A stretch of 64,000 bases of DNA from Octopus vulgaris (taxonomy: Eukaryota). The notes under the pieces were generated by a model, which was not told where the DNA came from, ran no database searches, and saw nothing but the letters and a program-made list of their open reading frames with translations. The stretch spans positions 169,880,001 through 169,944,000 of the forward strand of contig OX597814.1 of assembly GCA_951406725.2 (NCBI GenBank). Direction: 5' to 3'. This document shows positions 1 to 64,000 of this stretch, piece by piece. Made by a program: the position numbers and the translations under genes. Numbering within the stretch: position 1 is the stretch's first letter; each line of letters opens with the position of its first letter.

Positions 1-152
1 AACTTAGCAGTTTGGGAAAAAAAAGCCTATGGAATAAGTACTGGGTTTACAAAGAATAAGTCCTGGGTTTGATTTCTTCATCTAACAAAATCCTTTAAGG
101 TGGTGCTCCAGCATGGCCACAGACAAATGACTGAAACAAGTAAAAGAAGAAA
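1..152 (+). mobile_element. 3' tail of SINE family A (tRNA head + CORE-like segment + internal microsatellite)
   Basis: Matches the tail ...ggtgctccagcatggccacag(t)caaatgactgaaacaagtaaaaga of full copies at 8940-9347 and 23343-23742. Confidence 0.85.
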
Positions 153-437
153 AAGAACTGGAGAGTTATACTAGAAATAAACAGATACGTATAAGAGTAT
201 AAACCATGTTAAGGACTCGACTCATCAGTAGCTTACTTAAAATTCACATCTTATTTTGTTTAACATTGAAGCACCATCCGAGTGTTAAACAAAATAAGAT
301 ATGAATTTTAAGTAAGCTACTGAGGAATCAAGTCCTTCACAGGGTTTATACTCTTATATGTATCTGTTTATTTCTAGTATAACACTCCAGTTCTTTTTCT
401 AGCTTTTACTTGTTTCAGTCATTTGTCTGTGGCCATG
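112..437. repeat. Long imperfect palindrome (~155-bp arms), probable PLE-type tail-to-tail insertion with inverted copy of the flank
   Basis: Arms 112-267 and 281-437 are reverse complements around a short loop; the outer ~40 bp of each arm is SINE-A tail. Confidence 0.85.
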
Positions 438-790
438 TTGCCAGAGTGGCTAACTGGTTTCCGTACCGGTGGCATGTAAGAGGCACCATTCGAGCAGGAT
501 CGTTGCCAGCATCGCCTTACTAACACCTGTGCCATCGGCATGTGTAAAAAGATTCGAGTGCAGTCACTGCCAGTACTACCTGAGTGGCCCCCGTGCTGGT
601 GGCATGTAAAAGCACCCACTACACTCTCGGAGTGGTTGGCGTTAGGAAGGGCATCCAGCTGTAGAAACTCTGCCAGATCAAGACTGGAGCCTGGTGCAGC
701 CATCTGGTTCACCAGCCCTCAGTCAAAACGTCCAACCCATGCTAGCATGGAAAGCGGACGTTAAACGATGATGATGATGATGATAATGAT
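438..790 (+). mobile_element. RTE LINE 3' UTR/tail fragment
   Basis: ggtggcatgtaaaagcacc motifs, ggttggcgttaggaagggcatccagctgtagaaac, and an aacccatgctagcatggaaagcggacgttaaac(gat)n end, as downstream of the RTE ORF at 42164-42826. Confidence 0.85.
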
Positions 791-961
791 TGAAGAAAGG
801 GATATCTTTATGCTGTTTGTTGAATTATGTAGATTTTTCTTTAAGTGGACAAGTTTCAATAAGTTTTAATTTGGAATTCTAAATTAGGTATTTTTTTTTT
901 TTAAATTGTTATTCATTTATTATGCAAAATATGCTGATATTTGATTTAATTATTTATTTTC

Positions 962-2252
962 TATGAGGTAAATTATTCAATATTTTTCAGCATCTGGAGG
1001 TTAAATTGCAGAAAGGAAAGTGAAACAGCCAGAGGTTAGATAAAGGAAATTATCCAATAAATTCTCATAGTCAGAAGTTGAACATGAGAATTGATTTAAT
1101 TTCTTCCAATGACCGAAGGAGAAATTTGACAACACATTTTAACAGCCAGAGGTTAAATAATAGAAAATTGGGTTACTCACGGCTAAAGCACATAAGTGAA
1201 TCTCACCAACAAGTTCACAGATCGATTCAACCTTTCCCTCATGGAAATTTCCTCAGAGTTAATCTCCTCCAGTATTCTGTGTGTTAGCTTTCATTTGTCT
1301 CAATTGGAATTTTTATTCAACAAGGGAATTATTTGCAGCACCAGTGAATATTTCATTTGCTTTTTCCTATATGAGAGACATCAAATTCTCAAGGTGGTGC
1401 TCCAGCATGGTCGCAGTCCAATAACTGAAACAAGTAAATGGTATAACGTTTTTATTTTATACCATTTACTTGCTTCAGTTATTGGATTAGATTGAACCAT
1501 TCCACCATGCAATCATTGAAAATATCAAGGTTCAAAAGAGTATTAGTCTTTGCATACTTGTTGTTTCATCACCATGTGATTTGCAGTGCTTCCTTTCACA
1601 AGAAGTCTTTGGTTTTGTAATCATGAAATAATATAACGCCTTTGGTTCAAAGAGAGAGAAAGAGAGAGAGAAAGAGTCGGTCTTCAAGAATTGTTGTGAA
1701 GTGACTGTAGCAATTCAGATTCTCCTTGGCTGAGCTTGTCAGAAAATACCTTGAGGCTAATTCTTCAGAGAAAATGTTTGAGTTCTTGGCAGCTGAAAGT
1801 TGAATAATAGAATTGTGTTGTTTCTGCAATTTTGGTGGAAAGGTTGAAATCTGTTCATAGACATTCAAAATAATGATTTTATTTTCAAAAATAAATATAT
1901 AGATAAATAAATAAATAAATAAATAAAAATAAATCAGTTTGAAGGATAACCAGACTACTGTTGATAACTGCAACAGAATATTTTTTGGCTATTTTACCCC
2001 CAGCAAAGAGATAAATCTGAATAATTTTCCTTATTACTCTATAAATAAGTTTCTATTGAATATTATCTTTAAAACTGAATATTATTCATTTTATATCAAA
2101 AAATGAAATTCCATAGAATTCACTGGCCAGGGACACAGAAATCAAACTTGCAGTGAGATTCAGCAACTTATTTGGTGAGAGATTTAGCCAGGAGAAATTT
2201 TCTGTTATTTTAATCTCCAGCCATAGAAAAATATTGAATAATTAACCTCACA
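962..2252. mobile_element. Degenerate TIR-bounded element, superfamily unresolved
   Basis: tgaggtaaattattcaatatttttc...ctggaggttaaattgcagaaa (963-1013) is the reverse complement of ttctgttattttaatctccag...gaaaaatattgaataattaacctca (2199-2251); the interior is decayed. Confidence 0.5.
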
Positions 2253-2555
2253 AATATCAAAAAAAAATACATGAAGATAGAAAAATATTTTTGTACTTTA
2301 CCTTGAAAAATGTTAAAATATGTTTTTTTAAAAGGGATATTTTTGTATTTTACATTATAGTTACAGTACTGGCTTGAAGTTTAGAAGCTCACTTTGCACC
2401 GTTTGATTTTTCCTGGATTGAATCCTAGGTGCAGCATTTTGGTCAAGTGACTTAGTGTCTTCTGCTATAGCTTCAGGTTGACTAATTCCTTGTTAGTGAA
2501 ATTCAGTAGATAGAAACTGAGCAGAAGCCAACATGCCATATATATATATACATAC

Positions 2556-2597
<42 letters not shown>

Positions 2598-3015
2598 GTA
2601 CTCTTTTACTCTTTACACTTTTACTTGTTTCAGTCATTTGACTGTGGCCATGCTGGAGCACCACCTTTAGTCGAGCATATAGACCCCAGGACTTATTCTT
2701 TGGAAGCCTAGTACTTATTCTATTGGTCACTTTTGTCAAACCACTAAGTTACAGGGATGTAAATACACCACCATCAGTTGTCAAGCGATGTTGGGGGACA
2801 AACACAGACACACAAACATATACACACACATACATATATATACATATATACGATGGGCTTCTTTCAATTTCCATCTACCAAATCCACTCACAAGGATTTG
2901 GTTGACCCGAGGCTTTCGTAGAAAACACATGCCCAAGGTGCCATGCAGTGGGAATGAACCCGGAACCATGTGGTTGGTAAGCAAGCTACTTACCACACAG
3001 CCACTCTTGTGCCTA
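2598..3015 (-). mobile_element. Full-length SINE family A
   Basis: Reverse complement of head ggcataggagtggctgtgtggtaag...ggttc, then ggcaccttgggca, internal (TA)/(TG)n and the tail. Confidence 0.9.
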
Positions 3016-3814
3016 TACATATAGTGAAAATCTACAAACAAAAGACGAAGACGGGTATGTAAACAACAAACAGATGTATTAGTTTAACACTAGAAGGTGG
3101 GTAGGAGTGAAGAGAGGAAGTAGGTGTCAGAGCAACAGAGGAGAGGTGGGTGGGAGGAAGTAGGTTTGAGAGGAAGAGAGAGGAGGGTTAGATGAAGAGG
3201 GGAGGAGAGTTTAACCCATATGGTTCAAAGGAGCAAAGAGAGAAGATTAATCCCTGTTCATGGCAAAGATGAGAGTCTGAATGGCCTCCTGTGTGAGGAC
3301 AATCCAAACATAGACAAGTTTTGTAAAGAATGACCGGTAGAGTGGAAATGGCATGAGACCAGGTTCTCGTTGCTGAGTCTGATATCTCAGAGGTGTTCCA
3401 CAAACCGGTTAGCCAAGTGGCGCCCCATTTGACCGATGTACAGAGAAGGACAGAGATAGCAGGAGAAACAGTAGATGATGTTGCTAGAAGTGCAGGTCAG
3501 TGATATGATAGGGTCGATGATGGGTGCCTATGAGGAGGGTGATATTTGAGAGGTAAGAGCAAGTGCGGCAGTGTGGGCAGGAGCAGGAGAACAAGCAGGG
3601 TTGGGAGGTTGGTTTAGGGAAGAAGCTGTGGGCCAAGATGTCTCATCGGTTGTGGGCTTGTTTGAAAAAGGGGAGGGGTCGGTTAGGGAAGATGTGTGAA
3701 GTGGAGGGGTAGGACTGGAGTCACTAGAAGGTTCAGAGAATGGTGCATTGGAGATGTAGGGTGGTGTGGTGGTAGGTGAGGGGAAACAGGAAACGGATAA
3801 TGGCGGGGCAGGTG

Positions 3815-4320
3815 CATGGGAGAGAGCAGATGCATGGTCCAGGGAATGTGCTCTGGTTTGGTCATATGATGCAAATGGATGCTGATACCACCATAAAGAA
3901 GTGCCAATCTCTCAAAGTGGACAGAACTCATGAAAGACAGAGACCTAAGAAAATATGGGACAAAGTACTGAAAGTCGAACTTAGGATGCTGAATTTTTCA
4001 GACATGATGACAAAGATCTGAGATACCTGGCACCTTGCCTACTCAAGAAGACCTGACCTCCACAGTAGAAGTGATAAGGCTTGCAAGAGACCTGTGTCAG
4101 TGCTATGTAAAAGGTATTTGTACCAGCACCACATAAAAGCACTCATGCTGGTACCACGTTAAAAGCACCCAGCACACACTGTAAAGTGGTTGGGGTTAGG
4201 AAGAGCATCCAGTCATAGAAACCAACCCAAATCAAACTGGAACCTGGTGCAGCTCTCCAGCTTGTCGGCACTGGTGTAACTGTCCAACCCATGCCAGCAT
4301 GGAAAATGGACATTAAATGA
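3815..4320 (+). mobile_element. Old RTE LINE 3' fragment
   Basis: Translates to WFGHMMQMD...KKCQSLKV...RPKKIWDKVLK, homologous to the RTE C-terminus at 42600-42826, and ends in the RTE tail. Confidence 0.75.
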
Positions 4321-4520
4321 TGATGATGATGACGATGACGACGATGACGACGATGATGACGATGATGATGATGATGGTGATGATGATGGTGATGGTGATG
4401 GTGATGATGATGATAATGATGATGGTGATGGTGATGATGATGATGATAATGATGATGATGATGATGATGATGGTGATGGTGATGGTGATGGTGATGGTGA
4501 TGATGGTGATGATGGTGATG
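4317..4520. repeat. (GAT)n/(GGTGAT)n microsatellite expanded from an RTE tail
   Basis: Direct reading; it follows ggacattaaat, the RTE terminus. Confidence 0.95.
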
Positions 4521-4529
4521 ATATGTACA

Positions 4530-5010
4530 TACATCCATACAAATGAAACATAATGTCATAGCTCAAGCATTACACAATGTAATCTGCAGTAAGAACGGTC
4601 AAGAAGATAAAAGTACAGACAGTTACAATGATACAAGGTATAGTCATAATGTAAAAGAATACTGGTGGAATATTCCAGAGAAAGCCAAGGTAAATTGTAT
4701 GCCTAACAGACCAGACATAAATGGTCTGGAACGGAGTAACGGATGTTTGCTCAGGAGTGGTGATCAGTTGCCCAGGAGATAACATTGTACTAAAGGAAAG
4801 TGAGAAAGGAAATGGCTACGCTGATCTAATGAGATATCTGTAGATTTTCCAACGAGATTATAAGTCTAGAATTATACATGTAATTGTCATGGTGTTTGTA
4901 TAGTTTAAAGATGTATAACTAACTGCCTTAGCACTAATCTTGAGAAGCAGGGCATCACAAAATAAGAATGGACACAACTAATTAGGAAATTACAATTACA
5001 AACCAATAAA
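4530..5010 (+). mobile_element. Decayed restriction-like-endonuclease non-LTR retrotransposon fragment (R4/NeSL-like)
   Basis: KHNVIAQALH...YWWNIP...NRPDI and, after a frameshift, V..SCPGDN...KE.EK...YADL, paralleling the RHD...WD..NRPDIV..D...KY.DL motifs at 25354-25985. Confidence 0.6.
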
Positions 5011-5249
5011 TAGGACAGTGTAAATATGTAATGAACACCATACATTTAGTATTATAATATGTGCATATATATATATATATCATCATCATCATCATCACAT
5101 CATCATCATAATCATCATCATCATAATCATCATCATCATCATCGTTTAACGTCCGCTTTCCATGCTAGCATGGGTTGGACGAGCATGGAAATATATATAT
5201 ATATTTATATATATATGTGTGTGTGTGTGTATATATATATATAAATATG

Positions 5250-5302
<53 letters not shown>

Positions 5303-5593
5303 AATAGACATACAAGCATATGTATATGTATGTACACATATGTAAGTCAAAACATACAGATTTATTCAAGGCACTGACATAGATCTACGCTTGTACACAC
5401 ATGTACATGGGCATTGAGCATACAGATACATGCATGCAAATATGCACATGCGTTCATGGATAATGCATAACAAGGCAGGCGCAAAAATTCTTCAAGACTA
5501 TATAACGAATTACAAATATTTTTATTCTCTTGACTCTATGAAGCTTATATAAAAGCTAACATGAAAGAATTTTCTTTACATTTCTGACAACAG

Positions 5594-5709
5594 AAGTATA
5601 GGAATAGCTCGCACTCTCTCTCCGCTTCGTTCCTCCGCCCTAACCGCCAACCATCTTACCATTGCATTTAATCAAATATTGCATCATATCATTGATATGA
5701 CCCATGAAG
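5594..5709 (+). CDS. Candidate 116-nt internal coding exon, product unknown
   Basis: Acceptor ttttctttacatttctgacaacAG, donor AG|GTATTT; non-repetitive, higher GC; open in phase 2 (SIGIARTLSPLRSSALTANHLTIAFNQILHHIIDMTHE). No homology recognised. Confidence 0.3.
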
Positions 5710-6472
5710 GTATTTATTATTCCATGCCTAAAGATAAGGATATATATTCTTTGAAATCTGTTCACTAGATTATAACAATTCATATGAACCTGATGCTATT
5801 TCTTGCTGCATCTAGTCTATATTGATCCATTGTACATTTTGACCAATGCAGCTCTCTCTTTCCTTCTCTTTTTCTTTCTTCCTTCCTTCCTTCCTTCCTT
5901 CCTTCCTTTCTTTCTTTCTTTTTCTTTCTTCTTTCATTCCTTCCTTCCTTTCTCTCTTTCTTTCCTTCCTTTCCCCCCTTCCTTTCTTTGCATTGAGCTA
6001 GCTTCCTCACCATCTCTTCAGTACAATTAGTGATAATGCATTTATTTTCGCAGATTGTGCCTCCGTCCCGACTCTCACTACCCTTACATCTCCCACCCCA
6101 TCAGTCACCATAACCAAACATAAACCAACACAAGCCATTAAGAGAGTCTCTAACTGGTCACTCAACTTACTAGTAATAGCAGCTAAATCTCCCTCAAATG
6201 ACTCTGTATTATCTATTTTTAAAAGGGACACACTAGGTGATGTAGTCCAGGGTACACCATACCTAGAATAATGTAAAGATAAGATAATCATGGTTCAGTG
6301 TTTCTGAGCATAAATCTGTTCAACCCTAGTCAACTTAGGGTTAAGCAACAACAACAACAATTTAAACAATGACCAAAATATTAGGTGCCTCAATTTTCAT
6401 CCTGTTTGTTTGTTTACTTCATTTCTTCTAATATTTCTGAAACTACTGAAGTTGAAAAGCTTAATTTTTATT

Positions 6473-6473
<1 letters not shown>

Positions 6474-6508
<35 letters not shown>

Positions 6509-6735
6509 GTTTAACGTCTGCTTTCCATGCTCGCATGGGTTGGATGATTTGATTGAGATCTGGCGATCCAGATGGCTGCACCAGACTCCAATCTTATCTG
6601 GCAGAATTTCTACAGCTGGATGCCCTTCCTAACGCCAACCACTCTGAGAGTAACTTTTACATGCTTTTACATGCCATCAGCATGACGGCCAGTCAAGCGG
6701 TACTGGCAATGGCCAAGCTCAAATGATGCTTTTTT
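6474..6735 (-). mobile_element. RTE LINE 3' tail fragment
   Basis: (CAT)n followed by gtttaacgtctgctttccatgc...ggatgcccttcctaacgccaacc. Confidence 0.8.
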
Positions 6736-6975
6736 TGTAAGTGATTATTAAATGTAATGTTTTAACACGTAAATTTTTTATAACATGCATATTTTTTTAA
6801 AAGTATTTTGCTCACCAAATTATACTTTATACATTTATTTGCATATTTGAATGGCATTAGGAAGAGCATCCAGCTGTAGAAACCATGCCAAAGCAGGCAC
6901 TGGAGTACAATGCAATTCTCAGATTTGTCAGATCCTGTCACACCATTTAACCCATGCCAGTACAGAAGATATGCA

Positions 6976-7200
6976 TTGACACTTTTGCATTCAAACTTCT
7001 CTGTTAAATGTAATGCTTATTTATTCACATTGTTTTGAATTAATCATGCATTATCTTGTAGCTTTGACATTTTGATGATGTGATTGTTTATTCTTAAAAC
7101 GACATTGTAGAGTAGATGTGAGAGGCCTGATATAGCCAGTGTGAACGTAAAACACAGAAATTTGGGCTTGATATGGCCAGTTTAGATGATAAAGGGTTAA
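6976..7200. mobile_element. piggyBac-like MITE; related copies at 26584-26798 and 37298-37931
   Basis: Ends in aaagggTTAA; degenerate left end resembles TTAAccctttagcatt; shared interior aaatgtaatgcttatttattcacattgttttgaattaatcatgcattatcttgtagc. Confidence 0.6.
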
Positions 7201-7204
7201 GAAA

Positions 7205-7440
7205 TGGTGGTGGTGATGATGATGATGACGAATTTGATGAGGATGTGGATGAGGATGGTGATGACGATGATGATGATGAGGACATTGATGATGATGATGA
7301 TGATGATGATGGTGACGACGACGACAGTGAAGACAACAACAGGGATGATGATGATAGTGGTGATGGTGGTGGTAGGGTTGATGATGATGAGGAGGAGGGG
7401 AGGAGAGAGGGAGAAGAGCAACATCAACAACGGTGATAAT
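7205..7440. repeat. (GAT)/(GGT)-rich low-complexity tract
   Basis: Direct reading. Confidence 0.9.
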
Positions 7441-8486
7441 TAGGTATGCAACCCAGCTCTATTCAACATGATGTGTTGACGACAAAACTAGGGATTACGA
7501 AGTTTCGGTTAGGGAAAAATACTCAAAGACTCTGACTACCTGAAAACTTAATGGTAAAAAGTCGGAGCTAACATATTTAATTTTATAAACCAAGAAATTT
7601 TCAGTTAATTTAAACAAATATTTCTGTGCCTACTACAGTGTTTCCCTTGTGTAACCCTGAAAATAAACTACATATCTCAAGGAACCCCTGCACAAAATAG
7701 AATATGAATTGAAAGAAACTTAACTGTTATTTCTTGCAGGTTGAATGGCCACATAAAGGCTTCTTCATTGGTTCGCCATACATTCAAATATTGGTTGTAT
7801 ATGTAGAGAAATATTTGCTTTGTTTGTTTAACTGTTTTTGTTAATAATGAGTCAAAAATATCTGATGGCCATATGAAATGATAATGAGTGTACACCAAAC
7901 ATGGCTGTTGTTTGCTAGATTATAATTTTTCAGACTATTAATCTTGTCTTTAGAGATGAAAGAGTTCTCAATATTTACACTGTTCCATCAGATTGATCTC
8001 TGATTGTTGTCAGATATGTTATTCCTGTGAGAATGGATTCACAGTGACAGTTTAACATCCAAACTTACTGCAGGGTCAGAATATTCATAATTTCAAATGT
8101 TTTTAGAAATAGTAATAAATATAGCAAATAGCTATCTGCAGTAGAAGCGGTATTAGATTAAAATAGATATCTGCGTATCATATTTGATGCAAATACATCA
8201 TAGAAAGACAGATTTATTGTTATATTTGTCCAGAGATAATAAAGGGTAATTCTACAGTAAATTTGCCTTTCAGCGAAATATTTACTTTAAGTATGATACA
8301 GAAGTGGCTATTGTAATCTAATACTGTTTCTGTTGCTCATAATGGATACTCACACACACATGTGCATGCACACACATGTGCATGCACACACATGCACACA
8401 CACGCACAGACACACACACACAGACACACACACAGACACACACACACACACATGAGCACAAACACATGTATTTGTATGTGTGTGTA

Positions 8487-8523
<37 letters not shown>

Positions 8524-8666
8524 TTCATAATAGTACTCAGAAGTTAAAACATTAAAATAAAACATGTGCTAATATTTTAAAAGAGGAGACAAAACTACTT
8601 AATAAATGCCAATATTTAATATTAGAAAATAATACTGACAAAAAAAGATACTTAATTTTATAATTA

Positions 8667-10352
8667 CACTGTTCAGCAAATTTTAGGGTCAAGAAAAAGC
8701 ATAATTCTTATGTACATTTTATTATGAAGTTGATTGTGCTAAATTTGAATTTTATAACAAAAATTTCCCATCACATCACATTTTCTTGTAAATTACCGAC
8801 CTAGTAACTAGGCAATTTATACCAATTTCCACGATGCCATAAATTTATTTTCTCCCAAAGTCAGATTAAATATGTCCATTGTAATTAACTCATAAATATA
8901 TAATGAACCGGCATGTTTTTTAGCATTATATAATGTATAGGCATAGGAGTGGCTGTGTGGTAAGTAGCTTGCTTATGAATCACATGGTTCTGGGTTCAGT
9001 CCCACTGCATGGCACCTTGGGCAAGTGTCTTCTACTATAGCCTTGGGTCGACCAAAGCCTTGTGAGTGGATTTGGTAGACGGAAACTGAAAGAAGCCCGT
9101 CATATATATGTATATATATGTGTGTATGTGTGTGTATACGCTTGTGTGTCTGTGTTTGTTCCCCCCAACGTTGCTTGACAACCGATGCTGGTGTGTTTAT
9201 GTCCCTGTAACTTAGCGGTTTGGCAAAAGAGACCGATAGAATAAGTACTAGGCTTACAAAGGATAAGTCCTGGGGTCGATTTGGTCAGCTACAGGCAGTG
9301 CTCCAGCATGGCCACAGTCAAATGACTGAAACAAGTAAAAGAGTAAAGAATACTAACCAACATTTTAGTATTTACTTCTTCATTTATAAGATGTCTAAAG
9401 TGTGTTATGCTTCAGGTTCCAGCAGAAATCAGCCAGCATAGCTGGGCTCCATTTTCCCTTCTACCTGTTTTTCATTGATGCTATATCTTGATGAAACCCC
9501 TCCATGTTCATCACTCACATCTCCTGAATTCTCTGGGAAGAAGGACACATGAGAATAAAGAAAGTGTATCTTCAGTGACATATTGCATCTGAGATCCTGA
9601 TAGCACTTGATTAGGATTTCCACTATACTCTCTCGCCGGGCCACTTAGTGCTTTTCCCAGAAGTCCTTTGCATACATCTTTGAATGCATGCCAGGCTGCT
9701 AGTTCAGTTTCATCCATTGTAACCTCGAAGTCCTCATCAGCTATAAGTTGACTAATCTGAGGGCCTACAAATATGCCCTCTTTAATCTTGGCATCACTTA
9801 TTTTAGGGAAGATTGCCTTGAGGTATGGAAACATGGTTTGTTATGTTGCAGTACTTTGGTAAATTGCTTCATTAGGCCTAGTTTTATATACAGTGGTGGC
9901 AAAATGACTTTCTCCTTCTTAACTAGTGGCTCGTGATTTACACTATGGCATCCAGGAGTCATAGTTTCCTGAGGTGGCCATCCTGAGTGTACATAATGTA
10001 CTGATCTGGCCCTATTGTCCCACTTGCAAAGGAAGCACATAAACTTGGTGTATCCAGTTTGTAGCCCATTAAGTAGGGCTACTACTTTCAAGTCTACACA
10101 AATTAGCAACTCATGCTCCTTGTAACTTATGCAGTCTAGAATAACAGTGAGGTTCTCATATGTCTCTCTTAAAATGACTGAGTGAGCAATTGGAACTGAA
10201 GGCATGGTGTTCCCAATGTGCCACAGAACCACTTTTATGCTGTAAAGGGATGCATCTATGAATAACCTCTACTCATTTGGTTCATAGGTCAGCTCAAAGG
10301 CATTGAACAGTTCTCTGATGTTATTAGAATAAGTCAAATTGTTTTCCAAAGT
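8667..10352 (-). mobile_element. Chapaev3-like (CMC) DNA transposon remnant with transposase pseudogene
   Basis: Frameshifted minus-strand peptides RLFIDAS..., ICVDLKVVALLNGLQTGYTKFMCFLCKWD, LPPLYIKLGLMKQF, KIKEGIFVGPQI and CNMSLKIHFLYSH..FFPEN.GDVSDEHG. A CACTG terminus lies at 8667. Interrupted by a SINE at 8940-9347. Confidence 0.8.
8940..9347 (+). mobile_element. Full-length SINE family A
   Basis: A-box-like tggctgtgtgg, B-box-like ggttcagtccc, CORE-like ggcaccttgggcaagtgtctt, internal (TA)(TG)n and gagtaaa tail. Confidence 0.9.
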
Positions 10353-10361
10353 GTATATATA

Positions 10362-10627
10362 TACATACAAAATTTAAAAGACCGAACACTAAAAGTGGAC
10401 AGTCAACATGCTAGATATAGACGTCAAATTGCTATTTTCCACAAAAGAACATATTCTTTTGTGGAAAATAGCGATTTGACGTCTATATCTAGCATGTTGA
10501 CTGTCCACTTTTAGTGTTCAGTCCTTTAAATTTTGTATGTAAAAATATTTTAATCTTCGGATTCTTTCTAATATGCTGGGCCACTGGTTTTAATTGACTA
10601 ATATCAATTTCTACCCTTATTAAATTA
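10362..10627 (+). mobile_element. Short element with an ~88-bp-arm terminal hairpin in (TA)n (PLE-like terminus); same family at 34092-34305 on the minus strand
   Basis: 10362-10449 and 10455-10541 are reverse complements. tatgctgggccactggttttaa matches the reverse complement of taaaaccagtagcctagcata at ~34144, and that copy also has a hairpin (34202-34302). Confidence 0.65.
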
Positions 10628-11061
10628 TATATATATATATATATATACAATGGGCTTCTTTCAGTTTCAGTCTGCTAAATCCATTCACAAAGCTTTGCTC
10701 GACATAAGGCCAAGATGCTACACAATGGGACTGAACCTGGGAATATGTGGTTGGGAAGCAAGCTTCTTACCATACAGCCATGGCACAAGACCAGCAATTT
10801 CGAAGAAGTTCAGTCAACTACATCAACCCCAGAGTGCAATTGGTACTTATTTTATCAACTTCAAAAGGGATAAAATGCAAAATCAACCTCAGCAGAATTT
10901 TAACTCAGAACATAAAAGTGGGCAAAATGCTGAATAGCCTTTTGTCCAGTATACTAATGATTCTGCCAGCTCACCACCTTATATGTATATGTATAGATTA
11001 CTCATTTGTGTGTTAGCACGAGTCTGTGTGTGTGTGTGTGTGTGTATGTGTAAGTAATTAG

Positions 11062-11262
11062 CCCTTGTGCTGGTGGCACGTAAAAGCCCCCACTACACTC
11101 TCAGAGTGGTTGGCATTAGGAAGGGCACCCAGTTGTAGAAACTCTGCCAGATCAGATTGGAGTCTGGTGCAGCCTTCTTGTTCACCAGACTTCAGTCAAA
11201 TCATCTAACCCATGCTAGCATGGAAAGCAGATGTTAAACGATGATGATGATGATGATGATGA
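11062..11262 (+). mobile_element. RTE LINE 3' tail fragment
   Basis: Canonical tail ending in (GAT)n. Confidence 0.85.
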
Positions 11263-11799
11263 TCTGTGTTTGTACTACTAAGTATCAGTTCCAAGTTCAA
11301 TATTTCCTTACACCGACTGTTTTTTTCTATCCTTCAAAGATTGATAAAACAACAAACTAAACATATATTAGGAGATCGGTTCCCTTCACTACACCAGAGG
11401 TAAGAAACCTATAATCTTTTGAAAGAAGCATGTTAAAAGAAAGTCATTAAACTGCAATATATTTTTGCTGATTTAATTTTAATTAAAAACCTAATATATT
11501 TTTGTTGATTTAATTTTAATTAAAAGCCTATCTTTTCAGCTACTAGCTAATTTTAGAAACACCCATTTATATTTCTTCATTATGCATTTGTAATTTTTTT
11601 AAATAATTATAATAATGTTTAAAGCATAGAAAACTGAATATATTCTTCAAAAACTAAAACACATTACGGTGGGAGTGTTTATTTGAAACACTCTGCTTTT
11701 TTCGTGGTTACATTTTGTTAGCAATTTTATGAATAATTGCATTTTATAAAATGATAGGTTTAGCAATTACTAAAAAACTTATTTTGAAAAGTGGCCTTG

Positions 11800-12250
11800 T
11801 CATCATCATCAACAACATTGTTTAATGTCTGCTTTCCATGCTAGCATGGACGATTTGACTGAGGACTGGAAAACCAGATGGCTGCACCATGCTCCAATCT
11901 TGATCTGGAAGAGTTTCTACAACTGGATGCCCTTCCTAACGCCAACCACTCGGAGAGTGTAGTGGGTGGTTTTACGTGCCACCAGCATGAGGGCGAGTCT
12001 GGCGGTACTGGCAGTAGCTACAAAAAAATCGCTTTTTTTTTAATTTTACGTGTCACCTGCACACTGGCACAGGTGCCAGGAAGGCGATGCTGGTAACAAT
12101 CACACTCAAATGGTGCTTTTTACGTGCCACCAGCATGAATGCCAGTTAGCTGCTCTGGCAACAATCCCGCTCGGATGGTGCTGTTAGGACTCCACTAGGA
12201 CAGATGCCAGTCATCGAATTTGATTTTGATTTCACTTGCCTCAACAGGTC
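11800..12250 (-). mobile_element. RTE LINE 3' UTR fragment with tandem structured units
   Basis: Tail, repeated ttttacgtgccacc units and cacttgcctcaacaggtc UTR motif. Confidence 0.8.
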
Positions 12251-13041
12251 TAGCAATAAACTTCAATGTGGCTTTCAAAAAGGTTACTTGCCCATGGAAA
12301 TACCTTACTTATTCCATATACATACATATATATATATATATAAGATAAGGTAAACTTACTTGGAAATGGATGCATAGCGTTCCACATTACTCCTCCTTTC
12401 CCCCAACCAAACTCACCTACTGTGTCCCTTGAAATAGATTATATTCTTTTACGCTACCATGGTGGACAGGTCAGTTTTAGCTTCACTACTATTATAATGT
12501 AAACCTTTTTGAACTCATAATATTCTGTACGTGTATACCAATATTTACTGAACTTTTTTAATAATTCCTTCTGGAAATTATCTTGAGAATGTATAATATA
12601 TTTGTTGTAATCTTTTGTGCCCATTATTTCAATGAGCTTGTTAAACTTTTTTATATTCTCAACATGCTCTTGTCACCAAAGAATGTATATTTATATGGAT
12701 TGTAGTACTCTGTGTCAACCAATATTCTGTGCATGTTTGAATATACAGATACAATACGAATACCAATATTAATTCCTTCTGGAAACTATCTTAAGCATGT
12801 CCTTGAGAATGATTATTTATGTAGTAATCTTTTGTGCCCAATATTTTAAGGAACTTGTTAAACTTTTTTATGTCCTTAACATGTCCTTGTTACCAAAGAC
12901 TGTATATATGTAATGTAGCAATTTGTAACAACCAATAATTAACGCAACCAAACTTCTACATGTTACTTTTGACAATCTTTTTCCAAAGAGTGAAACCGGT
13001 AAAGTAAATAAACATCTTTTAAATTGCATTTTCAAACCTTC

Positions 13042-13100
<59 letters not shown>

Positions 13101-13812
13101 TACTTATATGTATATACATATATATATACATATATATACATTTTGTGACGTCCTGTATCCATATATGCATATATATGTTTACATCCCCATAACAGCAGTT
13201 CAGCAAAAGAGACCGATAGGATAAATACCAGGCTTACAAAGAGTAAGTCCTGAGGTCGATTTCTTTAACTAAAAGTCAGTACTCCAGCATGGCTGTACTC
13301 AAATAACTGAGACAAATAAAAGAATAAAAGAATACAATAGAAGGAAGACTACACGAGAGAAGATAGAGATGAGTTCAGAGGGAAGGTGAAATAGTGTTTA
13401 GGGAATGTGAGAATGAAGGAGGACAGATGTGGATTAAAGAAGAGAAAGTGGTAGAAGATTTGTTATTGACTTGCAATTGAAAACAGTAGAAAACTAAGCT
13501 GTCGAGGCATAGATAAATATATTTATTTATATAAACAGCTTGAAAGCCTAGAGGACATTGGCATAAGGTTTAACAAAAGTGCTCATACACTAGAAAAATT
13601 TTTTTTCCCAGAAAAGGTTAGTTACATCCTCATAAAAGATTCCATAACATTTTTTTTTAAATCTATTTTTTTAAAAAAATAACCTTTTAAAAAAAAATCA
13701 CCTTTATACTTCAAAAACTGTATTAAGTAATCCTCATAGACTTCCATATATATATATAGTTATATATCAATAGATAGGTAGCTAGAAAGATAGACAGATA
13801 GATAGAGAGAGT

Positions 13813-13844
<32 letters not shown>

Positions 13845-13936
13845 TAGTGGATGGATCCACTCATGTCTGTATTTACAAGTATTCATTTGAATATATGTAC
13901 ATATATATAAGGATGTGTGTGTCTATGTGTGTGGGC

Positions 13937-13983
<47 letters not shown>

Positions 13984-13997
13984 CGTGTGTGTATATA

Positions 13998-14240
13998 TAA
14001 CTGTATAATAAGATATTATAATAATATTTTATTCTCCAATTTGAAGTGACAATTTGTAAATACAAACAAGTGACTGAAAAATGATGAGCTAACCCCAGCC
14101 AGAATCAGACCACAAATCAATGCTAACATGGCTCCTTGCACATCTGATTGGGTTAAATGCTCACCCATCAATTTTGGCCAAATTTACTTAATATATACTT
14201 AAACTGTCTAAAAGTACGTATAATATTTGTAAACAAACGC
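13998..14240 (-). mobile_element. tRNA-like-box-containing repeat (same family as 17515-18112)
   Basis: Collinear with 17515-17750 (attttattctccaatttgaagtgacaattt...aaccccagccagaatc...aatttacttaatatata). Confidence 0.75.
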
Positions 14241-14355
14241 GATATACATGCATGTAATATATGTATATCTATATATATTTCTCCCTCTCCCCCTCTCTCT
14301 CTCATTCCTCACATATATATGTATATGTGTGTGGTGAAAGAGTGTGAGAGAGCAA

Positions 14356-14391
<36 letters not shown>

Positions 14392-14953
14392 CGAAACTGG
14401 AGAGTTGGTTTTGAAATTATTGAATTAGAACTAACTCCTTAGTTTTGTTTATATTTATTTATTTTTTTGCTATATATTCTGTGACCTTTGTAACTATAAA
14501 GACTAGTTGAAGCATTTCCTTTCAAGGAATGTTATGCACTCTAGCTGACATAATGCAAATATATCTATAAATATAAGTATATGTATGCATTCACACACAC
14601 ATACACAAAAAAGAGACATACTATATATACATACACACACATGCATGTATGTATGTGTATGTGTCTCTCTCTTTCTCTCTCTTTTCCTATTTCTCTCTTT
14701 CTCTCTATCTATCTATATGTGTGTGTGTGTGTGTGTGTAGTGTGTATGATGGTAAGATCATCATAAAAGGAATCCATCTGGTGAGAGATAAATATTATTT
14801 AATAAAACCAATATAAGTATTTATGTGTTACTATTAGTTTCATGTGCTGAGAGGAGCATGCCAAATAGTGTTTTTAACACATCTGGTCTTCTAGCACAAT
14901 CATCAGACACTGCCCAAATGCCCCATATCTATGTGTATATGTATGTATACACA

Positions 14954-15106
14954 CCGTATTCTAACATGTATAAGGAACCCTTTTTTGTCAAAAATTAGGC
15001 GAAAAATATGGGAATTTCTTATAAAAGGATATAATCCCTTACAAAACCTTTTACCAGATTTTAAGCCCCTAGAATTAGGGGGTTCCTTATACACATTAAA
15101 ATATGG
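14954..15106. mobile_element. Tc1/pogo-like MITE; degenerate second copy near 15560-15690
   Basis: TIRs ccgtattctaacatgtataaggaaccc / gggttccttatacacattaaaatatgg. Confidence 0.65.
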
Positions 15107-15953
15107 TGTGTGTGTGTGTGTGTAGGTTTGGCGATGCAAACAGGAAAATAGAATTCAAAACATGAGTATATATACATCAGAGCATGAGTTAGATAGGTCT
15201 TTATTTTTAATAATCAGCAAAAGTTACAGAATGATTTAATGACCAAGAGTTTCATGCGTTGATGAGTGCCAATCCTCAAACCCCTTAACTCTTGAGTCAA
15301 TATTTCTTTAAGTTCTGCCAATTGTAAATCCTTTCTACTATTGGCATGAGGCCTGAAATTTGGTGGGGTGTGTTAGTTGATTACACTGATGCCAGTACTC
15401 AACTGGTACTTATCTTACCGACTTTGAAAAGATGAGAGTCAAAGTTGATCCTGGTAGAATTTGAACTCAGAACATAAAGACAAATGAAATGCCACTAAGC
15501 ATTTTGTCCAGTGTGCTAACAGTTCTGCTAGCTTGCTGGCATCTACCAATTCGCATATTTTAACCCATTTTTATCACCAATTAGGATTAAAAAATATGAG
15601 TTTCTTATACATGGGCAGTATTATAATCCCTTACAAAACCTTTTTTTTCCAAATTTTAAGCCCACAAGGGTTCCTTATACATGTTATAATATAATATTAA
15701 TGAAAAATTTGTGTGTATGTGTAAATATATATATGTGCATGTATGTGTGGTGGGAGGGTATATATATATTATATATATATCTGTAAATGTAATATGTGAC
15801 AATTATTCGGTAGCCTTGATAAAACTCAGAGTTTCAGATGTCGGGGTGAAATCAATGCTGCCATCTCTTCAGTTAGCCGGCCATACAGATAAATTCCTCT
15901 ATTTACTTAATATCGTGTCTCTCTCATTCTCTTGTTGTCTTACCATTTCTATC

Positions 15954-15990
<37 letters not shown>

Positions 15991-17071
15991 CACACACATA
16001 TATACATGTAAATGTATATTTGTGTGTAAACTAAAAAAAAAAAAAACTGGATACCATAATTGTATCATATTTACTATGTAATATGATACAGTTTGAAGAA
16101 ATCTCCAAAGATACACACATAGCTTCATAATATATATAAGTTCCATTTCTTCATTCAATACCGATTTGACTTCTGAACTAATTTTCAAATATTTAGTATT
16201 TTGGCATTTCTATCAACCTCCCTCTCACCCTTTCTTTCTTTTAATATAAATGTATGTATGTGCATATTTCTATGTATATACACCCTCTTCCAAGTAAGTT
16301 TTATCTTAATAATTCTGATGCACACTCTATACGATCTTTTTACTCTTTCATTTTTCTCTCTTTCTCTCCCTTATTCTTTTATCTCCTCTTCTCCCACTAC
16401 TCTATCCCATTAATCTGTCACTCTCTCTCCCTCACTCTTCATCCTTTGCTCACGTGGCTCCCATGTGACAGTCAGTTATCTTCCTTCTCCTAACTTGTGT
16501 TTCTTTCTTTCTCTCCATTGTTGCTGGAACAAGGAAGACATGTTCTTGTCTGTCTCCTGTCCAAGCTTGATTTACACGTTCGCCACCACAACCTCGTTTA
16601 TGCTTAGCAGCTCTTCCTGTTTGTTTTCACTGTCCTGATTGTGTTACCAATTTTTACCCTCCTCAAAATCCGAAATTTTATTTAATTTGCTTTGCAGGGG
16701 AAACTGTTTTATGGAAAGTGTATATTATTGTTAAATGCTCAAAATACAAGAGTTGAAAAACAGCCAACAACTGCTGAAGGGTCGTTCTTTATGTTGTTTG
16801 TTTTGTTTTCTATTTGTGTCTTTCATTGTTCAAAAAAATAATTCATATTTCATGTACTTGTACTTCGTATTTTTGTTGTACATGTTTCATGATGTCCTGT
16901 GCCCACATATGAATATATAAGTGCATAAGGATGTGGGTATGTATATGTACGTAAGTATATATGCATATATATATATGTATATACTATTTATAATATATAT
17001 ATGTATATATATATCATCGGTAACACATAAAGCCGAGAAAGAAGCACACTCTAAGTTATAGAGCAATATAT

Positions 17072-17272
17072 AGTATAATAAAGTTAGATAACGTCAATTT
17101 ATGGGATTACCCAGGGTTTCATTCCATAAACTTGTTGGCATAAGGTCACTCGTTAGACAGGCCTTAAACCAACAGGTTTTGGGATCTGATGATATACTGT
17201 AAAGCTAAATACTTTATGGACATGAAACCCAGGATATTCCTATAAAGCAGCCTTATTTAACTTTATTTATAT

Positions 17273-17275
<3 letters not shown>
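17072..17275 (+). mobile_element. PLE-type tail-to-tail terminus with degenerate hammerhead ribozyme (17177-17246)
   Basis: ttttgggat-CTGATGA-stem II-GAAAC-ccaggata-ttcctataaa. The inverted arm 17072-17130 gives GAAACcctggGTA-atcccataaa, which pairs with tgggat as stem I. Confidence 0.7.
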
Positions 17276-17304
<29 letters not shown>

Positions 17305-17309
<5 letters not shown>

Positions 17310-17515
17310 ATCCAGACATGAACAAGCAAGAAAAAACAACAATGCAAGGACGTCGAATAAGTACAGTGTTATCGGACGCTCAGGAAAGAAAGAAAAGAAA
17401 GAGGATTTCACGTTTCAAGTGGAGCTCTTCATCAGAAATATAGAAAAAGTCCAAAGAAGGGAAGACAGAGAAAGAAAATTGCCAACGATACACACGTGGT
17501 CACATATTGTCACAT
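17305..17515 (-). mobile_element. PLE-type terminus with degenerate minimal hammerhead (17405-17440)
   Basis: Minus strand attt-CTGATGA-agagctccactt-GAAACGTG-aaat; the 3' end abuts (TA)n. Confidence 0.6.
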
Positions 17516-18112
17516 AGCTGTATAATAATATATCAATATTTTATTCTCCAATTTGAAGTGACAATTTATAAATACAAGCAAATGACCAAATAATGATGAA
17601 CTAACCTCAGCCAGAATCGAACCCACAAATCAATGATAACATGGCTCTTTGCACATCCAATTAGGCCAAATGCTCACTCATCAATTTCAGCCAAATTTAC
17701 TTAATATATATTTAAACTGTCTAATACTATATATAATATTTGTAAACACGGAAGGCTTTGTAAGTTACACATTTGTTTACAAATATTATATGTAGTATTA
17801 CACAGTTTAAGTATACATTAACAACATGATGACTACCATTGCTCAAAACCCTCAACGCTTGGGTAAGATTGTTGGGGGAGCATTTGGCCCAATTGGATGC
17901 GTAAGGGGCCATGTTAGCGTTGACTTGTGGGTTCGATTCTGGCTGGGGTTAGCTCATCATTTATTTGTATTTATAAATTTTCCCTTCAAATTGGAGAATA
18001 AAATATTATTATGATATATTATTATACAGTTATTATAATACTATGAGCCTTCCTTAGTAGCTTTCTCTCCGTAACTTACAAAGCCTTCCACATTTGTTTG
18101 TAAATATTATGC
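17515..18112. mobile_element. Inverted plus partial tandem array of a tRNA-like-box repeat
   Basis: 17515-17767 is inverted relative to 17770-18030, and a next unit begins at ~18072. The plus copy has A box TGGCCCAATTGG (17885-17896) and B box GGTTCGATTC (17930-17939). Confidence 0.7.
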
Positions 18113-19005
18113 ACACACACACACACATACATATATACATACATACACATACATACATACATACATACATACATACATACATACATACAATGGGCTTCTT
18201 TCAGTTTCTGTCTACCAAATCCACTAACAAGGTTTAAGTCAGCCCAAGACTATAGTAGAAGACACTTACTCAAGGTGTCACACTGTGGGACTGAACCCAG
18301 AACCATGTGGTTGGGAAGCAAGCTTCCTACCACATAGCCTTGCCTTCACCTCATTGGAGAGATATTTTGAAAATATAACCAAGATCATACATACCTCCCT
18401 GCATAAATACAAGCATTCATACATAAATACATACGTACAAATGTACAAGCATACATACATGCATACATACATACATACATACATGCATGCATGCATACAT
18501 ACATACATACATACATACATACATACATACATACATACATACAAACTTTATATAGAGTCAAATATAAAATACATAGCTTAATTAGAAGATGAATAGTGCC
18601 CAATATCTTTTACCTTGATCCATTATGATTAATGTTGGGGAACACTTGGAGTTTGGAAGAGCTTAATATGATTCCAGGGAGACCTGATTCCAAATGTCTG
18701 CAACAGAGCTGATGTCTGCTGAAGGCATCTAAAAGCCAGATGATAATGTATACTGGGTGACAGATTACACCAAAATAGCACTGAAGTAAAATTCTTAAAA
18801 TGTTGCAAGCACTGAGCAACATTGTTTCTGAGAGTCCCTCATGGCAATTTTACATTTAAAATTGCAGATAAAGAAAAAAAAGCACAGCACATTTATAATC
18901 CAATTTTTTCGTTATATTGATGTCTTTTTTTACTTATTTACTTTTTATGAACAGCCATTTTAACCTTTAGTTTGTGCTGTATATCACACGATACACAGAA
19001 TTTTT

Positions 19006-19433
19006 GGATCTTTTCGATTTGAACGGCAGTTTTTTCTAGCGGTGTCATATGAAATTGTCACCCATAATTATGACTCTAGTATCGATCTATTGCATTTCAA
19101 TCTGTTTTAGGGTTAGGGTTAGTAGGGGTTAGGGGTGGGGGGAAGGGTATCTTTTTTTCTTCAGAAATGTAAATAAACCCAATCTGTTTCTTAAATGAGG
19201 GACATATTCATATGGCACAGAATGTTTTTTTACCTCAATAGACGTCAGTGATCGGTTGAAATTGCAGAAATTGAAGAAAAAAAACAACAAATATCTTACA
19301 AACTATAGAATTTTCTCAATAAAGCCAAGAGAAAAAGATGTTTTATAAACACATTCTACCAGTATACGAAGTTTAAAAGTGTTTAGTTACATGGAAATTA
19401 TTTTAAAAACTGCCGTTCAAACCAAAAAGATCC
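19006..19433. mobile_element. MITE with ~29-bp TIRs and possible 8-bp TSD (Merlin-like candidate)
   Basis: TIRs ggatcttttcgatttgaacggcagttttt / aaaaactgccgttcaaaccaaaaagatcc; flanks gaattttt and gaatattt; internal ttagggttagggttag. Confidence 0.75.
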
Positions 19434-20067
19434 GAATATTTTTCACAGGTATCCTTGCATCATATATGTTGTACACATTCCCAATTTTTCTCAGCCACTG
19501 AAGTAACTAGAAACTAATGAAAGGAAAGCTTTATATTACCCAGAACGTATGAAACAAGGGCTAACTAAAAGTCTGAAAACAAGCTTGGACATGTTGCAGG
19601 AATATTCAGCAATCATTTGGTTCACTAGAATATTGCCCATGTGATCAACAAAGTCTTACCAATCATGATTTTATGTGGAATAGGCTCCTGCAATGACGTC
19701 ATCTTTTGGCACACTTCCTTATGAGCCAATCAACCAGTATAGATTCAGCACACCATGACTACAAAACAGACAGTGTTGGGCTGTGGCAGAGAGAGCATTG
19801 ACAGACACTGTAGGAGTTGACCAACAGAGACAATGGATAGCAGCTGACAACACTGACAAAGGCAATGAACAGTCAGAAGGTGAATGACATTGGAAATCAG
19901 TAGTCAGCAAACAATTATTAACACTTTATCTGCTGCTACAACTATAACAAGAACATTAACAGTCAAAACTCTCTCAACGTCTTTTTGTTAGTAGTAACAA
20001 CATTTATTTTTTTTTGTGTGTATGTAAAGAATAAGGTTTTGTTTATCAAAATTCTCAACAGAAACAA

Positions 20068-20460
20068 TAGGCTGTGTGGTAAGTAGCTTGCTTACCAACC
20101 ACATGGTTCCAAGTTCAGTCCCACTGCGTGGCACCTTGGGAAAGGGTCTTCTACTATAGCCTTGGGCCGACCAAGAGTGGATTTGGTAGACGGAAACTGA
20201 AAGAAGCCCGTCGTATATATGTATATATATATGTATATGTGTGTGTATGATTGTGTGTCTGTGTTTATCCCCCCAACATCACTTCACAACCGAAGGTGGG
20301 TGTTTACATCCCCGTAACTTAGCGGTTCGGCAAGAGGGACCGATAGAATAAGTACTGGGCTTACAAAGAATAAGTCCTGGGGTCGATTTGCTTGACTTAA
20401 GGTGGTGCTTCAGCATGGCCACAGTCAAATAGTAAAAGAGTAAAAGAGAGAGTAAAGAGA
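20068..20460 (+). mobile_element. SINE family A
   Basis: Head, CORE-like segment, microsatellite and tail all present. Confidence 0.9.
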
Positions 20461-20627
20461 CTCTAACGTTCTTTGTACAGACATTTAGGACAAACTTGTG
20501 AAAATGCTTTGGACAAGCAAAGGGTTTAAATAAAGTCTTAGACATTTGCATTTGCAACAGCATCACCATCACAGACATGTGAGTAGCATACCAATCGTTT
20601 TCTTTTAAATGAACAATATTTAGTTAA

Positions 20628-21362
20628 ATATTTTGTCTGCCGCTATTTTCTGTGTTCAAATTCCACTGAGGTCAACTTTGCATTTCATCCTTTCGGCGTC
20701 GATAGATTAAGTACCAGTTATGCACTGGGGTCGATATAATCGACCGAATCCGTTTGTCTGTCCTTGTTTGTCCCCTCTGTGTTTAGCCCCTTGTGGGTAG
20801 TAAAGAAATAGGTATTTCGTCAGCCGCTATGTTCTGAGTTCAAATTCCACCGAGGTCGACTTTGCATTTCATCCTTTCGGCGTCGATAGATTAAGTACCA
20901 GTTACGCACTGGGTTCGATATAATCAACTTAATCCGTTTGTCTGTCCTTGTTTGTCCCCTCTGTGTTTAGCCCCTTGTGGGCAATAAAGAAATAGGTATT
21001 TCGTCTGCCACTATGTTCTGAGTTCAAATTCCACCGAGGTCGACTTTGCATTTCATCCTTTCGGGGTCGATTAAATAAGTACCAGTTACGCACTGGGTTC
21101 GATATGATCGACTTAATCCGTTTGTCTGTCCTTGTTTGTCCCCTCTGTGTTTAGCCCCTTGTGGGCAATAAAGAAATAGGTATTTCGTCTGCCGCTATGT
21201 TCTGAGTTCAAATTCCACTGAGGTCGACTTTGCATTTCATCCTTTCGGCGTCGATAGATTAAGTACCAGTTACGCACTGGGTTCGATATAATCGACTTAA
21301 TCCGTTTAACTGTCCTTGTTTGTCCCCTCTGTGTTTAGCCCCTTGTGGGAAGTAAAGAAATA
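20628..21362 (+). repeat. Four head-to-tail 184-bp units of the SINE family B body
   Basis: Units start at ~20628, 20812, 20996 and 21180 with junction aaagaaatag|gtatttcgtc; they match the monomeric SINE at 24292-24534 minus its first ~60 nt. Confidence 0.95.
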
Positions 21363-21546
21363 CATTGATCCCAGTGTTCAACTGGTACTTATTTCATCAA
21401 CCCTGAAAAGATGAGAGGCAAAGTCAACCTTAGGACCAGGAACTCTTCAGCACCCCCTCATAGATCCTATTTCATATATAACTTTTACAAACCCTTAACC
21501 ATAAAATTAAATAAAAGACAACATAGACTTTATATTAGTGAATAAA

Positions 21547-21884
21547 CCCCATAAAATTAGCACTAAAGTCGGCGATAACATATGAACAATATTCAGTTAA
21601 ATGAACAATATTTAATGACCCAAACTAGAGCATTACTTATACATTGGGAGCACTACAGATGCTACTATGCTGTCTGTACATGCTGTGAGTTATTACTGTA
21701 AGTAAACAGTTGGCATCAATAAAATAAAGCTGTTGACAAAAGGCCGTCGTGATAAGACAATATGTGAAATATTTTGATAACAAAATTACATATGTACATA
21801 CGCAAATACATACATGCATGCATACATACATTACATAGGTGTGTGTGTGTAGACAGACAGACAGACAGACAGACAGATAGATAA

Positions 21885-21961
<77 letters not shown>

Positions 21962-22402
21962 CAGAGCTTTAGATATTAAACAATTTTTATATTCCAGCTT
22001 GGTTACACATGCTTACTTTTATGAAGCCATTGGTTTGGAAAGGTACATATATATATATTGTCTTATATGCTATGGTGATTCTGTTCTATTAGAAACTTAT
22101 GTTTATGCCGTTACACTGAGTAATTCCTAAGCACCATTTAAATATATATTCTTTTGATATTGTTGACACCCTTTGAATTTTGGTACAACTTGGTGGTGTT
22201 GAAATTATAATGATTCCCAACAGAGTGGCTGATGATGGAATTTATATGTTTATTTTGACAATTCATGTTGTTATTGAGGTATTTATGTAGTTGTTTATAT
22301 GTAGCGTTTTTGTACATTACATTTTTTTTATTCATCTTTTGTGTTGTTCTAAATTCCTCAGAATTTCAATGTTATTGCCGACTTTAGTGCTAATATAAGG
22401 GG
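21547..22402. mobile_element. Putative TIR-bounded element
   Basis: attagcactaaagtcggcgataacat (21556-21581) versus atgttattgccgactttagtgctaat (22369-22394): 25/26 inverted match, extendable to cccc/gggg. Confidence 0.5.
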
Positions 22403-22837
22403 ACAGTTGCTTATATCATCTCCACTATTTGATTGGTACTTATTTTAACGAAGATCTGGAAAAATGAAAAGCAAAGTCGGCCAAGGTAAGATTTGAACTT
22501 AGTACCCATTTTAATACCACAAAATATTTTGTCAGCTGTCCTATAGGTTCTGCTACACACCACCCTAAATCTAAATATCTATATTCAGGAATTGAAACTG
22601 AGCAGCAAATACTTCTAGCCAAGAATTCGCATCTACTCTACCAGCACTGTCTGCAATCTGTTGGAATAATGCACAGGAGAAGAGAAAAGAAGAGATAACT
22701 AATGGCACTGACCAATTTTAGCCAGTAAATTGATCACATCAGTTTATTGATTATTGAACACATAAAAGTAAACTGGTGCCAAACCTTGACTTGTTTGGAG
22801 ATGCTATTTATCAGAAAATATTTCTTTCTTGACTCAC

Positions 22838-22938
22838 CAGACAAGAAAGTAAGTCTTTTAACTGTTACTCTATTTCCATCACCTCAGGTTCAGTACAAGA
22901 TGATCTAACGATATTAGAGCCATCTTTGGAATTAACAC
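22838..22938 (-). other. Candidate 101-nt spliced exon, followed by a 180-nt GT-AG intron (22837-22658)
   Basis: Acceptor ttatttccttatatttctacAG, donor CTG|GTGAGT, next acceptor tctcttcttttctcttctcctgtgcattattccaacAG. All frames contain a stop (best VNSKDGSNIVRSSCTEPEVMEIE*). Confidence 0.35.
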
Positions 22939-23255
22939 CTGTAGAAATATAAGGAAATAAATTAAATAAATAAAAAGAGCCAAAGAAATTCAGAAACCAA
23001 ATATTCATTCCATTGATTTACAACTGAAAGGAATGGAATGGTGGAATTGAATAAAAGAAGAGAAATGTGAAACTACCAAGATGTGGATAATGAAGGGAGA
23101 TTTTTGTGGGGGTTGCCAGAATTAGTGGATAGATATTTAGTAAATCACACTACTATTTGAAGAAACGAAAAAGAAATTAATGTAGTCCTAAATAACCAAA
23201 ACAACCAAAAAATAAATGAATAAGGAAAGGCTAGTTATTACTCAAATACTTTAGG

Positions 23256-23897
23256 TCAATGCTTCTCAACCATTTTTTATCTATGATTCTTGTTTTACTC
23301 AGATGTATCCTCCTAGCCGTTTGATGTTTTAAAAATCCTAGTAGGCATAGGAGTGGCTGTGTAGTAAGTAGCTTGCTTACCAACCACATGGTTCTGGGTT
23401 CAGCCCCATTGCGTGGCACCTTGGACAAGTGTCTTCTACTATAGCCTCGGGTCGACCAAAGCCTTGTGAGTGGATTTGGTAGACGGAAACTGAAAGAAGC
23501 CAGTCATATATATGTATATGTATGAGTGTGTGTATGTTTATGTGTCTGTGTTTGTCCCCCACCAACATCGGTGGACAACTGATGCTGGTGTGTTTACGTC
23601 CCCCGTAACTTAGCGGTTCGGCAAAAGAGACTGATAGAATAAGTACTAGGCTTACAAAGAATAAGTCCAGGGATAGATTTGCTTGACTAAAAGGTTATGC
23701 TCCAGCATGGCCACAGTCAAATGACTGAAACAAGTAAAAGAATATTTTTATAATAAAATGTTATTGGGATTTGGATAAAAAATTGTTAAAACATTTTGTG
23801 TATTGTAGAAATATAACCAATTTATTGCAATTGAATGTTAACAACAAAATTTTATATGGACCTCCAAGAGCCATATGGACCCCAATTGAGTACAACT
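23256..23897. mobile_element. Degenerate hAT-like MITE interrupted by SINE A
   Basis: Ends caatgcttctcaacc / attgagtacaacta resemble CAGTGGTTCTCAACC-type TIRs. Confidence 0.4.
23343..23742 (+). mobile_element. Full-length SINE family A
   Basis: Same architecture as 8940-9347. Confidence 0.9.
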
Positions 23898-24291
23898 ACC
23901 TGAGATGGTAGATTGGATCAAATACGAACATTTCATGAAGTTTCTACATTAATTATGGGCAAACTGCATCCCATGGGACTTTCTTACAAAAAATTACTTT
24001 GAATTTCTGTAGTAGAGCCTGATGATGAGTCCCATGTGATGCATTTTTCAAAAAGGCTGTCCCTGTTTGCTTTATAAATTCATTCATCCTGAAAGAAATA
24101 ACAGTCAAATCTTCCTCAAATCACAACCTGCCATCTTAAAAATGGAAGAACACATTGAACAATGAGGTTCTAACTAAGCAATTAGATGGGATAATCATGT
24201 ATGAAATATTGTGATTATAGATTTGCTGAAGCATGTTAATCTTGAGAGAGTATATACATAGATATTTGACCTGTTAGAAATGGCTACCAAA

Positions 24292-24534
24292 GGCGGCGAG
24301 CTGGTAGAAATGTTAGCACACCAGGCGAAATGTTTAGCGAAATGCTTAGCGGTATGTCATCTGCCATTATGTTCTGAGTTCAAATTCCGCCGAGGTCGAC
24401 TTTGCCTTTCATCCTTTCAGGGTTGATAAATTAAGTACCAGTTGCATACTGGGGTCGATGTAATCTACTTAATCCCTTTGTCTGTCCTTGTTTGTCTCCT
24501 CTATGTTTAGCTCCTTGTGGCCAATAAAGAAATA
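24292..24534 (+). mobile_element. Full-length monomeric SINE family B (tRNA-like head; central domain resembling the Meta/MESC type)
   Basis: ggcggcgagctgg head, gagttcaaattcc B box, gcctttcatcctttc.gggtcgataaattaagtaccag core; 16-bp TSD agaaatggct(a/g)ccaaa at 24276-24291 and 24535-24550. Confidence 0.85.
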
Positions 24535-24976
24535 AGAAATGGCTGCCAAATCTCCCTCAAAACACAAAAGCCATCTTGAAAAACACATTTGGATAATGTA
24601 GATCTAGATACATGAAAAAAGAAAATGAGGTGGTCACAATTGGAACACCTTTTTTCATAGGTTTGGCTGATCAGAGATGACTCAGGGTTAGACAATCAAC
24701 AACAACTATAAATAAAAAGAGTCAAAAAAATTCAAAAACAAATATTCATTCCATTGATTTACTTTATGGTTCAACTGAAAGAAGTGGAATGGTGGAATTA
24801 AATAAAAGAATAAAAGAAGAGAAATGTGAAACTACCAAGATGTGGATAACGAAGAGAGATTTTGTGGGATTGCTTAACTTGTTAGAAATAGTGAATAAAT
24901 ATCCTGTAAATCTCACAACCATTTGAAGAAACAAAAGACAAATTAAACAATGTAGTCCTAAATAACCAAACAAGCA

Positions 24977-25024
<48 letters not shown>

Positions 25025-25025
<1 letters not shown>

Positions 25026-26046
25026 GCGGCAAAACACGAGCAAAACAAAAAACTGTTCTCAGTATTTAAGGAAGCTGACAAATACAAACAAGAAATCATA
25101 CCACCTAATAAACATGAAGAAGAAGAAGAAGATGAAGAAACAACAAAAGCTATAAAACAAATGAAATCCAAACTAAAAATAGAACAGCAACGAACCATGA
25201 TAAAACGATGGCAAGAAAAGCCCCTTCATGGTAAATACTGGACTAAACTAAACGCAAAAGAAATAGACAAAGAAAAATCCCAGCAATGGTTGAGAAGCTC
25301 AGGACTCAAAGCAGAAACAGAGCCTCCCCACCAGAAATTACCAAAAACATGTAATGAAAAGAAATATTACAAGTAACTGCAGAATATGTGGAGATGGACA
25401 AGAAACAATAAATCATATTATCTCTAGCTGCCCAGTCCTGGCTAAGAAGGAATATATTCACAGACATGACAGAGTTGGAACCTACATACATTGGAAGCTA
25501 TGCCAACATTATGGAATAACAACAGAAAAAAGATGGTATAGGCACACACCAGAAAAGGTCACAGAAAACGAGAAAGCAACCATACTCTGGGATATGCCGA
25601 TACACACAGATAGAGAAATTAAGGCCAACAGACCAGATATAGTTGTCAGAGATCGTGAAGAAAAAAATGCTTTCTAATTGATGTATCAATACCGGCAGAT
25701 GACAACGTGTCTCTAAAAGAAATGGAGAAACTCTCAAAATACAAAGACCTGGAAATAGAGGTAACTAGAATGTGGAATCTGAAAACAGAAACAATTCCTA
25801 TCATAGTAGGTGCATTAGGCATGATAAAAAAATATTCAGACAAATACATAACAAAAACACCAGGACTTACAAACACATATAATATACAGAAAATTTGCAC
25901 TACTAGGCACTGCACACATCCTACGCAGAACACTTTCCATACAATAACCATCAGAGCATCACAACAAATCACAGCACATACCTAAGGTACACAGAGCTGC
26001 GCTCGGTAGTGAAGTGAAAGCACGCTATAAAAAATAAAACTACTGA
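25025..26046 (+). mobile_element. 5'-truncated R4/Dong-clade non-LTR retrotransposon (CCHC zinc knuckle + restriction-like endonuclease) in (AAT)n
   Basis: WQEKPLHGKY, CRICGDGQETINHIISSC, RHDRV, WDMPIHTDREIKANRPDIVV, EKLSKYKDL, IPIIVGALG; frameshifted; (AAT)n on both sides, the target known for Dong elements. Confidence 0.9.
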
Positions 26047-26424
26047 ATAATAATAATAATAATAATAATGAGGCATCTCAAGGCGACTACAGTACCAGTG
26101 ATTATAGGATCTTTAGGAATGATAAAAAAAAGGTACTGAAACCTATTTGAAAATGATTCCAGGCTTACCATCCCTACAGGAAGTGCAAAAAATCGTATTA
26201 ACTGGAACGGCTCATGTACTGAGAAGAGCATTATCGTTGTGAAAACAACATCCATCCATGGATTTATTTATTTATTAATTTTTATAAATATATTTTTTTT
26301 ATCTGTGAATTTGCATGTGTAATCTGGGAATGCATACAATGAGCTTCTCTGCCCTAGGTGTATGGAAAACACTTGGCGAGAAACAGAAGAAAATTTGAAG
26401 AAAGAAGGAATAAACATAATAATA

Positions 26425-26485
<61 letters not shown>

Positions 26486-27164
26486 GGATAAGATAATTAT
26501 AACTTAAGATAATAATTTGGATAGGATAATTATAACTTAGCAAGATGTAGATGATTCACATTTTCATTTAATTCTAGTTAACTTTAATTCTTTCACATAT
26601 CAGACCTAAATATTCTACCTTGTTATATGCTCAAACCAGCCAGATTTGGCCTCTTATACCTCCCCTACAATGTCACTCTAAATATAAATAATTACACCAT
26701 TGAAATCTTGAAACTACAAGCTGCATGATTAATTTGAATCAATGTGAGTAGATAAGCTTTACATTTGGCAGAGAAAAAAACTGAATTCCAAAGGGATAAG
26801 TCAATCATGAACTGATTCCAACATCCAATTATTGATGAATCTAGCTCATCACAGTAAACAATAAAGATTTAGAATATGCTCACTATTTCAACAACTTGTG
26901 TAGTGTAATATTTATGCCTTACTAAGACAAACCTTTCCATATTCATCACATGTAAAATCATCATGTTCATTAATGCTAGTTAGAACATCATTTCTTTCAT
27001 TTTTTTTCATTTTTCTTTTGATCTTTGCATGCTCCTTTCTCTTTCTTTCAAATTCATTTTTGCCTTCATACACAACATTTTTTCCATTTTTCTCAGTAAT
27101 GCACTAAAACTTCCCAGTCAATTGGAACATTTATCGAATAGCCGCTCTCTGTGTTATTGTTGAC

Positions 27165-27587
27165 AGAGCGGCTATTCGAGTATGATTGTTACCAGCATCG
27201 CCTTACTTGCACTTATGCCTGTGCTAGTAGGGTGCCAAGAACACCATCCATGCGTGGTCATTGTGATCATTGCCAGAGCAGCCAACTGGCTTCTGTACCC
27301 GTGGCACATAAAAGGGCACTATTCGAGCGTAATCGTTACCAACGTTGCTTCACTAGCACCTGTGTCGGTGGCACGTACAAGAAGATTTGAGCGAGGTCAT
27401 TGCCAGTACCGCCTGACTGGCCCCCGTGCAGGTGGCACGTAAAAAGCACCCACTACACTCTCGGAGTGTTTGGCATTAGGAAGGGCATCCAGCTGTAGAA
27501 ACTCTGCCAGATCAAGACTGGCAAAACCGTCCAACCCATGCTAGCATGGAAAACGGACGTTAAATGAGGATGATGATGATGATGATC
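27165..27587 (+). mobile_element. RTE LINE 3' UTR fragment
   Basis: Tandem ggtggcac units and canonical tail. Confidence 0.8.
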
Positions 27588-27589
27588 TT

Positions 27590-28598
27590 ATTCAATCCTG
27601 ACTCCAGACAATCTTTGTACCTCATCTTTGGTTTGTGGGACAGACACTTACCTGTCACCAATTCTCCATAAAAAAGTTGTTTAGGCATTCTGTTGTCTGT
27701 CATTCTGACTAAGTTTCCCCTCCATCTCAATCTGTACTGCAATAGTAAAACTTCAATAATGAGGCATTTTCCTCTTTCAAGTACCTCATTGTCTCTCCCA
27801 AACATTTTCCAGCTGATTTTCCAAATCCTTCTAAGATATTGTTGATGAAAATGTTCCATAAGTTTTAAGTTCTTAAGATCCACAGTCCAGGTTTTGCAAG
27901 TGTACAATAAAGAGGTTAAGATACATTTATATCTTAATCTTTGTCGCAGTGGAAATACCATGTCCAGACCATAGGCAGTCTTCCAGTTTGCCAAAAGCAA
28001 AACCTGCTTTCTGAATCCGTGGTGACACTTCATCATCAAGATTCGCTGATGTGTTTAGTGTGCTCCCTTAGTAAACAAACTTAGAATCCACAGCAAGTTT
28101 TCTCCCATACACAAAGATACCAGGTTCTATGTATGGCATTCCTGGTGCAAGCTGAAACATGACAACTGTTTTGGCTAGATTTATGATTAAGCCAAATGCC
28201 TCACAAGCCATTGAAATTACATTCATAAGATTTTGCATGTCCTCCTCAGTATGAGTGACAATATCACACTCAACTGCAAAGGAGAGGTCTCTAATAAGAG
28301 TTGAAGATGTCCCTGACTTATCTGACAGTCTTCTGATGTTAAAGATTTTTCCTGTTGTGCAATATCTGATATGCTTGTTGGTATGGTTGTTGTGTAAAGA
28401 AGCCTTCGAAAGCCAATTGAAAAACTATAGTAAAATAGAGGGTGAAGAGAGTGAGAGCTAGTATGGCACCTTGCTTTACCCTATTTGTAAAAGAGATAGG
28501 CTCTGACAGCCTTCCACCAATGTTGATTCTTACTTCCATGCCATCATGAAACTGTTTCAGAATAGTGAGAAACTTTACCAGGCATCCAAGTCTCCTCA
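27590..28598 (-). mobile_element. RTE-BovB-like LINE reverse transcriptase remnant
   Basis: LGCLVKFLTILKQFHDGM...VKQGAILALTLFTLYF, then LLYTCKTW...EHFHQQYLRRI...LRWRGNLVRMTDNRMPKQLFYGEL..GK....PKMRYKD. Confidence 0.9.
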
Positions 28599-28934
28599 TA
28601 TATACATATATACACATATATGTATGTGTGTATGCATGTATGCAACCAGAGTTGGTTTGTTTACATCCCCTGTAGCTTAGCAGCTTTGCAAAAGTGACAA
28701 ACAGAAGAAACAGACTTTAAAGATAAGCAGTGGGGTTGATTTGTTTGAGTAACCCCTTCAAGGTGGTGCCCCAGCATGGCCACTGTCCAATAACTGAAAC
28801 AAGTAAAGCATAAAAAGACAAAAGATATGTGTATGCATGTGTGTGTATGTGAAAAGCTACTATGATGTTGGCTGGTGCCACATAAAACGATGCCACATAA
28901 AACGAGAGACGAATATCGATATATCAATATACAT

Positions 28935-29350
28935 GTTATCATCGTCGTCATCATCATCAGCATCGTCATTTAATGTCCATTTCCATGCTGGCATGGGTTG
29001 GAAAGTTTGACTGAGGGATGGCCAGATAGAAGGCTGCACCAGGCTCTGATCTAATCTGGCAGAGTTTCTACAGCTGGATGCCCTTTCTAATGCCAACCAC
29101 TCCGAGAGTGTAGTGGGTGCTTTTTACATGCCACTAGCACGAGGGCCAATCAGGCTATACTGGCATCAATCACACTTGAATGGTGCTTTTTACATGCCTC
29201 CAACATAGGAGCCTGTCAAGCAGCCCTGGCAATGACCATGCTCGAATGGTGCTTTTTATGTGCCACCGGCACAAGATCCAGTCAGGTTGCACCAGCCAGA
29301 GTCAGGCTGTGTTGGCCAGAGTCAGGTGGCACTGGCCAGAGTCAGGCGGC
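28935..29350 (-). mobile_element. RTE LINE 3' UTR fragment
   Basis: Tail plus tandem units. Confidence 0.75.
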
Positions 29351-29359
29351 ACTATCAGA

Positions 29360-29508
29360 TTTACATACATACATACATATAAACAGATAGATAGATAGAT
29401 GGATAGATAGATAGATAGATACATACATACATACATACATACATACACACATACATACATACATACATACATACATACATACATACAAACATACATACAT
29501 AAACAGAC

Positions 29509-29550
<42 letters not shown>

Positions 29551-30113
29551 GCAGACAGACAGATAGAGAAAGAGACACACGTGCACACGCATGCGCACAC
29601 ACACTCATATACACACACACACACGCACACAAAGGAACAAACACAGAGGTGGGGAGAGAGAGAGTGAAATGGTGAAAGTGATTTATGGTAAGCTTATGGC
29701 TGAGTGATTTTAGTCAATACAGTGATTTAGCTGCAGTCTCTACATTTCAGAGGTAAGTTAAGAATGTGTGTTTACTATAAGCACACACCTGTAGGTTTAC
29801 ATTGCAGATCTGTTTATTCTGATATAAATGTAGTGCTTCTCTTGATATGTACATGAGAATGTGTGTGTGTGTGTGTGAGTGTCTGTGTGTATGTGCGTGC
29901 GTGCATGTGTGCGTATGTGAGTGTGTGTATGTGTATGTGTGCGTGTACATGCTTGTGTGTGTGTGTGTGTTTGTGTGTGTATGTGTGTGCATATGTGTGT
30001 GTGTGTGTCTGTGTGTGTGTGTGCATGTTTGTGTGTGTGTATGTGTGTGCATGCTTGTGTGTGTGTGTGTGTATGTGCATGTGTGTGCATGTACATGTTT
30101 GTGTGTGTGTGCT

Positions 30114-30148
<35 letters not shown>

Positions 30149-30471
30149 ATGTGTGTTTATTTCAGTCGTACCGGTTGGGTAGGCGCCAGTCAGGAAACCT
30201 TTATACAACTGCTCAACCTCCTAGAAATAGCAGCCAAAAATTGGTGGCAGTATTGATGGTGGTGGTAGTGGTGGTGGTGGTGGTGGTGGTGGTGATAGTA
30301 ACAATGCTTGTTGGTATGGCTGTTGTGTAAAGATGGTGAAGAGAATGAGTATTGCAGTAGAGTGGTAATGGTGATGATAATTATGGTGGTGGTGGTGGAG
30401 ATGGTGCTGGTGGTGCTGCTGGTGGTAGTGGTTATAGGTGAGGACTGTGCAGGTGATGGTGGTAGTGGCTG

Positions 30472-30504
<33 letters not shown>

Positions 30505-30840
30505 TTAATGGCGCTGCTGCTGCTGCTGCTGTTGGTGATGGTGATAGTAGTGGTGGTGATGGCTATGGTAGTGGTGGTGGTGATAGCAGCTGTTATTGGT
30601 AGTTCTGGTGGTAATGGCTAATGGTGGTGCTAGCAGTGGTGGTGGTGGTGGTGGTGGTGGTGGTGGTGATGGTGGTGGTGATGGTGGTGATGGTGGTGGT
30701 GGCGGTGATGGTGGTGGTGGTGGTGGTGGTGTTGGTGGTGGTGGTAACGGTGATTCTGGTAGTAGCGGTAGTGGTGATGGTGGTGGTGGTGGTGGTAATG
30801 GTGATTCTGGTAGTAGCGGTAGTGGCTGATGGTGGTTGTT
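29360..30840. repeat. Compound microsatellite block: (TACA)n, (GATA)n, (TG)n, (GGT)n
   Basis: Direct reading. Confidence 0.95.
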
Positions 30841-31159
30841 CTGGGAGAAACGATAACAGCATCATTGTAATGGCATTGGTTGTTGTGAAGGAAACATCCA
30901 TTACATAGGGGATAGATGGGATGTTTTCTTCACAAACAACATCATTTTTATCTTTTATATATATATATATATATTTTTTTTTTGTCTTTTACTTTATTTC
31001 TCCGGAACCTGATCAGATCGATTTACAAATAGGTTTAGTTTCCATTGTTGAAATTCCTCTGACGTAGAATTAATATAATTCTCAGAGAGATTGTATAACC
31101 TGGACTGATAAAGCAAACACAAATTCAACAGAGGGACTGAGAAGGTCAGGGGCACTGCA

Positions 31160-31970
31160 TCTTTTCCTCCACGTCTTCCTCTCCTTCCTCTTCTGCCTCA
31201 TTTTCCTTCTTCCTCTTCTTCTCATTCCCTTCCTTTCCTGCCTCTCCCGCTCTCTCTTCTCCTCCTCCTCATACTTCATTCTTCCCCTTTCACTCCTTCG
31301 TTTTCTCTTTCTCTTTCTCTCTCTCTCCTTCTCTTCCTCCATTTACTTCTTTACTCCTTCCTCTTTTGTTCCTTCGTCCTCTGCCTCATCTTCCCCCTCC
31401 ACTCCCACTTCTTCTTGCTCCAACTCTTTCTATTCCACCTTCTCTTCTTCCTCCTCTCTGTCCTGTTCTGCTACTTCCTCATCTTCCACATCTTCCTACT
31501 TTTCTTCTTTTCCGCTTCTTCTTTCTCCTCCTCCTCTTCTACTTCTCCCCTACTCCTCTTCCTTCTGCTCTTTCTCCTCCTCCTTCTTTTCTTCTTCTTC
31601 TTCCTCATCTTCCTACTTTTCTTCTTTTCCTCTTCTTCTTTCTCCTCCTTCTCCTCCGCCTCTTCTACTTCTCCCCTACTCCTCTTCCTTTTGCTCTTTC
31701 TCCCCCTTCTTCTCCTCCTTCTTCCTCTTCTTCTTCTCTTCTCCTTCTTCCCTTTCTCTTTCTCTTCCTCCTCTTCTTCTTCTTCTTCTTCTTCTTGTCT
31801 TCCTCTTTTTCCTTCTCTTCTTTTTCACACTCTTCTTCCTCTCTTCTCCTTTTCCTCTTCTCCCTCCATCTTCCTTCTTCTCTTATCCTTGTCTTCCTCC
31901 TCTCTTCCCCCTTCCTCTCCTTCTTCTTCTTCTCTTCTTTCTCTCCTCCTGCTCTCCATCTCCACTGCCT
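31160..31970. repeat. Polypyrimidine (CTT/CCT)n low-complexity tract
   Basis: Direct reading; internal duplication near 31475-31590 and 31600-31710. Confidence 0.95.
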
Positions 31971-32370
31971 CCTGGCTAAGCCAAGAAGAGATAAATAAAC
32001 AGAGAGAAAATGAAGAGAGATTTGTTGGCATGGATTACACCAGACTGCCAGCATCATTTACACAAAGCAAAATGTAACAGGGATACACTAATAAAAACCT
32101 CAAAATTAGCCTTTTAATTGAATTTCGCCAGTAATTTTAGTTAATCAATGCAGTTGGTTGTTAGTGGATAAGATAAATGTTTTTTGCCCTTAGAGACTTA
32201 TTTAAAGCTCAGATAATTTCCTGTACTGATAAGTTGACTTCAGCAAGCATAAAGCATCAACTGGATGAGGTATGAAATATATGCATAAATTGTGTAACTT
32301 CAAAATGATATTACAGTGGAGTTTGAATAGCATAGGAAGTTGTTTCTTTGACCAAGTCGGGGTAAAATGG

Positions 32371-32800
32371 TAGGCGTAGGAGTGGCTGTGTGGTGGTAAG
32401 TAGCTTGCTTACTAACCACATGGTTCCAAGTTCAGTCCTACTGCATGGCACCTTCTACTATAGCCTTGGGCCATCCAAAGCCTTGTACCATCCAAAACCT
32501 TGCGAGTGAGTTTGGTAGACAGAAACTGAAAGAAGCCTAGCATGAATGTGTGTATGTGTGTGTGTGTGTGTGTGTGTGCATGTGAATATATATTTGTGTG
32601 TCTGTGTTTGTCCCCCACCCACCATCACGTGACAACTGATGTTGGTGTGTTTACCTACCCATAACTTAGCAGTTCAGCAAAAGAAACTGATAGAATAAGT
32701 AAGTACTAGGCTTACAAAGAATGAGTCCCGGGGTTGATTTGTTCAAATAAAGGTGGTGCTCCAGCATAGCCACAGTCAAATGACTGACACTAATAAAAGA
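32371..32800 (+). mobile_element. SINE family A
   Basis: Full architecture. Confidence 0.85.
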
Positions 32801-33189
32801 ATATTTGTATATGTATATACATAAAATTAAGAAGGAGAGGAGACAAATTCAAAGGTCGATGTATATATTCATTCAATCCATATTAACGAAATTCTCCAAG
32901 GTATACAATATACATACATAGATGCATTCATCTATATGATATATAAAATTTATAAGAATTTATAAGTGCATACATATACACAAAAATTTATAAATATATA
33001 AAAATTCATAGGCTTATAAAAATTTATAAACACATAAAAATTCATAAATATAAATATATAAAAATATAAATCCATAAATGTACCTGCAAAGTCCGAATGT
33101 TCGAATTTGATTCAATGAAGAGGAAGATAAAAAAGCGAATGCAAAATGATTCATAAGGAATCCTAAACATGTATAAATTCTATGTATAA

Positions 33190-33278
33190 AATCTTAGAGC
33201 CATTTCGAAAAGGTATAGGCTGCTATGGGTGAGTTAACTCCAACCATGGCAATTCTCTATATTTCTCTCATCAGAGTT
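33190..33278 (-). ncRNA. Degenerate type I hammerhead with long (~60-nt) stem II
   Basis: Minus strand aact-CTGATGA-gagaaa.tatag..tgccatgg..gagtt/aactc..ccatagca..ctata..ttttc-GAAAt-ggctcta-agatt; stem III is mutated. Confidence 0.55.
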
Positions 33279-33418
33279 AATGGATTCCCAAAGTTAAAAC
33301 TTTAAAAGAAATGGTAGGTTAGATGATATTTAAAAACTGAATGTTTAATCAGACCATTCTCTTCAAGCAGATGATGTTAAAGTTATAGTTGCAGGCTAAA
33401 GTGCATTACAACGCTATA

Positions 33419-33803
33419 TCTTTATATATAAAAGTCAAGTTGTGTGTCTGTCTCCTACGATTTAGATTCCTAACTACTCCCACATTTTGCGATGCAGTTT
33501 AACCAAAACCGGGTATCTTATAGTCGTGATTCATATCGAGCCCTTCTGGGTATTAGCACGCATCTATGATGAGTCTACGATTTTAAAAATAATTTGCCAT
33601 CATTTTTTTCCATTTTAATGCATTGTATCGCTATTATATAAGGGAAGTAACTCTCTAAAAATGTCTACGATTTTTAAAAAAATTACCATCATTTTTTTCC
33701 CATTTTTAATGCATTTTTTTGCTATTTTTGGGCTATAACTCTCTAAAAATGCTTTATAGTTATTTCCCTTACAAACCTGAGCAACGCCGGGCGATACTGC
33801 TAG
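33419..33803 (+). mobile_element. Non-autonomous Helitron
   Basis: 5' TCtttatatataaaag, subterminal hairpin cctgagcaacgccggg, 3' CTAG; inserted between A and T with no TSD. Confidence 0.85.
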
Positions 33804-33881
33804 TATAGTATAAAGTTTTAGAAGGATCCATAATATGAAGGAAGGCTAGATTAGGATCCTACAGTTTAATTATTTTTGCAC

Positions 33882-33938
<57 letters not shown>

Positions 33939-34727
33939 TAATAAGAAATAGGGATACAATAAGTACCTGTTTGCTTGAAAGAGTAGTTAAAATCCTCCAA
34001 AACCACTCATCTCTCACTATATGTAAACACACACACACATATATATATGTATGTATGAATGTATATGTATATGTAAATATATATATATGTACAGTTAAAT
34101 AATGAGGGAGATAAATTGAATATTAATTTAATTAATATCAATTTAAAACCAGTAGCCTAGCATACAAAAATCTGAAAAATCAGAGAAAATTCTAATACAT
34201 GTGTATATTTAAAGGGCTGAAAACCACTATGTGGACAGCCAGGTGATCTACTTCTAGCATATGGCTGTCCACATAGTGGTTTTTAGGCTTTTAAATATGC
34301 ATATATATATATGTATGTAGATATATGATAAGTGCAGGTGTGGTTATATATGCACATATAGCTGTGTGATAAGAATCTTACTTCCATACTATATGGTTTT
34401 GGGTTCAGTCCGGCTGAATGGTACCCAAAGCCAAGCAAAGCTTGATGTGTGGATTTGGTCAAGGTGGTGAGCCAGCAGAAACATTAGCTTGCTGGGTGAA
34501 ATGCTTAGCGGTATTACATCTGTCATTACGTTCTGGTTTCAAATTCCACTGAGGTTGACTTTGCCTTTCATACTTTTAAAGTCAATAAATTAAGTACCAG
34601 TTGTGTACTGGGGTTGATCTACTTGACTGGCCTCCTCCCCCAAAATTCCAGGCCTTGTGCCTAAAGTAGAAAGGGATGAGCAGATTTAGTAGATAGAAAG
34701 AGAACGATGCCTGTCATACATACATAC

Positions 34728-34761
<34 letters not shown>

Positions 34762-34764
<3 letters not shown>

Positions 34765-35699
34765 TTGTGCTAAGCATCAGGAGCATCAGTTGTGGTGTGC
34801 AAGAGAGACGATTGCGCTGATATGGTCATGTGGCGAGAATGGATGAAGATAGGTATGTGAAAAAGTGCCAATCCCTAACAGTGGAGGGAACCCGTGGAAG
34901 AGGTAGACCCAGGAAAACTTGGGACGAGGTGGTGAAGCACGACCTTCGAACTTTAGGTCTCACTGAGGAAATGACCAGCGACCGAGACCTTTGGAAATAT
35001 GCTGTGCGTGAAAAGACCAGGCAGGACAAGTGAGTCCAGCCCACTTATGCATGCCTTTCCTCCCTTGGACACACAAAGACCTGTTGAGGCAAGCGAAGTC
35101 GATATCGAACCTCATCCGACGACAGGCACTATGCCTACCCCCCTTTGCTTGCGAAGACCTGTTGAGGCAAGTGAAATCGGAATCGAAATTGAACCAATCC
35201 TATGACTGGCATCCGGCAGATGCCAGGACCCCTGGACTGGAGATACGTAAAAAGCACTATCCGAATCGTGACCGATGCCAGTGCCGCCTCAACTGGCTTC
35301 CGTGTCGGTGGCACGTAAAAAGCACCATCCGAATCATGGCCGAAGCCAGTGCCGCCTCGACTGGCTTCCGTGTCGGTGGCACGTAAAAAGCACCATCCGA
35401 ATCGTGGCCGAAGCCAGTGCTGCCTCGACTGGCTTCCGTGCAGGTGGCACGTAAAATGCACCAATCCGACCGTGGCCGATGCCAGCCTTGCCTGGCACCA
35501 GTGCAGGTGGCACATAAAAAGCACCCACTACACTCACAGAGTGGTTGGCGTTAGGAAGGGCATCCAGCTGTAGAAACATTGCCAGATAAGACCGGAGCCT
35601 GGTGCAGCCTTCTGGCTTCCCAGATCCCCGGTCGAACCATCCAATCCATGCTAGCATGGAGAACGGATGTTAAACGATGATGATGATGATGATGATGAT
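34762..35699 (+). mobile_element. 5'-truncated RTE LINE (C-terminal ORF fragment, 3' UTR VNTR, (GAT)n tail) in (TA)n
   Basis: ARMDEDRYVKKCQSLTVEGTRGRGRPRKTWDEVVKHDL; 68-bp tandem units starting near 35307, 35375 and 35443. Confidence 0.92.
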
Positions 35700-35724
35700 A
35701 TATATATATATATATATATATATC

Positions 35725-35917
35725 GCCATGATAGATTGCTAGCCACTACACATTCTTTATTTTCTCTCCTTGTTTCTTTGTGTTCCTTTCTGTGGAAGAG
35801 CGTAGGCCCGAAACATTAAAGACTTTTTCACATTACCGAGCATTATATTAATACATCTGTTCATTGTCTACACCACCTGTCTTCGTCTTCTGTTGTTTTT
35901 TTTGTGAATTCTCCCTA
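35725..35917 (+). mobile_element. PLE-type terminus in (TA)n with hammerhead-like fold (35786-35822); relatives at 63574-63712 (-) and 3024-3090 (-)
   Basis: cttt-CTGTGGA-agagcgtaggccc-GAAACATT-aaag; downstream sequence shared with the 63574 copy. Confidence 0.6.
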
Positions 35918-35923
35918 AATATA

Positions 35924-35959
<36 letters not shown>

Positions 35960-36242
35960 CATACACACACATACATACATACATACATACATACATACAT
36001 ACATACATACATACATACACACACACATATATGTCATCATCAAATTTGATGACCAAGCAGCTGCAATAAATAAATTAATTAAATAAATAATAGGATAGAA
36101 TGAAAGTGGAAGCTCAAGTATGTTATTACTATTAAGAAAACTTGTTCTGGCACAGAATTATTTGCTATAAACCTCACATTCACATTTACTTCTTTCTGAA
36201 GAGTTAGAATGGGATTTATGAACTTTTATTTTAGTGCTTATA

Positions 36243-36459
36243 CTCTTTTACTCTCTTACTTGTTTCAGTCATTTGACTGTGGCCATGCTGGAGCACCGCC
36301 TTTTAGTCAAACGAATTGACCCAGGACTTATTCTTTGTAAGCCTAGTACTTATTCTATCGGTCTCTTTTGCCGAACTGCTAAGTTACGGGGATGTAAACA
36401 CACCAGCATCGGTTGTCAAGCAATGTTGGGGTGGGGACAAACACAGACACAAACATATG

Positions 36460-36504
<45 letters not shown>

Positions 36505-36668
36505 GATGGGCTTCTTTCAGTTTCCGTCTACCAAATCCACTCACAAGGCTTTGGTCTGCCCGAGGCTATAGTAGAGGACACTTGCCCAAGGTACCACACA
36601 GTGGGACTGAACCCAGAATCATGTGGTTGGTAAGCAAGCTACTTACCACACACCCACTCCTGCACCTA
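36243..36668 (-). mobile_element. Full-length SINE family A
   Basis: Full architecture on the minus strand. Confidence 0.9.
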
Positions 36669-37402
36669 TAATTAATTTGTTCAATTGTGTATGCCCATTC
36701 TCATGAGCATACTCATGAGCATGCTAAGGCAGGTACGTTAAGCACAACCACTGCTTCTTGAGACCACACACTGAGGTCACCTGCTGAAGTTGTACACTCA
36801 GCCAGGGTTCTCCCTGTTCAGTCTTTGATTGCCATTATTCCATTCTCATCTTTGTTGCCCATGAGCTTGTTCTGTTTACCTACTCCTCAAAGATAAGAGC
36901 ACATAGGTTCTAAGACCTGTTAACATGGCCAAAGTACTACAGCCTCCATTACCTAACCATCATCCCCAAATTTTGTTCTGCTCATATTTTGTATCAGACC
37001 AAATTCGTTTAATTCTGCAGGTCACTCTTCTCTTCTCATCCAATTTCATACAATTATAAAGTACTGGTGCCAGTAAAAAAAAGCCCTTTTTCACTGGTAA
37101 AAAAGTGCTTTTTACCAGTAAAAAGCACTCAATCCACTCTGCAGTGTAGCTGATGTTGGGAAGGGCATCCAGCTACAAGAATCATGCCAAAACAGACACA
37201 AAAGCCTGATGTAGTCTTCTTCCTGGCCAGCTCCTGTGAAACTGCCAGCATGGAAGGTGGATGTTAAACAATAATGATGAGGATAAAGATGATAAATTTA
37301 ATTCTTTAGCATTCAGATTATTCTATTAAATATAATGCTTATAAATTCACAGTGTTTAAAATTAATCATACATTATCTTGTAGCTTATAAACTTTGATGA
37401 TA

Positions 37403-37808
37403 TTACTCTTTACTTGTTTCAGTCATTTGACTGCAGCCATGCTGGAGCATCGCCTTTAGTCGAGCAAATCGACCCCGGGACTTATTCTTTGTATGCCCAG
37501 TACTTATTCTATCGGTCTCTTTTGCCGAACCGCTAAGTGACGGGGACGTAAACACACCAGCATCGATTGTCAAACAATGCTAGGGGGACAAACACAGACA
37601 CACAAACACACACACACACATATACATATATATATATACATATATGCGACAGGCTTCTTTCAGTTTCCGTCTACCAAATCCACTCACAAGGCATTGGTCA
37701 GCCCGGGGCTATAGCAGAAGACACTTGCCCAAGATGCCACGCAGTGGGACTGAACCCGGAACCATGTGGTTGGTTAGCAGGCTACTTACCACACAGCCAC
37801 TCCTGTTT
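37403..37808 (-). mobile_element. SINE family A nested in a piggyBac-like MITE
   Basis: Full architecture; MITE halves at 37298-37402 and 37809-37931. Confidence 0.85.
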
Positions 37809-38144
37809 ATAATCTAATATAGATTATACATTATAGGGTAGGTATGAGAGGTTGAATCTGGCTGCTTTGAACATAAAAGAAGGTACAATATTTGGGCCAG
37901 ATATGACCAAATTTAAATGCTTATAGATTAAATCACCTTGGACTCATCCATTTATTATTATTATTTGTTCAATCTGGAGAACAAGGCTGTGCCCATGGTA
38001 TTCACACCCATTCCAAGACCTTGAGATTGATGCCGTTCACATTCAGTTAAACTGTTACAAATTGATGACTGCAGGGAAATCATATGCATTTGTAAGCCAA
38101 AAAGTGCCAACATCCTGGGAAGAAACAACTGAACCAGCTAAGTT

Positions 38145-38301
38145 CATTATTTACATTATTTACATTATTTACATTCGATGGATATTTGTCCTCATTTTGT
38201 TTGTTGTTAACCTTTCGGCTGATATACCCTCCAGCCTTCTTCAGGTGTCTTGGGGAAATTTCGAACCTGGGTTCTCATTCCTAAGGTATTTTTCGATGCT
38301 A

Positions 38302-38344
<43 letters not shown>

Positions 38345-38595
38345 TACTATTTTTATTATTTTTATTGTTATTGTTCAGGTCACTGCTTGGAATCGAACTC
38401 AGAATCTTGGGGTTAGTAGCCTGCACTCTTAACCACTACGCCATATGCTGACTTAACCACTACACCATATGAAGAAGGCTGGAGGGTATATCAGCCAAAG
38501 TGTTGTGTTAACAACAAAAAAGATGAGGACAAATATCCGTTGAATATAAATAATGTAAATAATGTAAATAAATCCTCATCTCTTAAATATAGAAC
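38145..38595 (-). mobile_element. Non-autonomous PLE derivative: tRNA-like head + (AAT)n + hammerhead, with inverted partial copy
   Basis: Minus strand from 38448: gcataTGGCGTAGTGGttaag...GAGTTCGATTCC, (AAT)n, gacac-CTGAAGA-aggctg..cagcc-GAAA. Plus-strand inverted 3' copy at 38470-38595. Homologous to 48862-49119. Confidence 0.85.
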
Positions 38596-39037
38596 TGCAA
38601 CTAGGTTCAGTTGAATAGTCATTGCACCCCTATTTGCTGTATTATTTTGCTGTTCGTTATCATTTCTCTGCTGTCACTCCTTGCCCCCTCTCCCCACTTC
38701 TAATGACATCCACTCCTCATTCTTATTACTGCTCCTCTCCATATTTCGACCTTCCTTACCCCTGGTAACCATTCACTACATTTACCTCCACCTCTATTTG
38801 TAACCATCTTTCAAACTTACACCCATTTATTAATGCAGGTTAACCATAGATCCCTTCATACAACATACTACAAAATACATACACAGACACACATACATAC
38901 ATACATACATACATACATACATACACACATACATACATACATACATACATACATACATACATACATACATACATACATACATACATACATACATACATAC
39001 ATACATACATACATACATACATGCATGCATACATACA

Positions 39038-39290
39038 TACAAGGTGGTGTTAAAAAATTTGTGGACTAGCTCTGTAGTGCACCAACAGATGGCAGCACAC
39101 AATGTTGTGCACAGTGAGAGCTAGTAGTGACCAACAGAGTGACTTTGTTGTGTTTATTTCACAGGTTGTGAAATTTGTGTTTTTGTGATCACATGTATGC
39201 TGTAGTCTGGCATTATTTGAACTCTAAACAGAATACGACATTAAATAAAAACCCTACAAATTGTGATGTATGCACTGACCTCAAGGTCCA
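39038..39290. mobile_element. mariner-like MITE remnant
   Basis: Begins tacaaggtggtgttaaaaaattt, resembling mariner TACGAGGG...AAAAGT TIRs, and contains ccaacagatggcagc. Confidence 0.4.
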
Positions 39291-39886
39291 TCATCAACAT
39301 CATCATCATTATCATTTAATGTCCGTTTTCCATGTTGGCATGGGTTGTACAGTTTGACTGAAAACTGGTAAGCTGGGAAGCTGCAAAAGTTCTAATATGG
39401 ATTAATATTATACTTGACTTGAAAGTCAATGTCACTGCAAGATTAACCAGACACAAACTGCAATTTGCAACTCTGCCATGGAATTATTCATAGCAAACTA
39501 AGAATTTTCCCCAAACATTCATTAGTATGTGAGGGAAAATAAAGCCGTTTAAAGGACAAATAATTCAGAGATGCATAATTATTTCTTGTTAGGTTATTTT
39601 TTTAATGCTGCCTATATTAAATATGTTAATACTAAGTTAACTATGCATACAGTGTCACTGAATTATTTATCTGCTGAGCATTTCTGGTTTCCTAAGCCAA
39701 CCAATTTATAATTATGTATATTTACTTGGAGGTGCAGATGTGGCTGTGTGGTTAAGAAGTTTGCTTTCTAACCTTTTGGACTCAGGTTCAATCCCATGGG
39801 GTAATATCTTGGGCAGGTATTTTTAACTATGACTCCAGATCAGCTAATGGTTTGTGAGTGAATATGGTCAATGGAAACTGTGTAAA

Positions 39887-40303
39887 AGGCAGCGAGCTGG
39901 CAGAAACGTTAGCACGCCAGGCAAAACACTTAGTGGTATTTCATCTGGCGCTACGTTCTGAGTTCAAATTCCGCCGAGGTTGACTTTGCCTTTCATCCTT
40001 TTAGAGTCGATTAAATAAGTACCAGTTACGCACTGGGGTCGATATAATCAACTTAGTCCGTTTGTCTGTCCTTGTTTGTCCCCTCTGTGTGTAGCCCCTT
40101 GTGGGCAATAACGAAATAGGTATTTCGTCTGCCATTACGTTCTCAGTTCAAATTCCGCCGAGGTCAACTTTGCCTTTCATCCTTTCGGGTTCGATAAATT
40201 TTGTACCAGTTACGCACTGGGGTTGATGTAATCGACTTAACCCCTTTGTCTGTCCTTGTTTGTCCCCTCTATGTTTATCGCCTTGTTGGCAATAAAGAAA
40301 TAG
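39887..40303 (+). mobile_element. SINE family B with one head and two tandem 184-bp bodies, nested in a SINE A copy (39729-40580)
   Basis: Units start at 39936 and 40120; approximate TSD (g/a)aaactgtgta on both sides. Confidence 0.9.
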
Positions 40304-40847
40304 AAAACTGTGTAGAAGCCCATCACAAACACACACACATATATTATATGCATATGTGTGTATGTCTTTGAGTGTATGTGTTTGAGTTTTTCCCCCTTGA
40401 TAACCAGTATTGGTTTATTTACATCCCTCTAACTTAGTGGTTCAGCAAAAGAGACCATCACAATAAGTACACTACACAGAAATGAAATAAAATAAAATAA
40501 ACATTCAAAGTTCATATGTTCAACTGAGTCCTTGAAGGCAGTGCTCCAGAATGACCATAGTCCAGTGACTAAAACAAGTAAAAAAAAAGAAAAGAAAAGA
40601 TCTTAAAAGAAAATCTTGCATGGCTGTGTTGTTGAAATATTTGTAAAATAACAGCAACATTGAGAAACAAAGCAGATATAGGCGTAAGCATGGCTGTGTG
40701 GTAGGAAACAAGCTTCCTAACCACATGGTTGCAGGTTCAGTCCCATTGTGTGACACTTTGGGCAAGTTCCTTTCACTAGAGCCTCTGGCTGACCAAAACC
40801 TTGTGAGTGGATTTGGTAGACAGAAACTGAAAGAAGCCCATCGTATA

Positions 40848-41669
40848 TCATCATCATCATCATCATCATCGTTTAGCATCCGCTTTCCATGCTAGCATGG
40901 GTTGGACAGTTCAACTGGGGTCTGGGAAGCCCGAAGGCTGCACCAGGACAGTCAGATCTGGCAGTGTTTCTACTGCTGGATGCCCTTCATAACGCCAACC
41001 ACTCCGTGAGTGTAGTGGGTGCTTTTTATGTGCCACCGACACAGGTGCCAGACGAGGCTGGCGAACGGTGTTTGTTACGTGCCCACAGCACGGAGGCCAG
41101 TCGATGTGTTACTGGCTACGGCCACGTTCGGATGGTTTTCTTATGTGCCATCGGCACTAGTACCACAAAAATGCAAATTCCATTGATGTTCATCGATTTT
41201 GATTTGATTTGATTTTGATTTTGATTTTCACTTGCCTCAACAGGTCTTCACAAGTAGAGTTATGTGTCCCAAGAAGGAAGGTATGCACAGGTGGACTGAC
41301 TACGTCCCAGGTAGGGGCCATGGGTTATGGCCTCACGTGTTCTGCCGGGTCTTCTCGTGCACAGCATACTTCCAAAGGTCTCGGTCTCTTGTCATTTCCT
41401 CGGTGAGACCTAAAGCGCGAAGGTCGTTCTTCACCACCTCGTCCCAGGTTTTCCTGGGTCTACTTCTTCCACAGGTTCCCTCAACCGCTAGGGTGTGGCA
41501 CTTTTTCACACAACTATCTTCATCCATTCTTACTACGTGTCCATACCAGCGTAGATGCCTCTCTTGCACACCACATCTGATGCTTCTTAGGTCCAACTTT
41601 TCTCTCAAGGCACTTACACTCTGTCGGGTATGAACACTGACATTACACATCCAACGGAGCATACTGGCA
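40848..41669 (-). mobile_element. 5'-truncated RTE LINE inserted in the microsatellite of a SINE A (head 40679-40847)
   Basis: MLRWMCNVSVHTRQSV...LRWYGHVVRMDED...RPRKTWDEVV, UTR and (GAT)n tail. Confidence 0.92.
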
Positions 41670-41711
41670 TATATATATATATATAATCAAAATGAGCAAC
41701 AGGATATCATG

Positions 41712-41880
41712 AAGTTATCTCCAAGCTCCCTTTCCTCATCACATGACCAAGAAAGCTCAGTTGCTTTTTGCCCTTATCTCACAAAGCAGTTTCCTATTTA
41801 CCACTGCCCAAGTCATCACTTCTTCATTAGACACTTCATCAGTCCTTGCTACCCTCAATATTCTCCTTAAGAACTACGTT
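41712..41880 (-). mobile_element. Old RTE-type LINE fragment
   Basis: Minus strand FLRRILRVARTDEVSNEEV...QLSFLGHVMRKGSLE. Confidence 0.6.
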
Positions 41881-42162
41881 GCTCAATTTTCCAATCAGGC
41901 GTTGCTTACCATGTTCTCTTCACCGAGGATCCAGTTGTGTTGACAACTTGTGTTGGTTGACCACATGCCACATGGTCACAGCAGATGAGGAAGTCTCTCA
42001 CAAAGATTAGCTTCGACTCTGCTTGACAAGTACCCAGGAGGACTTGGGAATATACCAACAAACGGTGAATGCAGCAACATGAGGCAACAACGCATGCTCC
42101 TCACACCTAACTTAACCAAGCACATGGCCTAAAATTTGAGAGATTAAATTAAGTGATTAAAT

Positions 42163-43460
42163 ATGTGGCAGATGCTCGGGAGCATTGACCTCCGAAAATC
42201 TGCAGAAAACAACTTCCGTCACTTTCCAGGGGGAAAAATTAGAAGTAGTTGATAGCTTCCGTTATCTAGGTGACCAAGTCAGTAGTGGGGGTGGGTGCGC
42301 TGAGAGTGTAACTGCTAGAATAAGGATAGCCTGGGCAAAGTTTAGGGAGCTCTTACCTCTGCTGGTGACTAAAGGCCTCTCGCTCAGAGTAAAGGGCAGA
42401 CTGTATGATGCATGTGTTCGAACTGCCATGCTACATGGCAGTGAAACATGGGCCGTGACTGCTGAGGACATGCGTAAGCTCATGAGGAATGAAGCCAGTA
42501 TGCTCCGATGGATGTGCAATGTCAGTGTACTTACTCGACAGAGCGTTAGTTCCCTGAGAGAAATGTTGTACCTAAGAAGCATCAGTTGTTGCGTGCAAGA
42601 GAGACGATTGCGCTGGTATGGTCATGTGGCGAGAATGGATGAAGATAGGTGTGTGAGAAAGTGCCAATCCCTAGCAGTTGAGGGAACCCGTGGAAGAGGT
42701 AGACCCAGGAAAACCTGGGACGAGGTGGTGAAGCACGACCTTCGAACGTTAGGTCTCACCATGGAAATGACTAGAGACCGAGACCTATGGAAGTATGCTG
42801 TGCGTGAGAAGACCCGGCAAGACTAGTGAAGCCATAACCCGTGCCCCCTACCTGGGACGTAGTCAGTCCACCTGTGCATACCTTCCTGCTTGTGACACTT
42901 GTGAAGACCTGTTGAGGCAAATCAAATCAAAGTCAAATCAAATCAAGTCAAACCAAATCAAAATAGATGAACATCAATGGAATTTGTATCCTTGTGGTAC
43001 CAGTGCCGGTGGCACATAAGAAAACCATCCGAACGGGACCGTAGCCAGTACCGCATCGACTGGCCTCCGTGCTGTGGGCACGTAACAAACACCATCCGAT
43101 CGTAGCCGTTCGCCAGCCTCGTCTGGCACCTGTGTCGGTGGCACATAGGAAAAACACCGAAAACACCATATCCGAGCGTGGCCGTCTGCCAGCCTCGTCT
43201 GGCACCTGTGTCGGTGGCACATAAAAAACACCACCATCCGAGCGTGGCCGTCTGCCAGCCTCGTCTGGCACCTGTGTCGGTGGCACATAAAATCACCCAC
43301 TACACTCTCGGAGTGGTTGGCGTTAGGAAGGGCATCCAGCTGTAGAAACACTGCCAGATCTGACTGGCCTGGTGTAGCCTTCGGGCTTGCCAGACCCCAG
43401 TTGAACCGTCCAACCCATGCTAGCATGGAAAGCGGACGTTAAACGATGATGATGATGATG
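42163..43460 (+). mobile_element. 5'-truncated RTE LINE with an uninterrupted C-terminal ORF (42164-42826)
   Basis: LEVVDSFRYLGD...ARIRIAWAKFREL...LYDACVRTAMLHGSETW...LRWYGHVARM...GRGRPRKTW; 3' UTR with five structured units; (GAT)n tail. Confidence 0.95.
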
Positions 43461-43461
43461 A

Positions 43462-44225
43462 AATCAACTTCAGTATTTAACTAGTCCCTTTTCTTATCAA
43501 TGCCAGAGGGATGAAAGGTAAAGTTGACTTTGACAGGGTTTGAACTCAGAATGTAAAGAGCTGGAGGAAATAATGCAAGAAATTTTTTTACGACATTCTA
43601 ATGATTCTTCCAATCTGCTGCTCCGACTTGTTTCCCACTTAGGAACAAGGCTACCAGTTTTGCGAGGAGGAGGAGGTAAGCTGATAGCATTGACTCCAGT
43701 AATTGACTGGTACTTTATTTTATTGACCTTGACAGTGTTTGAACTCAGAATGTAAACATCTAGAACAAATATTGCAAGGCATTTTCTCAGATTTAATGAT
43801 TCAGATTTAATGATTCTACCAATCTGCTACTCCAACTGGCTTTTCACTTAGGCACAAAGCTAGCACTTTTGAAGGGAGGGGGTAAGTTGATACCATTGAC
43901 CCCAGTACTTGACTGGTACTTTATTTTATTGACCCTGGCAGGAACTGAACTCAGAATGTAAAGAGTTATGATCAACGCTCTAACAATTCTGCTAACTCAC
44001 TGACATAATTTTTTTGATTTAAGCCCAAAGGAGAAATTTAGAGAGAAGGGGTTTAGTTGATACTATTCGACTCAGTACTTGACAAATAGTCAATCCTCTA
44101 TTAACCTGAAATGGATGAAGAGTAAAGTTGAGCTCAACAGAATTTGAACTTAAGCATAAAGAGCCAGAGGAAATATTGCAAGGCACTTTTGTCAGGCATT
44201 CTACTAACTCTGCCAATCCACCATC
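43462..44225 (-). repeat. Degraded tandem copies of a SINE B variant
   Basis: Repeated tgactggtactttattttattgacc...tgaactcagaatgtaaa blocks near 43480, 43700, 43910 and 44075. Confidence 0.7.
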
Positions 44226-44868
44226 CAACATGATACAGTGTATGACAAAGCTATCCTTTAAATTACAAGTACAGTGCATCTTTGTGGTATAAGTGTTAGT
44301 GGATGAGTATTTCACTGACTTTTGTGGCAAACAGGATCTTCAGACAGAATCAATGTAATGCAGTGTGTACCAAGGCTGGCTCTTGTTGTTGTTAAGCAAC
44401 AAGATGGGTAAGGGTGATTAGGTGATAGTCTAGGGCTTATGGGCGGGAGACCCCAGACCTTGGAAAAAAAAAACTTTGGTCATCTTGTTGTAGTCGAGGG
44501 CTCTTCATTGATGCCCAACACCACTGGGAGGTGGCCCTCGAAGTAGCTGGAAATGGAGATCTCCAGGTCCAAATTCTTGAACGGCAGGCTGGCTCTTGGA
44601 ATTACAGGAGTAGTTCACCCAGCAGAGTTCCACATGAATTTTGTCCAATCAAATTCACCGACAAATCTTGGCTTGGTTTAGGACTTTGATTGAAGATACT
44701 TATCCAAAGTGTCATGCAGTAGGATAGAACCTGGAACTTCAGAATTGTGAAGCAAACTTCTTAACTATCTGGTCATGCTTGTGATGAATGTTCAAGAAGT
44801 TCTGACTTGTAGAAAGAGAGATGAGGGCGAGGAGGGAGAAATACACATACACAAATGCCCAAACACAT

Positions 44869-44899
<31 letters not shown>

Positions 44900-44905
44900 C
44901 ACTTA

Positions 44906-44938
<33 letters not shown>

Positions 44939-45712
44939 CTGAGTCTGAAAGTCTGGTATTTAGAACATTTTTCTTAATTAAAATATTTATGACTTTATTT
45001 CTTTTTAAGAAAATTTTCCTTCCTTTTGGTTAAAATATTTCTGTTCACATTTCTTGTAGCTGATTACATATCTTGTTAAATTTCTTTTTCTTTTTACTTC
45101 TTGTTTTGTGTTTGTGTTGATAGGAGGCAAATAATCTCAAACCAAGTGCTTCTTTATTCTTCTTCATCACTCAAGAATTATTGCCCTTAAGAACAAAGAA
45201 CACTGTCCATTTTTGAATTCTCTGGAAAGTGATCAATCTTTGGAACAAAAAGAGACTAAGAAACATCTAAAGAACTATTTGGGGTATTTTTGCCCCCCCC
45301 CCCCTCCATCTCTCTTTTACATAATCAACACCGGTAAAAATTTTACTCTGATCTGCCATTAGTTCAAATATCCTTGATTCTTCACCCTCTTTCTAACTTT
45401 GATTATTACATCACAAAAGATGGGCTTATCAAAGTAAATTTAAAAAAAAAAACAAAATAATAAATAACAACAAACAAACAAGTAAGCAAGCATAAAAAAC
45501 CCTGCCAAAACAATTGCATTATTTAATTAAGTTTTCTACAAGTATTCACTTATTTTTCTTCTCTTTGAGAATGGCTAATTCATTCTTGAATTTAACATTT
45601 GTAACAAGTAACATCAATAACTAAACTATATTGACATTAACTATAATAGGAGCAATAAAAATAATGCTTTCTTTATTTAATAATAATGGCTATAGTAATA
45701 ACAATATCAATA

Positions 45713-45777
<65 letters not shown>

Positions 45778-45868
45778 GATGATGATGATGATGGCGATGA
45801 TGATGATGGCAATGATGATGATGATGGTGGTGGTGGTGGTGGTGGTGATGGTGATGATGATGATGATG

Positions 45869-46248
45869 ACAAGAGCACTCAGAGAGTACAAACCTCTGCC
45901 AAGGCAACACCAACGTTCTCTCAACGATTAGCCAGAGATGATTTTTTAAAATGAGAATATCTGAAATAAACCCGACTGCTCTCACAAACGAGAATGCTAA
46001 AAATGAACCTGATCACTCTCAAAAATTATGTAAAAAAAACCAGGAAAAATCATCCAGAATCCTTGTCTGGTATCTGATTGATCCCAAAATTTAATCAGTT
46101 CATGCCAGTCATGAGGTCAAACTTCCGTGAAAGTTTCATCCGAATCTATCGAGTGGTTCTTGAGATATCTTGTCCACGGACACACAAATAAACAAACAAA
46201 CAAACACAACTGAAAACAATACCTCCACCTTCGCTAAGGCGGAGGTAA
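45869..46248. mobile_element. Helentron-associated non-autonomous element (HINE/DINE-1-like)
   Basis: acaagagcactcagagag...acctctgccaagg at one end, an (ACAA)n microsatellite, and terminal palindrome acctccaccttcgctaaggcggaggt. Confidence 0.75.
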
Positions 46249-47104
46249 TAATAATGGTGATGATGATGGTGATGATAAAAATAAGGACAAAGATAAATAA
46301 AGACACAAATAAACCTGCATAATTCTTTATTATTTTTCCTTAATTGGAGGAAATTCTTTTATAAAATTATACCTATACTGGAATATTGATTCAATTCTTA
46401 GACATAAAAATCAATAAGTGAATGAGTCAAAGAGTGAAACCTCAATGTTATCACTCGGCTTGCTAGAAATGGCAGTTAAATATTTCTCAACTCATACTGT
46501 ACTATTTAAAAAAAGGGAAAGGCACATTGGATAAGGTACTCCTAGATGCTCTATGGAAGTTGTGGTGAGAATAGTTTCAGGCTTATGCTCTTATCTGGGA
46601 GTGAGGAAGAGAAAGAGGGGAAAGGAGACAGGAAGAGAGAGGTTGAGAAAGAGAGAGAGAGGTGGGACATAATGTCACTTTGTTTTTAGAAAGATTAAAG
46701 CCATTTTTCCCAAAGTTATCCCAAAGGAAACTGAGAGGTCAGTAAAATTTTTCTTGGGTTCTACAAAGTAACATCTTTAAAAAAAAACATCATCATCATT
46801 GTCATCATCAACATCATCATCAACATCATCAACATTATCGTCATTGTCGTTGTCATCATCATCACTGTTTAATGTTTGTTTTTCTTGCTAGCATGGGTTG
46901 GATGGTTTGAGATGTGTGAAAGTAAATGACAAATTTTAGATTTTTCTCTCTTCATGGCAACTGAACTTAGCAGACCATCACCAGTTTTCTGAGGTTCTAG
47001 ATTATCTTGCCGACTTCAAACCTTTTGTATTTCATGTTCCCATATTTCCAAGTCAGCCTTGTTCAGAGGTTCTTCATTTCTTAGTTTCTTGATTTATGGT
47101 GTTT

Positions 47105-47144
<40 letters not shown>

Positions 47145-47167
47145 GTATATGTATATATAAGTATGTA

Positions 47168-47214
<47 letters not shown>

Positions 47215-47285
47215 TTTATTTAAAAGCAGCAGAAATATAACAAAAGCTGTTACTCAGAGTTTCACATTCGTTGGACAGTTTTGTT

Positions 47286-47338
47286 AACAAAACTGTCTGA
47301 CGAACAGGAATGTGAAACTCTGAGTAACAGCTTTTGTT
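47286..47338 (+). ncRNA. Intact minimal type I hammerhead ribozyme within palindrome 47222-47354
   Basis: Stem I aacaaaactgt/acagcttttgtt, CTGACGA, stem II ACA-ggaa-TGT, GAAAC, stem III ACTC-t-GAGT, cleavage after GTA at 47326. Confidence 0.85.
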
Positions 47339-47554
47339 ATATTCTGCTGCTTTTGAGAGTGTTAGGATTAAATATGTACACGATCAAGTGCCATCGGATA
47401 ACTGATATTCAACCACACTTTCAAAATTATACAGCTGAATGTGAACATTTATTTATCCTCAATACCCATATATATATATATATATATATATGAAAATAGT
47501 AATGCAATACGAGAGTATTGCTTTCCAGTAAAGGATAGCCCGTGAGAGTAAAAT

Positions 47555-47868
47555 TATACATAAAAGTAAATAAATGGTACAACGAAGCACCGATATCTAC
47601 TGGAAAATAGCGAACGTAATAAATACAACGCTAATGTATAGCTTCACTGTGTATGTACTAGTAAAGATGCGTGTGTGCAACAAACATGAAAAAATTTGTC
47701 TTACCTCTAGGAAAAACATCTGGAAAATGAAAAACCTAGATAATGGATAATGCAGTACTGGTTTCGGATTTTTTAAAATACGCTTGCCAAACGTATACTT
47801 GATTTATCCTCATCAGCTGCATAAACCTCGACAATATTTCGTTGTACCATTTATTTACTTTTATGTAT
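47555..47868 (-). mobile_element. PLE-type terminus with 32-bp inverted ends
   Basis: tatacataaaagtaaataaatggtacaacgaa / ttcgttgtaccatttatttacttttatgtata; contains the hammerhead at 47750-47822. Confidence 0.75.
47750..47822 (-). ncRNA. Intact type I hammerhead with extended stem II
   Basis: Minus strand atgcag-CTGATGA-ggat...atacgttt ggc aagcgtat...atcc-GAAAC-ca-GTA-ctgcat. Confidence 0.85.
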
Positions 47869-47883
47869 ATATATATATATATA

Positions 47884-48091
47884 CCGGAGTAAGCACATAA
47901 ATGTGAAACAAGGTGGAAAAAAGAGTACTCAAAGACCAGAGGTAGAGTAATATGCTTTATTTAAAAGCAGCAGAAATATAACAAAAGCTGTTACTCAGAG
48001 TTTCACATTCCCGTTCGTCAGACAGTTTTGTTAACTCTGGTCTTTGAGTACTCTTTTTTCCATCTTGTTTCACATTTATGTGCTTACTCCA

Positions 48092-48092
<1 letters not shown>
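47884..48092 (-). mobile_element. PLE-type terminus in (TA)n with ~58-bp inverted 3' ends
   Basis: ccggagtaagcacataaatgtgaaacaag...accagag versus ctctggt...cttgtttcacatttatgtgcttactccag; same family as 47222-47354 and 52330-52482. Confidence 0.85.
47980..48032 (-). ncRNA. Intact minimal type I hammerhead ribozyme
   Basis: Minus strand aacaaaactgt-CTGACGA-acgggaatgt-GAAAC-tctga-GTA-acagcttttgtt. Confidence 0.85.
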
Positions 48093-48157
<65 letters not shown>

Positions 48158-48555
48158 GTATTGAGGATAAATATGTGTTCACATTCAGCTGTATAATTTT
48201 AGAAGTGTGGCTGAATATCGCTTATCCGATGGCGCTTGATCGCATACATATTTAATCCTAACACTCTTAAATTTACATTTCGAAATTCTGCACTGTAGAT
48301 GAGAAGTAAGTAAGTAAATAAAACTTTACTTTAATCTTGAAATGCGTATATAGCTAATCTGAGTTGTGTGGATTCGTTATATTTTCTCTTTGCTTAAATA
48401 AAAAAGTGTGTTACTATCTGGGAGATCTTTAAGGTAGAAGAAAAGGCATTTAACTCCTATTTGTAAATTTGGTGCATGGCGAAGCAAATAGCTGACCCCT
48501 GATTATAAGTATTTATATATATAAATATATATACAAATGGAAAATATGACCTACC

Positions 48556-48852
48556 TATATTATGCAAATAAAAGAATGTGTAGTAAATAAACAAATACAC
48601 AGGTGGACAGAAAATATAGATCACCAATTCTCCATCAGTTGGATCGAATACAATTTCAGCCATTATTGATAATCTTGCTTCCACTCTAGGGGCACTTGTC
48701 AAGCAGTTATGTCTAGGTCCATTTCTTGCTGGTGCCTCCAGAGTGGCTGATAACTGATGAAGAATTGGTTACCTATATTTTGTCCGTCTGTGTATTTTGT
48801 ATGTGTTCACTTGTTTATTTATTATACGTATTTTTTTTATTTGTATAATATA
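48556..48852. mobile_element. Degenerate tail-to-tail inverted element (PLE-like)
   Basis: aaatacacaggtggacagaaaatatagatcaccaattctccatcagtt versus aactgatgaagaattggttacctatattttgtccgtctgtgtattt. Confidence 0.55.
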
Positions 48853-49041
48853 AACCTGAATATATTACATTATTTATATTATTTACATTGTTTACATTCG
48901 ACAGATATTTGTCCTCATCTTGTTTGTTGATAATACAATGTTTTGGCTGATATACCCTCCAGTCACCTTCAGGTGTCTTGGGTTCTCATTCCTAAGGTAT
49001 TTTTTGATGTTATTATTATTATTATTATTACTAGTATTGTT

Positions 49042-49119
49042 CAGGTCACTGCTCGGAATTGAACTCGGAATCTTCGGGTTAGTAGTAGCCCGTGCTCTTA
49101 ACCACTATGCCATATGCCC
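49042..49119 (-). promoter_or_regulatory. tRNA-like internal Pol III promoter inside the PLE 3' terminus
   Basis: A box TGGCATAGTGG and B box GAGTTCAATTCC with tRNA spacing; the copy at 38376-38448 has TGGCGTAGTGG and GAGTTCGATTCC. Confidence 0.7.
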
Positions 49120-49151
49120 ATGGGCAATTGTAGAGAGAATTTTAGGGCTTA

Positions 49152-49552
49152 TTAATCTAATATTTTCTTATCCTTCCTTAATACCGATTCCCGTATGCTG
49201 CTCATATCTGCATTCGGTGTGCTTAGGTGGTTGTTGTGTCCTAGCAGATGTGCTGCTTCTTTTAGTTTTCATATTTTCCAGTGGTGTTCTCTGTCTATTA
49301 TTTTAACTTCATCACACAGGGGGAGGTGGTCTCTAGTTTTCCATACGTGATCAACTATACCTGATTTATCAATATCTCCTCGTGTCACGGCATTGTGATG
49401 TTCATCTACTCTTATTTTGAGGGGGCAGCATGTTTCGCCTTTGTATAACCTACCAAAGCTGCACGAGATGGAGTACACACAGTCTTTGGTCATATTCTCT
49501 TCTATTGGTGGTTTTACTTGAAGGAGATATTTGCGAAGTGTTGCATTACTAA
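49152..49552 (-). pseudogene. PLE GIY-YIG endonuclease domain remnant
   Basis: KDCVYSISCSFGRLYKGETCCPLKIRVDEH...KSGIVDHVW...KIIDREHHWKI*KLKEAAH...KKILD*; one in-frame TGA at 49269-49271 at the usual Arg of R..KEA. Confidence 0.88.
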
Positions 49553-50061
49553 ATACATAACTTCTTTTGAAATGCAACAACATATGTAAACAAACGTTTT
49601 TGTTTTTGGAACCGTCAAATGTGTATCATGTCAAACAGACAAGAAAGTAATATTTCGAACACAATATAGCCATGAAAATTGCAGAAAGATGGATATTTTA
49701 CTATTATATGATGGAAAAAGTTGTCAACAGACACCCACAGGATATGAACCCACACCTCCCAGATACCGGCTGTTGGTGTGTTTACATAATATTTTCTCAT
49801 ATATAGTTTTTCATGTATGTTCTTTTTGTTTTTTATTTAGATTTCTTTGTCTCCATTTTTACCAAACTTTATATTATGGTGAAAAAATATAATACTGCTT
49901 AACATCTATGACTTATGAACAGCTTAGAAGCTTAGTAGTGGTGACTTGCTAAATAAAGGCAGATAAATTAGGCCTAATTATATATGTATGGGTGTGTACA
50001 TATAAGTGTATAAATCAGTAAATATATGTATTCAGATATATATATATATATATATATATAT

Positions 50062-51367
50062 CATCATCATCATCATCATCATTTAGCGTCCGTTTTCCAT
50101 GCTAGCATGGGTTGGACGGTTCTGCTGGGGTCTGTGAAGCCAGAAGGCTTCATCAGGCCCAGTCAAATCTGGCAGTGTTTCTACGGCTGGATGCCCTTCC
50201 TAACGCCAACCACTCCGTGAGTGTAGTGGGTGCTTTTTACGTGCCACCCGCACTGGTGCCAGCCAGAGCTGGCAAACGGCCACGAACGGATGGTGTTTTT
50301 TATGTGCCACCGGCACGAGGGCCAGGCGAGGCTGGCAACGAACACGAAACGGGGCGGTGCTGGCAACGGTCGCGAAACGGAAGGTTCTCTTACATGCCAC
50401 CGGCACTGGTAACACATCTGCAATTTCCATTGATCGATTTCCATTGATCGATTTCGATTCTGATCCTCACTTGCCTCAATGGGTCTTCACAAGCAGAGTT
50501 TCGACATGCCACCGGCACTGGTAGCACATCCGCAATTTCCATTGATCGATTTCGATTCTGATCCTCACTTGCCTCAACACGTCTTCACAAGTAGAGTTTT
50601 GTGTCCCAAGAAGGGAAGGTATGCATACGTAGGCTGGCTCCATCCCATGTAGAAGGCCACGGGTTGTGGACTCACTTGTCCTGCCGGGTCTTCTCGCGCA
50701 CAGCACACTTCCAGAGGTCTCGGTCTCTAGTCATTTCCTCGGTGAGACCTAAAGTTCGAAGGTCGTGCTTCACCACCTCGTCCCAGGTTTTCCTGGGTCT
50801 GCCTCTTCCACAGGTTCCCTCAACCGCTAGGGTGTGGCACTTTTTCACACAACTATCTTCATCCATTCTCGCCACATGACCATACCAGCGCAAACGTCTC
50901 TCTTGCACACCACAACTGATGCTTCTTAGGTCCAGCTTTTCTCTCAAGGTACTTACACTCTGCCGAGTGTGAGTACTGGCATTACACATCCATCGGAGCA
51001 TACTGGCTTCATTTCTAGCGAGCTTACGCATATCCTCAGCAGTCACGGCCCATGTTTCACTGCCATGTAGCATGGCTGTTCGTACACACGCATCATACAG
51101 TCTGCCTTTCACTCTGTGCGAGAGGCCTTTTGTCACCAGCAGAGGTAAGAGCTCTCTGAACTTTGCCCAAGCTATTCTTACTCTAGCAGTTACACTTTCA
51201 GCACACCCGCCCCCGCTGCTGACTTGGTCACCTAGGTAACGGAAACTATCAACTATTTCTAGTTTTTCTCCCTGGAAAGTGACAGAAGTTGGTCTCAGAG
51301 CATTTTCAGTGTTTATTGTTCCTGAGCATCTGCCACATTGTTTATTGTTCCTGAGCATCTGCCACAT
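50062..51367 (-). mobile_element. 5'-truncated RTE LINE with ORF 50672-51367
   Basis: CGRCSG...LEIVDSFRYLGD...HGSETW...GRGRPRKTW; UTR units; (GAT)n tail; short tandem duplication at the 5' junction. Confidence 0.95.
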
Positions 51368-51376
51368 ATATGTATG

Positions 51377-51410
<34 letters not shown>

Positions 51411-51919
51411 TGTATGTATGCATGTGGATGTGTGTATATATGTGTATGTATGCATGTATGTATATATATATATGTATATATATATTTATATATTGATATA
51501 TGTCTATGTTTATATGTACATAATTATGCTTTGTATGAAAATGTTAGCTCCCTTATATCGTTCACAATTGCAAGTAAAGCTAATTCTGTTAATTTGGTAC
51601 AGCAACCATAATTGACATTAAATATCTTTTGATTTCATTTTTTAGTTTTATTGTTGAACATAGGCTTAACCAATATTTATTACTTAACAACCAACGGCAA
51701 CCCACAAAATAGAGTTATATAAACTAGGCTATAAATAAAGTTATATAATTGGCCCCAAGGACAGCCAGGATACAAAATAAACAGGGCACAAACTTAAATA
51801 GATTGGAAATTCTTACAAATATTTTGTATTGAGTACAACTTATGAAAGTTAACCATTTTGACTGAACCAATGTCAGCACAGAAAATATATAGAATAATGT
51901 ATGAATATACGCGTGTAGA

Positions 51920-51954
<35 letters not shown>

Positions 51955-52074
51955 ATATATATCTATGGATATATATATAGAGAGAGATTCAGATGAATAT
52001 GGTACTTAATTTGAGACACCAAACCAGAATTTAGTACGCTATTATCCATACAATTTCAAAGTAAGGTGATTCAA

Positions 52075-52208
52075 ATCAAAATGAGCAACAAGGATATCCA
52101 GGGGTAATGCAGTAATTTATGTAATGATTGCATTGTTCAATTAAATGGAGTTGCATGAAACGATCGTACTGCATTACCTCTGGATATCTTCGTTGCTTAT
52201 TTTGATTA
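52075..52208 (+). mobile_element. PLE-type tail-to-tail terminus with hammerhead remnant
   Basis: 40-bp inverted ends atcaaaatgagcaac...taatgcagta / tactgcatta...gttgcttattttgat; GAAAC-gatc-GTA-ctgca stem III; related fragment at 41685-41710. Confidence 0.65.
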
Positions 52209-52233
52209 TATATATATATATATATATATATAG

Positions 52234-52289
<56 letters not shown>

Positions 52290-52329
52290 CACATACACAT
52301 ACACACACACATACACATGTATATATACC

Positions 52330-52478
52330 TTTTCTGACCACAATAGTCTGACAAACAGTAACATGAAACTCTGAGTAACAGTTTGTGAAGATTTCTTCAG
52401 CTTTAATAGAAAGCATATTACTCTACCTTCAGTATTCGAGTACTATTTTTTTTCCCACCTTGTTCTGCATTTATGTGC

Positions 52479-52482
<4 letters not shown>
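52330..52482 (+). mobile_element. Older copy of the 47884 PLE terminus family with degenerate hammerhead
   Basis: gt-CTGACAA-acagtaacat-GAAAC-tctga-GTA-acag followed by aaagcatattactctacc...catttatgtgcttac. Confidence 0.75.
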
Positions 52483-52518
<36 letters not shown>

Positions 52519-53693
52519 ATATTCTACTAAAAGTAATTTGAGGCAGTGTCCCAGTATGGCCACAATCTAAAGACTGAAACAAGTGTGTGTGTGCGTGTGC
52601 GATAAGAAATTTTCCTCTATGAGCTTTGACCAGCATAGGCAAATGACCATACATACACATTAGGTTTAGAAAGGATCTTATGGTCTCAAAGTCTCAATAA
52701 AAAATTTTAAAAAACTTGAAATTAGTTGATTTCCTGGATATGCCATTAAACCTAGACTAAGGTACCTATAAACCTTTTCAAAAACCAAATAGAGGCTGAC
52801 ATATTAATACAGCTTCCTGTCATCTATCTTTAGTTTTCAGGAACTCGGTTAATGGGGTTATAGAAGATTCTCCAACCTATCTTTGAATTTGATCTTTGAC
52901 ACCATAGTACCATGCTACAATAAAGTCCTGGCTGCCATGGGCTTCAAGGATAGGATTATTTACATGCACAACTCTAACTCACCAAGTGAAAATGCCATTG
53001 TAAGCTTATATGTGTTACACCCTCATTTTCCCTTTATGTAAAACTTGTATGTGTAATGTTACAGTTTTTACAAGGCATGTATGGACATTGAGAGAAAGTG
53101 CTGTGTATAATAATATCAAGTTGGGGGATAGTAGAAAAGTGCAAGCCTTACTTAAACTGTTGGAGCTGCAGTCTTTGCTTACCGAGAAAAGAATCATATT
53201 GAAGAATCCTTTCACCCAGATGCCTACCTATACTGTAAGAGTGAGGTTTTTTGCTCCAGCCTTCATGAGTGCAAATATACCTTAGCAAACTAAACAACTG
53301 CAATGTAAATATAAACGTTAGATCTCAGCAGGTTTCAGAGGAGTAGGGAAGTCAACTCCAGTACTTGACTGGCACTTTATTTTATTGACCCCCTAAAGAA
53401 CGAAAACCAAAGTCAACCTTAGAGGAATTTGAACTCAGAACATGAAGAGGTAAATTGTATCCAACATGTAAAAAATTTCACTAACTTGCAACATTGTGCT
53501 ATTTTATATATTAAAATAATGCTATATAAAAGTTCCCTGTACAATGATTTTGTAGTTTATGGATAAAAGTGTAGACACACACTCACATGGTTAATTTATG
53601 TTTACTTATAATACATACATACAGACATACAGAGACAGCAGACACATGAGACAATGTTGTCCAATGTTATAATTAAAGGTATTCTAACCATGA

Positions 53694-54028
53694 AGGCGCA
53701 TGGCTCAGTGGTCAGAGCGTCGAGCTTACGATCGTGAGGTTGTGAGCTCGAATCCCGGACCGGGCTGCGTGTTGTGTTCTTGAGCAAGGCACTTTATTTC
53801 ACGTTGCTCCAGTTCACTCAGCTGTAGAAATGAGTTGCAACGTCACTGGTGCCAAGCTGTATCGACCTTTGTCTTTCCCTTGGATAACACTGGTGGTGTG
53901 GAGAGGGAGGCCGGTATGCATGGGCGACTGCTGGTCTTCCATAAACAACCTTGCCCGGACTTGTGTCTAGGAGGGTAACTTTCTAGGTGCAATCCCATGG
54001 TCATTCATGACCGAAGGGGGTCTTTACC
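53694..54028 (+). mobile_element. CORE-SINE (family C; resembles octopus OR2 type)
   Basis: A box tggctcagtgg, B-box-like gctcgaatccc, CORE-like gtgttcttgagcaaggcacttt...ttcactcagctgtagaaatgag; 10-bp TSD ctaaccatga (53684-53693, 54029-54038). Confidence 0.85.
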
Positions 54029-55093
54029 CTAACCATGACATCCTGCATTTTTCTTTTCATGAGTAATGTATACTGGCCAATGTGTCCTTCTCAACACTTT
54101 CTCACCACCCCACACTGCTCTCTTTAAACCTTTATATTTGTAATGTTGTTAAAAATATGCATTTGCTATTTTGCTCTAGAGAAGGAACATCTAACCTTCT
54201 TTTAACAATTTCATCAGGACTCTGTTGCAGGATACATACCTATGACATTATGCACATATAAAATATGAACATGGTTATTATGTAAATGATGGTTATCTTG
54301 AAACAGCTGTCGAGATATAACTTCACATAATTCTTCAGTTCTTTTATTCTCTTTTGTTTTTATTCTGTAATCTGTATTTTTTTGCTCCAAGTAAATATAC
54401 CTCTCAAGCCTACCTGTGTTTATCTACCTTACTACCTTTATATATATTAAAATTATAATGAAAATTATATATGAAAAGATAAATAGACAGTAATTTTTGT
54501 TAGTTTATTTGTCTATTTATCTTTTCCTATTGTGCTGTATGAATACATGATGCAGTTTTAGAGTCAAGTTTTGACTGCTATTTTGAGCATGGTAGTACCT
54601 CTTAGATACCCTTAATTATAATTTTTATAATAATTATTACCTATAAGGTTTTCTTTCTCATGCTGGTCACTTGATATTATTGTTATTTTAAATAAGTCTT
54701 ATGCTTTTTTATATAAAAATTTATACCTTTATGTATATCATCTTTTATATAAATGTGGAGGTGTGTAATGATGCTGATGATGAGACCTACCCATAGGCTT
54801 AAACTCTGAAATGACCAAAATTAGCTATTATACTCTATGTTCACATTGAATTATTTTTCTCAGGAATATTACCCAACAAATGTGAATGTGTGTGTGCGTA
54901 TGTGTGCGTGTGTGTGTATTTATATATACATATATGTGCATACATAAACAAATATACACACAAACATAATTCTTATGTATACATACGCACACACACACAC
55001 ATATATATATAATACACACACACATATAATACACAAACAAACAATTTATATATATATATATATATATGTAATACACTTCCTCTTTTGTTATAT

Positions 55094-55124
<31 letters not shown>

Positions 55125-56085
55125 GTTTATATATATATATACAGAGAGAGAGAGAGAGAAAGATTTATATATATATATATACATATATGTACATACATAC
55201 ATACATATACCTGCATTTATATACATAGAAATTTATATGAAAGCTATGAATTAAAATAGCTTTTCCAATAATAATTCACATGAAAATGTTGAAAATTTCA
55301 AGGTATCAAGGATTTATTTATTTGTTTGTTTGCTTATTTATTTTATTCATTTTTAAATGCGATAAAAATAAACATCCTTGTGCATGGCACTTAGTGGGAC
55401 TTTGATGTCAAGTCGTAGAATATGGTAATAGAATTTTCCTTCAATTCATATCTTGAATAACGATTTCCTAAATGCATAGATATAAATATGGTATACAAGG
55501 CATACCCATCTTAACCAAGTGTTGCTTCCCGAAAAATCACCTTTAAGTTCAATTTACTGTTATTTTACGAATAAAATTTAGGAAAAAGGAAAAAGCGTGA
55601 AAGAAGTACCCTCAGTGGTATCTTCTGAAAAGCATATTTTAAGGAGAATTGTTAAGATTTCATTTTAATTGTTGTTTTGTCATGTTTTATAAAATGGAAA
55701 ATAATAAAATAATACATGTTCTTTCTCATAATTTAACATATATGGTGTCTCTAAGCTCTACTCCTCCTATGCAGGAGATAAGCAAAATATAGTATTTTAA
55801 AATGTAAAATAAAACAGATTAAAGCTTCTTTTTTTTTGTTTCCATTTTCATATTCATTTTATTTCCAATGAATGGTGAACATCAACTGAAATTCTTTCAT
55901 GTAAATTCTAAATAAATTCTCTTGAATTCTTGACTTGGAACTGGATTGAATATCAATAACTTTATAGCATCATCATCATCATCATCATCATCATCATTTT
56001 AACATTTATTTTACCATTCTCACATGGGTTGGACTGAATTTACCGAGGCAGATTTTCTACTGTTAGATGCCCTTCCTGTTACCAA

Positions 56086-57134
56086 TGGTGCTATGTCTTT
56101 TCAACCACCATCACTTAGTCAAACATATTTTCGTCCACATCTTTTGGTTCGTCATCTTTTTGTCCAATGATTTTTTAGTCCAATTTTAAATAAACTCTTT
56201 AGAAAACAACGTGTAATATCTCTAATGATATATTCACAGAACTATAATGAGCCTCATTATAGGATTGTTATTATTATTCTTTTTCCTTCTCTGTTAACAG
56301 TTTTACTTTCTCTTTTACCTTCTCTTTCTTAAGTCTGATGCTGTGTATAGAGAGTGCTGCAAATTTAGTGTACATACCTTTAATTTACCCATCCCGAAAT
56401 GACAAAGTTCATAGTATTGACCAAAAACAAAAGAAAAGCAATACAAAACTAGGAAAAGAATACTAGAGATGTGAGAAAAGAAGGCTGTGTTCAGTATGAA
56501 TTCACATAGTAATGGAAAACAATGAGCCGAAAATTATTTATTTTTCTAGTGAGCACCTTCATCCAGCTGATGTAGATTCGTTAAATGCTAGAAATGCAGT
56601 TTCAGAAATAAAGCATGAAGCAGTGGAAAATATAGAAGCAAGTTTGCATAGCATAATAGCAGCTAATTTTACGCAGCTAACAGAAAATACTTGCTCTCAA
56701 CTTCCTCATTTGTCTGTACTTTCAAGGACTATTCAAAGGTGCTGACAAAAATATGGTGGATTTCCTGCTAATCCAGGGACTAGAACTGGTTTTCAAATAC
56801 CTGAAGAATATTGTAAACTTGATGATGGCAAACAATTTCTGAGATACGATTCAGGTACCAAGGATCAACAATGCATACTAGAATTTGCATCAGAAAATGC
56901 TCTTCAGGATATAGCATCATATCCTCATTGGGCATGTGATGGAACATTCAAAATTGTCCCAGAACAGTGGTTTCAGCTGTTTAGCATTCATGTACAAGTA
57001 AAAATTAGCAGTTTTCCACGGGTCCTTGTATTACTACTGGATAAAACAAAGCAGACATATGAAATATTTTCCAAGCAACTGAAAATTATGCAATCTAATG
57101 CATATCCACTTGATCTCATGGCAGATTTGAAGTT
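56086..57134 (+). mobile_element. MULE (Mutator-like) transposon remnant
   Basis: FLRYDSG...ILEFAS...WACDGTFKIVPEQWFQLFSIH...P...LLLDKTKQTY...P..LMADLK is the MULE DDE signature; left end has tttcgtcca-like subterminal repeats; cut by the gap. Confidence 0.85.
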
Positions 57135-57234
57135 NNNNNNNNNNNNNNNNNNNNNNNNNNNNNNNNNNNNNNNNNNNNNNNNNNNNNNNNNNNNNNNNNN
57201 NNNNNNNNNNNNNNNNNNNNNNNNNNNNNNNNNN
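57135..57234. other. Assembly gap (100 N)
   Basis: Run of n. Confidence 1.
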
Positions 57235-57488
57235 CACAGTCTAATGACTAAAACAAGTGAAAAAAAAGAGGTATATATAGGTTTGGTTGTGTGGTAAGAA
57301 GTTTGCTTCCCAACCACATGGTTCTGGGTTCAGTCTCACTGCATGGCACCTTAGGCAAGTGACTTCTTCTATAGCCTCGGGCCAGCTACAATATGTACCT
57401 GCTTGCTAGAAACAAGAGTTAAACTCTCCAAAGCCACTTTATCATTATTTTTCAAAGATAATGATAACTTATTTGAATTTATATGTAT

Positions 57489-57571
<83 letters not shown>

Positions 57572-57599
57572 TGTATGTATGTATGCATGCATGTATGTT

Positions 57600-57990
57600 T
57601 AAGCACTGGTGGAATGTAAAAAGTGCCATTCGAAAATGGCCGATGCCAGTGCCCCCTGACTGGGTCCCATGCTGGTGACATGTAAAAAGCACTATCCAAA
57701 TGTGATTGATATCAGGGCCACCTGACTGGCTCCCATGCCAGTGGCGTGTAAAAGGCACTATCTGAGCATGATCGATGTCAGGCCCACACTGACAGGCTCC
57801 TGTGCTGGTGGCACACAAAAAGCACCCACCACATTCTCAGAGTGGTCAGCATTAGGAAATGCATCCAGCTGTAGAAACATTGGCAGATCAGATTGGAGCC
57901 TGGTGGTTTGCTGGCTCTCCAGACCTAAGTCAAGCCATCCAACCCATGCCAGCATGGAAAACGGACGTTAAACGATGATGATAATGATAG
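57600..57990 (+). mobile_element. RTE LINE 3' UTR fragment
   Basis: Four ggtggc..gtaaaa units and canonical tail. Confidence 0.8.
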
Positions 57991-58133
57991 TAGAATAAGA
58001 AATAAAAGTCATTGGCACAATATTATATATATAAATAAATAGAAATCGCTTTTCTGATAATTGGTCACTATTTAACTATTAAAGTGAAAAGTTATCAGAA
58101 AGCCCATTTCTGTTCATTTTTTCATATATGTAT

Positions 58134-58164
<31 letters not shown>

Positions 58165-58173
58165 CATATATAT

Positions 58174-58204
<31 letters not shown>

Positions 58205-58950
58205 CATATACACACACACGCACACATATATATATATATATAAAAGAAAACAAAAAATGAAACAGGAACGTAACAGGTGACAACAAAACATACAAACAGT
58301 TAGACAATACAAAAAAGGACAGGAAAAACAAGGACGGGTCAATCGGAGCTTCCTATCTTCAGTCGAGTTCCAGATCATCTTAGCAGTTTTGGCCAGTTAC
58401 ACTCAAGACTGGTCCAATATGGCCGGCCCCAAGAAAATCTTAGCTAAGAGCACTAGACACCTTGAAAGAAAGCAAGTGAATGTATATGAAAACAAGGATG
58501 AAAACGACGGAGAAATGGTATACAATTACAAATACAAACAACAGGACATTAACAACAAGTGTCTTTCGACTAAGAACGAATTAAATTAAGCTGGTGTGTG
58601 TGGAAGTGAAGCCTTATGGCAGGAACATAAAGGATGAAAATCATGGGAAGGAATATAAGAGATGCTACATGGATGGTAGTCGAACCAAGAAAGAAAGGTC
58701 AGGCTTGGTGGAACACCAGTTACGTGGAAGGAGAGCGGAGAGGTAGGGGGCAGAGGGATTGAAGAATTAGGGACAGATGAGAAAGAGAGAAAAAGAAAGG
58801 AAAGGGACAGAGTGAGGTAAAAGAGGAGGGAAAGTGAGAATTGAAGGGAAGGCCAAAAAATGTGTGAGAGGGGGAGTGAGAAAAAGAAAAATGGAAAAAA
58901 CGAAGAAAGTGTGAAGGGGGCTACAAGAAAGAGTAAATGAGTTGTACAGA

Positions 58951-58990
<40 letters not shown>

Positions 58991-59214
58991 TCATCATCAT
59001 CATCATCATCATCGTTTAACGTCCGTTCTCCATGCTAGCATGGGTTGGACGGTTCGACTGGGGATCTGGGAGGCCAGAAGGCTGCACCAGGCTCTTTACA
59101 TACAGGAGACCAAAAGTGTATGTACAGCGCTATATGTATATATAAAAAAGAAAACAAAAAATGGAACAAGAACGTAACAGGCAACAACAAAATATCTGCA
59201 CAGTTAAACAATCT

Positions 59215-59251
<37 letters not shown>

Positions 59252-59469
59252 CATATATGTGTGTGTTTTTATTTGTATCTGTGTTTGTCCCCCACCACTG
59301 CCTGACAATTGGTGTTGGTGTGTTTACTTAGCGGTTCAGCAAAAGCAACCAACAGAATACATGTCAGGCTTCAAAATAAGTACTGGGATTGATGAGTTCC
59401 CCTAAAATTCCTCAGAGCATGGCAACAGTCTAATGACTGAACAAGTGAAAGAGTAAAAAAGTAAAAGAA

Positions 59470-59760
59470 TCATCCGAACGTGGCCGTTGCCAGCGCCGCC
59501 CCGACTGGCCTCCATGCCGGTGGCACGTAAAAAGCACCACCCGATTGTGGCCGTTTGCCAGCCTCGTCTGGCACCTGTGCTGGTGGCATGTAAAAGCACC
59601 CATTACACTCACAGAGTGGTTGGCGTTAGGAAGGGTATCCAACCATAGAAACACTGCCAGATCAGACTGGCCTGGTGCAGCCTTCTGGCTTCCCAGACCC
59701 CAGTTGAACCGTCCAACCCATACTAGCATGGAAAGCGGACGTTAAACGATGATGATGATG

Positions 59761-59762
<2 letters not shown>
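59470..59762 (+). mobile_element. RTE LINE 3' UTR fragment
   Basis: Tandem units and (GAT)n tail. Confidence 0.85.
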
Positions 59763-59793
<31 letters not shown>

Positions 59794-59802
59794 TATATAT
59801 AT

Positions 59803-59833
<31 letters not shown>

Positions 59834-59838
59834 TATGC

Positions 59839-59875
<37 letters not shown>

Positions 59876-59964
59876 TATACATAGATATACATACATACAC
59901 ATATGTACACACATACATACACACACATGTTCATGCCTATCTTCGTGTATCTGTGTGTATTCTC

Positions 59965-60495
59965 TTATTCTTTTATTCTATTATTTGTTTCAGTCATTTG
60001 ACTGCAGCCATACTGGAGCAATACCTTAAGTCGAACAAGTCGACACTAGGACTTATTCTTTGTAAGCCTAGTATTTATTCTATCAGTCTCTTTTGCTAAA
60101 CTGCTAAGTTATGGGGATGTAAACACACCAACATCAGTTGTCAAGATTGGTTGTCATCAGTTGTCAAGCGATGGTGGAGGGATAAACACAGACACACAAA
60201 CATGTACATACATATATATGTACATAGGTATGTATGTATATGTTTGTCCTACCATTGCTTGACAACCGATGTTGGTGTATTTACGTCCCCATAACTTAGC
60301 AATTTGGCGAAAGGGACCAATATATATATACAACAGGCTTCTTTCAGTTTCCATCTACCAAATCCACTCACAAGGCTTTGGTCGACCCAAAGCTATAGCA
60401 AAAGACACTTGCCCAAAGTGCCATGCATTGGGACTGAAGCCAGAACCATGTGCTTGGGAAACAAGCTTCTTACCACACAACCATTCCTGTGCCTA
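59965..60495 (-). mobile_element. SINE family A with internal inverted rearrangement
   Basis: Minus-strand tail and head, with a plus-oriented tail fragment at 60241-60320 in the microsatellite. Confidence 0.75.
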
Positions 60496-60969
60496 TCTAT
60501 GTGTATATAATGTATGTATATATGCTCCGTGAGTGTGTGTGATAAGAATACAACCTGATTGAGGAATATTTCTGAGAATCTGAAATTTATCTAAATTAAA
60601 TAAAAATTCTCCAAAGAAATCATTGCAGTGATTTATGGCGCAATTTTAACCGAAATTCTTTTTCTGGAAAAAATTTACATATATTAACATTTATATTTTC
60701 TTGAAAACTTAGATTTCTGTAAAAGATACTTAAGAGTAACATAAAACAAAAAAAAAAAAAGCAAGCTATAAAGCAAAATAGCAAAATTCTTTCAAAATAT
60801 TCACAATTTATTTTTAAATATTTTCTTTAAAAATTTTTTTTGTTTGTCAGTGCTTTCTTTTTGTTGTTGTTTGTTTTTTGAGTGGGGGGTGACAGAGAGG
60901 CAAGGGAATTTAAATGGGGGGGGGGAGGTATTTTCTTGGTTTGCGTGAGTAAAATTCTTTCACTTCCAT

Positions 60970-61425
60970 TCATGATGATAATAATGATGATGAGAGGAGG
61001 AGGAGGAGGAGGAAGAGGAGGATAATGCTGCTGTTGATGAGGATGACGATGGTGGGAATGATGGTGATGATGATTGTGACAGTGGTGATGGTGCTGGTGG
61101 AGGAAGTGGGGAAAATCATTATAGTTGTCGTGTTCATCCTCCTCTTCATCATTTTTATCATCATCATCCTCATCACCATCATCATCGTCATCATCAGCGT
61201 TGTCATCGTCATCATCATCATCATTGTTGTTCCCTCATCATCTTCACAATCTTCATCTCCATATGTTTCGTCTATATTATCCCCATCCCTTTCACCATCA
61301 CCGCCATAATCACTATCACCATAATCATCATCACCATCAAATGTTTGTCACAAGATGGAAAAGACTATAAGACAATATGTGTATGTGTGTGTGTGTGTGT
61401 GCGTGCATGTGTATATATATGTATG

Positions 61426-61496
<71 letters not shown>

Positions 61497-61572
61497 GTAT
61501 ATATGCATGTATGTATGTATGTATCTATCTATCTATCTATCTCTCTCTCTCAATATATATATATTTATATAC

Positions 61573-61639
<67 letters not shown>

Positions 61640-62210
61640 CACATACATATAAATTGATGTGTGTATATACATATATATGTATATATATATATGTGTGTGT
61701 ATATATGTAAGTATGTATGTATGTATGTATGTATGTATGTATGTATGTATGTATGTATGTATGTATGTATGTATATTGGTATAGAAAATGTTAGTGAAAA
61801 CCTGCAAAGGTTGCTCAGTTAATTAATTTGCTGTGATAACAAACACATTGCCTAGTTAGAGCTGTGACAGATTATTGGAAGAAATAATCACATCTCACTG
61901 TCATTTTGTATGTTACTGACACCCTCACCCCCTTCCTCCTTCCTACGCTTCCTCCCCCTCCTCCAACTCCTCCTCCATCTCCTCCTCCATCTCCTCTTCA
62001 TTGTCATCATCATCATCACAAACACCACCACCACCATCATCACTGATTATTGTCATCGTTATTAGGCCCACCACAATCATTATCACCGTTGTCATCTCCA
62101 TCATCATCATCATTGTTGTCACTGTTGTTGTCATCATCACCGTCATCATCAGTGTTGCTGTCGGCATTGTCATCAACATCACTGTCACCATCCTCGTTAT
62201 CATCATCATA

Positions 62211-62288
<78 letters not shown>

Positions 62289-62480
62289 GTAGTAGTAGTA
62301 GTAGTAGTAATAATAATAGTAATAGTAATAACAGCAGCAGCGATGATGATGAAGATAATAATAATAAAAATAAAAACAACAGAACAAATAATAATAAAAG
62401 TAATAATAATAATAATAATAATAATAGTATGGTTATCATTAATCTACATAATTGTGATAGCAATAATTATCATCATCATT
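60970..62480. repeat. Compound microsatellite block: (GAT)n, (CAT)n, (TA)n, (TATG)n, (AAT)n
   Basis: Direct reading. Confidence 0.95.
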
Positions 62481-62674
62481 CTGATCTATCGACAACTCGG
62501 ATTTGCATGAGACCTGATGACAGACAGATGTGCCACATATTTACATTAATTATAGGATTTGTGTTGCTTTGCACAATCATTATTTCTTTGGAAGTTAATA
62601 ATACTTGAGGGTGGCGGGGGTCACAGCAATTATTATATACATACAAACACCATGATTATCGTTGCAATAATCAC

Positions 62675-63070
62675 ATGTGTGGCTGTATGTTAAGAAGCTT
62701 GCTTCCCAACGATATGATTCCGGGTTCAGTCCCACTGCATGACACCTTGGACAAGTGTCTTCTGCTATAGCCTCAGGCTGACCAGAGCCTTGTGAGTGGA
62801 TTTCGTGGTTGGAAACTGAAACTGAAAGAGGCCTGTCAAATATATATATATTTATAAATTTATGTCTTTGTGTTTGGGTTTGTCCCCCAGCTATCGCTTG
62901 ACAACCAATGTTGGTATGTTTACATCCCCATAACTTAGTGGTTCAATAAAAGAGACCAATAGAATAAGTTCTAAGCATACAAAGAATAAGTGCTGGAGTC
63001 GATTTCTGCAACTAAAAGCCCTTAAGGTTGTGCTCCAGCATGGCCACAATCAAATGACTGAAACAAGAAT
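62675..63070 (+). mobile_element. SINE family A
   Basis: Full architecture. Confidence 0.85.
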
Positions 63071-63232
63071 ATATATATATATATATAATTCATAAGTGAG
63101 GGCAAAGGAAAAGAATTCTAATGCCAAGTTTATAAATTTAACCGTTAAAGGTATTTTTTAATATGCTGGCCATTGATAAAAATTTTTTCCGAGAAAATAT
63201 ATTTTTTCCGAAAAGAATTTTATCCTCACATT

Positions 63233-63287
<55 letters not shown>

Positions 63288-63573
63288 TAAAAACGAACTT
63301 TGAAAACGCCACTATATAAGATAAATTTTAATTTTCTTAGAAATTTTACATGTTTCAGTTCTTCTTGAAAAAAAACAAACCTTATCAAAAATATTTAAAA
63401 AAGTTAAGTGTAATAAAAAAAAGTTCATAATTGTTTCTTGCTGGTCTCAACAGTATTCACATGGTGGTTTTTTGTGGGGAGTAAGCATAATAGCTGTCTT
63501 ATGTGTTCGAATAAAATTAAGGAAAAGCAAGGAAAATTGCGACTATTATATATATATATATATATATATATTA

Positions 63574-63712
63574 GTTGAAATTTACAGAAAAACAAAAGAC
63601 GAAGACAGGTGTATAAACAACAAACTGGTGTATTAGTTTAATGATCAGGAAGGTGAGAAAGTCTTTTATGTTTTGAGCTTACGCTCTTCAACAGAAAGGA
63701 ACACGGGGAAAT
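63574..63712 (-). mobile_element. PLE-type terminus with hammerhead-like fold (63661-63700)
   Basis: Minus strand cttt-CTGTTGA-agagcgtaagctc-AAAACATA-aaag; abuts (TA)n. Confidence 0.6.

Positions 63713-64000: not shown

Follow-up and report, generated by a model that had tools for sequence, protein, structure and literature searches.

A stretch of 64,000 nucleotides of Octopus vulgaris DNA (contig OX597814.1, positions 169,880,001 to 169,944,000), referred to here as the window, was analysed around a repeat at 38145-38597. Positions within the repeat family carry a plus or minus sign and are numbered from the first G of its tRNA-like head, which is +1. The main arm (38145..38448, minus strand) was delimited by alignment as a solo end repeat, or pLTR, running from head position +3 to the proximal of two internal 3' ends (~+270-276). 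Read along the minus strand, it consists of the tRNA-derived head (38376..38448, +3..+75; motif reading and alignment), the (AAT)n tract of the 5' leader (38298..38375), the length of which differs between copies, and the decayed first codons of the ORF of a Penelope/Poseidon-type retrotransposon (PLE), with the ATG at 38278 (38145..38278). Within the head, an A box (38433..38443) and a B box (38389..38398) match the consensus at all positions. Within the codons lies a minimal type I hammerhead (38205..38249), which in the fold of the main arm is broken: neither the cleavage triplet nor stem I's 3' strand remains. The ORF-less succession of head, (AAT)n, hammerhead and tail described in the first-pass annotation is real as anatomy; its "tail", however, is the first ~51 codons of an RT-GIY-YIG ORF in decayed form, and the hammerhead is broken in both arms.

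The inverted arm (38470..38597, plus strand; +183..+301) runs to the distal 3' end, where it carries the PLE tail extension, and reaches 2 nt beyond the limit previously drawn for the repeat. Its hammerhead is incomplete, lacking the 5' strand of stem I and carrying core changes. One arm of the copy therefore ends at +301 and the other at ~+276. Next to the main arm's head, with 3 extra bases between them, head positions +4..+23 recur as a direct duplicate of 20 nt (38452..38471, minus strand), as the earlier reading had proposed; this duplicate overlaps the inverted arm by 2 nt. The end of the main arm at +3 and the start of the duplicate at +4 may represent two run-offs near one template end. 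The inverted partial 3' copy noticed earlier also exists, but the arms are joined head-to-head with their 3' ends outward, not tail-to-tail. Similarly, the 5' end at 38448, equated earlier with the predicted Pol III start, does lie near the 5' limit of the family but sits at +3, 8 nt short of G-6, the family's cleanest 5' end. The whole is enclosed by a target-site duplication (TSD) of 12 nt with 10/12 identical positions (left copy 38135..38146, with 2 nt common to the element end; right copy 38598..38609; plus strand). The pre-insertion site of this copy (38125-38144 plus 38598-38613) is palindromic, its 10-bp arms flanking the cut.

A second family member is present in the window at 48868..49550 (minus strand), where the decayed end of a GIY-YIG ORF (~49550-49149) is followed by a 29-nt spacer (49148-49120), the head (from 49119) and the pLTR. 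A majority reference was built from loci of the same 2.8-Gb genome, with a depth of at least 38 over the ORF, and gave a unit of 2,652 nt (2.65 kb) in the order head, (AAT)n, ATG/hammerhead, RT-GIY-YIG ORF (~824 codons) and 29-nt spacer. The ATG is at +148, the hammerhead falls inside the first codons, and the tail continues straight into the ORF in loci L184 and L190 and in 86 of the 108 anchored sites. Because the A-run at ORF nt 388 has either 6 or 7 bases (four copies against four, L184 and others), the frame is uncertain after codon 131; no intact full-length copy was recovered.

RT segments in the family loci matched RVT_1 (E 5.5e-10), and a protein of the anole aligned with 35% identity over the RT thumb and the endonuclease, the motif of which comprises CVY...YKG, C-x-C and two His. 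No Pfam match to GIY-YIG was obtained in the family ORF, and we take the endonuclease to be of this type from the alignment to the anole protein. Taken from the RVT_1 match, this alignment and the motif, the single ORF has the PLE order of RT followed by GIY-YIG with a CCHH motif. A database protein (P0001, 53% identical) starts in the same way as the family ORF, and the family grouped with it (support 100) among relatives in a quick tree of 38 rows built without named Neptune/Naiad references. The pLTR with its ORF start and optional tail of 30-40 nt, and the tandem or inverted insertions with TSDs, are likewise as in PLEs; an inverted arm was present in 42 of 67 solo copies and absent from 25, and a TSD was detected in 27/67. 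This layout is that of Penelope/Poseidon elements as far as the available portions of PMC11167929, PMC3846280 and PMC8557442 describe it.

Ten insertions were counted in 370 kb of arbitrarily chosen DNA, which extrapolates roughly to ~76,000 genome-wide (range ~36,000-140,000); exact matches to the A-box pattern number 4,148 in the genome. Most copies extending past +301 (L380-L499) are tandem chimeras formed via template jumps, often with A-rich added bases. Five loci of contig C31 (L113, L120, L124, L125 and L133) are copies within larger duplicated blocks that are 94-98% alike.

When the non-coding part of the family was shuffled 20,000 times, A and B boxes at tRNA spacing never arose (0 of 20,000). 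Since ARAGORN and Rfam gave no match to a tRNA or a hammerhead in the window copy or in a well-kept family copy, the labels tRNA-like and hammerhead rest on motif reading and alignment. Aligned with tRNA genes of the same genome, the head has as many as 49 identical bases (z as high as 7.3). Assignment of a parent tRNA was attempted with 12 genes of ~9 types and abandoned, as Arg and Ala genes scored best (z ~7), Thr lower, and no clear parent emerged. The head has no cloverleaf fold. Like SINEs, the family opens at its 5' end with a tRNA-derived head that carries A and B boxes. The hammerhead of the well-kept copy does fold, with stems I and II (z -3.1), and in that copy the family possesses a minimal pLTR hammerhead of the PLE kind. 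The first-pass annotation had expected ends at the GTT cleavage site, which were not found: 0/238 arms have their 5' end at the predicted cut. A retrozyme or active hammerhead retroelement, in which self-cleavage sets the ends, is not supported by the same count, and the count agrees with the report, in the part of PMC11167929 available, that PAc can do without self-cleavage in vitro. Of 194 classifiable arms, 27 lack 3 nt at the predicted cut (+215..+220), and this deletion is present in both haplotypes; it can be read either as slippage or as RT jumping on cleaved RNA.

Two preferred 3' ends, at +270-276 and +301, lie inside the ORF start. Exactly one arm at +301 and the other at +244..+282 were found in 28 of 33 two-armed rows (one insertion being counted twice). 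These paired ends mirror the two internal RT starts of PAc, for which two-strand priming is also described (PMC11167929, seen in part). Mobilisation by PLE machinery, as the earlier reading had proposed, is upheld by these paired internal 3' ends and by the tail that runs into the PLE ORF.

The 5' ends were surveyed in the first 100 listed A-box matches, of which 98 sites were parsed, one non-member was dropped and 97 were used. Among the matches listed, 67/97 copies end within -8..+9 and 1 of the 30 surviving copies ends in the next 17 nt (-9..-25), later 17-nt windows taking 0-17%. The sharp peak at the tRNA +1 that the first-pass annotation had set as its own test was thus obtained, with the ends scattered over -8..+9 rather than on a single base; among the matches listed, 28/97 lie at -7..-2 and a sub-peak of 24/97 at -1..+3. 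Farther downstream, across the linker and hammerhead, 1-14% of arms are lost per 10 nt (238 arms, in a sample biased toward long arms). In the arbitrary 370-kb sample, 4/10 insertions end in -8..+9. Read depth in three RNA runs of one study, which here serves solely to gauge copy coverage, stays level across ~280 nt of the ORF end and is then ~2.4- to 3-fold higher from the head start. A minor second cluster of 5' ends at -26/-27 (4/29 at risk; L228, L229, L233 and L293) is possibly a minor start.

Within the peak, five tandem junctions (two of which share one event) start exactly at G-6 after A-rich added bases. A pyrimidine precedes this base, which is 13 nt upstream of the A box, the distance at which a type 2 Pol III start is expected. 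That the 5' ends instead arise when a longer RNA is processed at its tRNA-like fold, by an RNase P-like cut at +1, is very improbable: such a cut would suit the sub-peak at -1..+3, whereas the ends at -7..-2, the clean junctions beginning at -6, upstream of +1, and the missing cloverleaf fold all speak against it.

The main rival to a Pol III start accepts the same solo-pLTR origin and treats the head as a passenger, with a Pol II start near -6 or snap-back at a palindrome producing the 5' ends and with the scarcity of T-runs due to compositional chance. A short palindrome (12 nt) covers -7..+5, so fold-back there could mimic the 5' peak, and pLTR 5' palindromes are known in PLEs without tRNA heads (PMC3846280, in the portion available). 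Fold-back was seen in only 13-15 of 67 solo copies, and an inverted arm is missing from 25 of the 67; in the 37 non-ORF-linked sites that retain the -6..+10 motif the upstream bases are fold-back in 25, other in 11 and genomic TT in one (genomic TT precedes the motif in 20/24 ORF-linked sites, vs 1/37). A TATA-like word ~28 nt before G-6 makes a Pol II start at that base possible, and the only mapped PLE promoter is of Pol II type, with Inr/DPE and an intron, according to the part of PMC2377424 available. Against a passenger head stand the perfect boxes at tRNA spacing just past the start, the clean G-6 junctions without fold-back, and the many solo ends located within the hairpin's 5' arm or past it rather than at its 3' foot. 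We regard the passenger reading as unlikely, and the terminator counts given below bear on it further.

On the sense strand of the 2,652-nt majority unit TTTT does not occur, while the ORF holds 28 A-runs of at least 4. Expected TTTT numbers were 2.95 under codon shuffling (P=0.03), 4.1 under base shuffling (P=0.01), 2.4 under a dinucleotide model (P=0.10) and 1.55 under a trinucleotide model (P=0.23); the absence of TTTT is by itself a modest result. After this first result, a count of TVTTT was added, which acts as a weak Pol III terminator in mammalian-cell data (PMC8466645, seen in part). TTTT or TVTTT occurs once in the ORF against 5.6 expected (P=0.006). The density of these motifs is 0.4/kb, compared with at least 1.51/kb in all 33 control PLE spans, a comparison of a majority sequence with single contigs; natural decayed copies of the family have 1.15 terminators/kb at 8.5% divergence. 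In 49 non-redundant control PLE ORFs from metagenome contigs, no depletion was found (267 TTTT observed, 236 expected). One of the 33 control spans of at least 1.5 kb lacks TTTT (L373, 2 kb of ORF), which lends the passenger reading some weight, while the density below that of all 33 controls argues against it. L373 was considered as a second terminator-free PLE with a tRNA head and rejected, being headless. No A/B box pair was detected 3' of the ORF in the 25 closest controls (8 of them with at most 100 nt downstream), and a stricter pattern gave no A/B boxes around 60 control ORFs.

The lone TCTTT, at +382, coincides with no peak of 3' ends. A short transcript ending there was hinted at by 30 loci and discarded when, with 86 loci, the 3' ends were seen to decay smoothly. 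RNA reads (three raw-read runs of one study and one contig set) were about equal on both strands, with no pile-up of starts or ends. The scarcity of terminators gives good but indirect support to Pol III read-through of the element, as judged from sequence.

The first-pass annotation had concluded that the repeat is a SINE arising from a PLE terminus, and solo copies were accordingly compared with ORF-linked ones. Divergence was 5.8% in solo copies (n=86) and 6.0% in ORF-linked copies (n=44; P=0.88). After correction, no site among the 24 variable ones was diagnostic of class (lowest P 0.012). Among 114 copies, both main non-CpG haplotypes occurred in both classes, the permutation of between-minus-within distance gave P=0.43, and nearest neighbours were of the same class in 40% of cases (57% expected). 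The comparison, with 114-130 copies of star-like divergence, has limited power. Four of 86 copies past +301 carry an A box, and all four start at ~-4..+4 with no spacer upstream. Because these headed, ORF-bearing copies start at the head, the head is the coding element's own 5' end. The solo and ORF-linked copies thus appear, from their alleles, haplotypes and ends, to come from the same source elements. No non-autonomous lineage with source copies of its own was recognised, and the copies are not free of coding sequence, their 3' half being the first ~51 codons of the PLE ORF. The claim of a separate SINE lineage is not supported, there being no difference in age, alleles or haplotypes and ORF-bearing copies starting at the same head: the repeat at 38145-38597 is a decayed solo pLTR of a Penelope/Poseidon-type retrotransposon.

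In its full form, the earlier model makes the pLTR a self-propagating SINE whose solo copies are transcribed by Pol III and which the PLE mobilises in trans. It draws on the ~2:1 excess of solo over ORF-linked copies among the A-box copies in the matches listed, and on the window copy, which keeps both boxes and has no TTTT from head to tail. It is weakened by the lack of private alleles, age difference or clustering in the 114-130 copies of star-like divergence, and by the head start that ORF-bearing copies share. In addition, PAc requires RNA past its RT start sites according to the available part of PMC11167929, and solo copies would by analogy lack such RNA. We consider this model improbable, less so than RNA processing and more so than a passenger head.

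Our preferred reading, which we think rather likely on the sequence evidence, is that the window copy is a decayed solo pLTR with two head-to-head arms in a TSD, its template being the 5' portion of an RNA which would have started at a tRNA-derived promoter and would have been made by Pol III. Transcription would begin at G-6. The element protein would bind near the ORF start and nick both target strands, and reverse transcription would start at the two internal sites. Each cDNA would run back to the first base of the RNA (G-6, 13 nt before the A box) or drop off earlier, and fold-back on the short palindrome, template jumps or a handful of added bases would link the ends. Priming in the 5' pLTR would yield a solo head-to-tail copy such as 38145-38597, and priming in the 3' pLTR a product with ORF sequence such as the copy at 48868; solo copies would then be by-products of sources that also yield ORF-linked copies. 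Translation of the protein might use the head-started RNA or a transcript made when Pol II reads through tandem copies. RNA made by Pol III would have no normal cap. As Pol III would have to read through full-length templates, we infer that the coding strand is under selection against T-run terminators. The broader proposal, to which we give an even chance, is that an autonomous coding PLE swapped its Pol II promoter for a tRNA-derived one, is read by Pol III over 2.65 kb, has had its ORF purged of terminators, and sheds tens of thousands of SINE-like solo copies by internal priming.

Much of this anatomy is already known from other systems, as far as the available portions of the sources go. 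PAc of the green anole (PMC11167929) and the Adineta Pen families (PMC3846280) likewise have a single ORF of RT and C-terminal GIY-YIG, a pLTR that takes in the beginning of the ORF and a hammerhead, a pair of internal RT starts ~30 nt apart that give an optional tail, head-to-head inverted arms, TSDs, solo pLTRs and pLTR 5' palindromes. In the text available for them, no tRNA head or Pol III promoter is described, whereas the octopus pLTR opens with A and B boxes and its ORF is terminator-poor. In Penelope of Drosophila virilis (PMC2377424, in part), an internal pLTR promoter also sets the 5' end, but that promoter is of Pol II type (Inr/DPE) with a spliceosomal intron, whereas the octopus family has a type 2 Pol III layout and no intron was seen in it. 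Schistosoma's SINE-like elements Sm-alpha and Sj-alpha (PMC2770079) are similarly tRNA-related, high-copy and hammerhead-bearing; they are described, in the part available, as non-coding, whereas in the octopus family head and hammerhead serve a coding PLE as its leader and first codons.

tRNA-derived SINEs (SINE2) such as B2 (PMC8466645, in part) resemble the octopus copies in their A/B-box head, simple-repeat tract, sharp 5' start and tens of thousands of short copies. They form their own lineages and are primed by LINE machinery at the RNA 3' end, whereas the octopus copies have sources in common with the coding element and ends at internal RT starts. Minimal hammerheads of metazoan pLTRs (PMC4209133, in part) share the type I core and the minimal palindromic stem III, and most of those motifs likewise sit in copies that are truncated or in pairs on opposite strands; the window copy has a broken hammerhead, and the octopus family shows no sign of 5' ends set by cleavage. 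Solo pLTRs, inverted arms, tails, 5' palindromes and minimal hammerheads (PMC4209133) are thus already on record, as is the combination of a tRNA head with a hammerhead (PMC2770079), both sources being available in part.

No tRNA-headed, terminator-poor or Pol III-transcribed coding PLE was found in the literature searched, the scope of which lay outside Repbase, supplements, repeat libraries and most subscription papers. The accessible text of two cephalopod repeat papers (PMC13282606 and PMC8967140) mentions no tRNA-headed PLE, and the curated library of PMC13282606 could hold the family; in the accessible part of PMC10886601, matches were confined to the reference list.

Pol III is held to make short non-coding RNAs. 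If our reading is correct, a natural coding retroelement of 2.65 kb would offer a test case for Pol III read-through, RNA export and translation. For repeat annotation, it would mean that tRNA-headed "SINE-like" repeats can be mere end products of a coding PLE. It would also trace how a PLE can give rise directly to a SINE-like repeat, seen at a stage before any separate SINE lineage had formed, and might plausibly represent a first step toward a PLE-dependent SINE. The large junction set appears to preserve, from events in vivo, both internal RT starts and the end-to-end template jumps that PAc shows in vitro.

Several other repeats were noted. Another retroelement has its 3' ends within (AAT)n tracts, among them those of the present family (L010, L012, L065, L084; window 25294-25677); its motif adjoins AAT in 15 loci, its ORF piece in the window is a weak zf-RVT match, and we presume it to be R4/Dong. 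A long inverted repeat at 146-402, with CTGATGA-like words in its arms, is possibly the end of another PLE family. LINE fragments in both orientations, presumably RTE-like, lie at 42156-42846, 50655-51345 and 41264-41668. Tandem units of 184 bp occupy 20629-21362 and 39935-40303, and also occur dispersed as a SINE-like repeat. At locus L196, seven tRNA-Cys-like genes are clustered within 3 kb.
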